From positions 1-50,969 of IMG/VR virus record IMGVR_UViG_3300025486_000003: a DNA stretch of 50,969 nt; one strand, given 5' to 3'. The notes beneath the pieces were generated by a model that made no database searches, was not told where the DNA came from, and saw nothing but the letters and a program-made list of their open reading frames with translations. This document shows positions 1 through 50,969 of the stretch, piece by piece (position 1 is the first letter of the stretch; every line of letters begins with the position of its first letter). The position numbers and the translations under genes were made by a program. The DNA is from a virus. Lineage: Duplodnaviria; Caudoviricetes.

Positions 1-611
1 CGGGTTAACACCTCCAACTCGGCTCGCAGCCGTTTCAATTCGCCGTTCAGCTCGACTTGGCGGTTAAACTGCTTTTCGCGCAGGACTTTCTTTTCTAAAG
101 CGGCAATCTCACGATCGAGCTTCTGTCGTCGTTTATCACGGTCAACCGCCTCGGAAATATCGCCATCCGCACCGAGCCGCCCGCCCGCTATCTGTCGTGC
201 TAAGTTTTCATACAAGGCGTCCAGATTCAGTCCCTCGAACCTCAGCGTAAACCCGTCAAGAGAAAACCAGTTTGTGTTGTAAAACTTGCCAGAGGCTTCC
301 ATCCACGCTTGCGCCTCATCACCAAAAGTCAGCACAAACAGGATTTTATATGGTATCGCTTTAGCGATGACGGGCAAGACGCGATTGTCTAGCCCACGCT
401 GCCTTAAAGCTACCTCGAACACCTGAATCTCTTTCACTGTTTCGCCGGTAGCGACGCCAACCGTACTGTCCGCGAGTTTGTTTCGCCAGACGACTAATTC
501 TATCTGGTCTTTTATCATGTCGCGCAACTGGGTGGTCAGCGTCGCGTTGGCGTAAAGCTTTTCTTTCGCCACACGGCGGTTCACCTCAGTTGAGCGGGGC
601 AATCCCAACAT
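1..611 (-). CDS. DUF4391-family protein, partial (runs off the left edge)
   Basis: Absent from the ORF track; translated by hand from ATG at 611: MLGLPRSTEVNRRVAKEKLY...EKQFNRQVELNGELKRL, open to position 1. Lies directly after the SNF2 helicase, the usual context upstream of type III R-M mod/res genes. Confidence 0.8.
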   Translation of the reverse strand, partial: MLGLPRSTEVNRRVAKEKLYANATLTTQLRDMIKDQIELVVWRNKLADSTVGVATGETVKEIQVFEVALRQRGLDNRVLPVIAKAIPYKILFVLTFGDEAQAWMEASGKFYNTNWFSLDGFTLRFEGLNLDALYENLARQIAGGRLGADGDISEAVDRDKRRQKLDREIAALEKKVLREKQFNRQVELNGELKRLRAELEVLT

Positions 612-615
612 AGCG

Positions 616-3600
616 TCACCTCATCACAAGGAAGCAAATCAACTCGAAGTCGTTCAGCCCGCTGGTATTGGTGTTCAAGGCAGATGTGCCACCAGGTCTG
701 AACAGGCTATCGATATCGCTTTCCTCTTTTACTTCTACGATTGAATTAATTGCATCCGACAGTAGAGCGGACACACTCTGCATATTACGTCCATCTTTCG
801 TTTCGGCGTTGAACTCACGGCAGACATCCATCACCGGTTTGGACTTACCTCTGCACAGTGAGCGTGTTTTATCGAGTAATTCCTTAGGGGATAGGTGGTC
901 GCAGATGACTTCTCCGTCCGTCCCAATATAAAGCATATAAAACGGGTGGAGACGGTTTTGCATATCGATGTTGACGCTATTGTTGCGGTTCTTGAGAACG
1001 AAAACAACTCCCGCAGGACAATCCTCAGAGGCGGGAACGACGGCATGGAGCCCGAACGGAACTTTATCCATATCCCCATTGTTTTTTACATATTCAAGTA
1101 GGTCGAGCCGGAACTCGTTTAGTCCTAAATCCATAATGGAGATGCCCGATTGCATATCCTCAATATCCACGACTTCCTCTTGAAGCCGTTTCAGTTGCGC
1201 CTTGCGGTATTCAAGGTCGCCTTTTTCCTCTGCATTGATAAGGTCGTCGTCGCCTGTTGCGGTCATCACGGAAATCCGCATTCTTGTTTCGACACGGCCC
1301 TTGAGGGAAAGGTACTCATCCAAATTCACGTCCGGCCAGAAACTTACAAGCTGAATAACCGCATTGCGGCTGCCAATACGGTCGATTCGCCCGAAACGCT
1401 GGATAACCCGCACGGGATTCCAATGAATATCGTAGTTGACACAGTAGTCGCAGTCCTGCAGGTTCTGACCTTCCGAAATACAGTCCGTGGCTATCAGCAC
1501 GGAGATGTCGTCTCGGTTGTTCGGCATCAGCAGGTTCTTATCTTTTGAAATCGGGGAGAATAAGGTCAGCACCTCGTTCATTGAAGCCCGCTGTCCCTTA
1601 ATCGTCGTCTTGCCGTCCACGCTGCCCGTGATCATCGCCGTGTCAAGCCCGAACTTCGACTTCACGAATGTGCTCACGTTTGCGTAAAGGTACTCTGCCG
1701 TATCGGAGAATGCCGAGAAAATAAGGATTTTGCGGTTATCCTCATTTATCGGACTGGTCAGCTTGCTCTCGATCAGCCCAAACAGGGTCTGGAGTTTGGT
1801 GTCGTGTTTTGGCGTAATGTCGTCGCTCATCAGCTTCAGCAGTTCTAACGTGTCGGCATCCTCCGTGAGCCTGTCTCGCCATGTCTTGTAGTCCATATCG
1901 GCAAGGTCTATTTTTATACTGTGTTCGGAAGCAAAATACTCCGTATTGCGGTCATCGTCGTCGAAGTCCGCATCGGCGCCCACAAGTTCCCGTCCATTGA
2001 TAACTGAGCCACCGCCAACGATGAATGCGTCTATCTCGGTAATGGTATCGTCAATCAGTTTTTTAACGCGCCCGAGGGTCAAGCGGAAGGACTCCACGGA
2101 ACTTTCGAGACGTTTCAAGAGGTTAATGCTCATCAAACGTCGTATGCCCATTTCGCGCCCGGCGCGGTTAATATTTATCGACGTGTCTACATACTTAGCA
2201 AGTTGGCTTGGGAAAATGAAATCGGTCGGGACATAGACCGAGAGGTTCAGCTTCATCAAATGGTCATAGATTTCGTTGTAGTTTATCGCGCTCTCCAAGT
2301 CGCTAAGGCGAGGGCGCAGGGAGAGGGGCTTCAACCGTTCGGGGAACGAGCCTATCTCACCCATGTTGTAATATTTCTCTATGTGCTTGCGGGAGCGGGC
2401 GATGGTCACGCTGTCAAGCACCTCAAAGAAGTCAAAGTCCAGCGACTTCAACAGGGCGTCCGTTGTACGTCTGCTATCTTCCTGTTTGTTCCATTGATTG
2501 AACACCTTTTGCGCGTTTCGGAAAATCTCGTCTATCGTGCGCTTTGTGCCGAGTTTCTCATTTATGAGGCTTGGATTACCCTCATAAGCAAGTTCAAGCT
2601 GGTGGCGCAAATCTGTGAAACGGTTGTTGACTGGGGTAGCCGAAAGCATCAGAACCTTAGTCTTTACGCCCGTGCGTATAACACGGTTCATTAAACGAAG
2701 GTAGCGGTTCTCGCGGCGGTCTTCACCATAGACCTCGCCGCCGTTTCTGAAGTTATGTGACTCATCGATTACCACAAGGTCATAATTTCCCCAATTGAGC
2801 CTATCCAAATCAAGCCCGTTAGATTTGCCACGATCCCTTGAAAGGTCTGTATGGTAAAGTACGTCGTATCTCAGACGGTCGGTAGCTATTGTGTTGTTGA
2901 CGTAGTTGCCCTTGAAAGTGTTCCAGTTGTCAGACAGCTTTTTTGGGCATAGCACAAGCACGGAGCGGTTGCGGTTCTCGTAATACTTGATGACCGCAAG
3001 GGCGGTGAATGTTTTGCCGAGGCCGACGCTGTCCGCAAGGATGCATCCGTTGAAAGATTCAAGTTTGTTGACAATCGCAAGAACCGCATCCTTTTGGAAC
3101 GTGTAGAGCTTACTCCAAATCTTGCTCTCTTTGAAGCCAGTCGCCTCGTTTGGCAGTACGTCCTCGGAAACGTCCTCCAAGAACTCATTAAAGATGTTAT
3201 ATATCGTCACAAAGTAAATAAACTCCGGAGCGTTTTCGTTGTAAGCGGCGGTGATGCCATCGATGACCTGCTCGGTCACGTCTTGCATCAGGCTTTTATC
3301 ATTCCATATCTGGCTGAACATGCGAATGTACTCGCCCGAAAGCGGCGCAAACATTTTATTAATTGGATTGATGATATTGTTGCCGCGCTCACACCCGATG
3401 TCAGCGGTGGTGAATCCGTGGAGTGGCATATAGGTCGTAGTCTCTTCGCCGACCACGTTCATAAAACCGCTGATGTTGCCACCTGTCAGGTTGGAGCGGA
3501 ACTTCACTTTCTTGCGAATCCAGTCTGCGCATTCGCGGGCGATAGACTTCTGGGTCAGTTCGTTTCGAAGTATAACTTCGAACTCGGTACCGTAGAGGGA

Positions 3601-3849
3601 ACGCTCACGATCAAGGCGGGGTATGTAGAACTCCCGCTTTTCTTTAGGCGCTTTCTCTTGCAGGAATGTCGGTGAGGTGAAGATAAAGCGCAACTCATCA
3701 ATGCCATCAAGCTGCTTCTTGAGGGCTTGATAAGCATAGATGGAGAAACACGCCGCCGCCACGGACAGCTTGTCGCCTTTCTTTATTGTGACCGTCAAAT
3801 CGTCCTTGACGGTTTTACTCACGTTATCGAACATTTCCGGCATCTGCAT
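616..3849 (-). CDS. SNF2-like SF2 helicase with a probable degenerate PLD-like N-terminal domain (R-M-associated type)
   Basis: Walker A ILADSVGLGKT, DESHNFRN, LSATP, SEGQNLQ, QRFGRIDRIG; 1077 aa. Confidence 0.88.
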   Translation of the reverse strand: MQMPEMFDNVSKTVKDDLTVTIKKGDKLSVAAACFSIYAYQALKKQLDGIDELRFIFTSPTFLQEKAPKEKREFYIPRLDRERSLYGTEFEVILRNELTQKSIARECADWIRKKVKFRSNLTGGNISGFMNVVGEETTTYMPLHGFTTADIGCERGNNIINPINKMFAPLSGEYIRMFSQIWNDKSLMQDVTEQVIDGITAAYNENAPEFIYFVTIYNIFNEFLEDVSEDVLPNEATGFKESKIWSKLYTFQKDAVLAIVNKLESFNGCILADSVGLGKTFTALAVIKYYENRNRSVLVLCPKKLSDNWNTFKGNYVNNTIATDRLRYDVLYHTDLSRDRGKSNGLDLDRLNWGNYDLVVIDESHNFRNGGEVYGEDRRENRYLRLMNRVIRTGVKTKVLMLSATPVNNRFTDLRHQLELAYEGNPSLINEKLGTKRTIDEIFRNAQKVFNQWNKQEDSRRTTDALLKSLDFDFFEVLDSVTIARSRKHIEKYYNMGEIGSFPERLKPLSLRPRLSDLESAINYNEIYDHLMKLNLSVYVPTDFIFPSQLAKYVDTSININRAGREMGIRRLMSINLLKRLESSVESFRLTLGRVKKLIDDTITEIDAFIVGGGSVINGRELVGADADFDDDDRNTEYFASEHSIKIDLADMDYKTWRDRLTEDADTLELLKLMSDDITPKHDTKLQTLFGLIESKLTSPINEDNRKILIFSAFSDTAEYLYANVSTFVKSKFGLDTAMITGSVDGKTTIKGQRASMNEVLTLFSPISKDKNLLMPNNRDDISVLIATDCISEGQNLQDCDYCVNYDIHWNPVRVIQRFGRIDRIGSRNAVIQLVSFWPDVNLDEYLSLKGRVETRMRISVMTATGDDDLINAEEKGDLEYRKAQLKRLQEEVVDIEDMQSGISIMDLGLNEFRLDLLEYVKNNGDMDKVPFGLHAVVPASEDCPAGVVFVLKNRNNSVNIDMQNRLHPFYMLYIGTDGEVICDHLSPKELLDKTRSLCRGKSKPVMDVCREFNAETKDGRNMQSVSALLSDAINSIVEVKEESDIDSLFRPGGTSALNTNTSGLNDFELICFLVMR

Positions 3850-3875
3850 ACTTTTTGCTCCTTAGATTCAATAGT

Positions 3876-4076
3876 TTATTCTTTTATTTTCCCCTCACGC
3901 ACCCACTCGTCTACCTCAGAGATTTTGAACTTATATCGCTTGCCTGCACGGTAGAATGGCAGTTTGCCTTCTTTGACCCATGTCCGAGCTGTGTCTTCGC
4001 TTATAGATAGGTGGGTGGCGATATCTTCAAGGTTTACCCACTTCTCAGGCGTGATGATCTCAGGTTCGTTACTCAT
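3876..4076 (-). CDS. Small excisionase-like helix-turn-helix DNA-binding protein
   Basis: 66 aa, WVNLEDIATHLSISEDTARTWVKEGKLPFYRAGKRYKFKISEVDEW; GGGAGGA RBS upstream. Confidence 0.85.
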   Translation of the reverse strand: MSNEPEIITPEKWVNLEDIATHLSISEDTARTWVKEGKLPFYRAGKRYKFKISEVDEWVREGKIKE

Positions 4077-4163
4077 TTAGAATCCTCCCTATTTACATAC
4101 TGGAGAGGATAACACTAGTCTTTGATCAGTAGGTGTTATCCATTTTGCTGTTGTTAGCGCAGA

Positions 4164-4796
4164 TTATGTGGGAGCAAGCACACTAATTCCAGCAGCTTTT
4201 AGTTCTTCTATTAGGTTGACCTTCTTGATTGCCCAGTGGGTGCGGTTCAGTTCGTTGAACGAGGATGCACTTTGCAGGGCAATTTGGGTGGCAATCTCAT
4301 TTAGCCTTTGCTGTGGTATATTTGACAGCGGACGGAAATGAATCTTGATGCCGTTATCTTGCTTCTTCACGTCGGTCACAAGACCAAAGTAGGCTTGATG
4401 GGCATCGTCGGTTTTGCCGTAGCTGCGGTTCTCGCTCGCAAAGAGGGACGGGAATGTCTTGATTTGTGAAACTGCCTCCTCGCTTAAAGCGGAGAACTGC
4501 TCCTTGGATTCCGGCGACATACTCTCCGTCAACGCCCTGTCTTTTGGAACAGTAAAGTGGCAATCGCAGAAGGTTTCGCTGCCAATAACGAACAGATTGT
4601 AATAGTCCATATTGAGGGCAACGTTTGTGTTGACAATGCCACCCAATACCGGAGACATCATCGGAATGATCAGATTCACAACATTATTTACGTTGTTAGC
4701 CTGCGCGATTTGCATACTTCTTTCGCCGGTCTGTGTGAAGACTGTAGTATTTGGAGGTAAGTTTTCTAATGGAAGTGTTTTTGGCTTATTGTTCAC
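4164..4796 (-). CDS. Hypothetical protein with an N-terminal RHIM-like N/Q-rich motif and a globular C-terminal domain
   Basis: GTG at 4796 follows a GGGGGTGG RBS and overlaps the upstream stop; the track start at 4805 is an alternative. Motif VFTQTGERSMQIAQANNVNNVVN; C-terminal domain ends ELNRTHWAIKKVNL. Confidence 0.75.
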   Translation of the reverse strand: MNNKPKTLPLENLPPNTTVFTQTGERSMQIAQANNVNNVVNLIIPMMSPVLGGIVNTNVALNMDYYNLFVIGSETFCDCHFTVPKDRALTESMSPESKEQFSALSEEAVSQIKTFPSLFASENRSYGKTDDAHQAYFGLVTDVKKQDNGIKIHFRPLSNIPQQRLNEIATQIALQSASSFNELNRTHWAIKKVNLIEELKAAGISVLAPT

Positions 4797-5700
4797 TTTT
4801 ACCACCCCCGCTGTTATTTATCGTAATCGTATCAACGCTGCCGATTTGAATACTGTTGTTCCCGTACTGGTTAAAGACAAACGGATTATTAACCGTCTGG
4901 TTAGTTGTCTTTGAAGAGGCATCGTCAGCTGTATCTTCCACAAATGGTTCGCCGGAGTCTGCAGATGATTCGTCCTCAACTGTAGCAGCGGCTTCCTGTT
5001 CTATCTTGATGTCTGCCATTTCAAGCAGCATTACGTTAATAGACCGAGTAATGCTATCGCCCATATTTCCCGCATATTTTCTTTCTGCTCCGCCCCTTGA
5101 CGGGCACCAAGCGTCGTAGGTAGCTTTACCCGCTTTATTCTCTGGTCTATTTACAATGACGAAGTGCCAAACGCCCAACAGAAAAGTCTGCAAGCAGAAG
5201 TCGCTCATGCCACGGAGAGCGGCTTTTGTTATTCCTTGCCCATTTTCGACTATGAAGAATTCTTGATCGTCATCAATGCTCTGATCAGCATTTATTAGAT
5301 CGAGTAATGCCTTTACAAGCCAGACCTCTTTTGGCGTACTTGTCCCAACTTCAAGGAAACGGCTAACAAAATCATTCATCATTTTTAGTGCGGCAAGATA
5401 TTGCGTTTTTACGCGGTTATCGAATGCCATTATTTCCTGATTGAAAAGAAAGGAAAGATTGGTGCCATTATTTTCGCAAGACTTGTAATCAAACACATTT
5501 GTACTAAAAGTATCCTTATTTCTTGGCTCGGCGTACTCAAGGTAAACCACTCTGCCAAGACCTGCGAAGGTTTCAGGTTGTGATAGGCCATCGAGTTCAC
5601 CAGCATGTTGGCTGCGCTTGCTTGTCCGTTGTTTTCGTGCTTCCAGAACCAGTGTAAAAAACGTGCCGCCACATAACACAGGGTAAGCGATGTTTGCCAC
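4786..5700 (-). CDS. Hypothetical protein with an acidic linker and a C-terminal RHIM-like motif
   Basis: AGGAGG RBS before GTG at 5700; 304 aa; ends ...EDESSADSGEPFVEDTADD...VFNQYGNNSIQIGSVDTITINN. Confidence 0.8.
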   Translation of the reverse strand: MANIAYPVLCGGTFFTLVLEARKQRTSKRSQHAGELDGLSQPETFAGLGRVVYLEYAEPRNKDTFSTNVFDYKSCENNGTNLSFLFNQEIMAFDNRVKTQYLAALKMMNDFVSRFLEVGTSTPKEVWLVKALLDLINADQSIDDDQEFFIVENGQGITKAALRGMSDFCLQTFLLGVWHFVIVNRPENKAGKATYDAWCPSRGGAERKYAGNMGDSITRSINVMLLEMADIKIEQEAAATVEDESSADSGEPFVEDTADDASSKTTNQTVNNPFVFNQYGNNSIQIGSVDTITINNSGGGKSEQ

Positions 5701-5785
5701 TCAGTTGCCTCCCTAGAAACTCATTTACTCTATTAACTATATTAACTCAAATCTCAGTTGACTGCCACCCAATGAACTTCAAGTT

Positions 5786-5821
5786 AGCCCTTAGAGAGCA
5801 ATCTCTAGGGGCTTTTTTTTT
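5786..5821 (+). terminator. Intrinsic terminator-like hairpin in the divergent control region
   Basis: AGCCCTTAGAGA-GCAA-TCTCTAGGGGCT followed by a T-run. Confidence 0.75.
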
Positions 5822-5883
5822 GCCTTGGATTGGACAATCACACGGTTATCTTCAGTCCAATTCCAGGCAAAGCCTGCCAAAAC

Positions 5884-5911
5884 ATTATAACAAAAAAAGT
5901 AAAAATGTCAA
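5884..5911 (-). promoter_or_regulatory. Consensus sigma-A promoter of the leftward operon
   Basis: Minus strand TTGACA-N16-TATAAT with an extended -10 TG. Confidence 0.75.
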
Positions 5912-5931
5912 TCTATGGAGGGAAGTCAAGG

Positions 5932-6510
5932 ATGAGGAATTACCAAAAACTCTATTACCAGCACTACTATGAAATGCTCCCAAGCGGAGTGGAAACAGAA
6001 GTAACCCGCCGAGAGTGCTTTGCGCCCGCCGAAGTTCCGACCCCGGCTAATCCTTTTAAGCAGCGGTGGTACTACGACCCCGAAGCAAGCTGCGCCATTC
6101 GGCTGCCTAGAAATAAGCTGGGTGATGTTCTTGGAAAACGCAACGCCGCCGACTTGAAAGCTGCAGAGCGCTATCAGATCCAAAAGATTGAAAATTGCCC
6201 CGGCGAACTGGACAAACCCATTGCCAATCGCGACGGACGCAAAGCTATCTTTTTAGAAGTTGCAGACGAGACTGCCGACATCCTTGCCATTTTGGAAGAT
6301 CAGGAGCGGCTTTCTGCGCTTAGCTTTGTGCTTAAGAGCCTTGCGCCAGATGAACTTGAACTCTGGGACTGTCTTGTAAAAAAGGTAAAAAAACAGGACA
6401 TTGCCGACCGTTTCCGGATTACCCTTGACGGCGTGTACTACCGTGAGAAGCGGTTAAAATCTATTCTGCGTTCCAACGAAATCCTCAAAAGTTTTTTCAA
6501 AGGCAACTGA
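5932..6510 (+). CDS. Sigma-70 region-4-like transcriptional regulator
   Basis: ATG at 5932 after GGAGGGA; C-terminal LAPDELELWDCL..KKQDIADRFRITLDGVYYREKRL is sigma4/HTH-like; first gene of the rightward operon. Confidence 0.65.
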   Translation: MRNYQKLYYQHYYEMLPSGVETEVTRRECFAPAEVPTPANPFKQRWYYDPEASCAIRLPRNKLGDVLGKRNAADLKAAERYQIQKIENCPGELDKPIANRDGRKAIFLEVADETADILAILEDQERLSALSFVLKSLAPDELELWDCLVKKVKKQDIADRFRITLDGVYYREKRLKSILRSNEILKSFFKGN

Positions 6511-6516
6511 TTTTTG

Positions 6517-6554
6517 ACTACGGATTCTTGCTACTTACTGTCCAGTAGAAAGTG
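6517..6554 (+). promoter_or_regulatory. Repeated bipartite motif, copy 1 (candidate phage-sigma promoter)
   Basis: ACTACGGA-N13-CTGTCCAGTAGAAAGTG; second copy at 11593-11630. Confidence 0.6.
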
Positions 6555-6594
6555 AGGGGCGACGCTCCTACACCATAAAAATGGAGGTAAAGCA

Positions 6595-6795
6595 ATGCAA
6601 ACAAGAGAGTGCGTCCGTTTTGCAAAGTACCGCGACCGCGAACGGAACGAGGAAATTATCGGCGTTTTAACTGCAATCAGCATCGTGAGCAAAAGGCTTG
6701 CCGGCAAGCTGATCGCTTTAGAACAACGATACGCGGAAAAATCGAGAGGAGAAAAATGCTATGACACCAGGCAAAGCCAAGCAAATCGAAAATGA
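6595..6795 (+). CDS. Hypothetical phage protein
   Basis: GGAGGT RBS; 66 aa; overlaps the next gene. Confidence 0.6.
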   Translation: MQTRECVRFAKYRDRERNEEIIGVLTAISIVSKRLAGKLIALEQRYAEKSRGEKCYDTRQSQANRK

Positions 6796-7084
6796 CCTCG
6801 CACGTCTTGCGGCAGCAATCGGCAAAATCGCTGAGGAAATCAAAGCTCTGTACGAATCTGAACACGACTCTGATGAGATATGCAGCCAGCCGGATCTGCC
6901 ACAGGAAAGACCTGCGCAAACACCCACACTTGAGGAGGTGCGCGGCATCCTCGCAGACAAGGCGTCAAGTGGATTCAGAGAGGCGGTGCAAACGCTAATT
7001 AAGAAGCACGGCGCAAACAGACTCTCTGATATCGACCCGTCAGAATACGACCTCCTCGTCAGAGAAGTGAGGGCGCTCAAATGA
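6761..7084 (+). CDS. Conserved phage replication-module protein
   Basis: TLEEVRGILADKASSGF...LIKKHGANRLSDIDPSEY, typical of the gene preceding DUF2800. Confidence 0.7.
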   Translation: MTPGKAKQIENDLARLAAAIGKIAEEIKALYESEHDSDEICSQPDLPQERPAQTPTLEEVRGILADKASSGFREAVQTLIKKHGANRLSDIDPSEYDLLVREVRALK

Positions 7085-8202
7085 GTGATGGGGCAAAACA
7101 CTCACTGCTATCGCCGTCGTCTAGCAACAGATGGATAGCATGCCCACCGTCAGCTCGACTGACTGAGAACTATCAAGACGCAAGTTCGAGCTATGCTGCA
7201 GAAGGCACTCAGGCACACAGCGTAGCGGAATTAAAGCTACGACACAAACTCGGTCAAGCTTCAGTGCCGCCTAGTTGCGACAACATTGAGATGGCGGAAT
7301 ACACCGACGACTACGTCGCTTTTGTTACAGAGCAGATGGAGGGGTTAACCAACCCGAAACTGTTTGTAGAACAGAAGGTCGACTGCTCCCGCTGGGTGCC
7401 TGAATGTAAAGGAACCTGCGACGCGCTCATTGTCTCGGAGGGTGTACTTCAGATAATTGATTTAAAAACGGGACGCGGCGTGAAAATTGACGCAGAAGGT
7501 AACGGCCAGCTTCGGATTTATGCCCTTGGTGCTTTGGAGCTGTTCGGCTTCCTCTACCCCATTAACAAAGTAAGGATGAGCATCTTCCAGCCAAGACTCT
7601 CCAACTGTTCCACATGGGAAATGTCTCGCGAGGATATCGAAAAGTGGGCTGTTGAAGCTCTCAAACCCGCAGCAGAACTGGCGTGGTATGGCAACGGCAA
7701 CTACAAGGCAGGCGAGCATTGCCGCTTCTGCAGGGCGAAAGCAAAATGCCGCGAACGCGCCAAAGCGAATATGGCGCTTGCCGCATACGATTTTACCGAT
7801 CCCGCCTTGCTTGAAAACGACGAGATTGCGACCATCCTTGGCAAGATTGACGGGCTGGTCTCATGGGCATCAGATGTAAAAGACTTCGCTCTCTTAGAGG
7901 CACTAAAAGGCGTGCGGTTTGCTGGCTGGAAGCTGATCAAGGGCAGGAGCAACCGCAAGTACACAGACGAGACGGCTGTCGCAGAAGCTGTCAAGTGTCT
8001 CGGGCTGGACCCATATGAACACAAAGTCCTAGGTGTTACCGCGATGGCCTCGCTTCTTGGAAAGAAGCGATTCGAGGAGACAATCGGCGCACTGATCGAA
8101 AAACCCCAAGGCAAACCGGCGCTTGTTCCGGCAACAGACAAGCGCCAAGAAATCTACATTACTACGGCGGCAGACGATTTTGCCGACCCAATTGAAAATT
8201 AG
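7081..8202 (+). CDS. DUF2800 / PD-(D/E)XK Cas4-like exonuclease
   Basis: HSLLSPSSSNRWIACPPS, GTCDALI, IIDLKTGRG, HCRFC..KAKC. Confidence 0.85.
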   Translation: MSDGAKHSLLSPSSSNRWIACPPSARLTENYQDASSSYAAEGTQAHSVAELKLRHKLGQASVPPSCDNIEMAEYTDDYVAFVTEQMEGLTNPKLFVEQKVDCSRWVPECKGTCDALIVSEGVLQIIDLKTGRGVKIDAEGNGQLRIYALGALELFGFLYPINKVRMSIFQPRLSNCSTWEMSREDIEKWAVEALKPAAELAWYGNGNYKAGEHCRFCRAKAKCRERAKANMALAAYDFTDPALLENDEIATILGKIDGLVSWASDVKDFALLEALKGVRFAGWKLIKGRSNRKYTDETAVAEAVKCLGLDPYEHKVLGVTAMASLLGKKRFEETIGALIEKPQGKPALVPATDKRQEIYITTAADDFADPIEN

Positions 8203-8214
8203 GAGGATTCTATC

Positions 8215-8793
8215 ATGGCAAACAAGGGTGCAGTCAACCCCACGAAAATTATCACGGGTGTATGCCGACTGAGCTATGCGAACATCTGGCAGGCGAGATC
8301 CATCAATGGCGGCGCGCCGAAGTATTCCACCAGCATACTCATCCCAAAAAGCGATGCCAAGACAATCGCCAAGGTCAAGGCGGCAATCCAAGCCGCCTAC
8401 GAAGAGGGAGAAGCCAAATTAAAGGGCAACAGCAAATCTGTGCCATCTCTTGCTTCTCTAAAAACCCCTTTGCGTGATGGCGACACAGAAAGACCCGGCG
8501 ACGAGGCTTATGCCGGTCACTGGTTTCTAAACGCCAACAGCAACACGGCGCCGGGCGTGGTGGACGCAAACCGCGAACCCATATATGACACAAGCGAAAT
8601 TTACTCCGGCGTGTATGCCCGTGCTTCCCTCTCGTTCTTCGTTTTCAACAGCAACGGCAATCGTGGCATCGCCTGCGGACTGCAGAATATCCAGAAGGTG
8701 CGCGACGGCGAGTCACTTGGTGGGAAGGCAAAAGCCGAAGACGATTTCGATGACGATTTCAAGACTGACGATAACGAGGACTTCCTCAAATAA
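8215..8793 (+). CDS. DUF2815 single-stranded DNA-binding protein
   Basis: RLSYANIW, KYSTSILIPK, YSGVYARAS, acidic C-terminal tail. Confidence 0.85.
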   Translation: MANKGAVNPTKIITGVCRLSYANIWQARSINGGAPKYSTSILIPKSDAKTIAKVKAAIQAAYEEGEAKLKGNSKSVPSLASLKTPLRDGDTERPGDEAYAGHWFLNANSNTAPGVVDANREPIYDTSEIYSGVYARASLSFFVFNSNGNRGIACGLQNIQKVRDGESLGGKAKAEDDFDDDFKTDDNEDFLK

Positions 8794-8867
8794 AGCAAGG
8801 AAAACAAGCGGAGGGGGGTGGGAGAAATGCAGTCTCCCGCCCCGCTTTAGTCGGGAGGTAGCTGTTT

Positions 8868-9587
8868 ATGACATTTATAAATATGGCTGGTCAGAAAATC
8901 AATAAGTGGTCGGTACTCAGCTTTGACCGATTTGATGGTCGTGGCGAAGCATACTGGATATGCCGCTGTGCTTGCGGCAACGTCAGAAGCCTTTCAGGCT
9001 ATACAGTGCGTAAAGGTACAAGCAAGGGATGTATTGCCTGTCGTGAACCACGACGAAAAGGGGTTGATTATGTGGTCGAAAACGGCGTCGCCCGTTTTGG
9101 CTCGCCTGTTACCGGAGAATTTACGGTTTCATTACAAGATGCCGCCTATGTTAGTAGCCACGGGTGGTGCAGGCGAAAACGTGATGGCTATTTTGTTGCT
9201 TCGATAGGGGGTAGAGCTATTCTGCTTCACAGTTTCTTACTAGGATCCCGCAAAGGAATGTATGCGGACCACATCAACGGCGACAGAACTGACAACCGCC
9301 GCGAGAACTTACGTTGGGCAACTCCATCCGAAAGCGCTTGGAATCTTAATATTTCAAGCCGTAACACCAGTGGTTACAAAGGTGTTCATTGGAACAAGCG
9401 ACGCAAAAAATGGCAAGCGTATATCCGCACCCATAATCGACAGCAGACACTCGGGTTTTACGATACCGCTGAAGATGCCGCAAAAAGATATAACGAAGAA
9501 GCAAAAAAGCAACATGGAAATTTCGCATGCATAAATCCGATTGGAGAAACTGGCGGGTATCGTGTAGCGAAGGTGCAATATGTTTGA
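8868..9587 (+). CDS. Free-standing HNH-AP2 homing endonuclease
   Basis: DHINGDRTDNRRENLR (HNH); NTSGYKGVHW...KWQAYI (AP2); N-terminal WICRCACGN. Confidence 0.85.
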   Translation: MTFINMAGQKINKWSVLSFDRFDGRGEAYWICRCACGNVRSLSGYTVRKGTSKGCIACREPRRKGVDYVVENGVARFGSPVTGEFTVSLQDAAYVSSHGWCRRKRDGYFVASIGGRAILLHSFLLGSRKGMYADHINGDRTDNRRENLRWATPSESAWNLNISSRNTSGYKGVHWNKRRKKWQAYIRTHNRQQTLGFYDTAEDAAKRYNEEAKKQHGNFACINPIGETGGYRVAKVQYV

Positions 9588-11586
9588 AAACAGAAGCAAC
9601 CTCCATTTGGATTTAGAAACGTATAGCAGCGTAGACCTCACAAAAAGCGGTCTATATCGTTATTGTGGGTCGCATGATTTTGAAATACTGCTTCTGTCTT
9701 ACGCTTTCGATAGCAGTGACATTCAGACGGTTGACCTCGCAAATGGCGAAAAAGTGCCACAGTGCGTAATTGATGCGGTATTGGATGAGAGTGTTTTAGT
9801 CTGGGCTCACAACAGTTCCTTTGAGCGGGTCTGCCTGTCGCGCTACCTATCGGACACGGGTATAAACCTTGACCCCTTCGCCGACAACCACCAATCAGCC
9901 AGCGTCCTCGGCAAGGTAAAATATCTAAACCCGGTGTCATGGCGCTGCTCCATGGTCTGGTCGGCATATATGGGATTGCCACTTTCTCTTGAAAACGTCG
10001 GCGTGGTGCTTGGTCTGGATAAGCAGAAACTGACCGGGGGTAAGGACCTTATACGATACTTCTGCAAGCCGTGTGCCGCCACCGCCGCCAACGGGCAGCG
10101 AACACGCAATCTCCCAGAACACGCCCCCGACAAGTGGGAAGCATTCAAATCATATAATCGCCGCGATGTGGAAACAGAGCTGTCCATTCAAGCGCGTCTC
10201 GTCAAGTTTCCTGTGCCGGAGTGCATCTGGGCGGAATACGCAGAGGACCAAGTAATCAACGACCGAGGCGTACTGCTTGATATGACGCTTGTAAAAAACG
10301 CCATCGCCGCAGACAAGCGCACAAAATCCGAACTGATGCAGAAGATGCGGCAGCTAACAGAACTGGATAACCCCAACTCCGTAGCACAGCTAAAAGACTG
10401 GCTTGCCGAAAACGGACTGGAAACTGACACCCTCGGCAAGAAGGCGGTCGCAGAAATATTAAAGACCGCATCTGAGCCGTTAGGCGAAGTGTTGTTGCTA
10501 CGTCAGCAATTGGCAAAATCCTCGATCAAAAAGTATCAGGCGATGGAAACGGTGGCCTGTGCCGATAACCGCGCCAGAGGGCTACTCCAATATTATGGCG
10601 CGAATCGAACCGGCAGAGCTGCCGGGAGGCTTATCCAATGCCAGAATCTGCCCCAGAACCACATGAGAGACCTTGAGCAAGCGCGGAACCTTGTGCGTAG
10701 CGGCGATTTCGACACCCTTGAACTGCTCTACGACAATGTGCCGGCGGTGCTCTCTGAGCTCATCCGCACGGCGTTTATCCCAAAAGAAGGTTGCAAGTTT
10801 ATTGTGGCTGATTTTTCTTCAATTGAAAGGGTTGTTTTAGCTTGGATTGCAGGTGAGAAATGGGTGCTTGATGCCTACATTGCAAAAAATGACCTGTATA
10901 TCGCCACAGCTAGTCAAATGTTTAATGTGCCTGTTGAGCAGATAGATAAGAAGAATCCGTTAAGGCAAAAGGGCAAAGTCGCGGACTTGGCATGTGGTTA
11001 CGGCGGCTCGGTTGGCGCGCTAAAGGCGATGGGCGCATTAGATATGGGGCTTTCCGAAGATGAGCTTAAGCCCCTGGTGAATGCATGGCGAAGCGCCAAT
11101 CCCAATATCGTGCGGCTCTGGTGGGACGCCGACAAAGCGGCAAAGACCGCCGTGAAGCATAAGAAGATAACCGAAACCAACGGGATCAGATTCAGCTATC
11201 AGAGCGATATGCTCTTTATTACCCTGCCTAGCGGTAGGAAGCTGGCATACGTCAAGCCGCGCATCGGCGAGAGCCGTTTCGGTTCGGAGTGCGTGACTTA
11301 CGAGGGCATCGGCACGACAAAGAGATGGGAGCGCATTGAGTCCTCGCCCGGCAAGTGGGTCGAGAATATCACCCAAGCTGTGGCAAGGGACATCCTATAC
11401 TACGCCCTAGCGACATTTCGCTCTGCCGATGTAGTCATGCACATTCACGACGAGGTTGTTATCGAGGCTGATAAACGTGTATCGCCTTCTGCTGTATGTG
11501 AGCAGATGAGCCGTGTACCGCCGTGGGCTGCAGGTCTTCCGCTTCGCTGCGATAGTTTCGAAACGCCATTTTATCAAAAATCATGA
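9580..11586 (+). CDS. Phage family A DNA polymerase with 3'-5' exonuclease domain
   Basis: DLETYS, AHNSSFER, RTGR, QNLP, motif A DFSSIE, motif B RQKGKVADLACGYGG, motif C HIHDE. Confidence 0.93.
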   Translation: MFENRSNLHLDLETYSSVDLTKSGLYRYCGSHDFEILLLSYAFDSSDIQTVDLANGEKVPQCVIDAVLDESVLVWAHNSSFERVCLSRYLSDTGINLDPFADNHQSASVLGKVKYLNPVSWRCSMVWSAYMGLPLSLENVGVVLGLDKQKLTGGKDLIRYFCKPCAATAANGQRTRNLPEHAPDKWEAFKSYNRRDVETELSIQARLVKFPVPECIWAEYAEDQVINDRGVLLDMTLVKNAIAADKRTKSELMQKMRQLTELDNPNSVAQLKDWLAENGLETDTLGKKAVAEILKTASEPLGEVLLLRQQLAKSSIKKYQAMETVACADNRARGLLQYYGANRTGRAAGRLIQCQNLPQNHMRDLEQARNLVRSGDFDTLELLYDNVPAVLSELIRTAFIPKEGCKFIVADFSSIERVVLAWIAGEKWVLDAYIAKNDLYIATASQMFNVPVEQIDKKNPLRQKGKVADLACGYGGSVGALKAMGALDMGLSEDELKPLVNAWRSANPNIVRLWWDADKAAKTAVKHKKITETNGIRFSYQSDMLFITLPSGRKLAYVKPRIGESRFGSECVTYEGIGTTKRWERIESSPGKWVENITQAVARDILYYALATFRSADVVMHIHDEVVIEADKRVSPSAVCEQMSRVPPWAAGLPLRCDSFETPFYQKS

Positions 11587-11592
11587 AATACC

Positions 11593-11630
11593 ACTACGGA
11601 ATTGCCGCCTTCGCTGTCCATTAGGAAGTG
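11593..11630 (+). promoter_or_regulatory. Repeated bipartite motif, copy 2
   Basis: ACTACGGA-N13-CTGTCCATTAGGAAGTG, intergenic, upstream of a GGAGG RBS. Confidence 0.6.
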
Positions 11631-11671
11631 GAGGCGGTTATTCGTCTATCACAAATTTGGAGGAAACGAAA

Positions 11672-12061
11672 ATGTTCTATCTTAAAACCAAACTGGCAAA
11701 CGGCAAGGTCTTAAAGGCCAACATCACGGACGAAAACGTGTTTACGCTCTGCCCTAACTGCGCCAGAGAGTTGCCTGTCGACCTTGTAGAGGTTTTCTCG
11801 GACGGCGAGGGTGATCTCTATTCCACAAGCATTATTTGTTCTGCCTGCACCAAGAAGCGCAAACACATTGAGAACATCAAAATCACGGTTGACGGTATCG
11901 CGCTGCTCTCAGACACGCTTTGTCAAGCTGGTTACGGCAAGCAGGTGTATGACCTTTTAGATGAATACGAAATCACGTCGGTTTACGGACTCCTCCCCGA
12001 ACAGTATGAGTCGTTTGCCGAGGCGTTGAAGGCGCTCGTAACAGAAGGCGGTAGAATATGA
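11672..12061 (+). CDS. Hypothetical Zn-ribbon phage protein
   Basis: ATG at 11672 after GGAGG; CPNC...CSAC. Confidence 0.7.
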   Translation: MFYLKTKLANGKVLKANITDENVFTLCPNCARELPVDLVEVFSDGEGDLYSTSIICSACTKKRKHIENIKITVDGIALLSDTLCQAGYGKQVYDLLDEYEITSVYGLLPEQYESFAEALKALVTEGGRI

Positions 12062-12450
12062 AAAACTCAGAAGGCTACCCGGATCCGACCGCCGAGATTG
12101 CCATTGCAAACGTGATCAAAGCTTATCGACCGCTTGTCTATATCGCTTCGCCTTTCATGGGTGATGTGGAATACAACATTTCCCGCGCCAGAGGTTACTG
12201 TCACTTTGCCATAAGTCGAGGATGTATCCCCATTGCCCCGCATCTCCATTTTCCGCAGTTTATGGATGATAGCGACCGCGATGAGCGAGAACTTGGGCTG
12301 CTTTGTAAATGTGATGAAGTATGGGTGTTTGGTAGCCGCATAAGTGATGGCATGAGAAAAGAAATCGCTAAAGCCAAAAAACGAGGCATTCCCGTCAGAT
12401 ACTTCAACGCCAAGTGCAAGGAGGAATCGTTGGATGAAGGAACTGATTAA
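12058..12450 (+). CDS. DUF4406-like / nucleoside deoxyribosyltransferase-fold protein
   Basis: VYIASPF, PIAPHLHFPQF, KCDEVWVFG..ISDGM..EI..A. Confidence 0.7.
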   Translation: MKNSEGYPDPTAEIAIANVIKAYRPLVYIASPFMGDVEYNISRARGYCHFAISRGCIPIAPHLHFPQFMDDSDRDERELGLLCKCDEVWVFGSRISDGMRKEIAKAKKRGIPVRYFNAKCKEESLDEGTD

Positions 12451-14815
12451 AATCTCCGTCTGCAACCGCAATACGGATAGGAAATATAAGAATCAGGAGC
12501 ATTCATGGGAATACATCGTCAACCGCAATCGCACCCCGCGCAGAACGACGGAGACCGCCGAGGAGTACCCGAAGCTGTCCAAGCAGCGCAGGGAAGAAGC
12601 CAAAGACCACGGCGGTTTCGTGGGCGGATGGTTAAAAGGCGGCATCCGCAAGAACGGAAACGTTATTTGCCGCAGTGTCGGCGTGCTTGACGCGGACAAT
12701 ATTCCAAAAAATGCAGACTTCATCAGCGCCGCAGCAGCCGCTCTTGCGGGGTTGACGTATTTTATCTACTCCACTCACAGCCATACGCCGGCAAGTCCGC
12801 GATACAGAGTGGTCATCTTGTTTGGCCGAGAAGTCAGCGCAGACGAATATCCTGCCCTGATGCGCATGGTGGCAAAGGAAATAGGTATTGATTATTTTGA
12901 CGATACCACCTATCAGGCAAACCGCATGATGTACTGGGCTTCCTGCTCGGCAAACGGCGAGTTCGTCTTTGAGGAAACATCCGGCGAAGCGCTCGATCCC
13001 GATAAGTATCTAAATAAGTACGACGACTGGCGGGATGTGACCCAGTGGCCAACTTCATCGCGGGAAAGCGAGGTCCGCAAACATGAGATTAAGAGCCAGC
13101 AAGACCCGCTTGAAAAAAACGGTCTGGTTGGTGCGTTCTGCAGTGCTTATCCCATAGAGGAGGCAATCTCCGAATTTCTTCTTGATATCTACGAACCAGC
13201 GGCAGTCGATGGTCGCTATCAGTTTAAGGAAGCCGACTCCACGGCGGGCGTGGTCATTTACGACAGTAAATGGTCCTACTCCCACCACGCCTCAGACCCT
13301 GCGGGCGGCAAGCTCTTAAACGCCTTTGACCTTATCAGAACTCACAAATTTCCCGACCTCGATGAAAAGGCGTCGTTTAAGGCGATGTGTGACTTTGCCG
13401 TATCGCTTGACAGGGTGAAACTCCATCTGGACAAGGATCGTCAGGCTCAGGCGCAAGCAGATTTTGACACAGAATCCGGTGACTGGCGAACGCTCCTAAA
13501 ATATCAACCACGCAGCAGCGTTCTGGAAAACAGCGTCTGGAATGAAATGCTTATCCTCAACAACGACCCTGATTTCGCCAGTTTTGCCTATAACGAACTG
13601 GCAAACAGGGTTCAGGTTACAGGCAAGGTGCCATGGGAGCGGCCGCCTGATAACAAGTTCTGGCGTGACGCTGACACAGCGCAGATGAAGGCGCTAATTG
13701 ATATCCGCTACGTTGCTTTCTCAAGCCGTAATCACGATGTCAGTTTCACAAAGGTGGCTGACGATAGGCGGTTCCACCCGATAAGAGATTACCTTGACGG
13801 ATTACCACCATGGGACGGGACGCAGCGGGTACCGACACTGCTCGTGCGCTGTCTGCAAGCAGATGATACGCCGTATGTACGGGCAGTCACCCGCAAGACA
13901 CTTGCAGCAGCTGTCGCCAGGGTCTACAAGCCAGGCACAAAGTTTGACAGCGTGCTCGTGCTAGACGGAGAGCAAGGCATCGGTAAAAGCACCTTGTTTA
14001 AAGACCTCGTGGGCGATGAGTATTACACGGAAACGCTGACCTTGACCGATATGGATGACAAGTCAGGCGCTGAGAAGCTGCAGGGCTTCTGGGTGGCGGA
14101 AATCGGCGAACTTGCCGGCATGAAGAAGGCTGACATTGAAAAGGTGAAGGCTTTCCTCTCAACTTCTGACGACAAGTACCGCCCAAGCTACGGAAAGACA
14201 GTTGAGAGCCACCCGCGCCAGTGCATCATCATCGCCTCTGTCAATGGCGAGCGCGGATACCTCCGCGACATCACAGGTAACCGCCGTTTCTGGATTGTAA
14301 AGGTGCATCAGGAGGAGCAGATCAAGAAATGGAACTTCAGCGCCGAGGAACGTGACCAGATCTGGGCCGAGGCTAAAACCATCTGGGAAAGCGGAGAGAA
14401 GCTCTACCTTGAAGGGCGCCTTGTTAAGGAAGCTGAGGAAACTCAGCGTGACGCCATGGAAGTCGATGAGCGCCAAGGCTTGGTCGAGGAGTATCTTGAG
14501 ACCTTGCTCCCCGAGAATTGGGCCAGTATGGACATCTATGCTCGCCGAAGCTATATCGCCGACAAGGACGCTCCGACATCACAGGCAGGCAAAGTGCGCC
14601 GCGAGACGGTCAGCAACGCCGAGATTTGGGTAGAGTGCTTCGGGCGAAGTCTTCCTGAACTAAAACCTGCCGATTCTTATGCTTTAGCTGCTTTAATGAC
14701 TCGCGTTAGCGGGTGGCAAAGGACAAAGGTTAGGAAGCGGATACCCATCTACGGCATGCAGCGGCTTTACTGTAGAGTTGTGGCAGAGGCATACCGGAGA
14801 ACGCCCGCTGTATAA
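12434..14815 (+). CDS. VirE-family primase-helicase
   Basis: N-terminal LDAD / YSTHSH..RYR primase-like motifs; Walker A GEQGIGKST; TGNRRFW. Confidence 0.88.
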   Translation: MKELIKISVCNRNTDRKYKNQEHSWEYIVNRNRTPRRTTETAEEYPKLSKQRREEAKDHGGFVGGWLKGGIRKNGNVICRSVGVLDADNIPKNADFISAAAAALAGLTYFIYSTHSHTPASPRYRVVILFGREVSADEYPALMRMVAKEIGIDYFDDTTYQANRMMYWASCSANGEFVFEETSGEALDPDKYLNKYDDWRDVTQWPTSSRESEVRKHEIKSQQDPLEKNGLVGAFCSAYPIEEAISEFLLDIYEPAAVDGRYQFKEADSTAGVVIYDSKWSYSHHASDPAGGKLLNAFDLIRTHKFPDLDEKASFKAMCDFAVSLDRVKLHLDKDRQAQAQADFDTESGDWRTLLKYQPRSSVLENSVWNEMLILNNDPDFASFAYNELANRVQVTGKVPWERPPDNKFWRDADTAQMKALIDIRYVAFSSRNHDVSFTKVADDRRFHPIRDYLDGLPPWDGTQRVPTLLVRCLQADDTPYVRAVTRKTLAAAVARVYKPGTKFDSVLVLDGEQGIGKSTLFKDLVGDEYYTETLTLTDMDDKSGAEKLQGFWVAEIGELAGMKKADIEKVKAFLSTSDDKYRPSYGKTVESHPRQCIIIASVNGERGYLRDITGNRRFWIVKVHQEEQIKKWNFSAEERDQIWAEAKTIWESGEKLYLEGRLVKEAEETQRDAMEVDERQGLVEEYLETLLPENWASMDIYARRSYIADKDAPTSQAGKVRRETVSNAEIWVECFGRSLPELKPADSYALAALMTRVSGWQRTKVRKRIPIYGMQRLYCRVVAEAYRRTPAV

Positions 14816-14919
14816 GGGCTTGTTAAAGGTCTAGGACAAGTGGGAATAGAGTTGTCGCAGAGGCATACCGGAGAACGCCTGCTGCATAAGGGTTTGTTAA
14901 ATGTCTAGGACAAGTGGGA
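14773..14919. repeat. Tandem 73-bp direct repeat, two copies, period 74 (candidate origin region)
   Basis: 14773-14845 and 14847-14919 differ at 5 positions; followed by an AT-rich tract. Confidence 0.9.
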
Positions 14920-15095
14920 CAAGTATTTCCTATATATTCAAAATGCTTTTTTATAAATACAGAAAAGCAATAGTACGCGCGTAAGTAATATATAGGAAAA
15001 ATCGTTGAGGTTGTCGCAGAAAGACCTGAAACCCCAATGGATAAAGGGGTTTGGGCTGTGACGACTAAATCATGAAACTCGTCACAGAGGTGATT

Positions 15096-15377
15096 ATGAA
15101 AGAAAAGATTCTGGAGGGCAAACTGGTCGAGGCTGTGAAGGCTACGGGAGGCATCGCGCTAAAATTTGTTTCACCAAATTACTACGGAATGCCTGACCGG
15201 CTTGTCCTTTTACCAATAGGGAGACTTGCTTTCGTGGAGGTCAAACAGTACGGAGAGCATCCGCGTCCATTACAGGAAGCAAGGCATGGAATGCTTCGGC
15301 GCTTAGGCTTCAAGGTCTTTGTGCTTGACCGCCCCGAACAAATTAAGCAGATATTGGAGGATATCGCGAATGGATAA
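15096..15377 (+). CDS. VRR-NUC domain nuclease
   Basis: KFVSP..GMPDRLVL...FVEVK...RPLQ. Confidence 0.85.
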   Translation: MKEKILEGKLVEAVKATGGIALKFVSPNYYGMPDRLVLLPIGRLAFVEVKQYGEHPRPLQEARHGMLRRLGFKVFVLDRPEQIKQILEDIANG

Positions 15378-16071
15378 CCGACTTATAAGCCTTGGACTAA
15401 CCGTGAGAGACGGCAAAGCCGTTGTCTCAAGCCGCGACATCGCGCGGGTTTTTGAGAAAGAACACAAACACGTGATGCGTGATGTCCGAGGCATCATTGA
15501 AAACGACCCATCTTGGGGTCAGTCCAATTTTGGACACACCCCCTACCTGGAGCCACAAAACGGACAGACCTATTATGAATACGCTATCACACGAGACGGC
15601 TTCACGCTTCTTGTCATGGGTTACACGGGCGAAAAGGCGATGCAGTTTAAGAAAGCATACATCGCAGCCTTCAACGAAATGGAGCGCAGACTTGCGCCCC
15701 GGAACTACAAGGAGGCTTTACTTGCCCTCATAGCAGCGGAGGAAGTCCGGGAAGCCCTCGAACTTACAGCCGCCAAGTACGAAGGGCAAACTGATACGGT
15801 GGAGCTTTATAAGATCGGCGAAATTGCCGAGGAGCTAGGAACCACTGCCGTAACCTTGAATCGCTTTCTTTGCGACTGCCGTGTGCAGTATAAACCAAAT
15901 GGCTCACAAACATGGCGGCTTTATGCCGACTATATCGGCAGGAATCTTGCGCTTCCAAGACTTGTGAAGCTAGACAATGGCTATGAATTGCCGATGCTGC
16001 TTTGGACGGCTAAAGGTCGCGACTTTATCTTCGACCTTGCCGAACGGGAGATGCCAAGATGGTACGCCTAA
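15370..16071 (+). CDS. Rha-family regulator with a KilAC-like antirepressor C-terminus
   Basis: VSSRDIARVFEKEHKHVMRD, TRDGFTLLVMGYTGEKA.QFK.AYI.AFNEME, WTAKGRDFI. Confidence 0.85.
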   Translation: MDNRLISLGLTVRDGKAVVSSRDIARVFEKEHKHVMRDVRGIIENDPSWGQSNFGHTPYLEPQNGQTYYEYAITRDGFTLLVMGYTGEKAMQFKKAYIAAFNEMERRLAPRNYKEALLALIAAEEVREALELTAAKYEGQTDTVELYKIGEIAEELGTTAVTLNRFLCDCRVQYKPNGSQTWRLYADYIGRNLALPRLVKLDNGYELPMLLWTAKGRDFIFDLAEREMPRWYA

Positions 16072-17408
16072 ATTATGCATCCCACCATTATCAAAGATTT
16101 GCTACTGACTTCATCTTGAGCAACCCTATAAGCGCGATATTTCTCTCGATGGGGCTTGGCAAGAGCGTTATCACTCTGAGTGCCATAAACGATCTGCTCT
16201 ACGATTACTTTGACGTTGGCAAAGTCCTAGTTATCGCCCCGTTGCGGGTCTGCACAAATGTCTGGAAGCAGGAAACGGAAAAGTGGTCTCATCTGCAAGG
16301 ATTAAAGGTCTCGGTTGCGGTCGGTACGGAGCGCGAAAGGCTTGCCGCACTTAATGCCAAGGCGGACATTTACATCATAAATCGCGAAAATGTCCAGTGG
16401 CTCATAGAGGAAAGCGGCATCCCTTTTAACTTTGATATGCTGGTCATCGATGAACTGTCATCGTTTAAGAACCACCAGTCAAAGCGCTTCCGCTCACTAA
16501 TGAAGGTTCGCCCCAAAGTAAAACGAGTGGTCGGACTGACGGGAACGCCCTCAAGCAACGGCCTGATGGATTTATGGGCACAGTTTAGGCTTCTTGATCT
16601 GGGGCAGCGGCTTGGCCGGTTTATTGGAAAGTACCGAAGCGACTATTTCCTGCCGGACAAACGGAATGGCCAGGTCATCTTCAGCTATAAACCCTTGCCG
16701 AAGGCTGAGGAGCGCATCTACAACAAAATCGGAGACATCACCATCAGTATGAAAACAGCCGACCATCTCCAGATGCCGGAACTGCTGATGGTGGAACACA
16801 ATGTGCGATTATCAGAAACGGAACTCAAGCGTTACGATGAACTAAAACGTGATCTCGTGCTTAGCCTAACTGGCGGCGAGGTCAGCGCCGCAAACGCCGC
16901 CGCCTTGAGTAACAAGCTGCTCCAGCTGGCAAACGGCGCAGTCTACGGCGACGTCGGCGAAGTGTTTTGCATCCATGACCGCAAGCTAGATGCGTTGGAG
17001 GATCTGATTGAGGCGGCAAACGGCAAGCCAGTTTTAATTGCTTACTGGTTCAAGCACGACCTGACGCGCATACTGGAGCGATTTCCCGCAGAAAAGCTGG
17101 ATGGCGCTGACTCTATCAAACGCTGGAATGACGGTGAAATCCCTGTGGCGGTCATCCATCCTGCTTCTGCCGGGCATGGGCTGAACTTGCAGGCCGGCGG
17201 CTCTACTCTCGTGTGGTTCGGACTTACCTGGAGCCTGGAGCTCTACCAGCAGACAGGCGCCCGGCTCTGGCGGCAGGGGCAGAAAGACACGGTGGTCATC
17301 CACCACATCATCGCCAAAGGTACGATTGACGAGCAAGTCATGGCCGTCCTTAAGCGGAAGGACAAAACCCAGACCGCCCTGATTGAGGCGGTCAAAGCAA
17401 ATTTGTAA
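16059..17408 (+). CDS. Phage SNF2-like helicase
   Basis: MGLGKS, VIDELSSFK, LTGTP, HPASAGHGLNLQ, RLWRQGQ. Confidence 0.9.
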   Translation: MVRLNYASHHYQRFATDFILSNPISAIFLSMGLGKSVITLSAINDLLYDYFDVGKVLVIAPLRVCTNVWKQETEKWSHLQGLKVSVAVGTERERLAALNAKADIYIINRENVQWLIEESGIPFNFDMLVIDELSSFKNHQSKRFRSLMKVRPKVKRVVGLTGTPSSNGLMDLWAQFRLLDLGQRLGRFIGKYRSDYFLPDKRNGQVIFSYKPLPKAEERIYNKIGDITISMKTADHLQMPELLMVEHNVRLSETELKRYDELKRDLVLSLTGGEVSAANAAALSNKLLQLANGAVYGDVGEVFCIHDRKLDALEDLIEAANGKPVLIAYWFKHDLTRILERFPAEKLDGADSIKRWNDGEIPVAVIHPASAGHGLNLQAGGSTLVWFGLTWSLELYQQTGARLWRQGQKDTVVIHHIIAKGTIDEQVMAVLKRKDKTQTALIEAVKANL

Positions 17409-17487
17409 ACCTACGGAGTAAATCAACGACAGCTAAAGCCAAAAGCTGCCAATCCGAGGGAAACAAAACCGAATCGGAGGTAGGCTT

Positions 17488-17703
17488 ATGAGCGAAGTAA
17501 CAACTGAGCGCGTCAGATGCGCGGCTTGCCGGTTTGCATGTCCCGACGAATCGGCAAGCAGCAAGATATGGACGGCTTTCCAGTGCGGCAACGATAAAAG
17601 CGAGTATCACAGGTGCCTGCTAAACATCACGCCAAACGGCGACAAGCAGTCGCGGATAACCTGGACAGGATGTGAACTCGGGGAAAGGAGGCGGTGTTTA
17701 TGA
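17488..17703 (+). CDS. Small Cys-rich hypothetical protein
   Basis: GGAGGT RBS; CAACRF...C...C...GC. Confidence 0.6.
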   Translation: MSEVTTERVRCAACRFACPDESASSKIWTAFQCGNDKSEYHRCLLNITPNGDKQSRITWTGCELGERRRCL

Positions 17704-18128
17704 CGGTTAAGGAGTACTTGGCCCAAACGCGGCGGATAAACCGCCTTATAGACGCAAAATTAGAGCAGGTACGAACACTTCGGGAGCTAGCCGCCAAAGC
17801 CACATCCACTCTCTCTCCGACACCGCCGAGCGAGACGCGCAATGTCCACCGCATGGAGGAGATCATCGCCAAAATGCTGGATTTGGAGAATGAAATAAAC
17901 TTAGACATCGACAGGCTCGTCGACTTGAAGCGGGACATTGCGAATGCTATCCGTTCTTTGAATAGCCCAGATTACAGGGTACTCCTGGAACTGCGCTATC
18001 TCTGCTTCAAAACATGGGATGAAATCGCGGCGGATTTTCATTGCAGCGTGCGCCACGTTCACCGAATACACGGCGAAGCGTTAGCCGCCTGCTCGGAGCG
18101 AGTAAAAGATGTCACTATAATCTGTTGA
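17700..18128 (+). CDS. RinA/DUF1492-like late transcriptional activator
   Basis: MTVKEYL...LLELRYLCFKTWDEIAADF.CS.RHVHRIHGEAL; last gene before packaging. Confidence 0.8.
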   Translation: MTVKEYLAQTRRINRLIDAKLEQVRTLRELAAKATSTLSPTPPSETRNVHRMEEIIAKMLDLENEINLDIDRLVDLKRDIANAIRSLNSPDYRVLLELRYLCFKTWDEIAADFHCSVRHVHRIHGEALAACSERVKDVTIIC

Positions 18129-18160
18129 ATGTCACAGCAAAAGTTTGATAGCATTAGAAT
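18109..18160 (+). promoter_or_regulatory. Candidate activator-dependent late promoter
   Basis: Direct repeat ATGTCAC at 18109 and 18129, then TAGAAT at 18155, at the 3' end of the RinA-like gene. Confidence 0.45.
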
Positions 18161-18263
18161 AGCGAAACGTAGCTTCCAAGTATACAAGCAATCTTTTTTG
18201 GAGGGCACTTTGAAAATACCATAAACTATAAACCCTTGCATTAAATGGAAATATCATACTCCA

Positions 18264-18292
18264 TTGACAATCATTGTATTTCATGATAAGCT
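18264..18292 (+). promoter_or_regulatory. Sigma-A promoter of the Gre-like moron
   Basis: TTGACA-N17-TAAGCT with an extended TG. Confidence 0.55.
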
Positions 18293-18383
18293 TCCCTTAA
18301 CTGGGTGTTTCGCCTATTGGCGAAGCTCCCTTGCCTTTTATATGGGGGCTTGCCATTTAATGGGTATCTATGGAGGGGTTAAT

Positions 18384-18836
18384 TTGGCTAAGGTTAAACT
18401 ATCGAAAACTACATTTGAAAATCTGGTTAAACACTTGGTGGAAATCGAGGAGGGGAAGAAAAAGCTTCTTGAGGAATACTACCCGGAACAGTCAACGGAA
18501 CGTAATGAAATAGAGATGCTTGTGGAAGATTATATCAAACGTGTTGAACAACTTATTATAAATGCGAGTAAGGCGCAAACCACAGACAACAAAATTCCCT
18601 TTGTTACCATAGGTAGCGAAGTGGAAATACAAGATTTATTCGACCAAGAAATCTTTGAGTACCGCATAGTGAGTCCCTTCCGCAGCAGTGTAAGTGCAGG
18701 AGATATTTCATACTTATCGCCGGTTGGCAAGGCATTGTTGTTAAAAAAAGTCGGTGATGAAATAGAAGTTAAAGCACCGGGAGGATTATTCCGCTACAAG
18801 ATTAAATCTATTCAATTGCATGGGGATTGTGTTTGA
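18384..18836 (+). CDS. GreA/GreB/Rnk-family factor lacking the GreA GDLSEN tip
   Basis: TTG start after GGAGGGG; VTIGSEV...YRIV...ISYLSPVGKALL.KKVGDEIEVKAPGG...KIKSI. Confidence 0.85.
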   Translation: MAKVKLSKTTFENLVKHLVEIEEGKKKLLEEYYPEQSTERNEIEMLVEDYIKRVEQLIINASKAQTTDNKIPFVTIGSEVEIQDLFDQEIFEYRIVSPFRSSVSAGDISYLSPVGKALLLKKVGDEIEVKAPGGLFRYKIKSIQLHGDCV

Positions 18837-18875
18837 CAAAATTAACGTACTTGATACTCGGTTAGCAAAATATCT

Positions 18876-18914
18876 GAGAGGGCGCTCGTCACACGGTGGG
18901 CGTCCTTTCACTTT
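18876..18914 (+). terminator. Hairpin downstream of the Gre-like gene
   Basis: 15-bp stem with G-U pairs, GAGAGGGCGCTCGTC-ACAC-GGTGGGCGTCCTTTC; weak U-tract. Confidence 0.45.
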
Positions 18915-18934
18915 GCCAAAAATGAGGTGAAGTG

Positions 18935-19300
18935 ATGCCCTACAAACCCAAGCGGCCCTGCTCCCACCCCGGCTGTCCGAAGCTGACGGACGGCCGGTTC
19001 TGCGAAGAACACGCCAAGCAGGAAGCAAAACGATACGAACGCTACCAGTGTGACCCGGCGACGCGCAAGCTCTACGGCCGGACGTGGCGGAAGGTGCGCG
19101 ACCGCTACCGCGCGGCGCATCCGCTTTGCGAACGCTGCTTAGAACGGGGACGGTTTACGCCAACGCAGGAAGTCCACCACATTAAGCCGCTGGCGCAAGG
19201 CGGCACCAACGACAACGATAACCTCATGTCTTTGTGTACTTCCTGCCACTCGAAGATAACCGCCAGGGAAGGCGGACGCTGGCAGAGACGCTTAGAATAA
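18935..19300 (+). CDS. Terminase-associated HNH endonuclease
   Basis: MPYKPKRPC..PGC, PLCERC, EVHHIKPL..GGT...NLMSLC.SCH. Confidence 0.9.
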   Translation: MPYKPKRPCSHPGCPKLTDGRFCEEHAKQEAKRYERYQCDPATRKLYGRTWRKVRDRYRAAHPLCERCLERGRFTPTQEVHHIKPLAQGGTNDNDNLMSLCTSCHSKITAREGGRWQRRLE

Positions 19301-19567
19301 ATCGCTGTGGGTACCCGTGCGGGTCAGCGTAAGAACAAGAACATCTTTCTCAATGCGATAGATAAGCAACCAATCGGGCTGGATATGACATTCCCGATGC
19401 CCGGCATAGTTACCAGTCAGTTCATGGTCGCGGTTGTTCGAAGGAAGCGGGATGCCCTGTGCCAACTTCGCGATGATTTCATCAAGCAAGGACATATCCA
19501 AGTTACGTTTTTCCATCAGCTTGTAGTCCTTGCGGAATCTGTTTGTGGGTTTGACGGTATATTTCAT
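19292..19567 (-). CDS. yafQ: YafQ-family toxin
   Basis: FRKDYK, RDHELTGNYAGHRECHIQPDWLLIY, RTGTHSDLF. Confidence 0.92.
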   Translation of the reverse strand: MKYTVKPTNRFRKDYKLMEKRNLDMSLLDEIIAKLAQGIPLPSNNRDHELTGNYAGHRECHIQPDWLLIYRIEKDVLVLTLTRTGTHSDLF

Positions 19568-19836
19568 GCTTTCAAATCTTTAAACAGCGCGTCAAGATCG
19601 GTGTAACCCCTTACGTTTGGGTCGCGAGCAATGGCTTCCGCTTCTCTCATTGCCGCGATTGTTTCCGCGCTCGGAACACGGGAAATCTCAAACGGGATTC
19701 CTTGGCTGCGTACAGCCTGACGAAGAAACATAGTCATAGCTGTGGTCATATTGAGGCCCAAGTCCGAGAAAAGTTCTTCGGCCTGCTTCTTAAGTTGAAC
19801 ATCTATCCGGATGCTGATATTTGTAGTTTCACTCAT
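19564..19836 (-). CDS. dinJ: DinJ/RelB-family antitoxin
   Basis: ISIRID.QLKKQAEELFSDLGLNMTTAMTMFLRQAVR.QGIPF; AGGAG RBS; 4-bp overlap with the toxin gene. Confidence 0.9.
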   Translation of the reverse strand: MSETTNISIRIDVQLKKQAEELFSDLGLNMTTAMTMFLRQAVRSQGIPFEISRVPSAETIAAMREAEAIARDPNVRGYTDLDALFKDLKA

Positions 19837-19869
19837 GGCATTGCACTCCTTTCGCTGCTTAGTATATTC

Positions 19870-19898
19870 AGCATACTGCATGATATGCACGTTGTCAA
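19870..19898 (-). promoter_or_regulatory. TA operon promoter with a palindromic operator in the spacer
   Basis: Minus strand TTGACA-N17-TATGCT; TGCAT-N3-ATGCA at 19877-19889. Confidence 0.6.
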
Positions 19899-19912
19899 TA
19901 CAAGCCAAAAAG

Positions 19913-20010
19913 TGTGCGTCCGGTAGGGGCGGTCAAAATCTCTACAATCTTCGCCCCGGGCAACGGGCGTGGCCCACCGCGTGAAAAAATACCGGTTCAA
20001 ACGGGGGATT
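19913..20010. other. Candidate cos region
   Basis: Non-coding GC-rich stretch (GGGGCGGTCAAAATCTCT...) just upstream of terS in an HNH/TerS/TerL phage; positional inference only. Confidence 0.35.
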
Positions 20011-20041
20011 AACCCCTACCACAGCAAGGAGGTGAAGGCGC

Positions 20042-20629
20042 GTGGCAAAAGACGGAACAAACAGGGGCGGCCGCCGCGTCCGCGCCGGGGACAAACCGCA
20101 GCCCCTTGCGGAAAAAATCACGGCTGGCAAGGCCGCACGGATTCTGGAAGCCCCGGAACTGCCTCCTGAGTCGCTGCTTGAAGCTGGCGAACTAGGTGAT
20201 GCAGCCGCTTTATATGGCGAGGATATGCCTGCGCCAAGCGATTATCTTAGCGCAAGGCAAAAAGACGGCAAGCCGCTTGGCGCAGACGCGCTGTTTATTG
20301 AAACTTGGAGCTGGCTTAAAGAGCGCGGGTGTGAGAAGTTCGTTAACCCCCGGCTGATTGAAGCATATGCACAGGCCTTCACGCGCTATATCCAGTGCGA
20401 GGAAGCAATCAGCACCTACGGGCTTTTGGGCAAGCACCCGACTACAGGCGGCGCGATGAGCAGCCCGTTTGTGCAGATGAGCCAGTCGTTTCAGAAACAG
20501 GCAAATCTCATCTGGTATGAGATTTTTGACATCGTCAAGCAAAACTGCACCACAGCATTTGTGGGCAATCCGCAGGACGACATTATGGAAGCGCTGCTCT
20601 CTGGCAGGAAAGGTGGGAGGAACAAATGA
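20042..20629 (+). CDS. terS: Terminase small subunit (P27 family)
   Basis: MAKDGTNRGGRR..AG.K, YGLLGKHPTTG...SPFV.MS; AAGGAGG RBS. Confidence 0.85.
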   Translation: MAKDGTNRGGRRVRAGDKPQPLAEKITAGKAARILEAPELPPESLLEAGELGDAAALYGEDMPAPSDYLSARQKDGKPLGADALFIETWSWLKERGCEKFVNPRLIEAYAQAFTRYIQCEEAISTYGLLGKHPTTGGAMSSPFVQMSQSFQKQANLIWYEIFDIVKQNCTTAFVGNPQDDIMEALLSGRKGGRNK

Positions 20630-21879
20630 TACTCGCCAAGCGGTCTGAAGTAGTAAAAATTGATAAAATTGTGCCGTATGCTCGAAATGCCAGAACGCAC
20701 AGCAAAGAGCAAATAGCTCAGATTCGTGCCAGCTTTCGAGAATTCGGTGTGGTCGCGCCGCTGGTTGTTGATGAGAAATACAATCTGCTTGTAGGCCATG
20801 GGCGACTTGTTGCGGCGCGTGCGGAAGGGTTAACCGAACTAAACTGTATTGTGGTCGAGCATCTGACCGAAGCTCAGAAACGTGCTTACATCATTGCCGA
20901 CAACCGCCTTGCGCTAAACGCAGGCTGGGATGATGAGCTCCTTGCAATTGAGATAGCTGACCTGCAGGGTTCTGACTTTGATATCACACTCCTTGGCTTT
21001 AACGATGCGGAACTGAATAAGCTGATGGGTGGGCTTGAGGACGTTAAGGACGATGAATTTGACCTTTCAGCGGCTCTGGAAGAAGCAGCATTCGTTAAGC
21101 GCGGCGACGTCTGGACACTTGGAAGGCACAGGCTGATTTGTGGCGACGCGACCATTGCAGAAGATGTACATCTGCTTATGGACGGCCGCAAGGCAAACCT
21201 TGTCTTGACCGATCCTCCGTACAACGTGGCATTCGAGTCAGCCAGCGGGCTGAAAATAAAGAATGACAGTATGAAAGCAGAACAGTTTTACAGCTTCCTG
21301 CTCTCAGCATTCAAATGCTTTTACGAGAACCTTGCTGACGGCGGGGCTTTTTACTGCTTCCATTCGGATTCGGAAAAGGTGAATTTTTTCCGCGCCTGTG
21401 TGGACGCGGGCTTCCATTACTCCACCACTTGCATCTGGGTGAAAAACGCCCTAGTGCTTAGTCGTAGCGACTACCACCAGAGACACGAGCCCGTGCTCTA
21501 TGCCTTCAAAAATACCACCAAGCACAAGTGGTACTCCGACCGCAAGCAGACCACGGTTTGGAACTTCGCCAAGCCGAAGAAAAACGAAAATCATCCAAAT
21601 TCAAAGCCCCTTGACCTACTTGCTTATCCCATAACCAATAGCAGCCAGGCAAACGCCATCGTGCTCGACACCTTCGGCGGGAGCGGTTCTACCCTTATCG
21701 CCTGCGAGCAGCTTGACCGCACCTGTTTCATGCTCGAAATTGACGAGAAGTACGCAAGCGTCATCCTGCGAAGATACGCCCAGTTCAAGCAGAACAGTGG
21801 CGAAGACATCACCTGCGAGCGAGGCGGCCAAGTGCTCAGCTACGCCGAATTGGTGAAGGAGGTGGCTGACCGTGGATAG
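20626..21879 (+). CDS. ParB-like domain plus N4/N6 DNA methyltransferase
   Basis: PYARNARTH, GHGR, ADNR (ParB); TDPPYN, HP.SKP, LDTFGGSGSTLIA. Confidence 0.9.
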   Translation: MILAKRSEVVKIDKIVPYARNARTHSKEQIAQIRASFREFGVVAPLVVDEKYNLLVGHGRLVAARAEGLTELNCIVVEHLTEAQKRAYIIADNRLALNAGWDDELLAIEIADLQGSDFDITLLGFNDAELNKLMGGLEDVKDDEFDLSAALEEAAFVKRGDVWTLGRHRLICGDATIAEDVHLLMDGRKANLVLTDPPYNVAFESASGLKIKNDSMKAEQFYSFLLSAFKCFYENLADGGAFYCFHSDSEKVNFFRACVDAGFHYSTTCIWVKNALVLSRSDYHQRHEPVLYAFKNTTKHKWYSDRKQTTVWNFAKPKKNENHPNSKPLDLLAYPITNSSQANAIVLDTFGGSGSTLIACEQLDRTCFMLEIDEKYASVILRRYAQFKQNSGEDITCERGGQVLSYAELVKEVADRG

Positions 21880-23815
21880 GAAAATGACACTCGGCTCCCT
21901 CTTCGACGGCTCTGGTGGCTTTCCGCTCGGAGCACTTTTAACTGGCATCGAACCGCTCTGGGCTTCGGAAGTGGAGCCGTTTCCGATTCTGGTCACCACC
22001 AAGCGGATACCGAAAATGAAGCATTACGGGGACATCAGACAGATTAACGGTTCGAAGATTGAGCCTGTGGACATTATCTCCTTCGGCTCGCCCTGCACTG
22101 ATATGTCGGTCGCCGGCAAGCGAGCAGGCCTGGACGGAAAACAATCCGTTCTTTTTTATGAAGCAATCAGGATCATTACGGAAATGAGGTGCGCGACAAA
22201 TGGGCGTTATCCAAGATTCATCCTCTGGGAAAATGTACCCGGTGCGTTTTCCTCAAACAAAGGCGCCGATTTCAAGGCAGTCCTTGAGGCGATCATCCGG
22301 ATCGCCGAGCCGGAAGCCGAGGTGCCTGCGCCTAAAAACGGCCGATGGTCTTACGCAGACATACTTTTGGGAAACGGATGGAGCGTGGCATACAGAACTA
22401 TCGACGCGCAATTTTTCGGAGTCGCCCAACGCCGCAAGAGAATCTATCTTGTCGCAGATTTTGGAAGCGAAAACGCCGGAGAAATACTCTTTGAGCCCGA
22501 AGGCGTGTCAAGGGATTTTGCGCCGTGCAGCTCTCCGGGGCAAAGAACTGCCGGAGATGCTCAAAAATGCACTGGAGCATCAGGCAATAGCGTGACCTGC
22601 CTCAACGACCAAGGCGGCAGTATACTGTCGGTTACTGAAAACGTCACTGGTACGCTCCGTGCCCAAGAACATGGGCATCAGCCTTGCGTTATGCAATCGA
22701 GCGGCTTTTGCACAGAACACAGTTCAAAAAGCCGTGGTGTAGGCTATGAAAAGGAAAAAAGCCCTACGCTTCGGGCAGGCGTTGTCCCCGGTGCGGTAAT
22801 GTCATTTGAACCGGGCGCCGTTTCCCGTATCGGCGGCCATACTGTTGAAAACTTAAGCGGATCTCTCCGGGCAAAAATGGGAGACAACCAAACCGCTGTC
22901 GCGATTGAAAACCATCCCACGGACGGCCGGTGCAAAATCGAAGCAGACGGCAAAGTGCAGACTCTTACCTCCCGTATGGGTACGGGTGGGATGAATGTTC
23001 CGCTTGTGATAGGCGAAAGGCCAAAAAGACTCAAAATCCGTTCCGGCTGTGAAGGCGGCCAAAAAGGCGCACTGGTGCAAGAAGATATATCCGCAACCCT
23101 TGGATACAATAACGACCAGACTGTTATCGTGCCCACCGCTTACGGGATTTGTTCTAATGACAGCAACTCCATGAAGTCGGACAACCCGCATAGCGGTATT
23201 TATGAAGCGACAACATCGCGTACCATCGATGCCAATGGCGGAAATCCCGGGTGCAACCAAGGTGGCATAGCAGTTGTCGCACTCCAAGGCTCCATGATCG
23301 GCCGTGATGATAAGAACGGTCCCCAAGGCAGTGGCGTTAATGAGGACATTAGTTTCTCCCTCACCGCCGCCGACCGCCATGCAGTGGCCTATGCCATGAC
23401 CACGGGCAGCTTCGCCGAGGTGCATGCGGAGAGAGCCGCCACGCTGCTGGCACGGGACTATAAAGATGTGCAAATTGTGAACCGGCCGCAGTATACCGTC
23501 CGCAGGCTCACGCCCACGGAGTGCGCCAGGCTGCAGGGTTTTCCTGACTGGTGGTGCTCGGATTTGGAAACTGCCGAGCCTACCGAAGAGGATATCGTTT
23601 TTTGGGCGGAAGTCTGGGAAATCCACCGTCTTATTATGGGCGTGTCCTCAAAGCCAAAGAGCCGGAATCAGATAATTAAGTGGTTGCAGAACCCATATTC
23701 CGATTCTGCAGAATATAAGATGTGGGGCGCTGGGGTGGCTTTACCGTGCGTGATTTTTGTCCTCGGCGGGATTGTAGAATTAATAGAAGGTGGTGGGCAA
23801 CATGGCAATAAATAA
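21872..23815 (+). CDS. C5 cytosine DNA methyltransferase with an expanded variable region
   Basis: LFDGSGG, GSPC, ENV, QRRKR, RRLTP.EC.RLQGFP; 647 aa. Confidence 0.9.
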   Translation: MDRKMTLGSLFDGSGGFPLGALLTGIEPLWASEVEPFPILVTTKRIPKMKHYGDIRQINGSKIEPVDIISFGSPCTDMSVAGKRAGLDGKQSVLFYEAIRIITEMRCATNGRYPRFILWENVPGAFSSNKGADFKAVLEAIIRIAEPEAEVPAPKNGRWSYADILLGNGWSVAYRTIDAQFFGVAQRRKRIYLVADFGSENAGEILFEPEGVSRDFAPCSSPGQRTAGDAQKCTGASGNSVTCLNDQGGSILSVTENVTGTLRAQEHGHQPCVMQSSGFCTEHSSKSRGVGYEKEKSPTLRAGVVPGAVMSFEPGAVSRIGGHTVENLSGSLRAKMGDNQTAVAIENHPTDGRCKIEADGKVQTLTSRMGTGGMNVPLVIGERPKRLKIRSGCEGGQKGALVQEDISATLGYNNDQTVIVPTAYGICSNDSNSMKSDNPHSGIYEATTSRTIDANGGNPGCNQGGIAVVALQGSMIGRDDKNGPQGSGVNEDISFSLTAADRHAVAYAMTTGSFAEVHAERAATLLARDYKDVQIVNRPQYTVRRLTPTECARLQGFPDWWCSDLETAEPTEEDIVFWAEVWEIHRLIMGVSSKPKSRNQIIKWLQNPYSDSAEYKMWGAGVALPCVIFVLGGIVELIEGGGQHGNK

Positions 23816-23847
23816 AATTTTGTTCTCTTACAACGAGGTGGGTGCGG

Positions 23848-24735
23848 ATGAGAGTCGGACTGGTTGATATTGATGGCCACAATTACCCCAACCTGGCGTT
23901 AATGAAGCTCTCGGCACACTTTAAGGCAACAGGTCACGAGGTTAAATTGGCAACACCGGATAATATAAAAGACTTTGACTGCGGATTCGCAAGCAAGGTC
24001 TTTTCCTTTACGCTCATGCCGGAATTACCTGACTGGGTTGAAGTAGGCGGTTCGGGTATCAATCTGAAAGTGGCTTTGCCTGATGAGGTTGAGCACCTGT
24101 GTCCGGATTATGATTTATATGATCTCGATTATTCGTTGGGCTTCCTGACGCGTGGTTGCATTCGAAACTGTGGGTGGTGCATTGTCCCTGAAAAGGAAGG
24201 GCCGATTCAGGTTCATGCTGATATTACCGATTTTGCCAAGCACCGGGACGTAGTTCTGATGGACAACAATGTGCTAGCCCATGATCATGGAATCAGGCAG
24301 CTTGAAAAGATTGCTGGATTGGGACTGCGCGTGGATTTTAATCAGGGGCTGGATGCCCGTCTGATTGACGACGCAACGGCTCGACTTCTAGCGAAGGTCA
24401 AGTGGCTGACGCCGATTCGTCTTGCCTGTGATAGCCAAGCGATGATGCCTTATATACAAAAAGCGGTTAACTTGCTGCGCTGGTACAACGCCACGCCGCG
24501 TGCCTATTTTGTATATGTTCTCGTTAAAGACATCCCCGAGGCCATGGAGCGCGTTCGCTTTTTGAAAGGTCTGAACGTAGACCCGTTTGCACAGCCCTAC
24601 CGAGACTTCCGGACAAATATCGAACCCACGAAGGAACAGAAAGCTTTCGCACGGTGGGTTAACCATAAGGCTATTTTCAAGTCGGTACTGTGGGAGGATT
24701 ACCGTAGCCAATATATACACATGTCAAAGATATAA
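23848..24735 (+). CDS. Radical SAM protein
   Basis: TRGCIRNCGWC (CxxxCxxC), DNNVLA, VDFNQGLDARL. Confidence 0.85.
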   Translation: MRVGLVDIDGHNYPNLALMKLSAHFKATGHEVKLATPDNIKDFDCGFASKVFSFTLMPELPDWVEVGGSGINLKVALPDEVEHLCPDYDLYDLDYSLGFLTRGCIRNCGWCIVPEKEGPIQVHADITDFAKHRDVVLMDNNVLAHDHGIRQLEKIAGLGLRVDFNQGLDARLIDDATARLLAKVKWLTPIRLACDSQAMMPYIQKAVNLLRWYNATPRAYFVYVLVKDIPEAMERVRFLKGLNVDPFAQPYRDFRTNIEPTKEQKAFARWVNHKAIFKSVLWEDYRSQYIHMSKI

Positions 24736-24768
24736 CTTGCTAATTTACAGCTTTAGAGTGATCTATGT
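24735..24768 (+). promoter_or_regulatory. Second repeated intergenic motif, copy 1
   Basis: ACTTGCTAAT-N7-TTTAGAGTGATCTATGT; similar copy at 50146-50178. Confidence 0.5.
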
Positions 24769-24799
24769 AAGCACCAAAGAAATTAAGGAGGCTTACAAA

Positions 24800-25663
24800 A
24801 TGGATTTAAAGTACAACGTTATTGGCGCGCGCCGCAAGGAACTGGTCAAGGCAGTAGCTGAAATTATTGGCTCGGAGCCTGTCTACAAGGCAGCTCCGAC
24901 ATTTAGCTACGAGGTAGGCGGCTACCACATTGACAAGAACGGCGTGGTTACAGGTCCAGACAACCTTGACCTTGAGGCAGGCCTACATGCTCTCCACGGC
25001 TTTGAAGCAGCGGAACGCGAATATGACAACCCCGATACCTACGAGAGCGCGCTTGGCGGAATGAGTGCGAACCCTTCTATCGAAGAGCTAAACGAGCTTT
25101 GGGCAGAAAGCGAAATGCGCCGCATGAAACTTGAAGACGCAAACGTTCCCGATTACTCAAATCGTGGACAGTACGGCGGGGATGATATTTCTGCCTTTGA
25201 CGAGGGAGAGGAAGTCGACTCTGACGACCACTGCGACACGCTGACTATCGAGATGCCGCTTGCGGGTTTTACCGATGCGGCGTTTGAGAACCTTGAGCGG
25301 CTAATTGCAAGCAAGGCGGCGCTGATCAAAAAAGCTATCGGCGCGGAAGCACTCCCTATCGAGCGCACGGAAACGACGCTCAGGTTTCCATGGTTTAAGT
25401 TTGGCATAGACGGCGCAACAGTCGCCGCCTACTCCCGATTTATCGGTGCACTTTATGCGGCGGCGAAAGTCCAGAAGCGCGTCACCGGCAGGGAAAAGCC
25501 GGTGGAGAACGAAAAGTACGCCATGAGATGCTTCCTCCTCCGCCTCGGCTTTGTGGGCGATGCGTACAAAGATGCGCGGAAAATTTTATTGAAAAACCTC
25601 TCCGGAAGCAGCGCTTTTAAGAGCGGCGCCCGATCTAAGGCGGAGGTGTCCGCTGATGAATAA
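24800..25663 (+). CDS. Conserved prophage protein (the so-called virulence-related type)
   Basis: AAGGAGG RBS; RKELVKAV...PTFSYEVG; NEKYAMRCFLLRLGFVG..YK..RK.LL.NLSGSSAFK. Confidence 0.75.
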   Translation: MDLKYNVIGARRKELVKAVAEIIGSEPVYKAAPTFSYEVGGYHIDKNGVVTGPDNLDLEAGLHALHGFEAAEREYDNPDTYESALGGMSANPSIEELNELWAESEMRRMKLEDANVPDYSNRGQYGGDDISAFDEGEEVDSDDHCDTLTIEMPLAGFTDAAFENLERLIASKAALIKKAIGAEALPIERTETTLRFPWFKFGIDGATVAAYSRFIGALYAAAKVQKRVTGREKPVENEKYAMRCFLLRLGFVGDAYKDARKILLKNLSGSSAFKSGARSKAEVSADE

Positions 25664-25907
25664 GTTCCCCTCTAAGGAAACGGTGGAGCGCCTGCGCGAA
25701 GAGTATCCTCAAGGCACCCGCGTGGAACTTGTCAGGATGAACGACCCCTTCTCTAAGCTGAAGCCAGGCGTCAATGGGATCGTTGATTTTATCGACGACG
25801 CTGGGAGCATATTTTGTATCTGGGACTCTGGCTCCACCCTCGGCGTGGTGTATGGTGAGGACGTGGTGAAAAAGCTGTCGGCCGAAAAAGGAGGAAACAG
25901 CCTGTGA
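25656..25907 (+). CDS. DUF4314-family protein
   Basis: YPQGTRVELVRMNDP...G.V..IDDAG.I...WDSGSTLGVVYGED. Confidence 0.8.
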   Translation: MNKFPSKETVERLREEYPQGTRVELVRMNDPFSKLKPGVNGIVDFIDDAGSIFCIWDSGSTLGVVYGEDVVKKLSAEKGGNSL

Positions 25908-26086
25908 CTGATAAGGTGAAAGAGCAAATCCTCTCCATCCGGGCAAGCGGCACCACAAGTATGTTTGATGTGCCGCGCGTCCAGCGCGAAGCATTCTTGC
26001 GCGGCTTCTACGAGCTGGTGTGTTACCTGGAGGAGCACAAAGCTAAGTACAGCCGCTTTATCCTGACAGGTGAGGCGGATGAATAA
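25904..26086 (+). CDS. DUF5049-family protein
   Basis: VKEQILSIRASG.TSMFD...VQR.A...GFYELV.YLEE....Y..FILTG. Confidence 0.8.
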   Translation: MTDKVKEQILSIRASGTTSMFDVPRVQREAFLRGFYELVCYLEEHKAKYSRFILTGEADE

Positions 26087-26105
26087 CTTATAAGTGGGCA
26101 AAGGC

Positions 26106-26135
26106 AAGGGGCTTCCTCGGAGGCTCTTTTCTTTT
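26106..26135 (+). terminator. Intrinsic terminator after the DUF5049 gene
   Basis: AAGGGGCTTC-CTCG-GAGGCTCTT followed by TTCTTTT. Confidence 0.6.
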
Positions 26136-26162
26136 GCCCGTTTTGGGAACGGAGGCGGCAGT

Positions 26163-27764
26163 ATGGCTAAAAAGTTTATCCCCACCCGTTTTATGCTGCC
26201 GACTTCGCGGTATGACAAAGAGCGCGCTGACCACGCGGTAGAGTTCATCAAACTGCTTTGTCACACGAAGGGCGAATGGTCAGGGAAACAGTTTGTGCTG
26301 CTGCCGTGGCAGGAACAGATTATCCGGGATATTTTTGGCGTCATTAAGCCGGACGGGAACCGCCAGTTTACTACCGCTTTCATAACCTGCAGCAAAAAAA
26401 GCGGCAAAAGCGAACTTGCGGCAGCTGTCGCGCTGTATATGCTTTGCGCAGATGGCGAAGAAGCCGCAGAGGTCTACGGCTGCGCAAACGACCGCAAACA
26501 AAGCGCCATCGTCTTTGATGTGGCTCGGGATATGTGCCGGCTGGCACCTCCGGCGCTTCAGCGGCGTGTGAAGCTGCTCGATTCCACAAAACGCATCATC
26601 TATCACCCGACGCGCAGCTACTACCAAGCCTTGTCGAGCGAGGTGTCGACAAAATTCGGACTGAACATACACGCGACGGTATTTGATGAACTGCTCGGTC
26701 AAAAAGACCGCGAACTCTACGATGTAATGACAAAGGGCGCCGGCGCGGCAAGGAGGCAACCGCTAAATTTCGTCATTACGACCGTCAGCTCCGATACAAA
26801 CTCAATCTGTTATGAGGTGTATGCCAAGGCTCTGGATATTCTCAATGGCCGCAAGACAGATCCGACTTTTTATCCTGTCGTATTCAGCACGCCGGAGGAT
26901 GCTGACTGGACAGACCCTAAGGTATGGAAGCTGTCCAACCCGTCGCTCGGGATCACCGTCAAGGAGGAATACCTTCGTGCGATGTGTGAATCAGCGAAAC
27001 AAAATCCGGCGGAGGAGAACCATTTCAGACAGTTTCATCTTAACCAGCCTGTTAAGCAAGCCGTCCGCTGGATGCCAATGGCAAAATGGGACGCCTGCGC
27101 TTTCCCGATAGATTCAGCAAGCCTTGAGGGGCGGGTTTGCTACGGCGGGCTTGACCTCTCCTCCACTACCGACATCACCGCCTTTGTGCTGGTCTTCCCG
27201 CCGGCGGATGAGGACGACAAATACAGCGTCCTGCCGTTTTTCTGGATGCCGGAGAACAATATCAGCCTGCGCGTCCGGCGCGACCATGTGCAATACGACC
27301 TCTGGGAGAAGCAAGGCCATCTGCTTACCACCGAGGGCAACGTCGTGCATTACGGCTTCATCGAGCGCTTCATTGAGGAACTGGGCAAGCGCTACAACAT
27401 CCGCGAGATCGCCTTTGACCGCTGGGGCGCGGTGCGGATGACACAAAACCTTGAGGGCCTTGGCTTCACGGTCGTTCCTTTCGGGCAGGGCTTTAAGGAT
27501 ATGTCGCCGCCCACAAAGGAACTGATGAAGCTTACCTTGGAAGAGAAAATCGCCCATGGCGGCCATCCCGTACTGCGCTGGATGATGGATAATATCTTCA
27601 TCCGCACTGACCCGGCCGGCAATATCAAGCCTGACAAAGAAAAAAGCACAGAAAGGATCGATGGCGCGGTGGCTACCATTATGGCGCTGGATAGGGCGAT
27701 ACGGTGCGGTTCCGGCAATACCGGCGGCAGCATCTATGACGAAAGGGGGATTTGGAGTGTCTGA
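26163..27764 (+). CDS. terL: Terminase large subunit
   Basis: LLPWQ, KKSGKSEL, VFDE, GGLDLSST.D, AFDRWGA, RIDG.VA. Confidence 0.93.
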   Translation: MAKKFIPTRFMLPTSRYDKERADHAVEFIKLLCHTKGEWSGKQFVLLPWQEQIIRDIFGVIKPDGNRQFTTAFITCSKKSGKSELAAAVALYMLCADGEEAAEVYGCANDRKQSAIVFDVARDMCRLAPPALQRRVKLLDSTKRIIYHPTRSYYQALSSEVSTKFGLNIHATVFDELLGQKDRELYDVMTKGAGAARRQPLNFVITTVSSDTNSICYEVYAKALDILNGRKTDPTFYPVVFSTPEDADWTDPKVWKLSNPSLGITVKEEYLRAMCESAKQNPAEENHFRQFHLNQPVKQAVRWMPMAKWDACAFPIDSASLEGRVCYGGLDLSSTTDITAFVLVFPPADEDDKYSVLPFFWMPENNISLRVRRDHVQYDLWEKQGHLLTTEGNVVHYGFIERFIEELGKRYNIREIAFDRWGAVRMTQNLEGLGFTVVPFGQGFKDMSPPTKELMKLTLEEKIAHGGHPVLRWMMDNIFIRTDPAGNIKPDKEKSTERIDGAVATIMALDRAIRCGSGNTGGSIYDERGIWSV

Positions 27765-27984
27765 TGAGGTCAATCACCCGAAACATTATACAAGCGGCAC
27801 CATTGAGTGTATTGAAGCAATACGTGCCTCCATGACAGCTGAGGCGTTTGCCGGATATCTTAGGGGCAACTGCATGAAATACCTGTGGCGCTATAAACAC
27901 AAAGGCGGGGTGCAGGACCTGCAAAAAGGCGAGTTCTATTTAAAGGCTCTAATCCAGCTTGAACAGGAGCGTGAAAAGCGATGA
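27757..27984 (+). CDS. DUF3310-family protein
   Basis: VNHPKHY..G.IECIEAI...GN..KYLWR..HKGGVQDL.K..FYL. Confidence 0.85.
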   Translation: MSDEVNHPKHYTSGTIECIEAIRASMTAEAFAGYLRGNCMKYLWRYKHKGGVQDLQKGEFYLKALIQLEQEREKR

Positions 27985-29192
27985 GGCTGCCTTTTTTGCG
28001 CTGGTTAGTTAAAGCCAGAGACCGACCTGCAAACAGCCTGTTTGGCTCTACTTACAGCTTCTTCTTCGGCACAACATCCAGCGGCAAGAGCGTCAACGAG
28101 CGCACAGCCATGCAGACCACAGCGGTTTACGCCTGTGTTAGGATTCTAGCAGAAACCATAGCGAGCCTGCCGCTTCATACTTTCAAGCACACCGCTAGCG
28201 GCAAGGAAAAGGCGATCGAACATCCACTGTTTCATCTGCTCCATGACGAGCCAAATCCAGAGATGACTTCATTTGTGTTTCGAGAAACACTGATGGGTCA
28301 TCTTTTGCTTTGGGGAAATGCTTATGCACAGATTATTCGTGATGGCAGGGGGAAGGTCCTTGCCCTCTATCCCCTGCTGCCCGACAGGATGGTGGTTGAT
28401 AGAACGCTGGCTGGAGAGCTTTACTACGAATACCGAAAGGATACCGGTTCAGCCATTCTTCGAAAAGAGGATGTCTTGCATATTCCAGGGCTTGGTTTTG
28501 ACGGGCTGGTCGGTTACTCTCCCATCGCAATGGCAAAAAATGCTATCGGTATGGCTCTAGCCTGCGAGGAATATGGGGCCACTTTTTTCGCAAACGGCGC
28601 AAATCCGGGCGGAGTACTTGAACATCCCGGTGTGGTCAAGGACCCAAAACGAGTAAGGGACAGCTGGAACGCGGTTTATCAAGGTAGTGGAAACGCGCAT
28701 CGGATAGCAGTCTTGGAAGAAGGCATGAAGTTTCAAAGTATCGGTATTCCGCCAGAGCAAGCCCAGTTCATTGCGACGCGCAAATTTCAGATTACAGAGA
28801 TAGCTAGAATTTTCAGGATACCGCCGCACATGATTGGCGATCTTGAGAAATCCAGCTTCTCTAATATTGAGCAGCAGAGCCTTGAGTTTGTGAAGTATAC
28901 GCTCGATCCGTGGGTTGTAAGGTGGGAGCAGGCAATGCAAAGGGCGCTTCTTCCCTCTGTTGAGAAGAAGGATTATTTCATCAGGTTCAATGTAGACGGT
29001 CTCCTTCGAGGAGATTATCAAAGCAGAATGAACGGTTATGCGATTGGCCGGCAAAACGGCTGGATGTCATCAAACGATATCAGAGAGCTGGAAAATCTGA
29101 ATCGGATTCCGGATGAACTCGGCGGAGATCTCTATCTGATCAACGGCAACATGACCAAACTTGCTGATGCTGGAGCATTTTATGTAGAGTAA
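27981..29192 (+). CDS. HK97-type portal protein; last residues replaced by the RIT insertion
   Basis: VYACVRILAE.IASLP, LLWGNAY, GYSPI, IARIFRIPPH.IG, SNIEQQ. Confidence 0.93.
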   Translation: MRLPFLRWLVKARDRPANSLFGSTYSFFFGTTSSGKSVNERTAMQTTAVYACVRILAETIASLPLHTFKHTASGKEKAIEHPLFHLLHDEPNPEMTSFVFRETLMGHLLLWGNAYAQIIRDGRGKVLALYPLLPDRMVVDRTLAGELYYEYRKDTGSAILRKEDVLHIPGLGFDGLVGYSPIAMAKNAIGMALACEEYGATFFANGANPGGVLEHPGVVKDPKRVRDSWNAVYQGSGNAHRIAVLEEGMKFQSIGIPPEQAQFIATRKFQITEIARIFRIPPHMIGDLEKSSFSNIEQQSLEFVKYTLDPWVVRWEQAMQRALLPSVEKKDYFIRFNVDGLLRGDYQSRMNGYAIGRQNGWMSSNDIRELENLNRIPDELGGDLYLINGNMTKLADAGAFYVE

Positions 29193-29207
29193 GTGATTAT
29201 GTTGAGT
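29180..29207 (+). repeat. RIT left 28-bp inverted repeat
   Basis: TTATGTAGAGTAAGTGATTATGTTGAGT. Confidence 0.92.
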
Positions 29208-29312
29208 TATCATAATTGGCTTACAGTACATTGATTTTTAGCCACTTTATATGTGGCTGATTCAAAATTACTCAACATAATTTATGTATACTGTTCGTGG
29301 AGGTGTTTATCT

Positions 29313-30545
29313 ATGAACAGTAATGTTGAGTTCACAAAACTTATGCGCATGGCAAGGGACAACATGGAGGAAAACTGTTTTACTCCTACCTCTGTCACTT
29401 GCTACATGCGCACCTGGCGCAGTGTGTATAACTTCGGCCTTAGTAAAGGCATTACACAGTACAGCGCCGATTTAGCCGAGCAATATATGCTCGAGAAATA
29501 CCACGTTTCCATAGGAGAAACCCAATTGAATGGTGAATCACTTACGCCATACATGCAGCAAAAAGTTAGAGCCTTGAAAGCTTTGACAGATTTCAAGCTG
29601 CATGGGTTTGCACCTAAAATCACGCGTGGATTAGGAATTGAATGGCCTGCAGAATATGAAGAAATCTGCAAGAAACATCTTGAAGACTTGAAATCATTCG
29701 GTTATGCGGACCAAACATGGAGAAAGCATGAAATTGATTTGTTCCGCTTTGCTTCGTTTCTCCATTCAAGGGGGATTTCTCCCGAAAAAATAGAAGCAGT
29801 CCATTTGTATGACTACTTCAAAACACTCACTCATTTGTCAAAAGCTAGCCTAGTTACTATCAGAGGCACATTGGTAAGGAGTTTAAAGTTTTTCTATGCG
29901 CAAGGAAAAACGCGGCAGAATTTATCCGAATTCGTCCCTCGTATCCATTACCATGCAAAAGCAAAGATTGACAAGGTTTGGAGCGAGGAAGAAATCGAAA
30001 GGATGCTTAACGCCATTGACCGGGCCGACCCTCTTGGCAAGCGTGATTATGCAATCATGGCAATAGCAGCCAATCTTGGATTGCGCACAAGTGACATTAT
30101 TGCTTTGTCAATCGATAATTTTAACTGGAAACAGGGATGCATTAATATCACACAACAAAAGACCGGGGAGACGCTAACGCTTCCTATTCCTGAACAGATC
30201 GGCAAAGCTGTTATCGATTACTGGATGAATGGAAGGCCTAAAACCAACGCCAAGGAACTGTTTGTACAGCATACCCTTCCATACCAGAAGATTAGCAGCG
30301 GAATCATCTACCACAATTTCAACAAGTACTATGAAAGCAGTGGCATCGAAGCTCCTGATACTCGTCAGCATGGTTTGCATTCTCTAAGACACAGCCTTGC
30401 CAGCCGCCTGTTGGAAAAAGATACACCTGTAAATGTGATCAGCAATATCCTGGGGCATGTAGATTCAAATACCGCAAAAGCCTACATCCAGATCGATATT
30501 GAAAAGCTTCGTCAATGCTCTTTGGATGTGCCGGACTATGAATAA
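29313..30545 (+). CDS. Tyrosine recombinase (RitA-like)
   Basis: GGAGGT RBS; LGLRTSDI, QKTG, HSLRHS, LGH, AY. Confidence 0.92.
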   Translation: MNSNVEFTKLMRMARDNMEENCFTPTSVTCYMRTWRSVYNFGLSKGITQYSADLAEQYMLEKYHVSIGETQLNGESLTPYMQQKVRALKALTDFKLHGFAPKITRGLGIEWPAEYEEICKKHLEDLKSFGYADQTWRKHEIDLFRFASFLHSRGISPEKIEAVHLYDYFKTLTHLSKASLVTIRGTLVRSLKFFYAQGKTRQNLSEFVPRIHYHAKAKIDKVWSEEEIERMLNAIDRADPLGKRDYAIMAIAANLGLRTSDIIALSIDNFNWKQGCINITQQKTGETLTLPIPEQIGKAVIDYWMNGRPKTNAKELFVQHTLPYQKISSGIIYHNFNKYYESSGIEAPDTRQHGLHSLRHSLASRLLEKDTPVNVISNILGHVDSNTAKAYIQIDIEKLRQCSLDVPDYE

Positions 30546-31530
30546 TGAACCCGCATTAAAGCCTATACATGTTTCTGAATTATCCTCGTCATTCCAGCGG
30601 TTCCTGGAATTTAAGAGATCCACCGGATTTAAATATACTGGCGAGGAGAGAACACTTAAGTACTTTGAACGATATTGCCAGGAGCATTATCCAAATACAA
30701 ACATCCCAGAGGACGCCATTTTCATTTGGATTAATGAAAACGACAACCGAAGCCAAAAAACAAAATCCAATCATGCAGGTGTTATGACAGCCTGGGCGAA
30801 GTATATGTTTTCCCTGGGCTATATGCTTATGAGAATCCCGGACATCCGATGTCCCAGAAACACTGCGTTTGTGCCTCATATATTCACCGACCAGGAAATG
30901 ACAGCTATATGGAAGACGGTAGACCGCATACAACCGGTTAATCAGTACCCAAATCTTCACAGATGCATTCCGGTCCTTTTCCGTCTTCTCTTTAGCAGTG
31001 GTCTCAGAATATCTGAGGCTCTCGGCATTACCGCAGACGATATAGACTTTGACAATAATGTCATAACAATACGTCATGCAAAACTGGATAAAGACCGCTG
31101 GATTCCCATGAGCGATTCCATTGCCTCCGTTATGAAAAAGTATATTGAAGGCCGAAGTGACAGGATTGCCCGAGATGCCCCTATATTTTATTACCACCCG
31201 AAACAGGTGCTCACATCCAGTACTGTTTATGGACGTTTTCGCTTGACGCTTGAGAAGAGCGGTATCCCTTATGAAGGCAGCCTGCGAGGCCCAAGACTTC
31301 ATGATTTTCGGCATACTTTTGCAGTAAGAACAATGAATCGTCTTAGTGATAACGGAAATGACCTGTATGTTTTTCTACCAGTTCTTTCTGCGTACCTTGG
31401 GCATGCAAGCCTGAAATCAACTGAAAGATATATACGCTTAACAGAGGATCGCCTGTCGACTATAACTGATAGTATGCAGCTGCATCTTTCAGAAGTATTT
31501 CCGGAGGTGTCAGATGATGAAGAAATCTAA
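30538..31530 (+). CDS. Tyrosine recombinase (RitB-like)
   Basis: SGLRISEA, HDFRHTFA, YLGH, TERY. Confidence 0.92.
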   Translation: MNNEPALKPIHVSELSSSFQRFLEFKRSTGFKYTGEERTLKYFERYCQEHYPNTNIPEDAIFIWINENDNRSQKTKSNHAGVMTAWAKYMFSLGYMLMRIPDIRCPRNTAFVPHIFTDQEMTAIWKTVDRIQPVNQYPNLHRCIPVLFRLLFSSGLRISEALGITADDIDFDNNVITIRHAKLDKDRWIPMSDSIASVMKKYIEGRSDRIARDAPIFYYHPKQVLTSSTVYGRFRLTLEKSGIPYEGSLRGPRLHDFRHTFAVRTMNRLSDNGNDLYVFLPVLSAYLGHASLKSTERYIRLTEDRLSTITDSMQLHLSEVFPEVSDDEEI

Positions 31531-32575
31531 TTCCGAAACCTTTGGATACTATCTGAATAAATACCTTACAGTTTATCTTCCGGGGCAGCGCGGGTTGTCA
31601 ACCAACAGTATTCTCTCTTACAGAGATACATTTTCATTATTGATCGTCTTTCTCAAGACAGAAAAGCAGATCACTCCCGAAAAGCTTTCAATGTCGTTCC
31701 TTACCAAGAAACTTATTATTGAGTTTGCTGATTGGCTTGAAACGAACCGTAAATGCAGCCTCACCTCAAGAAACCAGAGATTTGTTGTAATCCGCAGCTT
31801 TTGCCGATGGCTTTCAACTGAAAACCCTGAATTTCTAAGGCTATCCGAGGAAATCTATGCAGTCAAGCTAAAAAAGGCGCCTAAGCCGGTTATGACATAT
31901 TTATCGGCAGAAGCAATGAAGTGCTTGTTAACACAGCCGGATTCATCTAAAAATGAAGGCCTTAGGGATTTGACTCTATTGGCTTTTACGTACGATACAG
32001 GTGCAAGAGTTAGTGAAATCACTGATCTCAAATTTAAAGATATCCGTTTTGAAGCCCCTCCGATTGTCAAGATAACTGGGAAAGGCAACAAAACGAGGAT
32101 AGTACCACTTCTTCCACAGACCATGAACTACCTTAAGGAGTACATGAAACGCTGGAAGATTAACCTTGCTGATGCTCAGGAGCAGTATGTTTTTACCAAC
32201 AGATCCGGTGGTAAACTTTCTCGTTCTGGGATCAAATATATCCTGGACAAATATGTGGAGGAGGGCAGGACAGAAAACCCTTTGCTATTTCCTGAAAAAA
32301 TCTCTCCACATACGCTTCGTCATACGAAAGCTATGCACATGCTGCAGGCCGGAAACAACATCGTGTATATCCGTGATATTTTAGGCCACTATGATCTGAA
32401 TACGACGGAAAGATACGCCCGCGCCGACACGGCATTAAAGCGAGAAGCATTGTCCAAAGCTGAGATTCCAATGCCAGAGCCTGCCGATCCATTACCGGAA
32501 GTATCTCCCGACTTTAGTGGGCACAGTGTTGAGGATGATATGGCAAACTGGTTGAAGAACTTCAGTAAAAAGTAA
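31514..32575 (+). CDS. Tyrosine recombinase (RitC-like)
   Basis: TGARVSE, GKGNKTR, PHTLRHTKA, LGH, TERY. Confidence 0.92.
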   Translation: MMKKSNSETFGYYLNKYLTVYLPGQRGLSTNSILSYRDTFSLLIVFLKTEKQITPEKLSMSFLTKKLIIEFADWLETNRKCSLTSRNQRFVVIRSFCRWLSTENPEFLRLSEEIYAVKLKKAPKPVMTYLSAEAMKCLLTQPDSSKNEGLRDLTLLAFTYDTGARVSEITDLKFKDIRFEAPPIVKITGKGNKTRIVPLLPQTMNYLKEYMKRWKINLADAQEQYVFTNRSGGKLSRSGIKYILDKYVEEGRTENPLLFPEKISPHTLRHTKAMHMLQAGNNIVYIRDILGHYDLNTTERYARADTALKREALSKAEIPMPEPADPLPEVSPDFSGHSVEDDMANWLKNFSKK

Positions 32576-32637
32576 TGTAGAGTAAGTGAGAGTAAAAGTG
32601 ACACAAAAGCACTGACTTCGGTCGGTGTTTTTCTTTT

Positions 32638-32665
32638 ACTCAACATAATCACTTACTCTACATAA
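32638..32665 (-). repeat. RIT right 28-bp inverted repeat
   Basis: ACTCAACATAATCACTTACTCTACATAA, the exact reverse complement of the left repeat. Confidence 0.92.
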
Positions 32666-32767
32666 GCGGCGATATGTGGAGCTCCACATATAACGTTTTA
32701 TGGAAAGTCCGACATAATGTAAAGCATTCGCAAATAAAAGTAGTGCGGGAAAGGAGGCAGATGAAGC

Positions 32768-33097
32768 TTGAACAAATTTTGGAATTGGGTCAAAAATGAA
32801 GAAGGCAGAACCCTCTACCTTGACGGAGCCATCGCCGAGGAAACTTGGTTTGGCGATGAGGTGACGCCTAAGCAATTTAAGGCTGAGCTAATCAGCGGCA
32901 GCGGAGACATCACCGTCTGGATTAACTCGCCGGGAGGCTGTGTCTTTGCGGCAAGCCAGATCTACAACATGCTGATGGACTACAAGGGAAAAGTTACAGT
33001 GAAAATCGATGGGATTGCCGCCAGTGCCGCATCTGTTATTGCCATGGCGGGCGGGGAGGTATTAATGTCGCCGGTTTCCATGATTATGGTGCATAAT
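32768..33097 (+). CDS. ClpP-type prohead protease, exon 1 (110 codons)
   Basis: INSPGG, GIAASAASVIAMAG (catalytic Ser), ends MIMVHN at the intron; AAGGAGG RBS before TTG. Confidence 0.9.
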
Positions 33098-35558
33098 GTG
33101 CGTCCAGATAGGGCGTTTTCAACTGCGGGAATTTAGGTGCCCGCTTCCCATAATTACGGGAAAGTCAACCTGCCTAACCGAAAGGCGAAAGCTGATACGG
33201 GAACAAAGCACGGCAGGAAAGCGGCAAGTTATCCAAAGGCTAAAGGGTACGACTGAGCCGCAATGACAAGGGGATATGAGGTTTAACCTGTGTTTGGTGA
33301 ACGTGAGGTTTTACGTCCGTTACCATAGGAACGGGGAAACTAGCCTGAAACCCCGTGCGCGACAGACTTTTGATAGGGTTGTGGTCAAAAGTGTAATTAC
33401 AGCCTCGCGCCGTGAGCAAGAGAACTTGTGTTAAGAAACCGAAAGCGAAACCGACAATTCCCACACCTGTTGAAAATGTTAACTGGAGATACCCTAAAGG
33501 TCAATGCCGCAAGGCTATGGCGGTTGCGCCTGAATATGACCCATGGGTACGGAGCGCCCATAGTAGTCCGCGAGGGATAACGACCCTTACATGGCGAAGG
33601 GGCGCAGTTTGCGCGACTTCAAGAACAATGGCGAAAGGGAGGAGAAACCTCAAATGAAACCAACGCCAGAGATTTTGGAACGTATCAGAAAAAGCTCAAC
33701 AGACCATAAAGATGGGGTGTTTACCCGACTTTACCGCTATCTTTTAAGAGAGGACGTTTACTATACGGCATATAAAAATTTGTATGCCAACAAGGGCGCA
33801 GCGACAAAAGGCACTGATAGCGATACGGCGGATGGTTTTGGTACGGAATATATCGCAAAAATTATTCAAGATTTAGCGAATATGAATTACGAGCCAAAAC
33901 CCGTGCGCAGGACGCACATTCCAAAACGAAACGGGAAAATGCGTCCGCTTGGAATCCCGTCATTCCGCGATAAAATTGTGCAGGATGTTATCAGAATGTA
34001 CCTTGAAGCAATATTTGAGCCGATATTCAGTGACCGCTCACATGGATTCAGACCGAATAGAAGCTGTCATACGGCCATACAACAAATCACCAAAGGCTTT
34101 AATGGTATAAGGTGGTTTATTGAGGGCGACATAAAAGGTTGCTTCGATAATATAGACCACTCTGTCCTGCTATCGCTGCTGTCCGAGAAAATCAAGGACT
34201 CCCGGTTTGTAAATCTGATAGGAAAGTTTCTTAAAGCGGGATATTTGGAGGACTGGAAGTATAACGCGACATACAGCGGAACGCCACAAGGCGGTATTAT
34301 CTCACCTATCCTCGCAAATATCTACTTGCATGAACTCGACAAAAAGATGGACGAACTGAAAAAGGGGTTTGACGCGCTGCCACAGCGCACCTGCACCAAA
34401 GAGTATGCGGACAAGCAGTGGGAGATTGAAAAAGTTCGCCGACAGCTTAAAGCCGCCCAAAGCGCCGAAGAAATTCAACGGCTCGTGGCTGACAAAAAGC
34501 GTTTGCATAAGGAACTTGTCAAAATCCCATGGAAAGACGCTACTGATAAAAAATTGGTATATGTGCGTTACGCGGACGATTTTCTCATTGGCGTGAACGG
34601 CACCAAGGAAGAATGCCAACAGGTAAAAACTCTTTTGAAAGAATTTCTCGCAAACCGCTTGAAACTCGAACTAAGCGATGAAAAGACCAAAATCACTCAC
34701 AGCGCAGAATACGCCAGATTTCTGGGGTATGATGTGAATGTGCGGCGGACTGGTGAACTAAAACGCCGTTCTGATGGAATTGTGCAACGCACACTCAACG
34801 GAACGGTGGAATTGCTTGTGCCGCTTGGCGAGAAAATCGAACGGTTTGTAATAGACAAAAAGATAGCGAAAGTCGGTAGAGATGGGAAATTGCAGTCACA
34901 ACACTGTAACCCTGTCCTGCACAACACAGACCTTGAAATCGTAGACCACTACAATTCGCAAACACGCGGGATATGCAACTATTATCATATGGCAAGCAAT
35001 TTCAGCAAGCTAAAATACTTTGTATACCTTATGGAGTATAGCTGCCTGAAAACACTTGCTCGGAAACATCAGATGAATATGTCGCAGATAATCCAAAAAT
35101 TCAGGTTCGGAAAAACATGGGGCATCCCCTATGTAACAAAAAGCGGTCAGAAGCAAATGGTAATCGTCCGCTTTACAGACCTGAAAAGAGGCTGGAAATA
35201 TGCTGACGATGTGGATGCAATCCCCCAAAGGCATTATGGGTTCAATGAACTTGAAAAACGCCTGAAAGCGAACAAATGCGAGTTGTGCGGCGGAGAAAGC
35301 CCCCCTTTTGAGATACACCATATCAACAAACTAAAAAATCTCAAAGGGAAAGCCATGTGGGAAAAAGTGATGATTTCAAGGAAGAGAAAAACGCTTGTGG
35401 TCTGTCAAAAATGCCATTATGAAATACATGGTAGGAGCTATCATGCGTAAAAGCGCAAATGGAGAGCCGGATACCTTGAGAGGGGTAAGTCCGGTTCGGA
35501 GGGGGGACTGCACAAACCTACCGCAGGGATGCGGCAAGGCGGTGTTTTCCTACCCTAC
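33098..35558 (+). mobile_element. Group IIA (Ll.LtrB-like) intron, 2461 nt
   Basis: 5' GTGCGTCCAGATAGGG; domain V GAGCCGGATACC...GTCCGGTTC at 35464-35497; 3' end ...CCTACCCTAC; EBS1, EBS2 and delta pair with the flanking exons. Confidence 0.95.
33654..35450 (+). CDS. ltrA: Group II intron reverse transcriptase/maturase with a C-terminal HNH domain
   Basis: MKPT.EILERI, RPLGIP, SHGFRP.RSCH, EGDIKGCFD, GTPQGG, YVRYADD, CELC...EIHHI...CQKCH. Confidence 0.95.
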   Translation: MKPTPEILERIRKSSTDHKDGVFTRLYRYLLREDVYYTAYKNLYANKGAATKGTDSDTADGFGTEYIAKIIQDLANMNYEPKPVRRTHIPKRNGKMRPLGIPSFRDKIVQDVIRMYLEAIFEPIFSDRSHGFRPNRSCHTAIQQITKGFNGIRWFIEGDIKGCFDNIDHSVLLSLLSEKIKDSRFVNLIGKFLKAGYLEDWKYNATYSGTPQGGIISPILANIYLHELDKKMDELKKGFDALPQRTCTKEYADKQWEIEKVRRQLKAAQSAEEIQRLVADKKRLHKELVKIPWKDATDKKLVYVRYADDFLIGVNGTKEECQQVKTLLKEFLANRLKLELSDEKTKITHSAEYARFLGYDVNVRRTGELKRRSDGIVQRTLNGTVELLVPLGEKIERFVIDKKIAKVGRDGKLQSQHCNPVLHNTDLEIVDHYNSQTRGICNYYHMASNFSKLKYFVYLMEYSCLKTLARKHQMNMSQIIQKFRFGKTWGIPYVTKSGQKQMVIVRFTDLKRGWKYADDVDAIPQRHYGFNELEKRLKANKCELCGGESPPFEIHHINKLKNLKGKAMWEKVMISRKRKTLVVCQKCHYEIHGRSYHA

Positions 35559-35927
35559 CCTATGACCATAGCCTTTGGCGACACAGAGGAAATGGAAAAA
35601 GCCATAGGCATGCTAAGCGAGGTGAAGGAGAGCATCATCAACGCCTACGAGTTAAAGACCGGCCTTTCAAGGGTGAAGCTGTCGCATTTGATGGATGCCG
35701 AGAGCTGGTTCAATGCAAAAAAAGCAGTAGAGCTTGGCTTTGCAGACCAGATCATGTTTTGGGATGCGGATGTGTCGGCTCCTGCAAACGAGGGAGCAAT
35801 TTTTAGCAAAATGGCGGTTATCAACTCGCTTATGAGCAAATTGCCGCGCAAAGAAAAGACATCAGGCAAACCCATTAGCGAACTCGACACGAGACTTGAA
35901 CTATTAAAATTACAAGGAGGCAATTGA
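35559..35927 (+). CDS. ClpP-type prohead protease, exon 2
   Basis: Begins PMTIAFGD; LMDAESWFNAKKAVELGFAD; joined to exon 1 it gives a 232-aa ORF containing VHNP. Confidence 0.9.
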   Translation, partial: PMTIAFGDTEEMEKAIGMLSEVKESIINAYELKTGLSRVKLSHLMDAESWFNAKKAVELGFADQIMFWDADVSAPANEGAIFSKMAVINSLMSKLPRKEKTSGKPISELDTRLELLKLQGGN

Positions 35928-35929
35928 AA

Positions 35930-37120
35930 ATGAATAAAACTCTAGAAATGCGTGAAAAAAGGGCTAAGGCCTGGGAAACAGCTAAGGCGTTTCTCGATTC
36001 AAAAAGAGGCAATGACGGGATAATCTCTGCAGAAGACACCGCCACCTACGAGAAGATGGAAGCCGATGTTGTGGCGCTTGGCAAAGAAATCGACCGCCTG
36101 GAGCGCCAGTCCGCAATCGACCTTGAGCTTTCCCTTCCTGTCAACAAGCCTATCACCAACGCCCCGGCCGACACGCCCGGCAAGGATTTGACCGGCAGGG
36201 CATCAGCAGAATACAAGAAGGCGTTCTGGAATGCCATGCGCTCCCAAAAGCCAAAGTACGAGGTCATAGACGCCCTGCAGGTTGGCTCTGATCATGAAGG
36301 CGGCTACCTTGTGCCGGATACGTTTGAGCGTACGCTCGTCGAAGCCTTAGAAGAAAAAAATATCTTTCGCCGCTTGGCAAATGTCATCACCACCTCAAGC
36401 GGCGACCGCAAGATTCCCGTTGTGGCGAGTAAGGGCAACGCATCTTGGGTGGACGAGGAAGGCGCTATCCCTGAGAGCGACGACAGCTTCTTGCAGGTGT
36501 CAATCGGCGCCCATAAGCTTGCCACCATGATTAAGGTTTCCGAGGAACTCCTAAACGATTCCGTATTCGACCTTGAAAACTACATCGCAAGAGAGTTTGC
36601 CCGTAGGATCGGCGGTAAGGAAGAAGAAGCGTTCCTATTAGGCGACGGAATAGGCAAACCCCAAGGCATCATTCCCGGAACGGTCGGCGACCAAACAGCA
36701 AATGCCACTACCATCTCGCTAGATGATATCCTTGATTTGTTCTACAGTCTGAAAGCGCCCTACCGCAACAAGGCGGTCTTTGTGATGAACGACTCCACCG
36801 TCAAAGCGATCAGGAAACTAAAAGACAGCACCGGTCAGTACCTCTGGCAGCCGTCTATCCAAGCGGGAACGCCCGACTCTATCTTAAACCGTCCACTCTA
36901 TACCTCGGCGTATATGCCTGCCATCGAGGCTGCAGCAAAAAGCGTGATCTTCGGTGATTTTAGCTATTACTGGGTGGCTGACCGCCAAGGGAGGGTGTTC
37001 AAGCGACTGAGCGAACTGTTTGCCGTAACGGGCCAGGTTGGCTTTATGGCCACTCAGCGCGTGGACGGCAGGGTGATCCTGCCGGAAGCTTTCAAGGTAC
37101 TCCAGCACAAGATAGTGTAG
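35930..37120 (+). CDS. HK97-fold major capsid protein
   Basis: EGGYLVP, ASWVDE, KVSEELLNDS.FDLE.YI, G.G.GKP.G, LKDSTGQYLWQ, FGDFSYY. Confidence 0.93.
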   Translation: MNKTLEMREKRAKAWETAKAFLDSKRGNDGIISAEDTATYEKMEADVVALGKEIDRLERQSAIDLELSLPVNKPITNAPADTPGKDLTGRASAEYKKAFWNAMRSQKPKYEVIDALQVGSDHEGGYLVPDTFERTLVEALEEKNIFRRLANVITTSSGDRKIPVVASKGNASWVDEEGAIPESDDSFLQVSIGAHKLATMIKVSEELLNDSVFDLENYIAREFARRIGGKEEEAFLLGDGIGKPQGIIPGTVGDQTANATTISLDDILDLFYSLKAPYRNKAVFVMNDSTVKAIRKLKDSTGQYLWQPSIQAGTPDSILNRPLYTSAYMPAIEAAAKSVIFGDFSYYWVADRQGRVFKRLSELFAVTGQVGFMATQRVDGRVILPEAFKVLQHKIV

Positions 37121-37139
37121 GGCCGGGGGGTGCGGCGGC

Positions 37140-37466
37140 ATGAGTGTGATTGATACCCTGTTGCCTAAAGTCAAGGCGAATTTGATTCTGGAACACGGCG
37201 CGGACGATGCTCTCCTTTTGGGCTTTATCCGCGCCGCCGTGTCTTATGCCGAAAGCTACCAGCATATTGCAGAAGGCCATTACTTTGAAAGCGTCATGCC
37301 GCCCACCACCGAGCAAGCCGTGATTATGCTCTCCAGCCATTTTTACGAGTCCAGAGACGGCTCGACAGCAGGCTTTTTTGCAGATAATGTGCAGGCAAGT
37401 CAGCAGGTGTGGCACACGGTTAATCTGCTGCTGCGGCTTGACCGGGATTGGGGGAAAAGCATATGA
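37140..37466 (+). CDS. Head-tail connector (gp6-like)
   Basis: VKANLILEH..DD.LL, QAVIMLSSHFYESR; follows the capsid gene. Confidence 0.85.
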   Translation: MSVIDTLLPKVKANLILEHGADDALLLGFIRAAVSYAESYQHIAEGHYFESVMPPTTEQAVIMLSSHFYESRDGSTAGFFADNVQASQQVWHTVNLLLRLDRDWGKSI

Positions 37467-37795
37467 GCTTTGGCAAAATGAATACCTTTATTGATATCAT
37501 CTCCACTGCGCTTGTAAAGGACAGCGAAGGCTTTGCGGTCACCGGCGACACCATCCTCGCCTCTGTCCGCGCCTACAAAGAGGACAGGCGCGGCAATGAA
37601 AAATGGGCGAACATGGCGGTCTTCTCTGAGGCATCCGCCCTCTTTCGCTTCCGTAAAATCCCCGGCCTTGTGCTTACGGCACAGATGGTTATCGTTTGCG
37701 CTGACGGGCGCTACAACATTTTGAGCGTCGAGGACGTGCGCGGGCGCGGCATGTATCTTGAAGTTCTGGCAAAGAAGGTGATTTCCGGTGGCTAA
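37463..37795 (+). CDS. Head closure / head-tail adaptor
   Basis: MSFGKMN..I.I, RYNILSVEDVRGRGMYLEVLA; synteny. Confidence 0.8.
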   Translation: MSFGKMNTFIDIISTALVKDSEGFAVTGDTILASVRAYKEDRRGNEKWANMAVFSEASALFRFRKIPGLVLTAQMVIVCADGRYNILSVEDVRGRGMYLEVLAKKVISGG

Positions 37796-38216
37796 AGCAG
37801 TATGGATGCCGGAGGAATTTCTCCTGAGGCTGTCGCGGCTTGGGGAAAAAACAGATGAAATAATTACAAAGATGCTTGAAGCGGGCGGCGAGGTAGCGCT
37901 CGAGAAAGTCAAAGACAACCTCGAAGCGGTTATCGGGCGCGGTACCTTGCGCACATCGCGCTCTACTGGTGAACTTGTCGATGCGCTAGGCATATCGCCG
38001 GTCAAACTCAGCAGAGACGGCACGCTAAATATCAAAGTCGGTTTTTCCGAGCCTCGGCGCGATGGCCTAAGCAACGCTATGCTCGCAAACATTATTGAAC
38101 ATGGCAAACACGGACAACCCGCAAAACCATTTCTAGCCCCGGCTAGAAGCGCGTCTAGAAAGGCAGTCATCAAGACGATGACGGAGGCCTTTGACCTGGA
38201 GGTGGAGCGCTTGTGA
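37788..38216 (+). CDS. HK97 gp10-family protein
   Basis: STGEL..AL, IEHGKHGQPAKPFL.PA. Confidence 0.8.
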   Translation: MAKAVWMPEEFLLRLSRLGEKTDEIITKMLEAGGEVALEKVKDNLEAVIGRGTLRTSRSTGELVDALGISPVKLSRDGTLNIKVGFSEPRRDGLSNAMLANIIEHGKHGQPAKPFLAPARSASRKAVIKTMTEAFDLEVERL

Positions 38217-38554
38217 GCATTTTGGCCGGACTAAATGCGCTGTTAACCGGCTCAATCCCAGTTGAAACCGGCATCTTTAGCGGCAAGGCCCCGGATGAGT
38301 ACGTCGTCATTACACCGCTCTTGGACATTTTTGAAGTCCACGCCGACGACGTTCCGGGGCTTGAGGTGCAGGAAGCGCGGCTGTCGCTCTTTTGCAAGGG
38401 CAGCTACACCCGTCAAAAGAATCAGCTTGTAGCCTCTTTGCTACAAAACAACTTCACTGTCACCAGCCGGCGCTACCTCGGCTACGAGGAGGACACAGGC
38501 TACCACCATTATTCCGTAGATGTGGCAAAAGAATACGAACTGCAGGAGGAATGA
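38213..38554 (+). CDS. Tail completion/terminator protein (putative)
   Basis: GYEEDTGYHHYSVDV; synteny. Confidence 0.65.
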   Translation: MSILAGLNALLTGSIPVETGIFSGKAPDEYVVITPLLDIFEVHADDVPGLEVQEARLSLFCKGSYTRQKNQLVASLLQNNFTVTSRRYLGYEEDTGYHHYSVDVAKEYELQEE

Positions 38555-38556
38555 TT

Positions 38557-39141
38557 ATGGCAACAATCGGGCTTGACCGGCTCTACTACGCCCCGATCAC
38601 AGAAGGCGCAAACGGCAACGAAACATACGGCACGCCGCTAATGCTGGCAAAGGCGATCTCAGCGGAGCTCTCCATCGAGCTTGCCGAAGCGACGCTTTAT
38701 GCTGACGACGGCGCTGTCGAGGTAGTAAAGGAATTTCAAAGCGGTACATTAACGCTTAGCGTGGACGGTATCGGCCGCACAGTTGCTGCAGCGCTGACTG
38801 GTGCAACTGTGGATTCTAAGGGTGTGCTTATTTCAAGCAGTGAGGATGTCGGGATGCCTGTGGCGGTAGGGTTTAGGGCAAAGAAAGCAAATGGCAAGTA
38901 CAGATACTTCTGGCTCTATCGCGTAAAGTTTGGCATCCCGCCTACTAATCTGGAAACGAAAAGCGACTCGATCACATTCTCTACTCCCTCCATCGAAGGC
39001 ACGGTGCTGCGGCGAAACAAAGCAGATTCAAGAGGGCAGCATCCTTGGAAAGCTGAAGTAAACGAGGATGATGCAAGCGTATTGCCGGCCACGATAAATG
39101 CTTGGTATACGTCGGTTTACGAACCGGCATATACGCCGTAG
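38557..39141 (+). CDS. Major tail tube protein
   Basis: MATIGLDRLYYA, LYADDG, VAVGFRAKK.NG.YRYFWLYRVKF. Confidence 0.88.
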   Translation: MATIGLDRLYYAPITEGANGNETYGTPLMLAKAISAELSIELAEATLYADDGAVEVVKEFQSGTLTLSVDGIGRTVAAALTGATVDSKGVLISSSEDVGMPVAVGFRAKKANGKYRYFWLYRVKFGIPPTNLETKSDSITFSTPSIEGTVLRRNKADSRGQHPWKAEVNEDDASVLPATINAWYTSVYEPAYTP

Positions 39142-39157
39142 GGGGGGGTGACTGTTT

Positions 39158-39541
39158 ATGGATAACGAAAGAAGCGCAAATATCAACATCGGCGGTGCGG
39201 ACTATGAACTGGTGCTGACCACCCGCGCCACAAAAGAGATTGCAAGACGCTACGGAGGCCTTCAGAACCTTGGCGAAAAGCTGATGCAGGCAGAGAACTT
39301 TGAATTTGCCCTAGATGAAATCATCTGGCTGATTACGCTGCTTGCAAACCAGTCCATCCTCATCCACAACCTGAAAAACAAGGAAAGCCGGCAAGAACTT
39401 CTGACAGAAGAAGCGGTGGAGCTTTTAACTACACCGCTAGACTTGGCAGAATACAAAGCCGCCATCACAGAAGCAATGTTTAAGGGGACGAAGCGGCATA
39501 TCGAGAGCGAGGACAGTCCAAAAAACACGGAAGCCGGGTAA
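39158..39541 (+). CDS. Tail assembly chaperone (gpG-like)
   Basis: Between the tail tube and tape measure genes; ends with the slippery heptamer A AAA AAC. Confidence 0.8.
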   Translation: MDNERSANINIGGADYELVLTTRATKEIARRYGGLQNLGEKLMQAENFEFALDEIIWLITLLANQSILIHNLKNKESRQELLTEEAVELLTTPLDLAEYKAAITEAMFKGTKRHIESEDSPKNTEAG

Positions 39542-39729
39542 GCGACGATGAGTTGTTCACCCGGCTTCTCTACTACGGTACTGTTCATTTGAACCGCACA
39601 GAAGATGAAACGTGGCTCATGCCGCTTGGCCTCTTGCTTGACTTGTGGGAGTGCCACAAGCAGTTTCTTGGTATGGCAAAGGCAAAAGTGGAACTATCAA
39701 TCGACGACATAATTCCTACGTGCATATAA
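39526..39729 (+). CDS. -1 frameshift extension of the chaperone (gpGT-like)
   Basis: Absent from the track; the -1 frame reads HGSRVSDDELFTRLLYYGTVHLNRTEDETWLMPLGLLLDLWECHKQF...CI*. Confidence 0.8.
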   Translation, partial: HGSRVSDDELFTRLLYYGTVHLNRTEDETWLMPLGLLLDLWECHKQFLGMAKAKVELSIDDIIPTCI

Positions 39730-39774
39730 GCAGCAAAAAGCAGGGAATCTCGCCCCTGTTTAACAAAACTGCTG

Positions 39775-40179
39775 TTATTCCATTTGCAGAAAATCTGCCG
39801 CCGTAACGATTTTTGGGTTTGTGATGCCTGATTCAAGAAAATCCTTGTCGCCGGTTAAGAGTACATCGGCTTTTGCCGTTACGGCTGCCCGGAGAATTGG
39901 CCTGTCGGATATGTCCCGGACAAGCGCTTCATCTGACACGTCAACAACAGGAGTCGGAACAACCTCAAGGACGGTGAGCGCAAGCGCCAAAAAGTGTTCA
40001 AGAGCCTGGATTTTGTGCGAGAATTTCCGGTTGTAGACCCGGCGAAGCTCATCAATGTTTTGATCGCAAATCATACCGTGGTTGGGGTGGGTAACTGCCT
40101 TGACGTATGCTTGATATGACGTTCCCTCATTGCTCAAGGACGCGGAAATAAGGATATTGGTATCGATCAATACCTTCAC
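39775..40179 (-). CDS. PIN-domain (VapC-like) toxin
   Basis: MKVLIDTNILISA, RDISDRPIL.AA...ADVLLTGDKDF. Confidence 0.9.
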   Translation of the reverse strand: MKVLIDTNILISASLSNEGTSYQAYVKAVTHPNHGMICDQNIDELRRVYNRKFSHKIQALEHFLALALTVLEVVPTPVVDVSDEALVRDISDRPILRAAVTAKADVLLTGDKDFLESGITNPKIVTAADFLQME

Positions 40180-40448
40180 AGTCCTTCAATCTCCGCGCGA
40201 ACGTCCTTTACCAGATCCAGGACATCGTCATCGGTCTGAATCCCGGCTTTTTCCGCCTCGCCCTTCATCTCCTGCCGCAGCATTTTCATAGCGTAAACAG
40301 CAGAGTTCATCAGAATGACACGGTCTTCCTCGCAAATGAGGGTGACACGGTCTCCAGTGGAAAGACGAAGCTTGGAACGGATATCCTTTGGGAGCGTAAT
40401 TTGGCCTTTGGCCATTACCTTGGCGTTATCAACTATAGGGGCGCTCAT
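40176..40448 (-). CDS. AbrB/MazE-family antitoxin
   Basis: AKVMAKGQITLPKDIRSKL.L.TGDRV; 4-bp overlap with the toxin gene. Confidence 0.9.
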   Translation of the reverse strand: MSAPIVDNAKVMAKGQITLPKDIRSKLRLSTGDRVTLICEEDRVILMNSAVYAMKMLRQEMKGEAEKAGIQTDDDVLDLVKDVRAEIEGL

Positions 40449-40503
40449 GCTAAAACCTCCTTGAATTTTAAAAAGTAGGACAATCCCTATTTACCCTACC
40501 ATT

Positions 40504-40532
40504 AGTATATGCCAAACAGCGTTAAAATACAA
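40504..40532 (-). promoter_or_regulatory. AbrB-PIN operon promoter
   Basis: Minus strand TTGTAT-N17-TATACT. Confidence 0.55.
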
Positions 40533-40631
40533 TTGCTTTTGAATATTTTGCAGGGGAGGTGCGGCATGTCAGATTTATCTTAGAACTCGGATTTACTATG
40601 CCGGCTGGGAGTTGGGAGGATAACAAAACTT

Positions 40632-43010
40632 ATGGGATATTCAGATTTCGGCTTGCGCATAGGCGTAGAAGGCCAAAAGGAATTCAAGAACGCCATGCTG
40701 GATATCAACCGCTCCTTTAAAGTCCTAGGCAGCGAAATGGAGCTTGTGTCTGCCCAGTTTGGCAAAAACGACAAGTCAGTCGAGGCTTTGACCTCGCGAA
40801 AAGAAGTGCTTGGCAAAGAGATGGACGAACAGCGCAAGAAAACCGATGTCCTCCGCGCCGCACTTTTAAACGCCGCCGCCTCCTTTGGCGAAAACGACAA
40901 ACGCACACAAGAGTGGCAGATCCAGCTAAATAAGGCAAACGCCGCGCTCATCGGCATGGAACGCGAGCTAAGCGACACAAGTAATGCCCTAGAAGATGCC
41001 GCAAAAGAAACAAACGACCTGGAGACACAAACGGAACAGCTGGGCGACGAGCTCGACAAAACGGGCAAAGACGCGGATGAGGCCGGCTCCAAGTTTAACA
41101 AACTGGGCGGCGTCCTAAAAGGCGTAGGTGTGGCGATGGGCGCTGCATTTGTGGCCGTTGGCGTTGCCGCTGCGGCTGCAGGCAGGGCGCTTGCCGGCAT
41201 GTCCGTAGGCGCCGCAACGTATGCCGATGAGATACTTACCGCAGCCACAGTCACCGGGATGAGCACAGACGCGCTGCAGGCATACAGATATGCCGCCGAG
41301 CTTGTGGACGTGCCGCTTGAAACGCTGACCGGCAGCATGGCAAGAAACATACGCGCGATGGACGCGGCCCGCAGAGGGGCGAAATTACAAGCCGGGGCGT
41401 ACAAGGAACTTGGCGTCTCTGTGACTGATGCCGGCGGCAATCTCCGTGACGCAGAAACGGTCTACTGGGAGACTATTGATGCGCTCGGGCGCATAAAAGA
41501 TGAAACGGAGCGCAGCGCTCTCTCCATGCAGATCTTTGGCAAATCGGCGCTTGACCTTAATCCGCTTATCGCGCAGGGCTCTGCGGGCATCGCGGACTTA
41601 ACCGAGGAAGCGCGGCAAATGGGCGCTGTGATGAGTGACGAGGCGCTTGCTAGTCTTGGCGCGTTTGACGATACGATGCAGCGCCTTACATCTGGTGCCG
41701 GAGCCGCAAGAAACGCTCTAGGCATGGTACTCCTGCCGCAGCTGCAAGTGCTCGCGGGTGATGGCGTGGGGCTGCTTGGCGAGTTTACGCGCGGACTAAA
41801 CGAAGCTGGCGGCGACTGGACGAGAATCAGCGAAATTGTCGGTAATACAGTCGGTGGCATCGTGGATACCATCATGAAAACCGTGCCTGATATCGTAGCT
41901 CTTGGCATGGATATTATCATGTCCATTGGCAGCGCGATTACAGATAACCTCTCAATACTTGTAGACGCGGCCTCGCTGATCATCATGACGCTGCTCGACG
42001 GTTTGGTCGCGGCTCTGCCCGGGCTGGCTGAGGGCGCGCTACGGCTTGTGCTTGCTCTGGCTGATGGCATTATCGCCACCCTGCCGGTACTAATTGATGC
42101 GGCAGTCAAGATGATCGCCACCCTTGCCGGCGGCATTGGAGACGCGCTGCCGCGACTTATTCCGGCGATTGTGCAAGCTGTCGTCCTCATCGCGCGCACT
42201 CTGCTAGAGAACTTGCCGCTTGTACTGGACGCGGCGCTGCAGATTATTTTAGGCTTGGCGCGAGGGCTAGTGACCGCGCTGCCTGTGCTTGTGGCTGCGC
42301 TGCCAAAAATTATTGATGCTATCATTTCATTTCTCATCGTCGCAACCCCGCAGATAATCGAAGCTGGCATTCTGCTTCTTGTCGCGCTGGTTGCTGCTCT
42401 GCCGGAGATAATTGTCGCTGTTGCAGCGGCAATCCCGCAGATTATTGCAGCCCTTGTGGGCGGCTTTGTCGGCAGCTCTCCGCTGCTTGCCCAGGCAGGT
42501 GTGCGGGTGTTTGGCTCTTTAACTCGAGACTTGCCAAAGATTATTGCAAGCATTCTGTCTGCTGTGCCGCGCATAATCTCCGGCATTGCTGATGCGTTCT
42601 CCGGCTCGACGGGGCAAATGTCGCGCGTCGGCGGCGACCTGATTAGAGGCTTGTGGCAGGGCATATCTGACATGGGTGCATGGCTCAGAAGGCAGATTGC
42701 AGGCTTTATGGGCGGCATTGTAGGCGGCATCAAGAGTTTCTTTGGGATAAGGAGTCCGTCTTTGCTCTTTGCCGGGTTCGGCGGTGACATGGCAGCAGGC
42801 ATCGGTGTAGGCTTTGAGCAGGCGATGTCACGCATCAGCGGCGATATGCAAAGGGCTGTGCCGGTTGGCTTTGCAGCGGAAAGCAAAAATGCGCAAATCG
42901 GACATGTGCACTCCGGCGAAATCACAATTAGAGGTGTGAATAACCAGGGCGAATTTATCGGCGCACTTGAACTGGTTATGGACGAGCTGCGCAAAAGCAA
43001 CAGGAGGTGA
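40632..43010 (+). CDS. Tape measure protein
   Basis: FGLRIGVEGQKEFK N-terminus, coiled-coil region, long Ala/Gly/Ile/Leu-rich repeats, FGIRSPS near the C-terminus. Confidence 0.88.
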   Translation: MGYSDFGLRIGVEGQKEFKNAMLDINRSFKVLGSEMELVSAQFGKNDKSVEALTSRKEVLGKEMDEQRKKTDVLRAALLNAAASFGENDKRTQEWQIQLNKANAALIGMERELSDTSNALEDAAKETNDLETQTEQLGDELDKTGKDADEAGSKFNKLGGVLKGVGVAMGAAFVAVGVAAAAAGRALAGMSVGAATYADEILTAATVTGMSTDALQAYRYAAELVDVPLETLTGSMARNIRAMDAARRGAKLQAGAYKELGVSVTDAGGNLRDAETVYWETIDALGRIKDETERSALSMQIFGKSALDLNPLIAQGSAGIADLTEEARQMGAVMSDEALASLGAFDDTMQRLTSGAGAARNALGMVLLPQLQVLAGDGVGLLGEFTRGLNEAGGDWTRISEIVGNTVGGIVDTIMKTVPDIVALGMDIIMSIGSAITDNLSILVDAASLIIMTLLDGLVAALPGLAEGALRLVLALADGIIATLPVLIDAAVKMIATLAGGIGDALPRLIPAIVQAVVLIARTLLENLPLVLDAALQIILGLARGLVTALPVLVAALPKIIDAIISFLIVATPQIIEAGILLLVALVAALPEIIVAVAAAIPQIIAALVGGFVGSSPLLAQAGVRVFGSLTRDLPKIIASILSAVPRIISGIADAFSGSTGQMSRVGGDLIRGLWQGISDMGAWLRRQIAGFMGGIVGGIKSFFGIRSPSLLFAGFGGDMAAGIGVGFEQAMSRISGDMQRAVPVGFAAESKNAQIGHVHSGEITIRGVNNQGEFIGALELVMDELRKSNRR

Positions 43011-43014
43011 TGTT

Positions 43015-43362
43015 ATGCCGGTTGGCATCTGGACGATTGATAATGATCTAATCACGCGCTACGTAAATACCCTCCGCCGCTTTGATGCGCGCCAGCTCTG
43101 GCATACCACGCTTGACGGTTTGCCACATGTAGAGACTATCGGCAACGCAACAGAAGTTATTGATGTTGAATTATGGGTGGACAAAAAAGGCAAAGAGATT
43201 ATTGACAGGTGCCAGGCAAGAGGCGAGCCGGTCAACGTGAGCGACGGAACTGATACATGGGTGGGGCTAATTGCAGAGGCACCAAGCTGGGAGAAAACAA
43301 GTAAATTAAAGGGTATCTTTGCCGCTAAAATTTCAGTGAGATGCTTTCAGCCGGCAGTTTGA
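43015..43362 (+). CDS. Minor tail protein (distal-tail position)
   Basis: AGGAGGT RBS; directly follows the tape measure gene. Confidence 0.55.
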   Translation: MPVGIWTIDNDLITRYVNTLRRFDARQLWHTTLDGLPHVETIGNATEVIDVELWVDKKGKEIIDRCQARGEPVNVSDGTDTWVGLIAEAPSWEKTSKLKGIFAAKISVRCFQPAV

Positions 43363-43374
43363 GGTGGTGAGTAT

Positions 43375-44787
43375 GTGAGGCAGATTAGTCAGGAACTTTT
43401 AGAAAAGATAAAGTCAAGGCAAAAGACGCTATATAACAATGCCCAACCGGAGCTTAAAGCATATTTTAGCCGGGGCTTGACGACTGAACTTTTCCTTGTG
43501 CATACGCTCCAAAAAAGCGCTACGCTTCAAGCTATAGATGTTACCGTCAAGCGCTTGACGGTAGGCACTGCCCCGACGAAAGCTTATGCAGTTTGCGTGG
43601 ATGACGGTGTGGCGGCTGTTAAATCAAAAGCACTACCATACGATGAACTGACACCTTGGCTGGATGAATTTATGGCAGCAGCAAATGTCACATCAGTAGG
43701 CATAGAGTTTGACGGGTATTGGGATAGAGACTTTAAGTCAAGGCGCTTTGACTTTGTGACAGAAGATGTGCCGTGGATTTTCTACGTGCAGAGCGGCGCC
43801 CTATATGCCCGCTACTGGCAGGAGCCCCCGATTATGCTTGCCAGTGGCGTATCAAAAATAAGTACAATCAGAGGATGGCTGCCTGTGACGCGAGAGCACC
43901 ACAACGACCAAGGGCTAATCGTCGGTTACATCAAAACAGACGGGTTCGTCTACTACCGGGCATACTGCCACCAGCCTGACGGCACAAGAATTTGGGAGGT
44001 CGAGCGCAGGGTTCCAGGGTTTTTGGCCACTGCTACAGATATTGCGCTCTTTCGGACAAATGACTTTAGAGTTGGTTTTCTGGCGACGGTAAACGCTTCA
44101 ATGCAATGGAGCCTAACTACGAGAAATTACGCTGGCATGAGCATCTTCCCCGATTTGGTGACAGCAGCGATAAACAATCTATCTTTTGAAGTCATCCCGA
44201 TACAAAATCGTAATGCTTACAAAAGTGAACAGCTTACAGTAGCGCTAAGCAATATGGGGCTGCTTGTCTGCCGTCCGATTACCCCAACCGTATTGTCAAT
44301 CTCAAACCAGTTAAATGATTGGCGGATTCTCATAAAATTCAGCCACGCGCTCTCGCAGAATTTGGCGGGTAGCACTTTGAGGAATAGCTTTACAGTAAGA
44401 GATGCTTTAGGCGTCTCTTTTGCGATTCTTTCGACCTCGGCCGGCGCTGACCAGACAGAGCTCTACCTCAACATGATAAACTTCGGTGCGGCGAAAAACG
44501 ATCTAGTCGTAACATTTGCAAGCGGCGCGGCTGATGGAATACCCAGCGCTTTAACAAGCAACAACGACGGCTGTGAGTTTAATGTGCCTTCTTTCTCCGT
44601 GTCGTTCACAGCGTTGATTGAGCCGCCAAGAGGCTTTGCAAGGGATCATTTGGCGACCGGGTTAACACAGATGAGCTTTAGCGTTCTGCAAGTGTTTTAC
44701 CGGAATGCGTTTACAGCTGAGCATCTAACGGCAAGCATCAGCCATCTATCATTTGCAGTTACCAGAGTCGGCGGCAACCCGCTCTAA
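43375..44787 (+). CDS. Minor tail/baseplate protein
   Basis: 470 aa, beta-rich; position in the tail module. Confidence 0.55.
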   Translation: MRQISQELLEKIKSRQKTLYNNAQPELKAYFSRGLTTELFLVHTLQKSATLQAIDVTVKRLTVGTAPTKAYAVCVDDGVAAVKSKALPYDELTPWLDEFMAAANVTSVGIEFDGYWDRDFKSRRFDFVTEDVPWIFYVQSGALYARYWQEPPIMLASGVSKISTIRGWLPVTREHHNDQGLIVGYIKTDGFVYYRAYCHQPDGTRIWEVERRVPGFLATATDIALFRTNDFRVGFLATVNASMQWSLTTRNYAGMSIFPDLVTAAINNLSFEVIPIQNRNAYKSEQLTVALSNMGLLVCRPITPTVLSISNQLNDWRILIKFSHALSQNLAGSTLRNSFTVRDALGVSFAILSTSAGADQTELYLNMINFGAAKNDLVVTFASGAADGIPSALTSNNDGCEFNVPSFSVSFTALIEPPRGFARDHLATGLTQMSFSVLQVFYRNAFTAEHLTASISHLSFAVTRVGGNPL

Positions 44788-44800
44788 GGAGGAAAAGAGC

Positions 44801-46828
44801 ATGAAAGTAGAAACGGCTATCACGCTGCACAACCGCTTTGATGTTGAAGTCAGGGATGCCCTAAGCGGTGAACTCAAACAACAAGCAAAGGCATATAATA
44901 TCGTGCTAGACCAGATGTGGACACGGTTATGTGCCGGCAATGCATATTTTGTCAATATCCATTTTGGTACAGGCACAGGCGCGCTTTTACCTAGCAGAAC
45001 ATCGTTATTTACCCACCTTGGCACTAGAGCGGCAACTGATGACACGCTTGTGCGCGCCTTCCCGAATTCGTCGTGGCGGCGCAGGATTGTGCTTAACCCG
45101 GAGGAATTTGTCGGCGCGAGCCTCTCTGAGGTGGGTGTGGCTTTTGGTACGGGAACGACAAACCTTGTGACTCATGCACTGCTTGAAGATGCGTCCGGCA
45201 ATCCGATTACAATTCTTAAGACAAACCTTGATGTTGTCACGATTTTTGCGACTATTTTTGTTACATTTAGTGCGCCTGCTGATGTTGTCTATATCAATAT
45301 GCCAAATGGCAACGGCCTTGTGAATTATTTGATTGGCGGCGCTGCTGCACCTAGCGGCGTGTTTTCGCTTGGCGAGGCGGTCGGCGCAGGCTCCACACAA
45401 ATGACAGGACTCGGCTCACAGCCGGCGCTTGGAAGCACTGCTGCCGCCACGTGGACGGCAGATAACGCAAACAGAAGGCGAACCACCGGAATTATGCGCT
45501 TTGGCACAACTGTTGGCAACGGACACGCCGCCGAGTATATTTTTAGCAACGTGTTTAGGGCTAGGCTGCCTTTGGCAAACGTCTTTGCCGGGCAGTCCTA
45601 TGTTAATGTGCCGGTGGGCAACGGTGACGGTGTGACGCGGGATTTTGTCTTGCCTTCAAGAAATATACGGCAGGAGTCAATAGCTGTAAAGCTAAATGAT
45701 CTCTCCACGGCGGCCTTCACGCGGACGCTGATAGGCACCGGAGGCAATTATTGTTTTAACATGCCTTCGCCGCCGTCGCACAATAGCGGTGTAGCGCTCT
45801 CTGCTGATGGCACACTCTTTGCTCTCACAATGGCATTCAACCCTGTTGTTTTGACACATGATCGCGTCGGCCTAGTATGGGTCAGACGTCCTGATCCTGC
45901 GATACTTCCTGCGGGGGACGGGCGCAGCGTAGCTCTTTCTGCTGATGGCAGGGTGCTAGCTGTTGGACATTTTAGTTTGCCTCGCATCTCGACCTACGAC
46001 TGGAATGGCACAGCCTGGATCAGGCGGCCAGACCCTGCAGTATTGCCTGCGGGCGAGTGTTGGGGACTGGCGCTCTCATCAGATGGCAGAGTGCTTGCTG
46101 TGGCGCATGAATTTTCACCATTTATGTCTATCTATGATTGGACCGGCACTCTTTGGGCAAGACGCCCTAACCCGGCCACACTTCCAGCCGGTCCCGGCAA
46201 CGCCGCTGCCCTTTCTGCCGATGGCAGGGTGTTTGCTGTGGCGCATAATACCACGCCGTTTATATCGACATATGATTGGGGCGGCTCTGCTTGGATTAGA
46301 CGCCCTAATCCTGCAATACTTCCTACCGGTCATGGCAGAGGCGCAGCACTTTCTGTTGATGGGTCAGTGCTAGCTGTCGGGCATGACACTTCGCCTTTCC
46401 TTTCAACTTACGACTGGAACGGCACAGCTTGGCTCAGGCGCCCGAACCCTGCAGCATTGCCACCCTGGGGGGCGAGTGTTGCCCTTTCTAGCGACGGGTC
46501 AGTGCTTGCTGCAGCAGCGACTATGTTGCTATATGACTGGGTCGGTTCCGCTTGGCTTATGCGACCTGCTCCTGTGGTTTCTCCATATACTGGCGGAAGT
46601 TTTGTTGCGCTTTCTGCTGATGGGTCAACGGCTGCTGTGTCCTCGGGTTGGAGTGCTACTGACATCAGAATTTATGACACCGCTGCAAGAACTACCAATA
46701 TTCGGTTCGACACAGCACCGCCAGCAGGAGCAAGTATTACAGCAGATTACATCGTTGACGGGGTGCATAAGACAGACCAGTTTGTTATCGATGTGGGATT
46801 TAGCATCCAGTACGGAACTCCGGCTTAA
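44801..46828 (+). CDS. Tail/receptor-binding protein with a 7-repeat beta-propeller-like insert
   Basis: AAGGAGG RBS before ATG at 44801; seven (V/A/L)ALS.DG repeats of about 46 aa. Confidence 0.7.
   Translation: MKVETAITLHNRFDVEVRDALSGELKQQAKAYNIVLDQMWTRLCAGNAYFVNIHFGTGTGALLPSRTSLFTHLGTRAATDDTLVRAFPNSSWRRRIVLNPEEFVGASLSEVGVAFGTGTTNLVTHALLEDASGNPITILKTNLDVVTIFATIFVTFSAPADVVYINMPNGNGLVNYLIGGAAAPSGVFSLGEAVGAGSTQMTGLGSQPALGSTAAATWTADNANRRRTTGIMRFGTTVGNGHAAEYIFSNVFRARLPLANVFAGQSYVNVPVGNGDGVTRDFVLPSRNIRQESIAVKLNDLSTAAFTRTLIGTGGNYCFNMPSPPSHNSGVALSADGTLFALTMAFNPVVLTHDRVGLVWVRRPDPAILPAGDGRSVALSADGRVLAVGHFSLPRISTYDWNGTAWIRRPDPAVLPAGECWGLALSSDGRVLAVAHEFSPFMSIYDWTGTLWARRPNPATLPAGPGNAAALSADGRVFAVAHNTTPFISTYDWGGSAWIRRPNPAILPTGHGRGAALSVDGSVLAVGHDTSPFLSTYDWNGTAWLRRPNPAALPPWGASVALSSDGSVLAAAATMLLYDWVGSAWLMRPAPVVSPYTGGSFVALSADGSTAAVSSGWSATDIRIYDTAARTTNIRFDTAPPAGASITADYIVDGVHKTDQFVIDVGFSIQYGTPA
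45791..46680 (+). repeat. Seven intragenic repeats of about 138 bp
   Basis: Unit VALSADGRVLAVGH..P.ISTYDWNGTAWIRRP.PA.LP.G. Confidence 0.88.
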
Positions 46829-46840
46829 AGGAGGCAGCAG

Positions 46841-48229
46841 ATGGAGCTGATATTTGAACATACTGCTAATTTAGGCCAAGGCGCAGAGCCTGCCGCAGTT
46901 CATCTTGACGACAACAGTGTGTACCTCTTTGACGTTGCCGGAGGGCGCCTGCGGGCAAGGCAGTGGAAACCGGGAGCCGGTGATGTGGATTGGAGCGCGC
47001 CGGAATTTGGCGAAGGCTTCATAGGGACAGCAGATAAAAATATGTCGCTTTTGCGGATTAAAAGCGTGCCGCGTGTGGGGATATTCGGTGCATGGCATCA
47101 GGGCGAAGTTTTAAAGGACGATGTGGTCTTATCGCCCGAGCGGCAGCGCTTTGCGATTTGGGACGCCAAAACAGATTTTAGCAAGTACCTCAGTGACTGT
47201 ACAATCGAGATGACTCAAGGTTCACCGATTGCCTCCTTTAGCATGACTCTGGAAAACCCAAAACAGCTCATCTCAGGGGAGCAAGCATCGAGAATATCGC
47301 CCGGCATGAAGGTCGAACTATTTTTGAAGCTTGGGAACAGCGAAGAGTATCCGATGGGTGTGCAGTATGTGGACCGGGTAAATATGGGCGTCACAAAAAC
47401 TCACGCGGCGGTGGAGGGACGCAGCATCAGCGGCAAGCTCTTGCGCGACCAGTCGCTAAACGAGAATCACGCGTTTCCCTTCCAGACATATTATCTTAAC
47501 GTGGTCAAATTATTACGGGATGCCGGTATTGAAAATTATGATGTGCAATCAACTACGGATCCGAACGCGTGGAAATTCGGGATATTATTTACACCTGAAA
47601 CAGGGGTGCTGGACGCATTAAATGAGCTGATTAAAGCCGCCTTAAACTGGGTTATGCTAGAAACGATGGAAGGCAGGATTGTCGTAGGGTCGGCAGTTTC
47701 CTACCCTCCCGTTCAAGTAAACAGTGCATACACTTTTGAGAGGGGAAGAGATGTCTGGAGCCGTGACATTGCACGGGACGATGAGGGGATATATGCTAAA
47801 GTGTGCGGTCGGTTCAACACCGCAACCGGGATGAGCTATCTGTACTCGCCTGTTACGGTAGAGCAGATGTGGATACTGGCGCCGCAAAAGACGCTGCATA
47901 TCCAGTTTCCGGACAATTCCGATAGTACCGAGGTTCAGGCTATCATCGGCGGCATAGCGGCAAGGCTCTCTGAGGCGGGTGTAGTCGAAACATTCGTCGG
48001 GCCGGTACGCCCGCACCTTTTGGTTGGCGATGAAGCAAGGATCATTTCAGATGACGGAACTCAGATTCTTGGGATAGTTACGACTGTCAGGCATACTCTT
48101 GGCAAGAATGGTTTTATGACTGAATTTACGGTAGACAGCGGCGCTGAAAAAGGACGCTTAAACATCAGAGACTTAATTGACAGGGCGATTAAGCCGGAAA
48201 GCGGCAGAGGCAAGCGGGTATTTAAATAA
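46841..48229 (+). CDS. Baseplate hub / Tal-like tail protein (putative)
   Basis: MGVQYVDRV...EGRS, RPHLLVGD...IVTTVRH.LG..GF.TEFT pattern; last structural gene. Confidence 0.55.
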   Translation: MELIFEHTANLGQGAEPAAVHLDDNSVYLFDVAGGRLRARQWKPGAGDVDWSAPEFGEGFIGTADKNMSLLRIKSVPRVGIFGAWHQGEVLKDDVVLSPERQRFAIWDAKTDFSKYLSDCTIEMTQGSPIASFSMTLENPKQLISGEQASRISPGMKVELFLKLGNSEEYPMGVQYVDRVNMGVTKTHAAVEGRSISGKLLRDQSLNENHAFPFQTYYLNVVKLLRDAGIENYDVQSTTDPNAWKFGILFTPETGVLDALNELIKAALNWVMLETMEGRIVVGSAVSYPPVQVNSAYTFERGRDVWSRDIARDDEGIYAKVCGRFNTATGMSYLYSPVTVEQMWILAPQKTLHIQFPDNSDSTEVQAIIGGIAARLSEAGVVETFVGPVRPHLLVGDEARIISDDGTQILGIVTTVRHTLGKNGFMTEFTVDSGAEKGRLNIRDLIDRAIKPESGRGKRVFK

Positions 48230-48240
48230 GCATAGATGTC

Positions 48241-48278
48241 AGGGCGCTTTGCCGCACAGCCGGCAGGCGTTCTTTTTT
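48241..48278 (+). terminator. Terminator-like hairpin before the lysis cassette
   Basis: AGGGCGCTTTGCCG-CACAGC-CGGCAGGCGTTCT followed by a T-run. Confidence 0.55.
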
Positions 48279-48305
48279 ATCCTTTTTGAAACGGAGGTTT
48301 TACTG

Positions 48306-48722
48306 ATGAAATCTATTTGGAGCAATGCACAGACGGCCTTTGCTGCTATCGGCGGTTTTCTGGGCTGGTTTTTGGGCGGGTTGGACGGCTTTCTTTATGC
48401 TTTAATTGTCTTTGTGGTGGTCGATTACCTGACAGGCGTGATGTGCGCCGTCATGGACAAAAAGCTCTCAAGTGAAATCGGCTCAAAGGGGATCTTTAAA
48501 AAGGTGCTTATCTTTGCGCTCGTTGGTCTTGGGCATATGCTAGACAGCCAGGTGATTGGCGAGGGCGGCGCGATCCGGACGGCGGTGATTTTCTTTTATC
48601 TGAGCAACGAGGGCATTTCTATCTTGGAGAACGCGGCCGCACTCGGACTGCCGCTGCCAAAAAAACTTATAGCTGTCTTGAAGCAATTAAATGAATTTAG
48701 CGATGAGGGGGAATCGGAATGA
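48306..48722 (+). CDS. Phage holin
   Basis: GGFLGWFLGGLDG, DYLTG, LSS.IG.KG..KK, FFY..NEG.SILEN...LGLP.P. Confidence 0.9.
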   Translation: MKSIWSNAQTAFAAIGGFLGWFLGGLDGFLYALIVFVVVDYLTGVMCAVMDKKLSSEIGSKGIFKKVLIFALVGLGHMLDSQVIGEGGAIRTAVIFFYLSNEGISILENAAALGLPLPKKLIAVLKQLNEFSDEGESE

Positions 48723-49453
48723 ACCTGCGCAGGCTGATACTCACAAACAACGCCTGCTACAAGGCAGGCAGAACGATTACGCCAAGAGGCATCATGCTGC
48801 ATTCCACGGGGGCGAATAACCCGTGGCTGCGGCGCTACGTCGGCCCGGACGACGGGCTTTTGGGCGTAAACCGGCACAACAACCACTGGAATCAGGAGCG
48901 GCCCGGGGGACGGTCGGTCTGCGTTCATGCCTTTATCGGAAGGCTTGCTGATGGCTCGATTGCCACCTACCAGACTTTGCCTTGGAATCATCGCGGCTGG
49001 CACTGCGGCAGAGGTGTGAGAGGATCCGGCAACGACACGCACATTTCAGTTGAAATTTGCGAAGATAATTTAGCCGGCGCCGTTTACTTCCGCAGGGTCT
49101 ACAACGAGGCCGTGGAGCTATGCGTGTATCTCTGCGGGCAGTTTGGCCTGACTGAAGTGGATATCATCAGCCATAGCGAAGGTCACCGGCTCGGCATTGC
49201 CTCAAACCATGCCGACGTGATGCATTGGTTCCCGCGCCACGGCAAGAGCATGGATTCTTTCCGGGCTGATGTGAGGAAGGTAGTGGCAGAGAGCGATTAT
49301 GAGATTTACACGGTGGCAAAAGGTGATTCGCTCTGGAAGATCGCAGCGGCAAGGCTTGGCAGCGGTGCGCGGCATCCTGAAATATCGGAGCTGAACGCGC
49401 TCTCATCTGGCACATTAGTTGCCGGACAGAAACTCAAAATTCCAAAAAAGTAG
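48719..49453 (+). CDS. Endolysin: N-acetylmuramoyl-L-alanine amidase plus LysM
   Basis: IMLHSTG, VHAFI, GWHCG, ISVEICE, SHSE; YTVAKGDSLWKIA...GQKLKIP. Confidence 0.9.
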   Translation: MNLRRLILTNNACYKAGRTITPRGIMLHSTGANNPWLRRYVGPDDGLLGVNRHNNHWNQERPGGRSVCVHAFIGRLADGSIATYQTLPWNHRGWHCGRGVRGSGNDTHISVEICEDNLAGAVYFRRVYNEAVELCVYLCGQFGLTEVDIISHSEGHRLGIASNHADVMHWFPRHGKSMDSFRADVRKVVAESDYEIYTVAKGDSLWKIAAARLGSGARHPEISELNALSSGTLVAGQKLKIPKK

Positions 49454-49586
49454 CCGCAAGAGTATAACAAGTAAGACCCCTAGTGCGGAGTTTTTCTTCT
49501 GTACAGTGGGGCTTATTTTTTTGCACCGATTTTGCCTTTTCCGCCGGCTTATAGCGGAGGTAGTCGCCTTTAGAGGAGGCATCAAA

Positions 49587-49994
49587 ATGAGTTATCAGCA
49601 AAAAGAAAAAATCAGATTAATGCGCGGTGAGGGTTTCAGTTATGCGAGGATCGCTGCGGAGCTTGGCATCTTGGAGAATACGGTGAAATCATTCTGTCGC
49701 CGGAACAACCTCGGCGGTGTCAGCACGGGAATCGCCAAGCAATGCGATGGAGCGCTTTGCCGTCAGTGCAAAGCCTCGCTCACCCATACCGTGGGGGCCA
49801 AACAGAAGCGGTTCTGTTCCAGTAGATGCCGCCTTGCCTGGTGGAACACCCACCCGGAAGCACTTAGGCGTAAGGCTATCTATGCTTTCATATGCGCCCA
49901 CTGCGGCGCCACTTTTGAGAGCTATGGCAATAAGGATCGCAAATACTGCTCTCGTGCCTGCTACGGCAAGTCAAAGGCGGTGCCGCGTGAGTAA
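49587..49994 (+). CDS. HTH plus Zn-finger regulator
   Basis: GFSYARIAAELGI.ENTVKSFCRR; CRQC, FCS.RC, CAHC, YCSRAC. Confidence 0.75.
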   Translation: MSYQQKEKIRLMRGEGFSYARIAAELGILENTVKSFCRRNNLGGVSTGIAKQCDGALCRQCKASLTHTVGAKQKRFCSSRCRLAWWNTHPEALRRKAIYAFICAHCGATFESYGNKDRKYCSRACYGKSKAVPRE

Positions 49995-50142
49995 ACAGCA
50001 GGCAATCATCCATTATAGGACGGCAATGGCGGTTTTTAGAATTTGGCTTGCCGATGGCGTCATCACTGAGGAAGAACTGACAAGAATCGATGCTGCAATA
50101 GCCTGCAAATATGGCCTGTCTCCGCGCAGCATCTATCGCTAA
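49987..50142 (+). CDS. SHOCT-like small protein
   Basis: GTG at 49987; LADGVITEEE...ID...KY; precedes the recombinase. Confidence 0.65.
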   Translation: MSKQQAIIHYRTAMAVFRIWLADGVITEEELTRIDAAIACKYGLSPRSIYR

Positions 50143-50145
50143 AAC

Positions 50146-50178
50146 ACTTGATAATACGGGCGTTTAGAGCGAACATGT
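50146..50178 (+). promoter_or_regulatory. Second repeated intergenic motif, copy 2
   Basis: ACTTGATAAT-N7-TTTAGAGCGAACATGT, upstream of the recombinase RBS. Confidence 0.5.
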
Positions 50179-50201
50179 CATAAACGGAAGGAGGCTTTTT
50201 A

Positions 50202-50969
50202 ATGGAGCGAATCATCACGCGAACAGGCCCATCGGTTTCGTTGCTGCCAAGAAGACCAAGGGTTGCCGCCTACGCACGAGTATCTTCCGGGAAGGAGTCA
50301 ATGCTCCATTCCCTCGCCGCCCAAGTCAGCTATTATAGCGGACTGATCCAGCGGCGGCCGGACTGGGAATATGCCGGGGTCTACGCGGACGAGGCGCTGA
50401 CGGGCACAAAAGATAGCCGCCCGGAGTTTAGGCGTATGCTTGCCGACTGCAGGGACGGTAAAGTTGACATGATCATCACCAAGTCAATTTCACGCTTTGC
50501 CAGGAATACCGTTACACTTCTTGAGACTGTGCGGGAACTGAAATCACTTGCCGTGGACGTATATTTTGAGGAGCAGAACATCCACTCCATCAGTGGAGAC
50601 GGTGAACTTATGCTGACCATTCTCGCGTCTTATGCACAGGCAGAAAGCTTGTCAGCCAGCGAAAACTGCAAGTGGCGCGTACGTAAGCGTTTTGAGAACG
50701 GTGAACTGGCCGGACTCAATTTCATGTTCGGATACCGCATCGCAAAAGGTAAAATAGAAATCGATCCTGAGCAGGCGGCGGCTGTCCGCATGATTTTTGA
50801 TGATTATATCGGCGGCATGGGTGGCGGCAGGATTGCAAAGAAGCTGATTGAAATGAATGTGGCCACCGTGCGCGGCGCAGACTGGAATAGCGAGCGCGTA
50901 ATGGAAATCCTAAGGAATGAAAAATATACCGGAAACGCGTTGCTGCAGAAAAAGTATGTGGAAAGATAG
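50202..50969 (+). CDS. Large serine recombinase, apparently truncated at 255 aa
   Basis: AYARVS, KSISRFARN, AQAES.S.SEN, FGY, ILRNEKYTG; stop at the window edge before any Zn-ribbon/coiled-coil domain. Confidence 0.85.
   Translation: MERIITRTGPSVSLLPRRPRVAAYARVSSGKESMLHSLAAQVSYYSGLIQRRPDWEYAGVYADEALTGTKDSRPEFRRMLADCRDGKVDMIITKSISRFARNTVTLLETVRELKSLAVDVYFEEQNIHSISGDGELMLTILASYAQAESLSASENCKWRVRKRFENGELAGLNFMFGYRIAKGKIEIDPEQAAAVRMIFDDYIGGMGGGRIAKKLIEMNVATVRGADWNSERVMEILRNEKYTGNALLQKKYVER

Follow-up and report, generated by a model that had tools for sequence, protein, structure and literature searches.

This locus raises the question of whether two overlapping genes of a provirus encode an effector and a sensor that are coupled through a shared, amyloid-like motif and operate without an NLR receptor. 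An earlier note, made from the DNA letters, had read them in this way, and the reading is followed up here by computational analysis of the window, i.e. the whole stretch of 50,969 nucleotides, and of homologous loci. The window is a provirus that is 94% complete (CheckV) and encodes TerL, a portal, a major head protein, a tape measure protein and an integrase. Gene 1 and gene 2 overlap on the same strand behind a single upstream promoter located ~185 nt from gene 1 (Table 1); the overlap, the coordinates and the consensus promoter are all as the note had described them. The GTG at 4796, which is preceded by GGGGGTGG, is preferred over 4805 as the start of gene 2 on the basis of homologue alignments and the Protein Atlas record. 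The overlap with gene 1 is 11 nt from this start and 20 nt if the longer ORF is taken. The gene pair is the head of a prophage defence-cargo operon.

Table 1. Features of the gene pair and its surroundings, in window coordinates.
Feature	Position	Strand	Remarks
Promoter, sigma-70-type, TTGACA-16-TG-TATAAT	5911-5884	-	12/12 consensus matches, extended -10; sequence match, predicted function
Gene 1, 304 aa, candidate effector	4786-5700	-	GTG start, preceded by GGGAGG
Gene 1 N-terminal domain, all-alpha, unnamed, effector-position	5017-5700 (residues 1-228)	-	predicted structure and homologues
Gene 1 acidic linker, poorly conserved	4897-5016 (residues 229-268)	-	mean pairwise identity 0.28; pLDDT < 50
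Gene 1 C-terminal motif NNPFVFNQYGNNSIQIGSVDTITINN	4813-4890 (residues 271-296)	-	varies in step with the head of the protein encoded downstream
Gene 2, candidate sensor	4164-4796 (longest ORF 4164-4805)	-	210 aa from GTG at 4796 (longest ORF 213 aa)
Gene 2 N-terminal motif VFTQTGERSMQIAQANNVNNVVN	4674-4742 (residues 22-44)	-	pLDDT 29-39, monomer model
Gene 2 C-terminal domain, beta-rich	4167-4610 (~residues 66-213 of the 213-aa ORF)	-	conserved YYNLFV...FPSLFASEN...QDNGIK...NELNRTHWAIK
HTH_17 / VrlI-like / MAD1-like small DNA-binding protein	3876-4076	-	Pfam HTH_17 1.5e-13
SNF2 helicase (defence cargo)	616-3849	-	downstream of the pair
DUF4391 (defence cargo)	3-611, cut by record end	-	downstream of the SNF2 helicase

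The gene 1 tail and the gene 2 head have a motif of ~21 residues in common. Its copy in gene 1, VFNQYGNNSIQIGSVDTITIN (residues 275-295, positions 4878-4816), is identical to the gene 2 motif (4742-4674) at 7/13 positions, as the note had it, or at 8/21 in the extended ungapped alignment. The best ungapped BLOSUM62 score between tail and head is 40, compared to 23.8 +/- 4.2 for shuffled heads, and 4 of 2000 shuffles reach this value. A recent DNA duplication was considered as the source of the likeness and rejected, since the two motif-coding segments are identical at only 34/63 nucleotides; the likeness is also kept across diverged motif classes. In composition, N (19%), G (12%), I (10%) and V (7.5%) stand out in the tails, and L (1.5%) and P (1.8%) are scarce; K is not depleted (6.7%), which is taken to reflect lysine-rich tail ends. 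Both motifs are disordered or of low confidence in the monomer models (pLDDT < 50). The label "RHIM-like" given to them in the note fares less well. Gene 1 does contain the tetrad I-Q-I-G, as RIPK1 does, but gene 2 has M-Q-I-A, other motif classes are without the tetrad, and a Pfam scan at E<=1 finds no RHIM match in gene 1 or gene 2, so that the resemblance is weak. Complex prediction with full-length gene 1 and gene 2 products and their alignments (score 0.00, mark 0.32) speaks for neither side.

If the two motifs work together, they would be expected to be conserved in homologous pairs and to co-vary while the linkers diverge, as the note had proposed. The pair is found at 85 unique loci in Bacillota genomes and phage contigs, and both families have ~320-340 members at E<=0.001 (gene 1, 320 among 1467 candidates; gene 2, 338 among 549 candidates). 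The mean pairwise identity among 11 proteins of the same class is 0.58 for the motif, 0.52 for the N-terminal domain and 0.28 for the linker; the linker of gene 1 is indeed acidic, with 12/40 acidic residues counted on its sequence. For 24 genome pairs, the summed score of cognate partners is 1321, compared to 748 +/- 55 for permuted partners, and none of 10,000 permutations reaches it. The window's own cognate head ranks only 4th of the 24 heads because the heads of other loci score equal or higher. When 65 unique pairs are grouped by tail, they fall into 10 classes, and each class representative scores best with its own partner (10/10 in both directions), a result matched by 0/20,000 permutations. 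There are at least 10 motif classes, examples being IPNYGT, NNYGNGPQIGT, INISGGNNSF..HVD and AQFHVEAKDGGIAAG. These comparisons indicate that homotypic motif pairing is under selection. Conservation, linker divergence and co-variation are thus all found as the note had anticipated.

Gene 1 belongs to no family in Pfam, NCBIfam, PADLOC or PHROG, and the Protein Atlas gave no usable match. Its N-terminal domain is modelled by AF2 with a pLDDT of 82-96 in each 10-residue block of residues 41-200, and 1252 cluster representatives match it at E<=0.001. Profiles A1 and A2 produce only chance-level matches to PDB sequences (E 0.17-0.53), and neither these profiles nor Foldseek against PDB and BFVD reveal homology or fold likeness of gene 1 to Bell, HeLo or the MLKL four-helix bundle. 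The domain starts no further in than residue 25 in 302 of the 303 proteins examined. Among 53 longer homologues, it is fused to NACHT in 21, to NB-ARC and to DUF6650 in 2 each, and to ABC-3C CTD6 in 1 (P0283); the fusions include NACHT+SNaCT14 proteins. The N-terminus of bNACHT proteins is described as the effector position, although domains placed there may be adaptors instead (10.1101/2022.07.19.500537). Given that the gene 1 domain is always N-terminal and is fused to NACHT, NB-ARC and ABC-3C, it is best viewed as an effector module. Its N-terminal helix is hydrophobic and conserved (LCGGTFFTL), with a Kyte-Doolittle 19-residue mean of 1.66 over residues 1-19, and our best guess is that the effector may attack membranes through this helix. 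Cys10 and Cys75 are near-invariant and Asp139 is invariant, which would fit an enzyme or metal site as well.

Gene 2 likewise has no family match in Pfam, NCBIfam, PADLOC or PHROG; at E<=1, Pfam lists Ephrin (0.11) only, and these family searches do not reveal any NTPase or other known oligomerisation engine. In the Protein Atlas its domain falls into unnamed, mostly viral clusters (scores 0.90-0.91). The C-terminal domain is modelled with block-mean pLDDT values that are mostly 70-89 and fall to 59-60 at residues 171-190. The note had also called for Foldseek comparison of both globular domains. For gene 1 this yields nothing in PDB or BFVD at E<=0.001, and for gene 2 the best PDB folds, Lon-N and YTH, are weak matches (E 0.04, TM 0.24-0.46). 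At an E of 0.04, neither of these folds nor a PUA-like one can be assigned to gene 2 with confidence.

Sequence relatives of the gene 2 C-terminal domain are more informative. In a test of 10 distant homologues, TIR_2 is present in 5 (together with SEFIR in one), FRG in 2 and CHAT in 1, with no match in 2, which bears out the fusion to TIR effectors that the note had brought up. In these proteins of other bacteria the domain stands N-terminal to TIR_2/SEFIR and FRG and follows CHAT; the fused partners match PADLOC bSEFIR (3.5e-59) and PDC-S15 (1e-98). The fusion architectures of both domains fit the roles that the note had proposed, with gene 1 as effector and gene 2 as a non-NLR sensor.

The motif pair is also kept when the domains that flank it are exchanged. 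In three loci (L018, L106 and L108), the upstream protein has an unrelated domain without a match to the gene 1 HMM and still ends in a tail that matches the head of its partner. This alternative effector is LmuA-like over its N-terminus (3e-18). A common origin of the two effector N-terminal domains was rejected, as the hhalign alignment of the two types is confined to the C-terminal neck, linker and motif (probability 84). In two sister loci (L122 and L165), gene 1 is accompanied by a NACHT-SNaCT14 protein with a matching head, and the motif class is that of a gene 2-type locus (L022). The note's description of the system as one with no NLR therefore holds at this locus but not for the sister loci, which pair the same effector and motif class with a NACHT-SNaCT14 protein. 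Furthermore, the gene 2 C-terminal domain is covalently fused to the gene 1 domain in 25 of the 303 proteins that have the latter; in the nine fusion junctions that were read, the motif is absent in six and present as a single copy in three. By these comparisons, the motif is independent of either globular domain. A pocket on the gene 2 C-terminal domain that binds both motifs was considered as the main model and set aside, given that the same class works with a NACHT receptor and that the matching pair is kept with a different effector.

The genes that accompany the pair belong to a defence-cargo region. The small HTH_17 gene downstream of gene 2 (Table 1) also matches NCBIfam MADS1 (2.2e-14, which lies under that model's cutoff); its homologues come after gene 2 in 21 of the compared loci, and the homologue in phage Javan105 is annotated as VrlI-like. 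Past the end of the record, the cargo comprises Schlafen AlbA_2 and an N6_N4 methylase (locus L001). The operon and the early replication module (DUF2800, Enc34-type SSB and PolA) point away from each other in nearly all loci. In 71 scorable loci, the cargo slot is occupied by a PDC-S06/RloC-like gene (62), SNF2 (5), HsdM (3) or a McrB-like gene (1), these classes being set by BLAST to five representatives, of which four were checked with PADLOC and the SNF2 helicase separately. The helicase and DUF4391, which the note had taken to suggest anti-phage defence, do lie in a defence-cargo slot; however, they are one of several interchangeable cargoes and not a fixed partner. Since a PDC-S06/RloC-like ATPase follows the pair in 62 of the 71 loci, the pair may not always act alone.

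Taken together, the motifs, their co-variation, their independence of either globular domain, the domain fusions and the setting among prophage defence genes point to a two-protein abortive-infection or superinfection-exclusion module that is built on amyloid-signalling logic, which we consider a fairly probable reading, and in which the two proteins would be coupled by homotypic and probably amyloid-like motifs. From these observations we infer which way the signal runs, as well as an amyloid state, a cue, an effector activity and a phenotype, as follows. Gene 2 would be the sensor, whose beta-rich C-terminal domain detects an infection cue, upon which the protein self-associates. Its clustering would cause the disordered, N/Q/G- and I/V-rich N-terminal motif to adopt a cross-beta fold, which would then template the homologous C-terminal motif of gene 1. 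Once gene 1 has clustered or refolded, its all-alpha effector domain would become active, resulting in arrest or death of the cell.

Other explanations can be set against the amyloid-signalling module. The motifs may form a finite beta-zipper heterodimer, i.e. a 1:1 tether that activates by a conformational change and neither templates nor amplifies in a prion-like manner; we consider such docking rather unlikely. It predicts co-variation, domain independence and covalent replacement in the fusions equally well, and it fits a gene 2 that is without an NTPase to drive oligomerisation. On the other hand, the two motifs resemble each other instead of being complementary, as is usual for in-register stacking, and their length of ~20-25 residues and N/G/I/V-rich, L/P-poor composition match the amyloid signalling motifs of the BASS report (10.1101/2020.01.06.895854). 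The same motif class moreover serves a NACHT receptor, an architecture for which amyloid templating is experimentally shown in other families, and the single copies kept at three of nine fusion junctions would be unneeded by a heterodimeric tether. As for chance or compositional likeness without function, the window's pair taken by itself is modest, with 8/21 identities and a cognate head in 4th place. The shuffled heads speak against this explanation, and the permuted partners, the first rank of cognate partners in every class and the conservation of the motif beside a diverged linker refute it at the family level; the comparative evidence across loci makes it untenable, and its probability is close to nil.

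Two further alternatives are drawn from the genomic neighbourhood. One holds that the pair consists of subunits of an ABC-3C- or Lamassu-like system, in which gene 1 is the effector, gene 2 the middle subunit and the PDC-S06/RloC-like ATPase the sensor, the ATPase having been lost or replaced here. The order of pair, HTH gene and ATPase in 62 of the 71 scorable loci favours it, as do ABC-3C CTD6 on the single gene 1-domain protein P0283, the match of the alternative effector to the LmuA N-terminus and the weak match of the ATPase to LmuB. We still regard it as improbable. The remaining 9 loci, this window included, have other cargo (SNF2, HsdM, McrB-like), and no PDC-S06 homologue is found in the provirus, in L001-L003 or in L022. 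The pair is separated from the ATPase by an HTH gene and, in L005, by an entire type I R-M system. The ATPase N-terminus carries no motif in L018, L106 and L108, and no match to a CTD or ABC-3C model is seen for gene 1 or gene 2. It also counts against this view that the ATPase, like PrrC and RloC, is linked with type I R-M genes, and that PDC-S06 is a single-gene candidate in PADLOC. The other alternative is lysogeny control. The pair occupies the site where the operon of a CI-type repressor is expected, diverges from the early replication module in nearly all loci and is co-transcribed with a conserved small HTH gene, and could thus be a switch for prophage maintenance or induction instead of an immunity system. 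However, no DNA-binding domain was found in gene 1 or gene 2 by Pfam or NCBIfam, and each globular domain is met repeatedly in proteins of defence type (NACHT, NB-ARC, ABC-3C, TIR/SEFIR and PDC-S15). Exclusion genes are also found in the immunity region of other phages, e.g. lambda rexAB, which adjoins cI. Lysogeny control is thus very improbable.

The amyloid-signalling module may be part of a broader scheme, which we put forward as a possibility and a rather doubtful one. Temperate phages of Bacillota would carry prion-like switches in which an NTPase-less sensor of ~145 residues nucleates amyloid, with at least 10 mutually orthogonal "address codes" that would insulate co-resident prophages from each other or escape motif decoys of phages (cf. 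viral RHIM proteins that block necroptosis), and with the same addresses interchangeable between NACHT receptors and two unrelated effector domains. If true, phage-borne immunity would have a plug-and-play standard of amyloid wiring, and the sensor would be the simplest amyloid receptor known. Bacterial amyloid signalling has so far consisted of BASS/NLR predictions and one experimental case, Bab/Agp. The 85 loci and at least 10 classes are close to a ready-made specificity experiment on the residues that set cross-seeding barriers. The gene 1 N-terminal domain is a new, widespread effector-position domain common to NACHT, NB-ARC and ABC-3C proteins, while the small, NTPase-less sensor domain of gene 2, common to TIR/SEFIR and FRG proteins, leads one to ask what would trigger nucleation. 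The proposed wiring is phage-borne, has a fixed place before the slot for defence cargo and is frequent among gut and anaerobic Bacillota, which lie outside the multicellular lineages of the first reports of BASS motifs.

A full-text literature search, which covered article text without supplements or figures, returned no description of the gene 1/gene 2 family, and several known systems share parts of its design. The architecture of an effector with a motif and a receptor with the matching motif is that of fungal HET-S/NWD2 and FASS and of mammalian RHIM proteins (RIPK1/RIPK3). Unlike HET-S/NWD2 and RHIM, the present pair has no Pfam RHIM match, M-Q-I-A in gene 2, no effector pseudo-repeat and no HeLo domain. 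As in bNACHT proteins, the gene 1 N-terminal domain holds the N-terminal effector position of NACHT-SNaCT14 proteins, but here the effector is a separate protein and is paired with a receptor other than a STAND NTPase (10.1101/2022.07.19.500537). The gene 2 C-terminal domain corresponds to the N-terminal module of the PADLOC bSEFIR and PDC-S15 single proteins (TIR/SEFIR, FRG); there the domain is covalently bound to its effector, whereas here a motif pair would connect it to a different one.

The closest comparisons are with BASS, where likeness to BASS1-11 is drawn from text descriptions. BASS1-10 are encoded by adjacent genes whose products share a motif, placed at the C-terminus of the effector and at the N-terminus of the receptor; they have all-in-one counterparts, and the motif composition is N/Q/G/V/I-rich and P/L-poor (10.1101/2020.01.06.895854). 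The motifs examined here agree with this description in composition, length, terminal position and gene adjacency. All-in-one homologues exist as well (25 gene 2-domain fusions, 21 NACHT and 2 NB-ARC), and a NACHT receptor is present in L122 and L165. The receptor at this locus, however, is without NB-ARC, NACHT or repeats, the effector is not Bell, and the carriers are phages of unicellular anaerobic Bacillota as opposed to Actinobacteria and Cyanobacteria. Bab/Agp (BASS11) from a prophage of E. coli ECOR25 works as an Abi system through amyloid signalling, and its sensor is not an NLR (10.1101/2024.11.07.622273); thus an NLR receptor is not obligatory in amyloid-signalling pairs. Both systems have adjacent genes in a prophage defence region, a motif of ~20-25 residues at the effector C-terminus that matches one at the N-terminus of a sensor that is not an NLR, and Abi as the proposed output. 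They differ in that the effector domain here is all-alpha and ~228 aa long, compared to a Bell-type domain of ~90 aa, and Pfam finds none of the Bab/Agp-type domains (Bell effector; TPR-GreA/B-C-PIN sensor) in gene 1 or gene 2. In addition, the hosts here are Bacillota prophages, the co-varying motif classes number at least 10, and the system is known from sequence alone. Overall, the pair looks like a variant of the wiring known from BASS and Bab/Agp, in a form that at this locus would be free of an NLR.

The pair under study lies on a single minus-strand operon that spans 5911 to 3 in the window. As the earlier note had read it, the two genes overlap and head the operon behind a consensus promoter, which proves to be perfect. 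The start of gene 2, the putative sensor, was set at GTG 4796 (210 aa, behind GGGGGTGG) using homologue alignments and the Atlas record. Neither gene 2 nor gene 1, the putative effector, has a family match in Pfam, NCBIfam, PADLOC or PHROG. The C-terminal motif of gene 1 (tail) and the N-terminal motif of gene 2 (head) are found where that note had placed them, with 7/13 residues identical (8/21 when extended). Their ungapped score of 40 is reached by 4/2000 shuffles, a figure for this pair alone, and the segments coding for them share only 34/63 nucleotides.

Features of the operon and of its surroundings in the window
Feature	Coordinates	Strand	Remarks
Sigma-70-type promoter	5911-5884	-	TTGACA-16-TG-TATAAT, perfect consensus; sequence match
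Leader	between promoter and gene 1	-	~185 nt
Hairpin	5786-5821	+	strong; 12-bp stem, then T8; within leader
Gene 1	4786-5700	-	304 aa; GTG start behind GGGAGG
Gene 2 ORF	4164-4805	-	
HTH_17 protein	3876-4076	-	66 aa
SNF2 helicase	616-3849	-	
DUF4391	3-611	-	cut by record end
Divergent first gene, longest ORF	5830-6510	+	226 aa; no Pfam hit; overlaps promoter
Serine-recombinase-type integrase	50202-50969	+	PHROG 95, 2.4e-85; runs off right end

It should be noted that the hairpin sits just 5' of the divergent ORF and would not terminate the pair's transcript, because an A-run precedes its stem on the minus strand; it may be an antisense terminator, an operator or an RNA element. The true start of the divergent ORF probably lies downstream of that of the longest ORF, near 5935, and is preceded by GGAGGG.

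Homologues at E<=0.001 number 338 for gene 2 and 320 for gene 1. The genome collection yielded 55 related loci and the viral collection 64 via the gene 2 profile plus 78 further ones via the gene 1 domain profile; with duplicates removed, gene 1 is directly upstream of gene 2 in 85 unique loci. The locus of a Dethiobacter MAG (L001) is 100% identical to the query across the gene 2 match. Where the records name a host, it belongs to the Bacillota (Desulfosporosinus, Clostridia, Oscillospiraceae, Lachnospiraceae, Christensenella, Pilibacter, Selenomonas and Megasphaera), and Streptococcus phages Javan102, 105, 108 and 112 are further carriers. Side by side, the motifs differ strongly among lineages, yet tail matches head inside each locus.

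Tails and heads of four related loci
Locus	Gene 1 tail	Gene 2 head
L021	QQNGDGNTVIPNYGTININ	QQTGNDNVMIPNYGTVNIN
L025	NNYGNGPQIGTINGD	NNYGNGPQIGTVGGD
L076	INISGGNNNFYQHVDKLTIN	ITVSGGNNNFVAHADTVENN
L116	AQFHVEAKDGGIAAGIVYGGINI	SQMTVTASGNGVAAGIVQGGINI

For 24 genome pairs, the cognate scores sum to 1321 vs. 748 +/- 55 with permuted partners, and 0/10,000 permutations reach 1321. Since kinship among loci inflates this test, 65 unique pairs were clustered into 10 tail classes and one representative was kept per class. The cognate head then ranks first for 10/10 tails and the cognate tail first for 10/10 heads, with a cognate sum of 484 vs. 257 +/- 30 that is matched by 0/20,000 permutations. The conservation and co-variation that the earlier note had proposed to test in homologous pairs are present, and so is its diverging linker: among the 11 proteins of the window's motif class, mean pairwise identity is 0.58 for the motif, 0.28 for the linker and 0.52 for the N-terminal domain of gene 1 (N-domain). 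Tandem gene 2 paralogues follow a single gene 1 in 5/85 unique loci (L025, L113, L115 and L116; and L112, L117 and L118). Both heads resemble the single tail (e.g. scores of 92 and 43 in L025), and the paralogues would be two sensors serving one effector.

The motif also occurs with other domains. In L018, L106 and L108, the upstream gene gives no gene 1 HMM hit and encodes a different domain, with an LmuA match (3e-18, PADLOC) at its N-terminus; all the same, its tail, ATVVNQYG.NC.HIDHVD, and the head of the gene 2 homologue behind it, TTVNQYGDKSVHIDTV, match. In hhalign, the alignment of the two effector types is limited to the C-terminal neck, linker and motif. Downstream of gene 1 in L122 and L165, gene 2 is replaced by a NACHT+SNaCT14 protein, whose N-terminus is a matching head of the class found in the gene 2-type locus L022. 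Furthermore, the beta-rich C-terminal domain of gene 2 (C-domain) shares a chain with the gene 1 domain in 25/303 gene 1-domain proteins examined; six of nine fusion junctions examined have no motif and three have one copy. The motif is therefore separable from the domains it joins, a portable coupling device.

Other arrangements were seen among the homologues. L192 (6977-9526) has a gene 1 N-domain ORF (219 aa), a gap of ~90 nt and a NACHT-SNaCT14 ORF (598 aa) with no motifs, and resembles an all-in-one protein that a frameshift or stop has split. Some gene 1 homologues (P0150, P0152, P0211, P0224, P0243, P0246 and L008:4611-5936) carry an extra insert of ~130-190 residues, placed after the N-domain and ahead of either the motif or the fused gene 2 domain, with a conserved LYGLISGGG(T/S)LSV(Y/F)GY segment and no Pfam/PADLOC hit (P0224). 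P0247, P0254 and P0370 each join three parts (gene 1 N-domain, insert, gene 2 C-domain), the first two with DUF6650 at the C-terminus.

With the N-domain profile (33 sequences), 1252 cluster representatives are matched at E<=0.001 (637 at E<=1e-30), and the domain begins <=25 residues from the N-terminus in 302/303 proteins examined. Among 53 longer homologues, 21 have NACHT, usually with SNaCT14 (e.g. a Mogibacterium protein of 874 aa); other partners are NB-ARC (2), DUF6650 (2) and ABC-3C CTD6 (1). In bacterial NACHT proteins, as far as the published account goes, the N-terminal position belongs to effectors or adaptors, and the C-terminal SNaCT is regarded as the sensor (10.1101/2022.07.19.500537). 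The gene 2 C-domain stands at the N-terminus of distant homologues that end in defence modules: of ten, five have TIR_2 (one also SEFIR), which bears out the earlier note's mention of a TIR-linked domain, two have FRG, two give no hit, and in one the C-domain comes after CHAT. PADLOC assigns two of the partners to bSEFIR (3.5e-59) and PDC-S15 (1e-98). From these fusion architectures, we infer that gene 1 acts as the output and gene 2 as the input.

The N-domain is predicted to be all-alpha (block-mean pLDDT 82-96, residues 41-200), with no structural match in PDB or BFVD at E<=0.001. Its most conserved stretch, LCGGTFFTL, lies at the extreme N-terminus (Kyte-Doolittle 19-residue mean 1.66). 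Because of this stretch and the strict N-terminal placement, our guess is that the gene 1 product would be a membrane-directed killer of HeLo/Bell type, a reading that homology to HeLo or Bell does not back. With C10 and C75 near-invariant and D139 invariant, the N-domain may instead have an enzymatic or metal-binding role. The C-domain of gene 2 is predicted to be beta-rich (block-mean pLDDT mostly 70-89); its best fold matches, Lon N-terminal and YTH (both E 0.04), are too weak for naming a fold.

Taken together, the motifs very probably mediate specific coupling of sensor and effector. The alternative effector, the NACHT partner and the single-chain fusions speak against a pocket on one globular domain binding both motifs, and all of them are compatible with direct motif-to-motif contact. 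Such contact would also suit a plain docking pair. The earlier note's interpretation holds in the computational tests run, except that a Pfam scan gives no RHIM profile match; the amyloid state that it proposes is putative. Both motifs have pLDDT <50 in monomer models. Tail composition is biased towards N (19%), G (12%), I (10%) and V (7.5%) and away from L (1.5%) and P (1.8%), as described for BASS motifs in the available account (10.1101/2020.01.06.895854). We lean towards the full model of an amyloid-templating Abi pair, regard plain docking as unlikely, and consider all other readings, even jointly, improbable. The family is highly valuable as a natural data set on specificity and also supplies two as yet uncharacterised immune domains.

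The window is an IMG/VR provirus (CheckV completeness 94%) with primase-helicase, TerL, portal, major head protein, tape measure and, at the right end, serine integrase genes; its recorded borders truncate genes at both ends, since the integrase (right) and DUF4391 (left) are cut. The operon diverges from a replication module (DUF2800, Enc34-type SSB and PolA), a layout repeated in most loci compared and in Streptococcus phage Javan105. A small HTH gene comes after gene 2 in most loci, and the slot behind it holds, in 71 scorable unique loci, a PDC-S06/RloC-like ATPase (62), an SNF2 helicase (5), HsdM of a type I R-M system (3) or a McrB-like protein (1). At the window's locus, the SNF2 helicase is accompanied by DUF4391 and, beyond the record end (L001), by Schlafen AlbA_2 and an N6_N4 methylase. 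The PDC-S06/RloC-like protein is an ABC-type ATPase (PADLOC E ~1e-209; e.g. L009:7152-9422, L018:10637-12922 and L005:17186-19474) that type I R-M genes often adjoin; no PDC-S06 homologue is found in the window provirus or its closest relatives. Given the conserved position and the variable defence slot, the pair is at the head of a prophage defence-cargo operon. In lambda, rexAB, adjoining cI, are exclusion genes carried in the immunity region, and the pair's operon resembles such genes riding in the immunity region of temperate phages.

No description of the family was found in full-text searches, which covered running text. The logic of adjacent genes with a shared motif is what defined FASS systems in fungi and BASS systems in bacteria (10.1101/2020.01.06.895854), and Bab/Agp, with a non-NLR sensor, is the one bacterial case proven by experiment (10.1101/2024.11.07.622273). 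As far as these accounts go, gene 1 and gene 2 would follow the same wiring, the likeness to FASS/BASS being one of logic and composition. In contrast to the systems described there, gene 1 has another effector domain, the sensor domain of gene 2 is different, small and without NTPase, the extent of motif diversification differs, and the carriers are phages of unicellular Bacillota.
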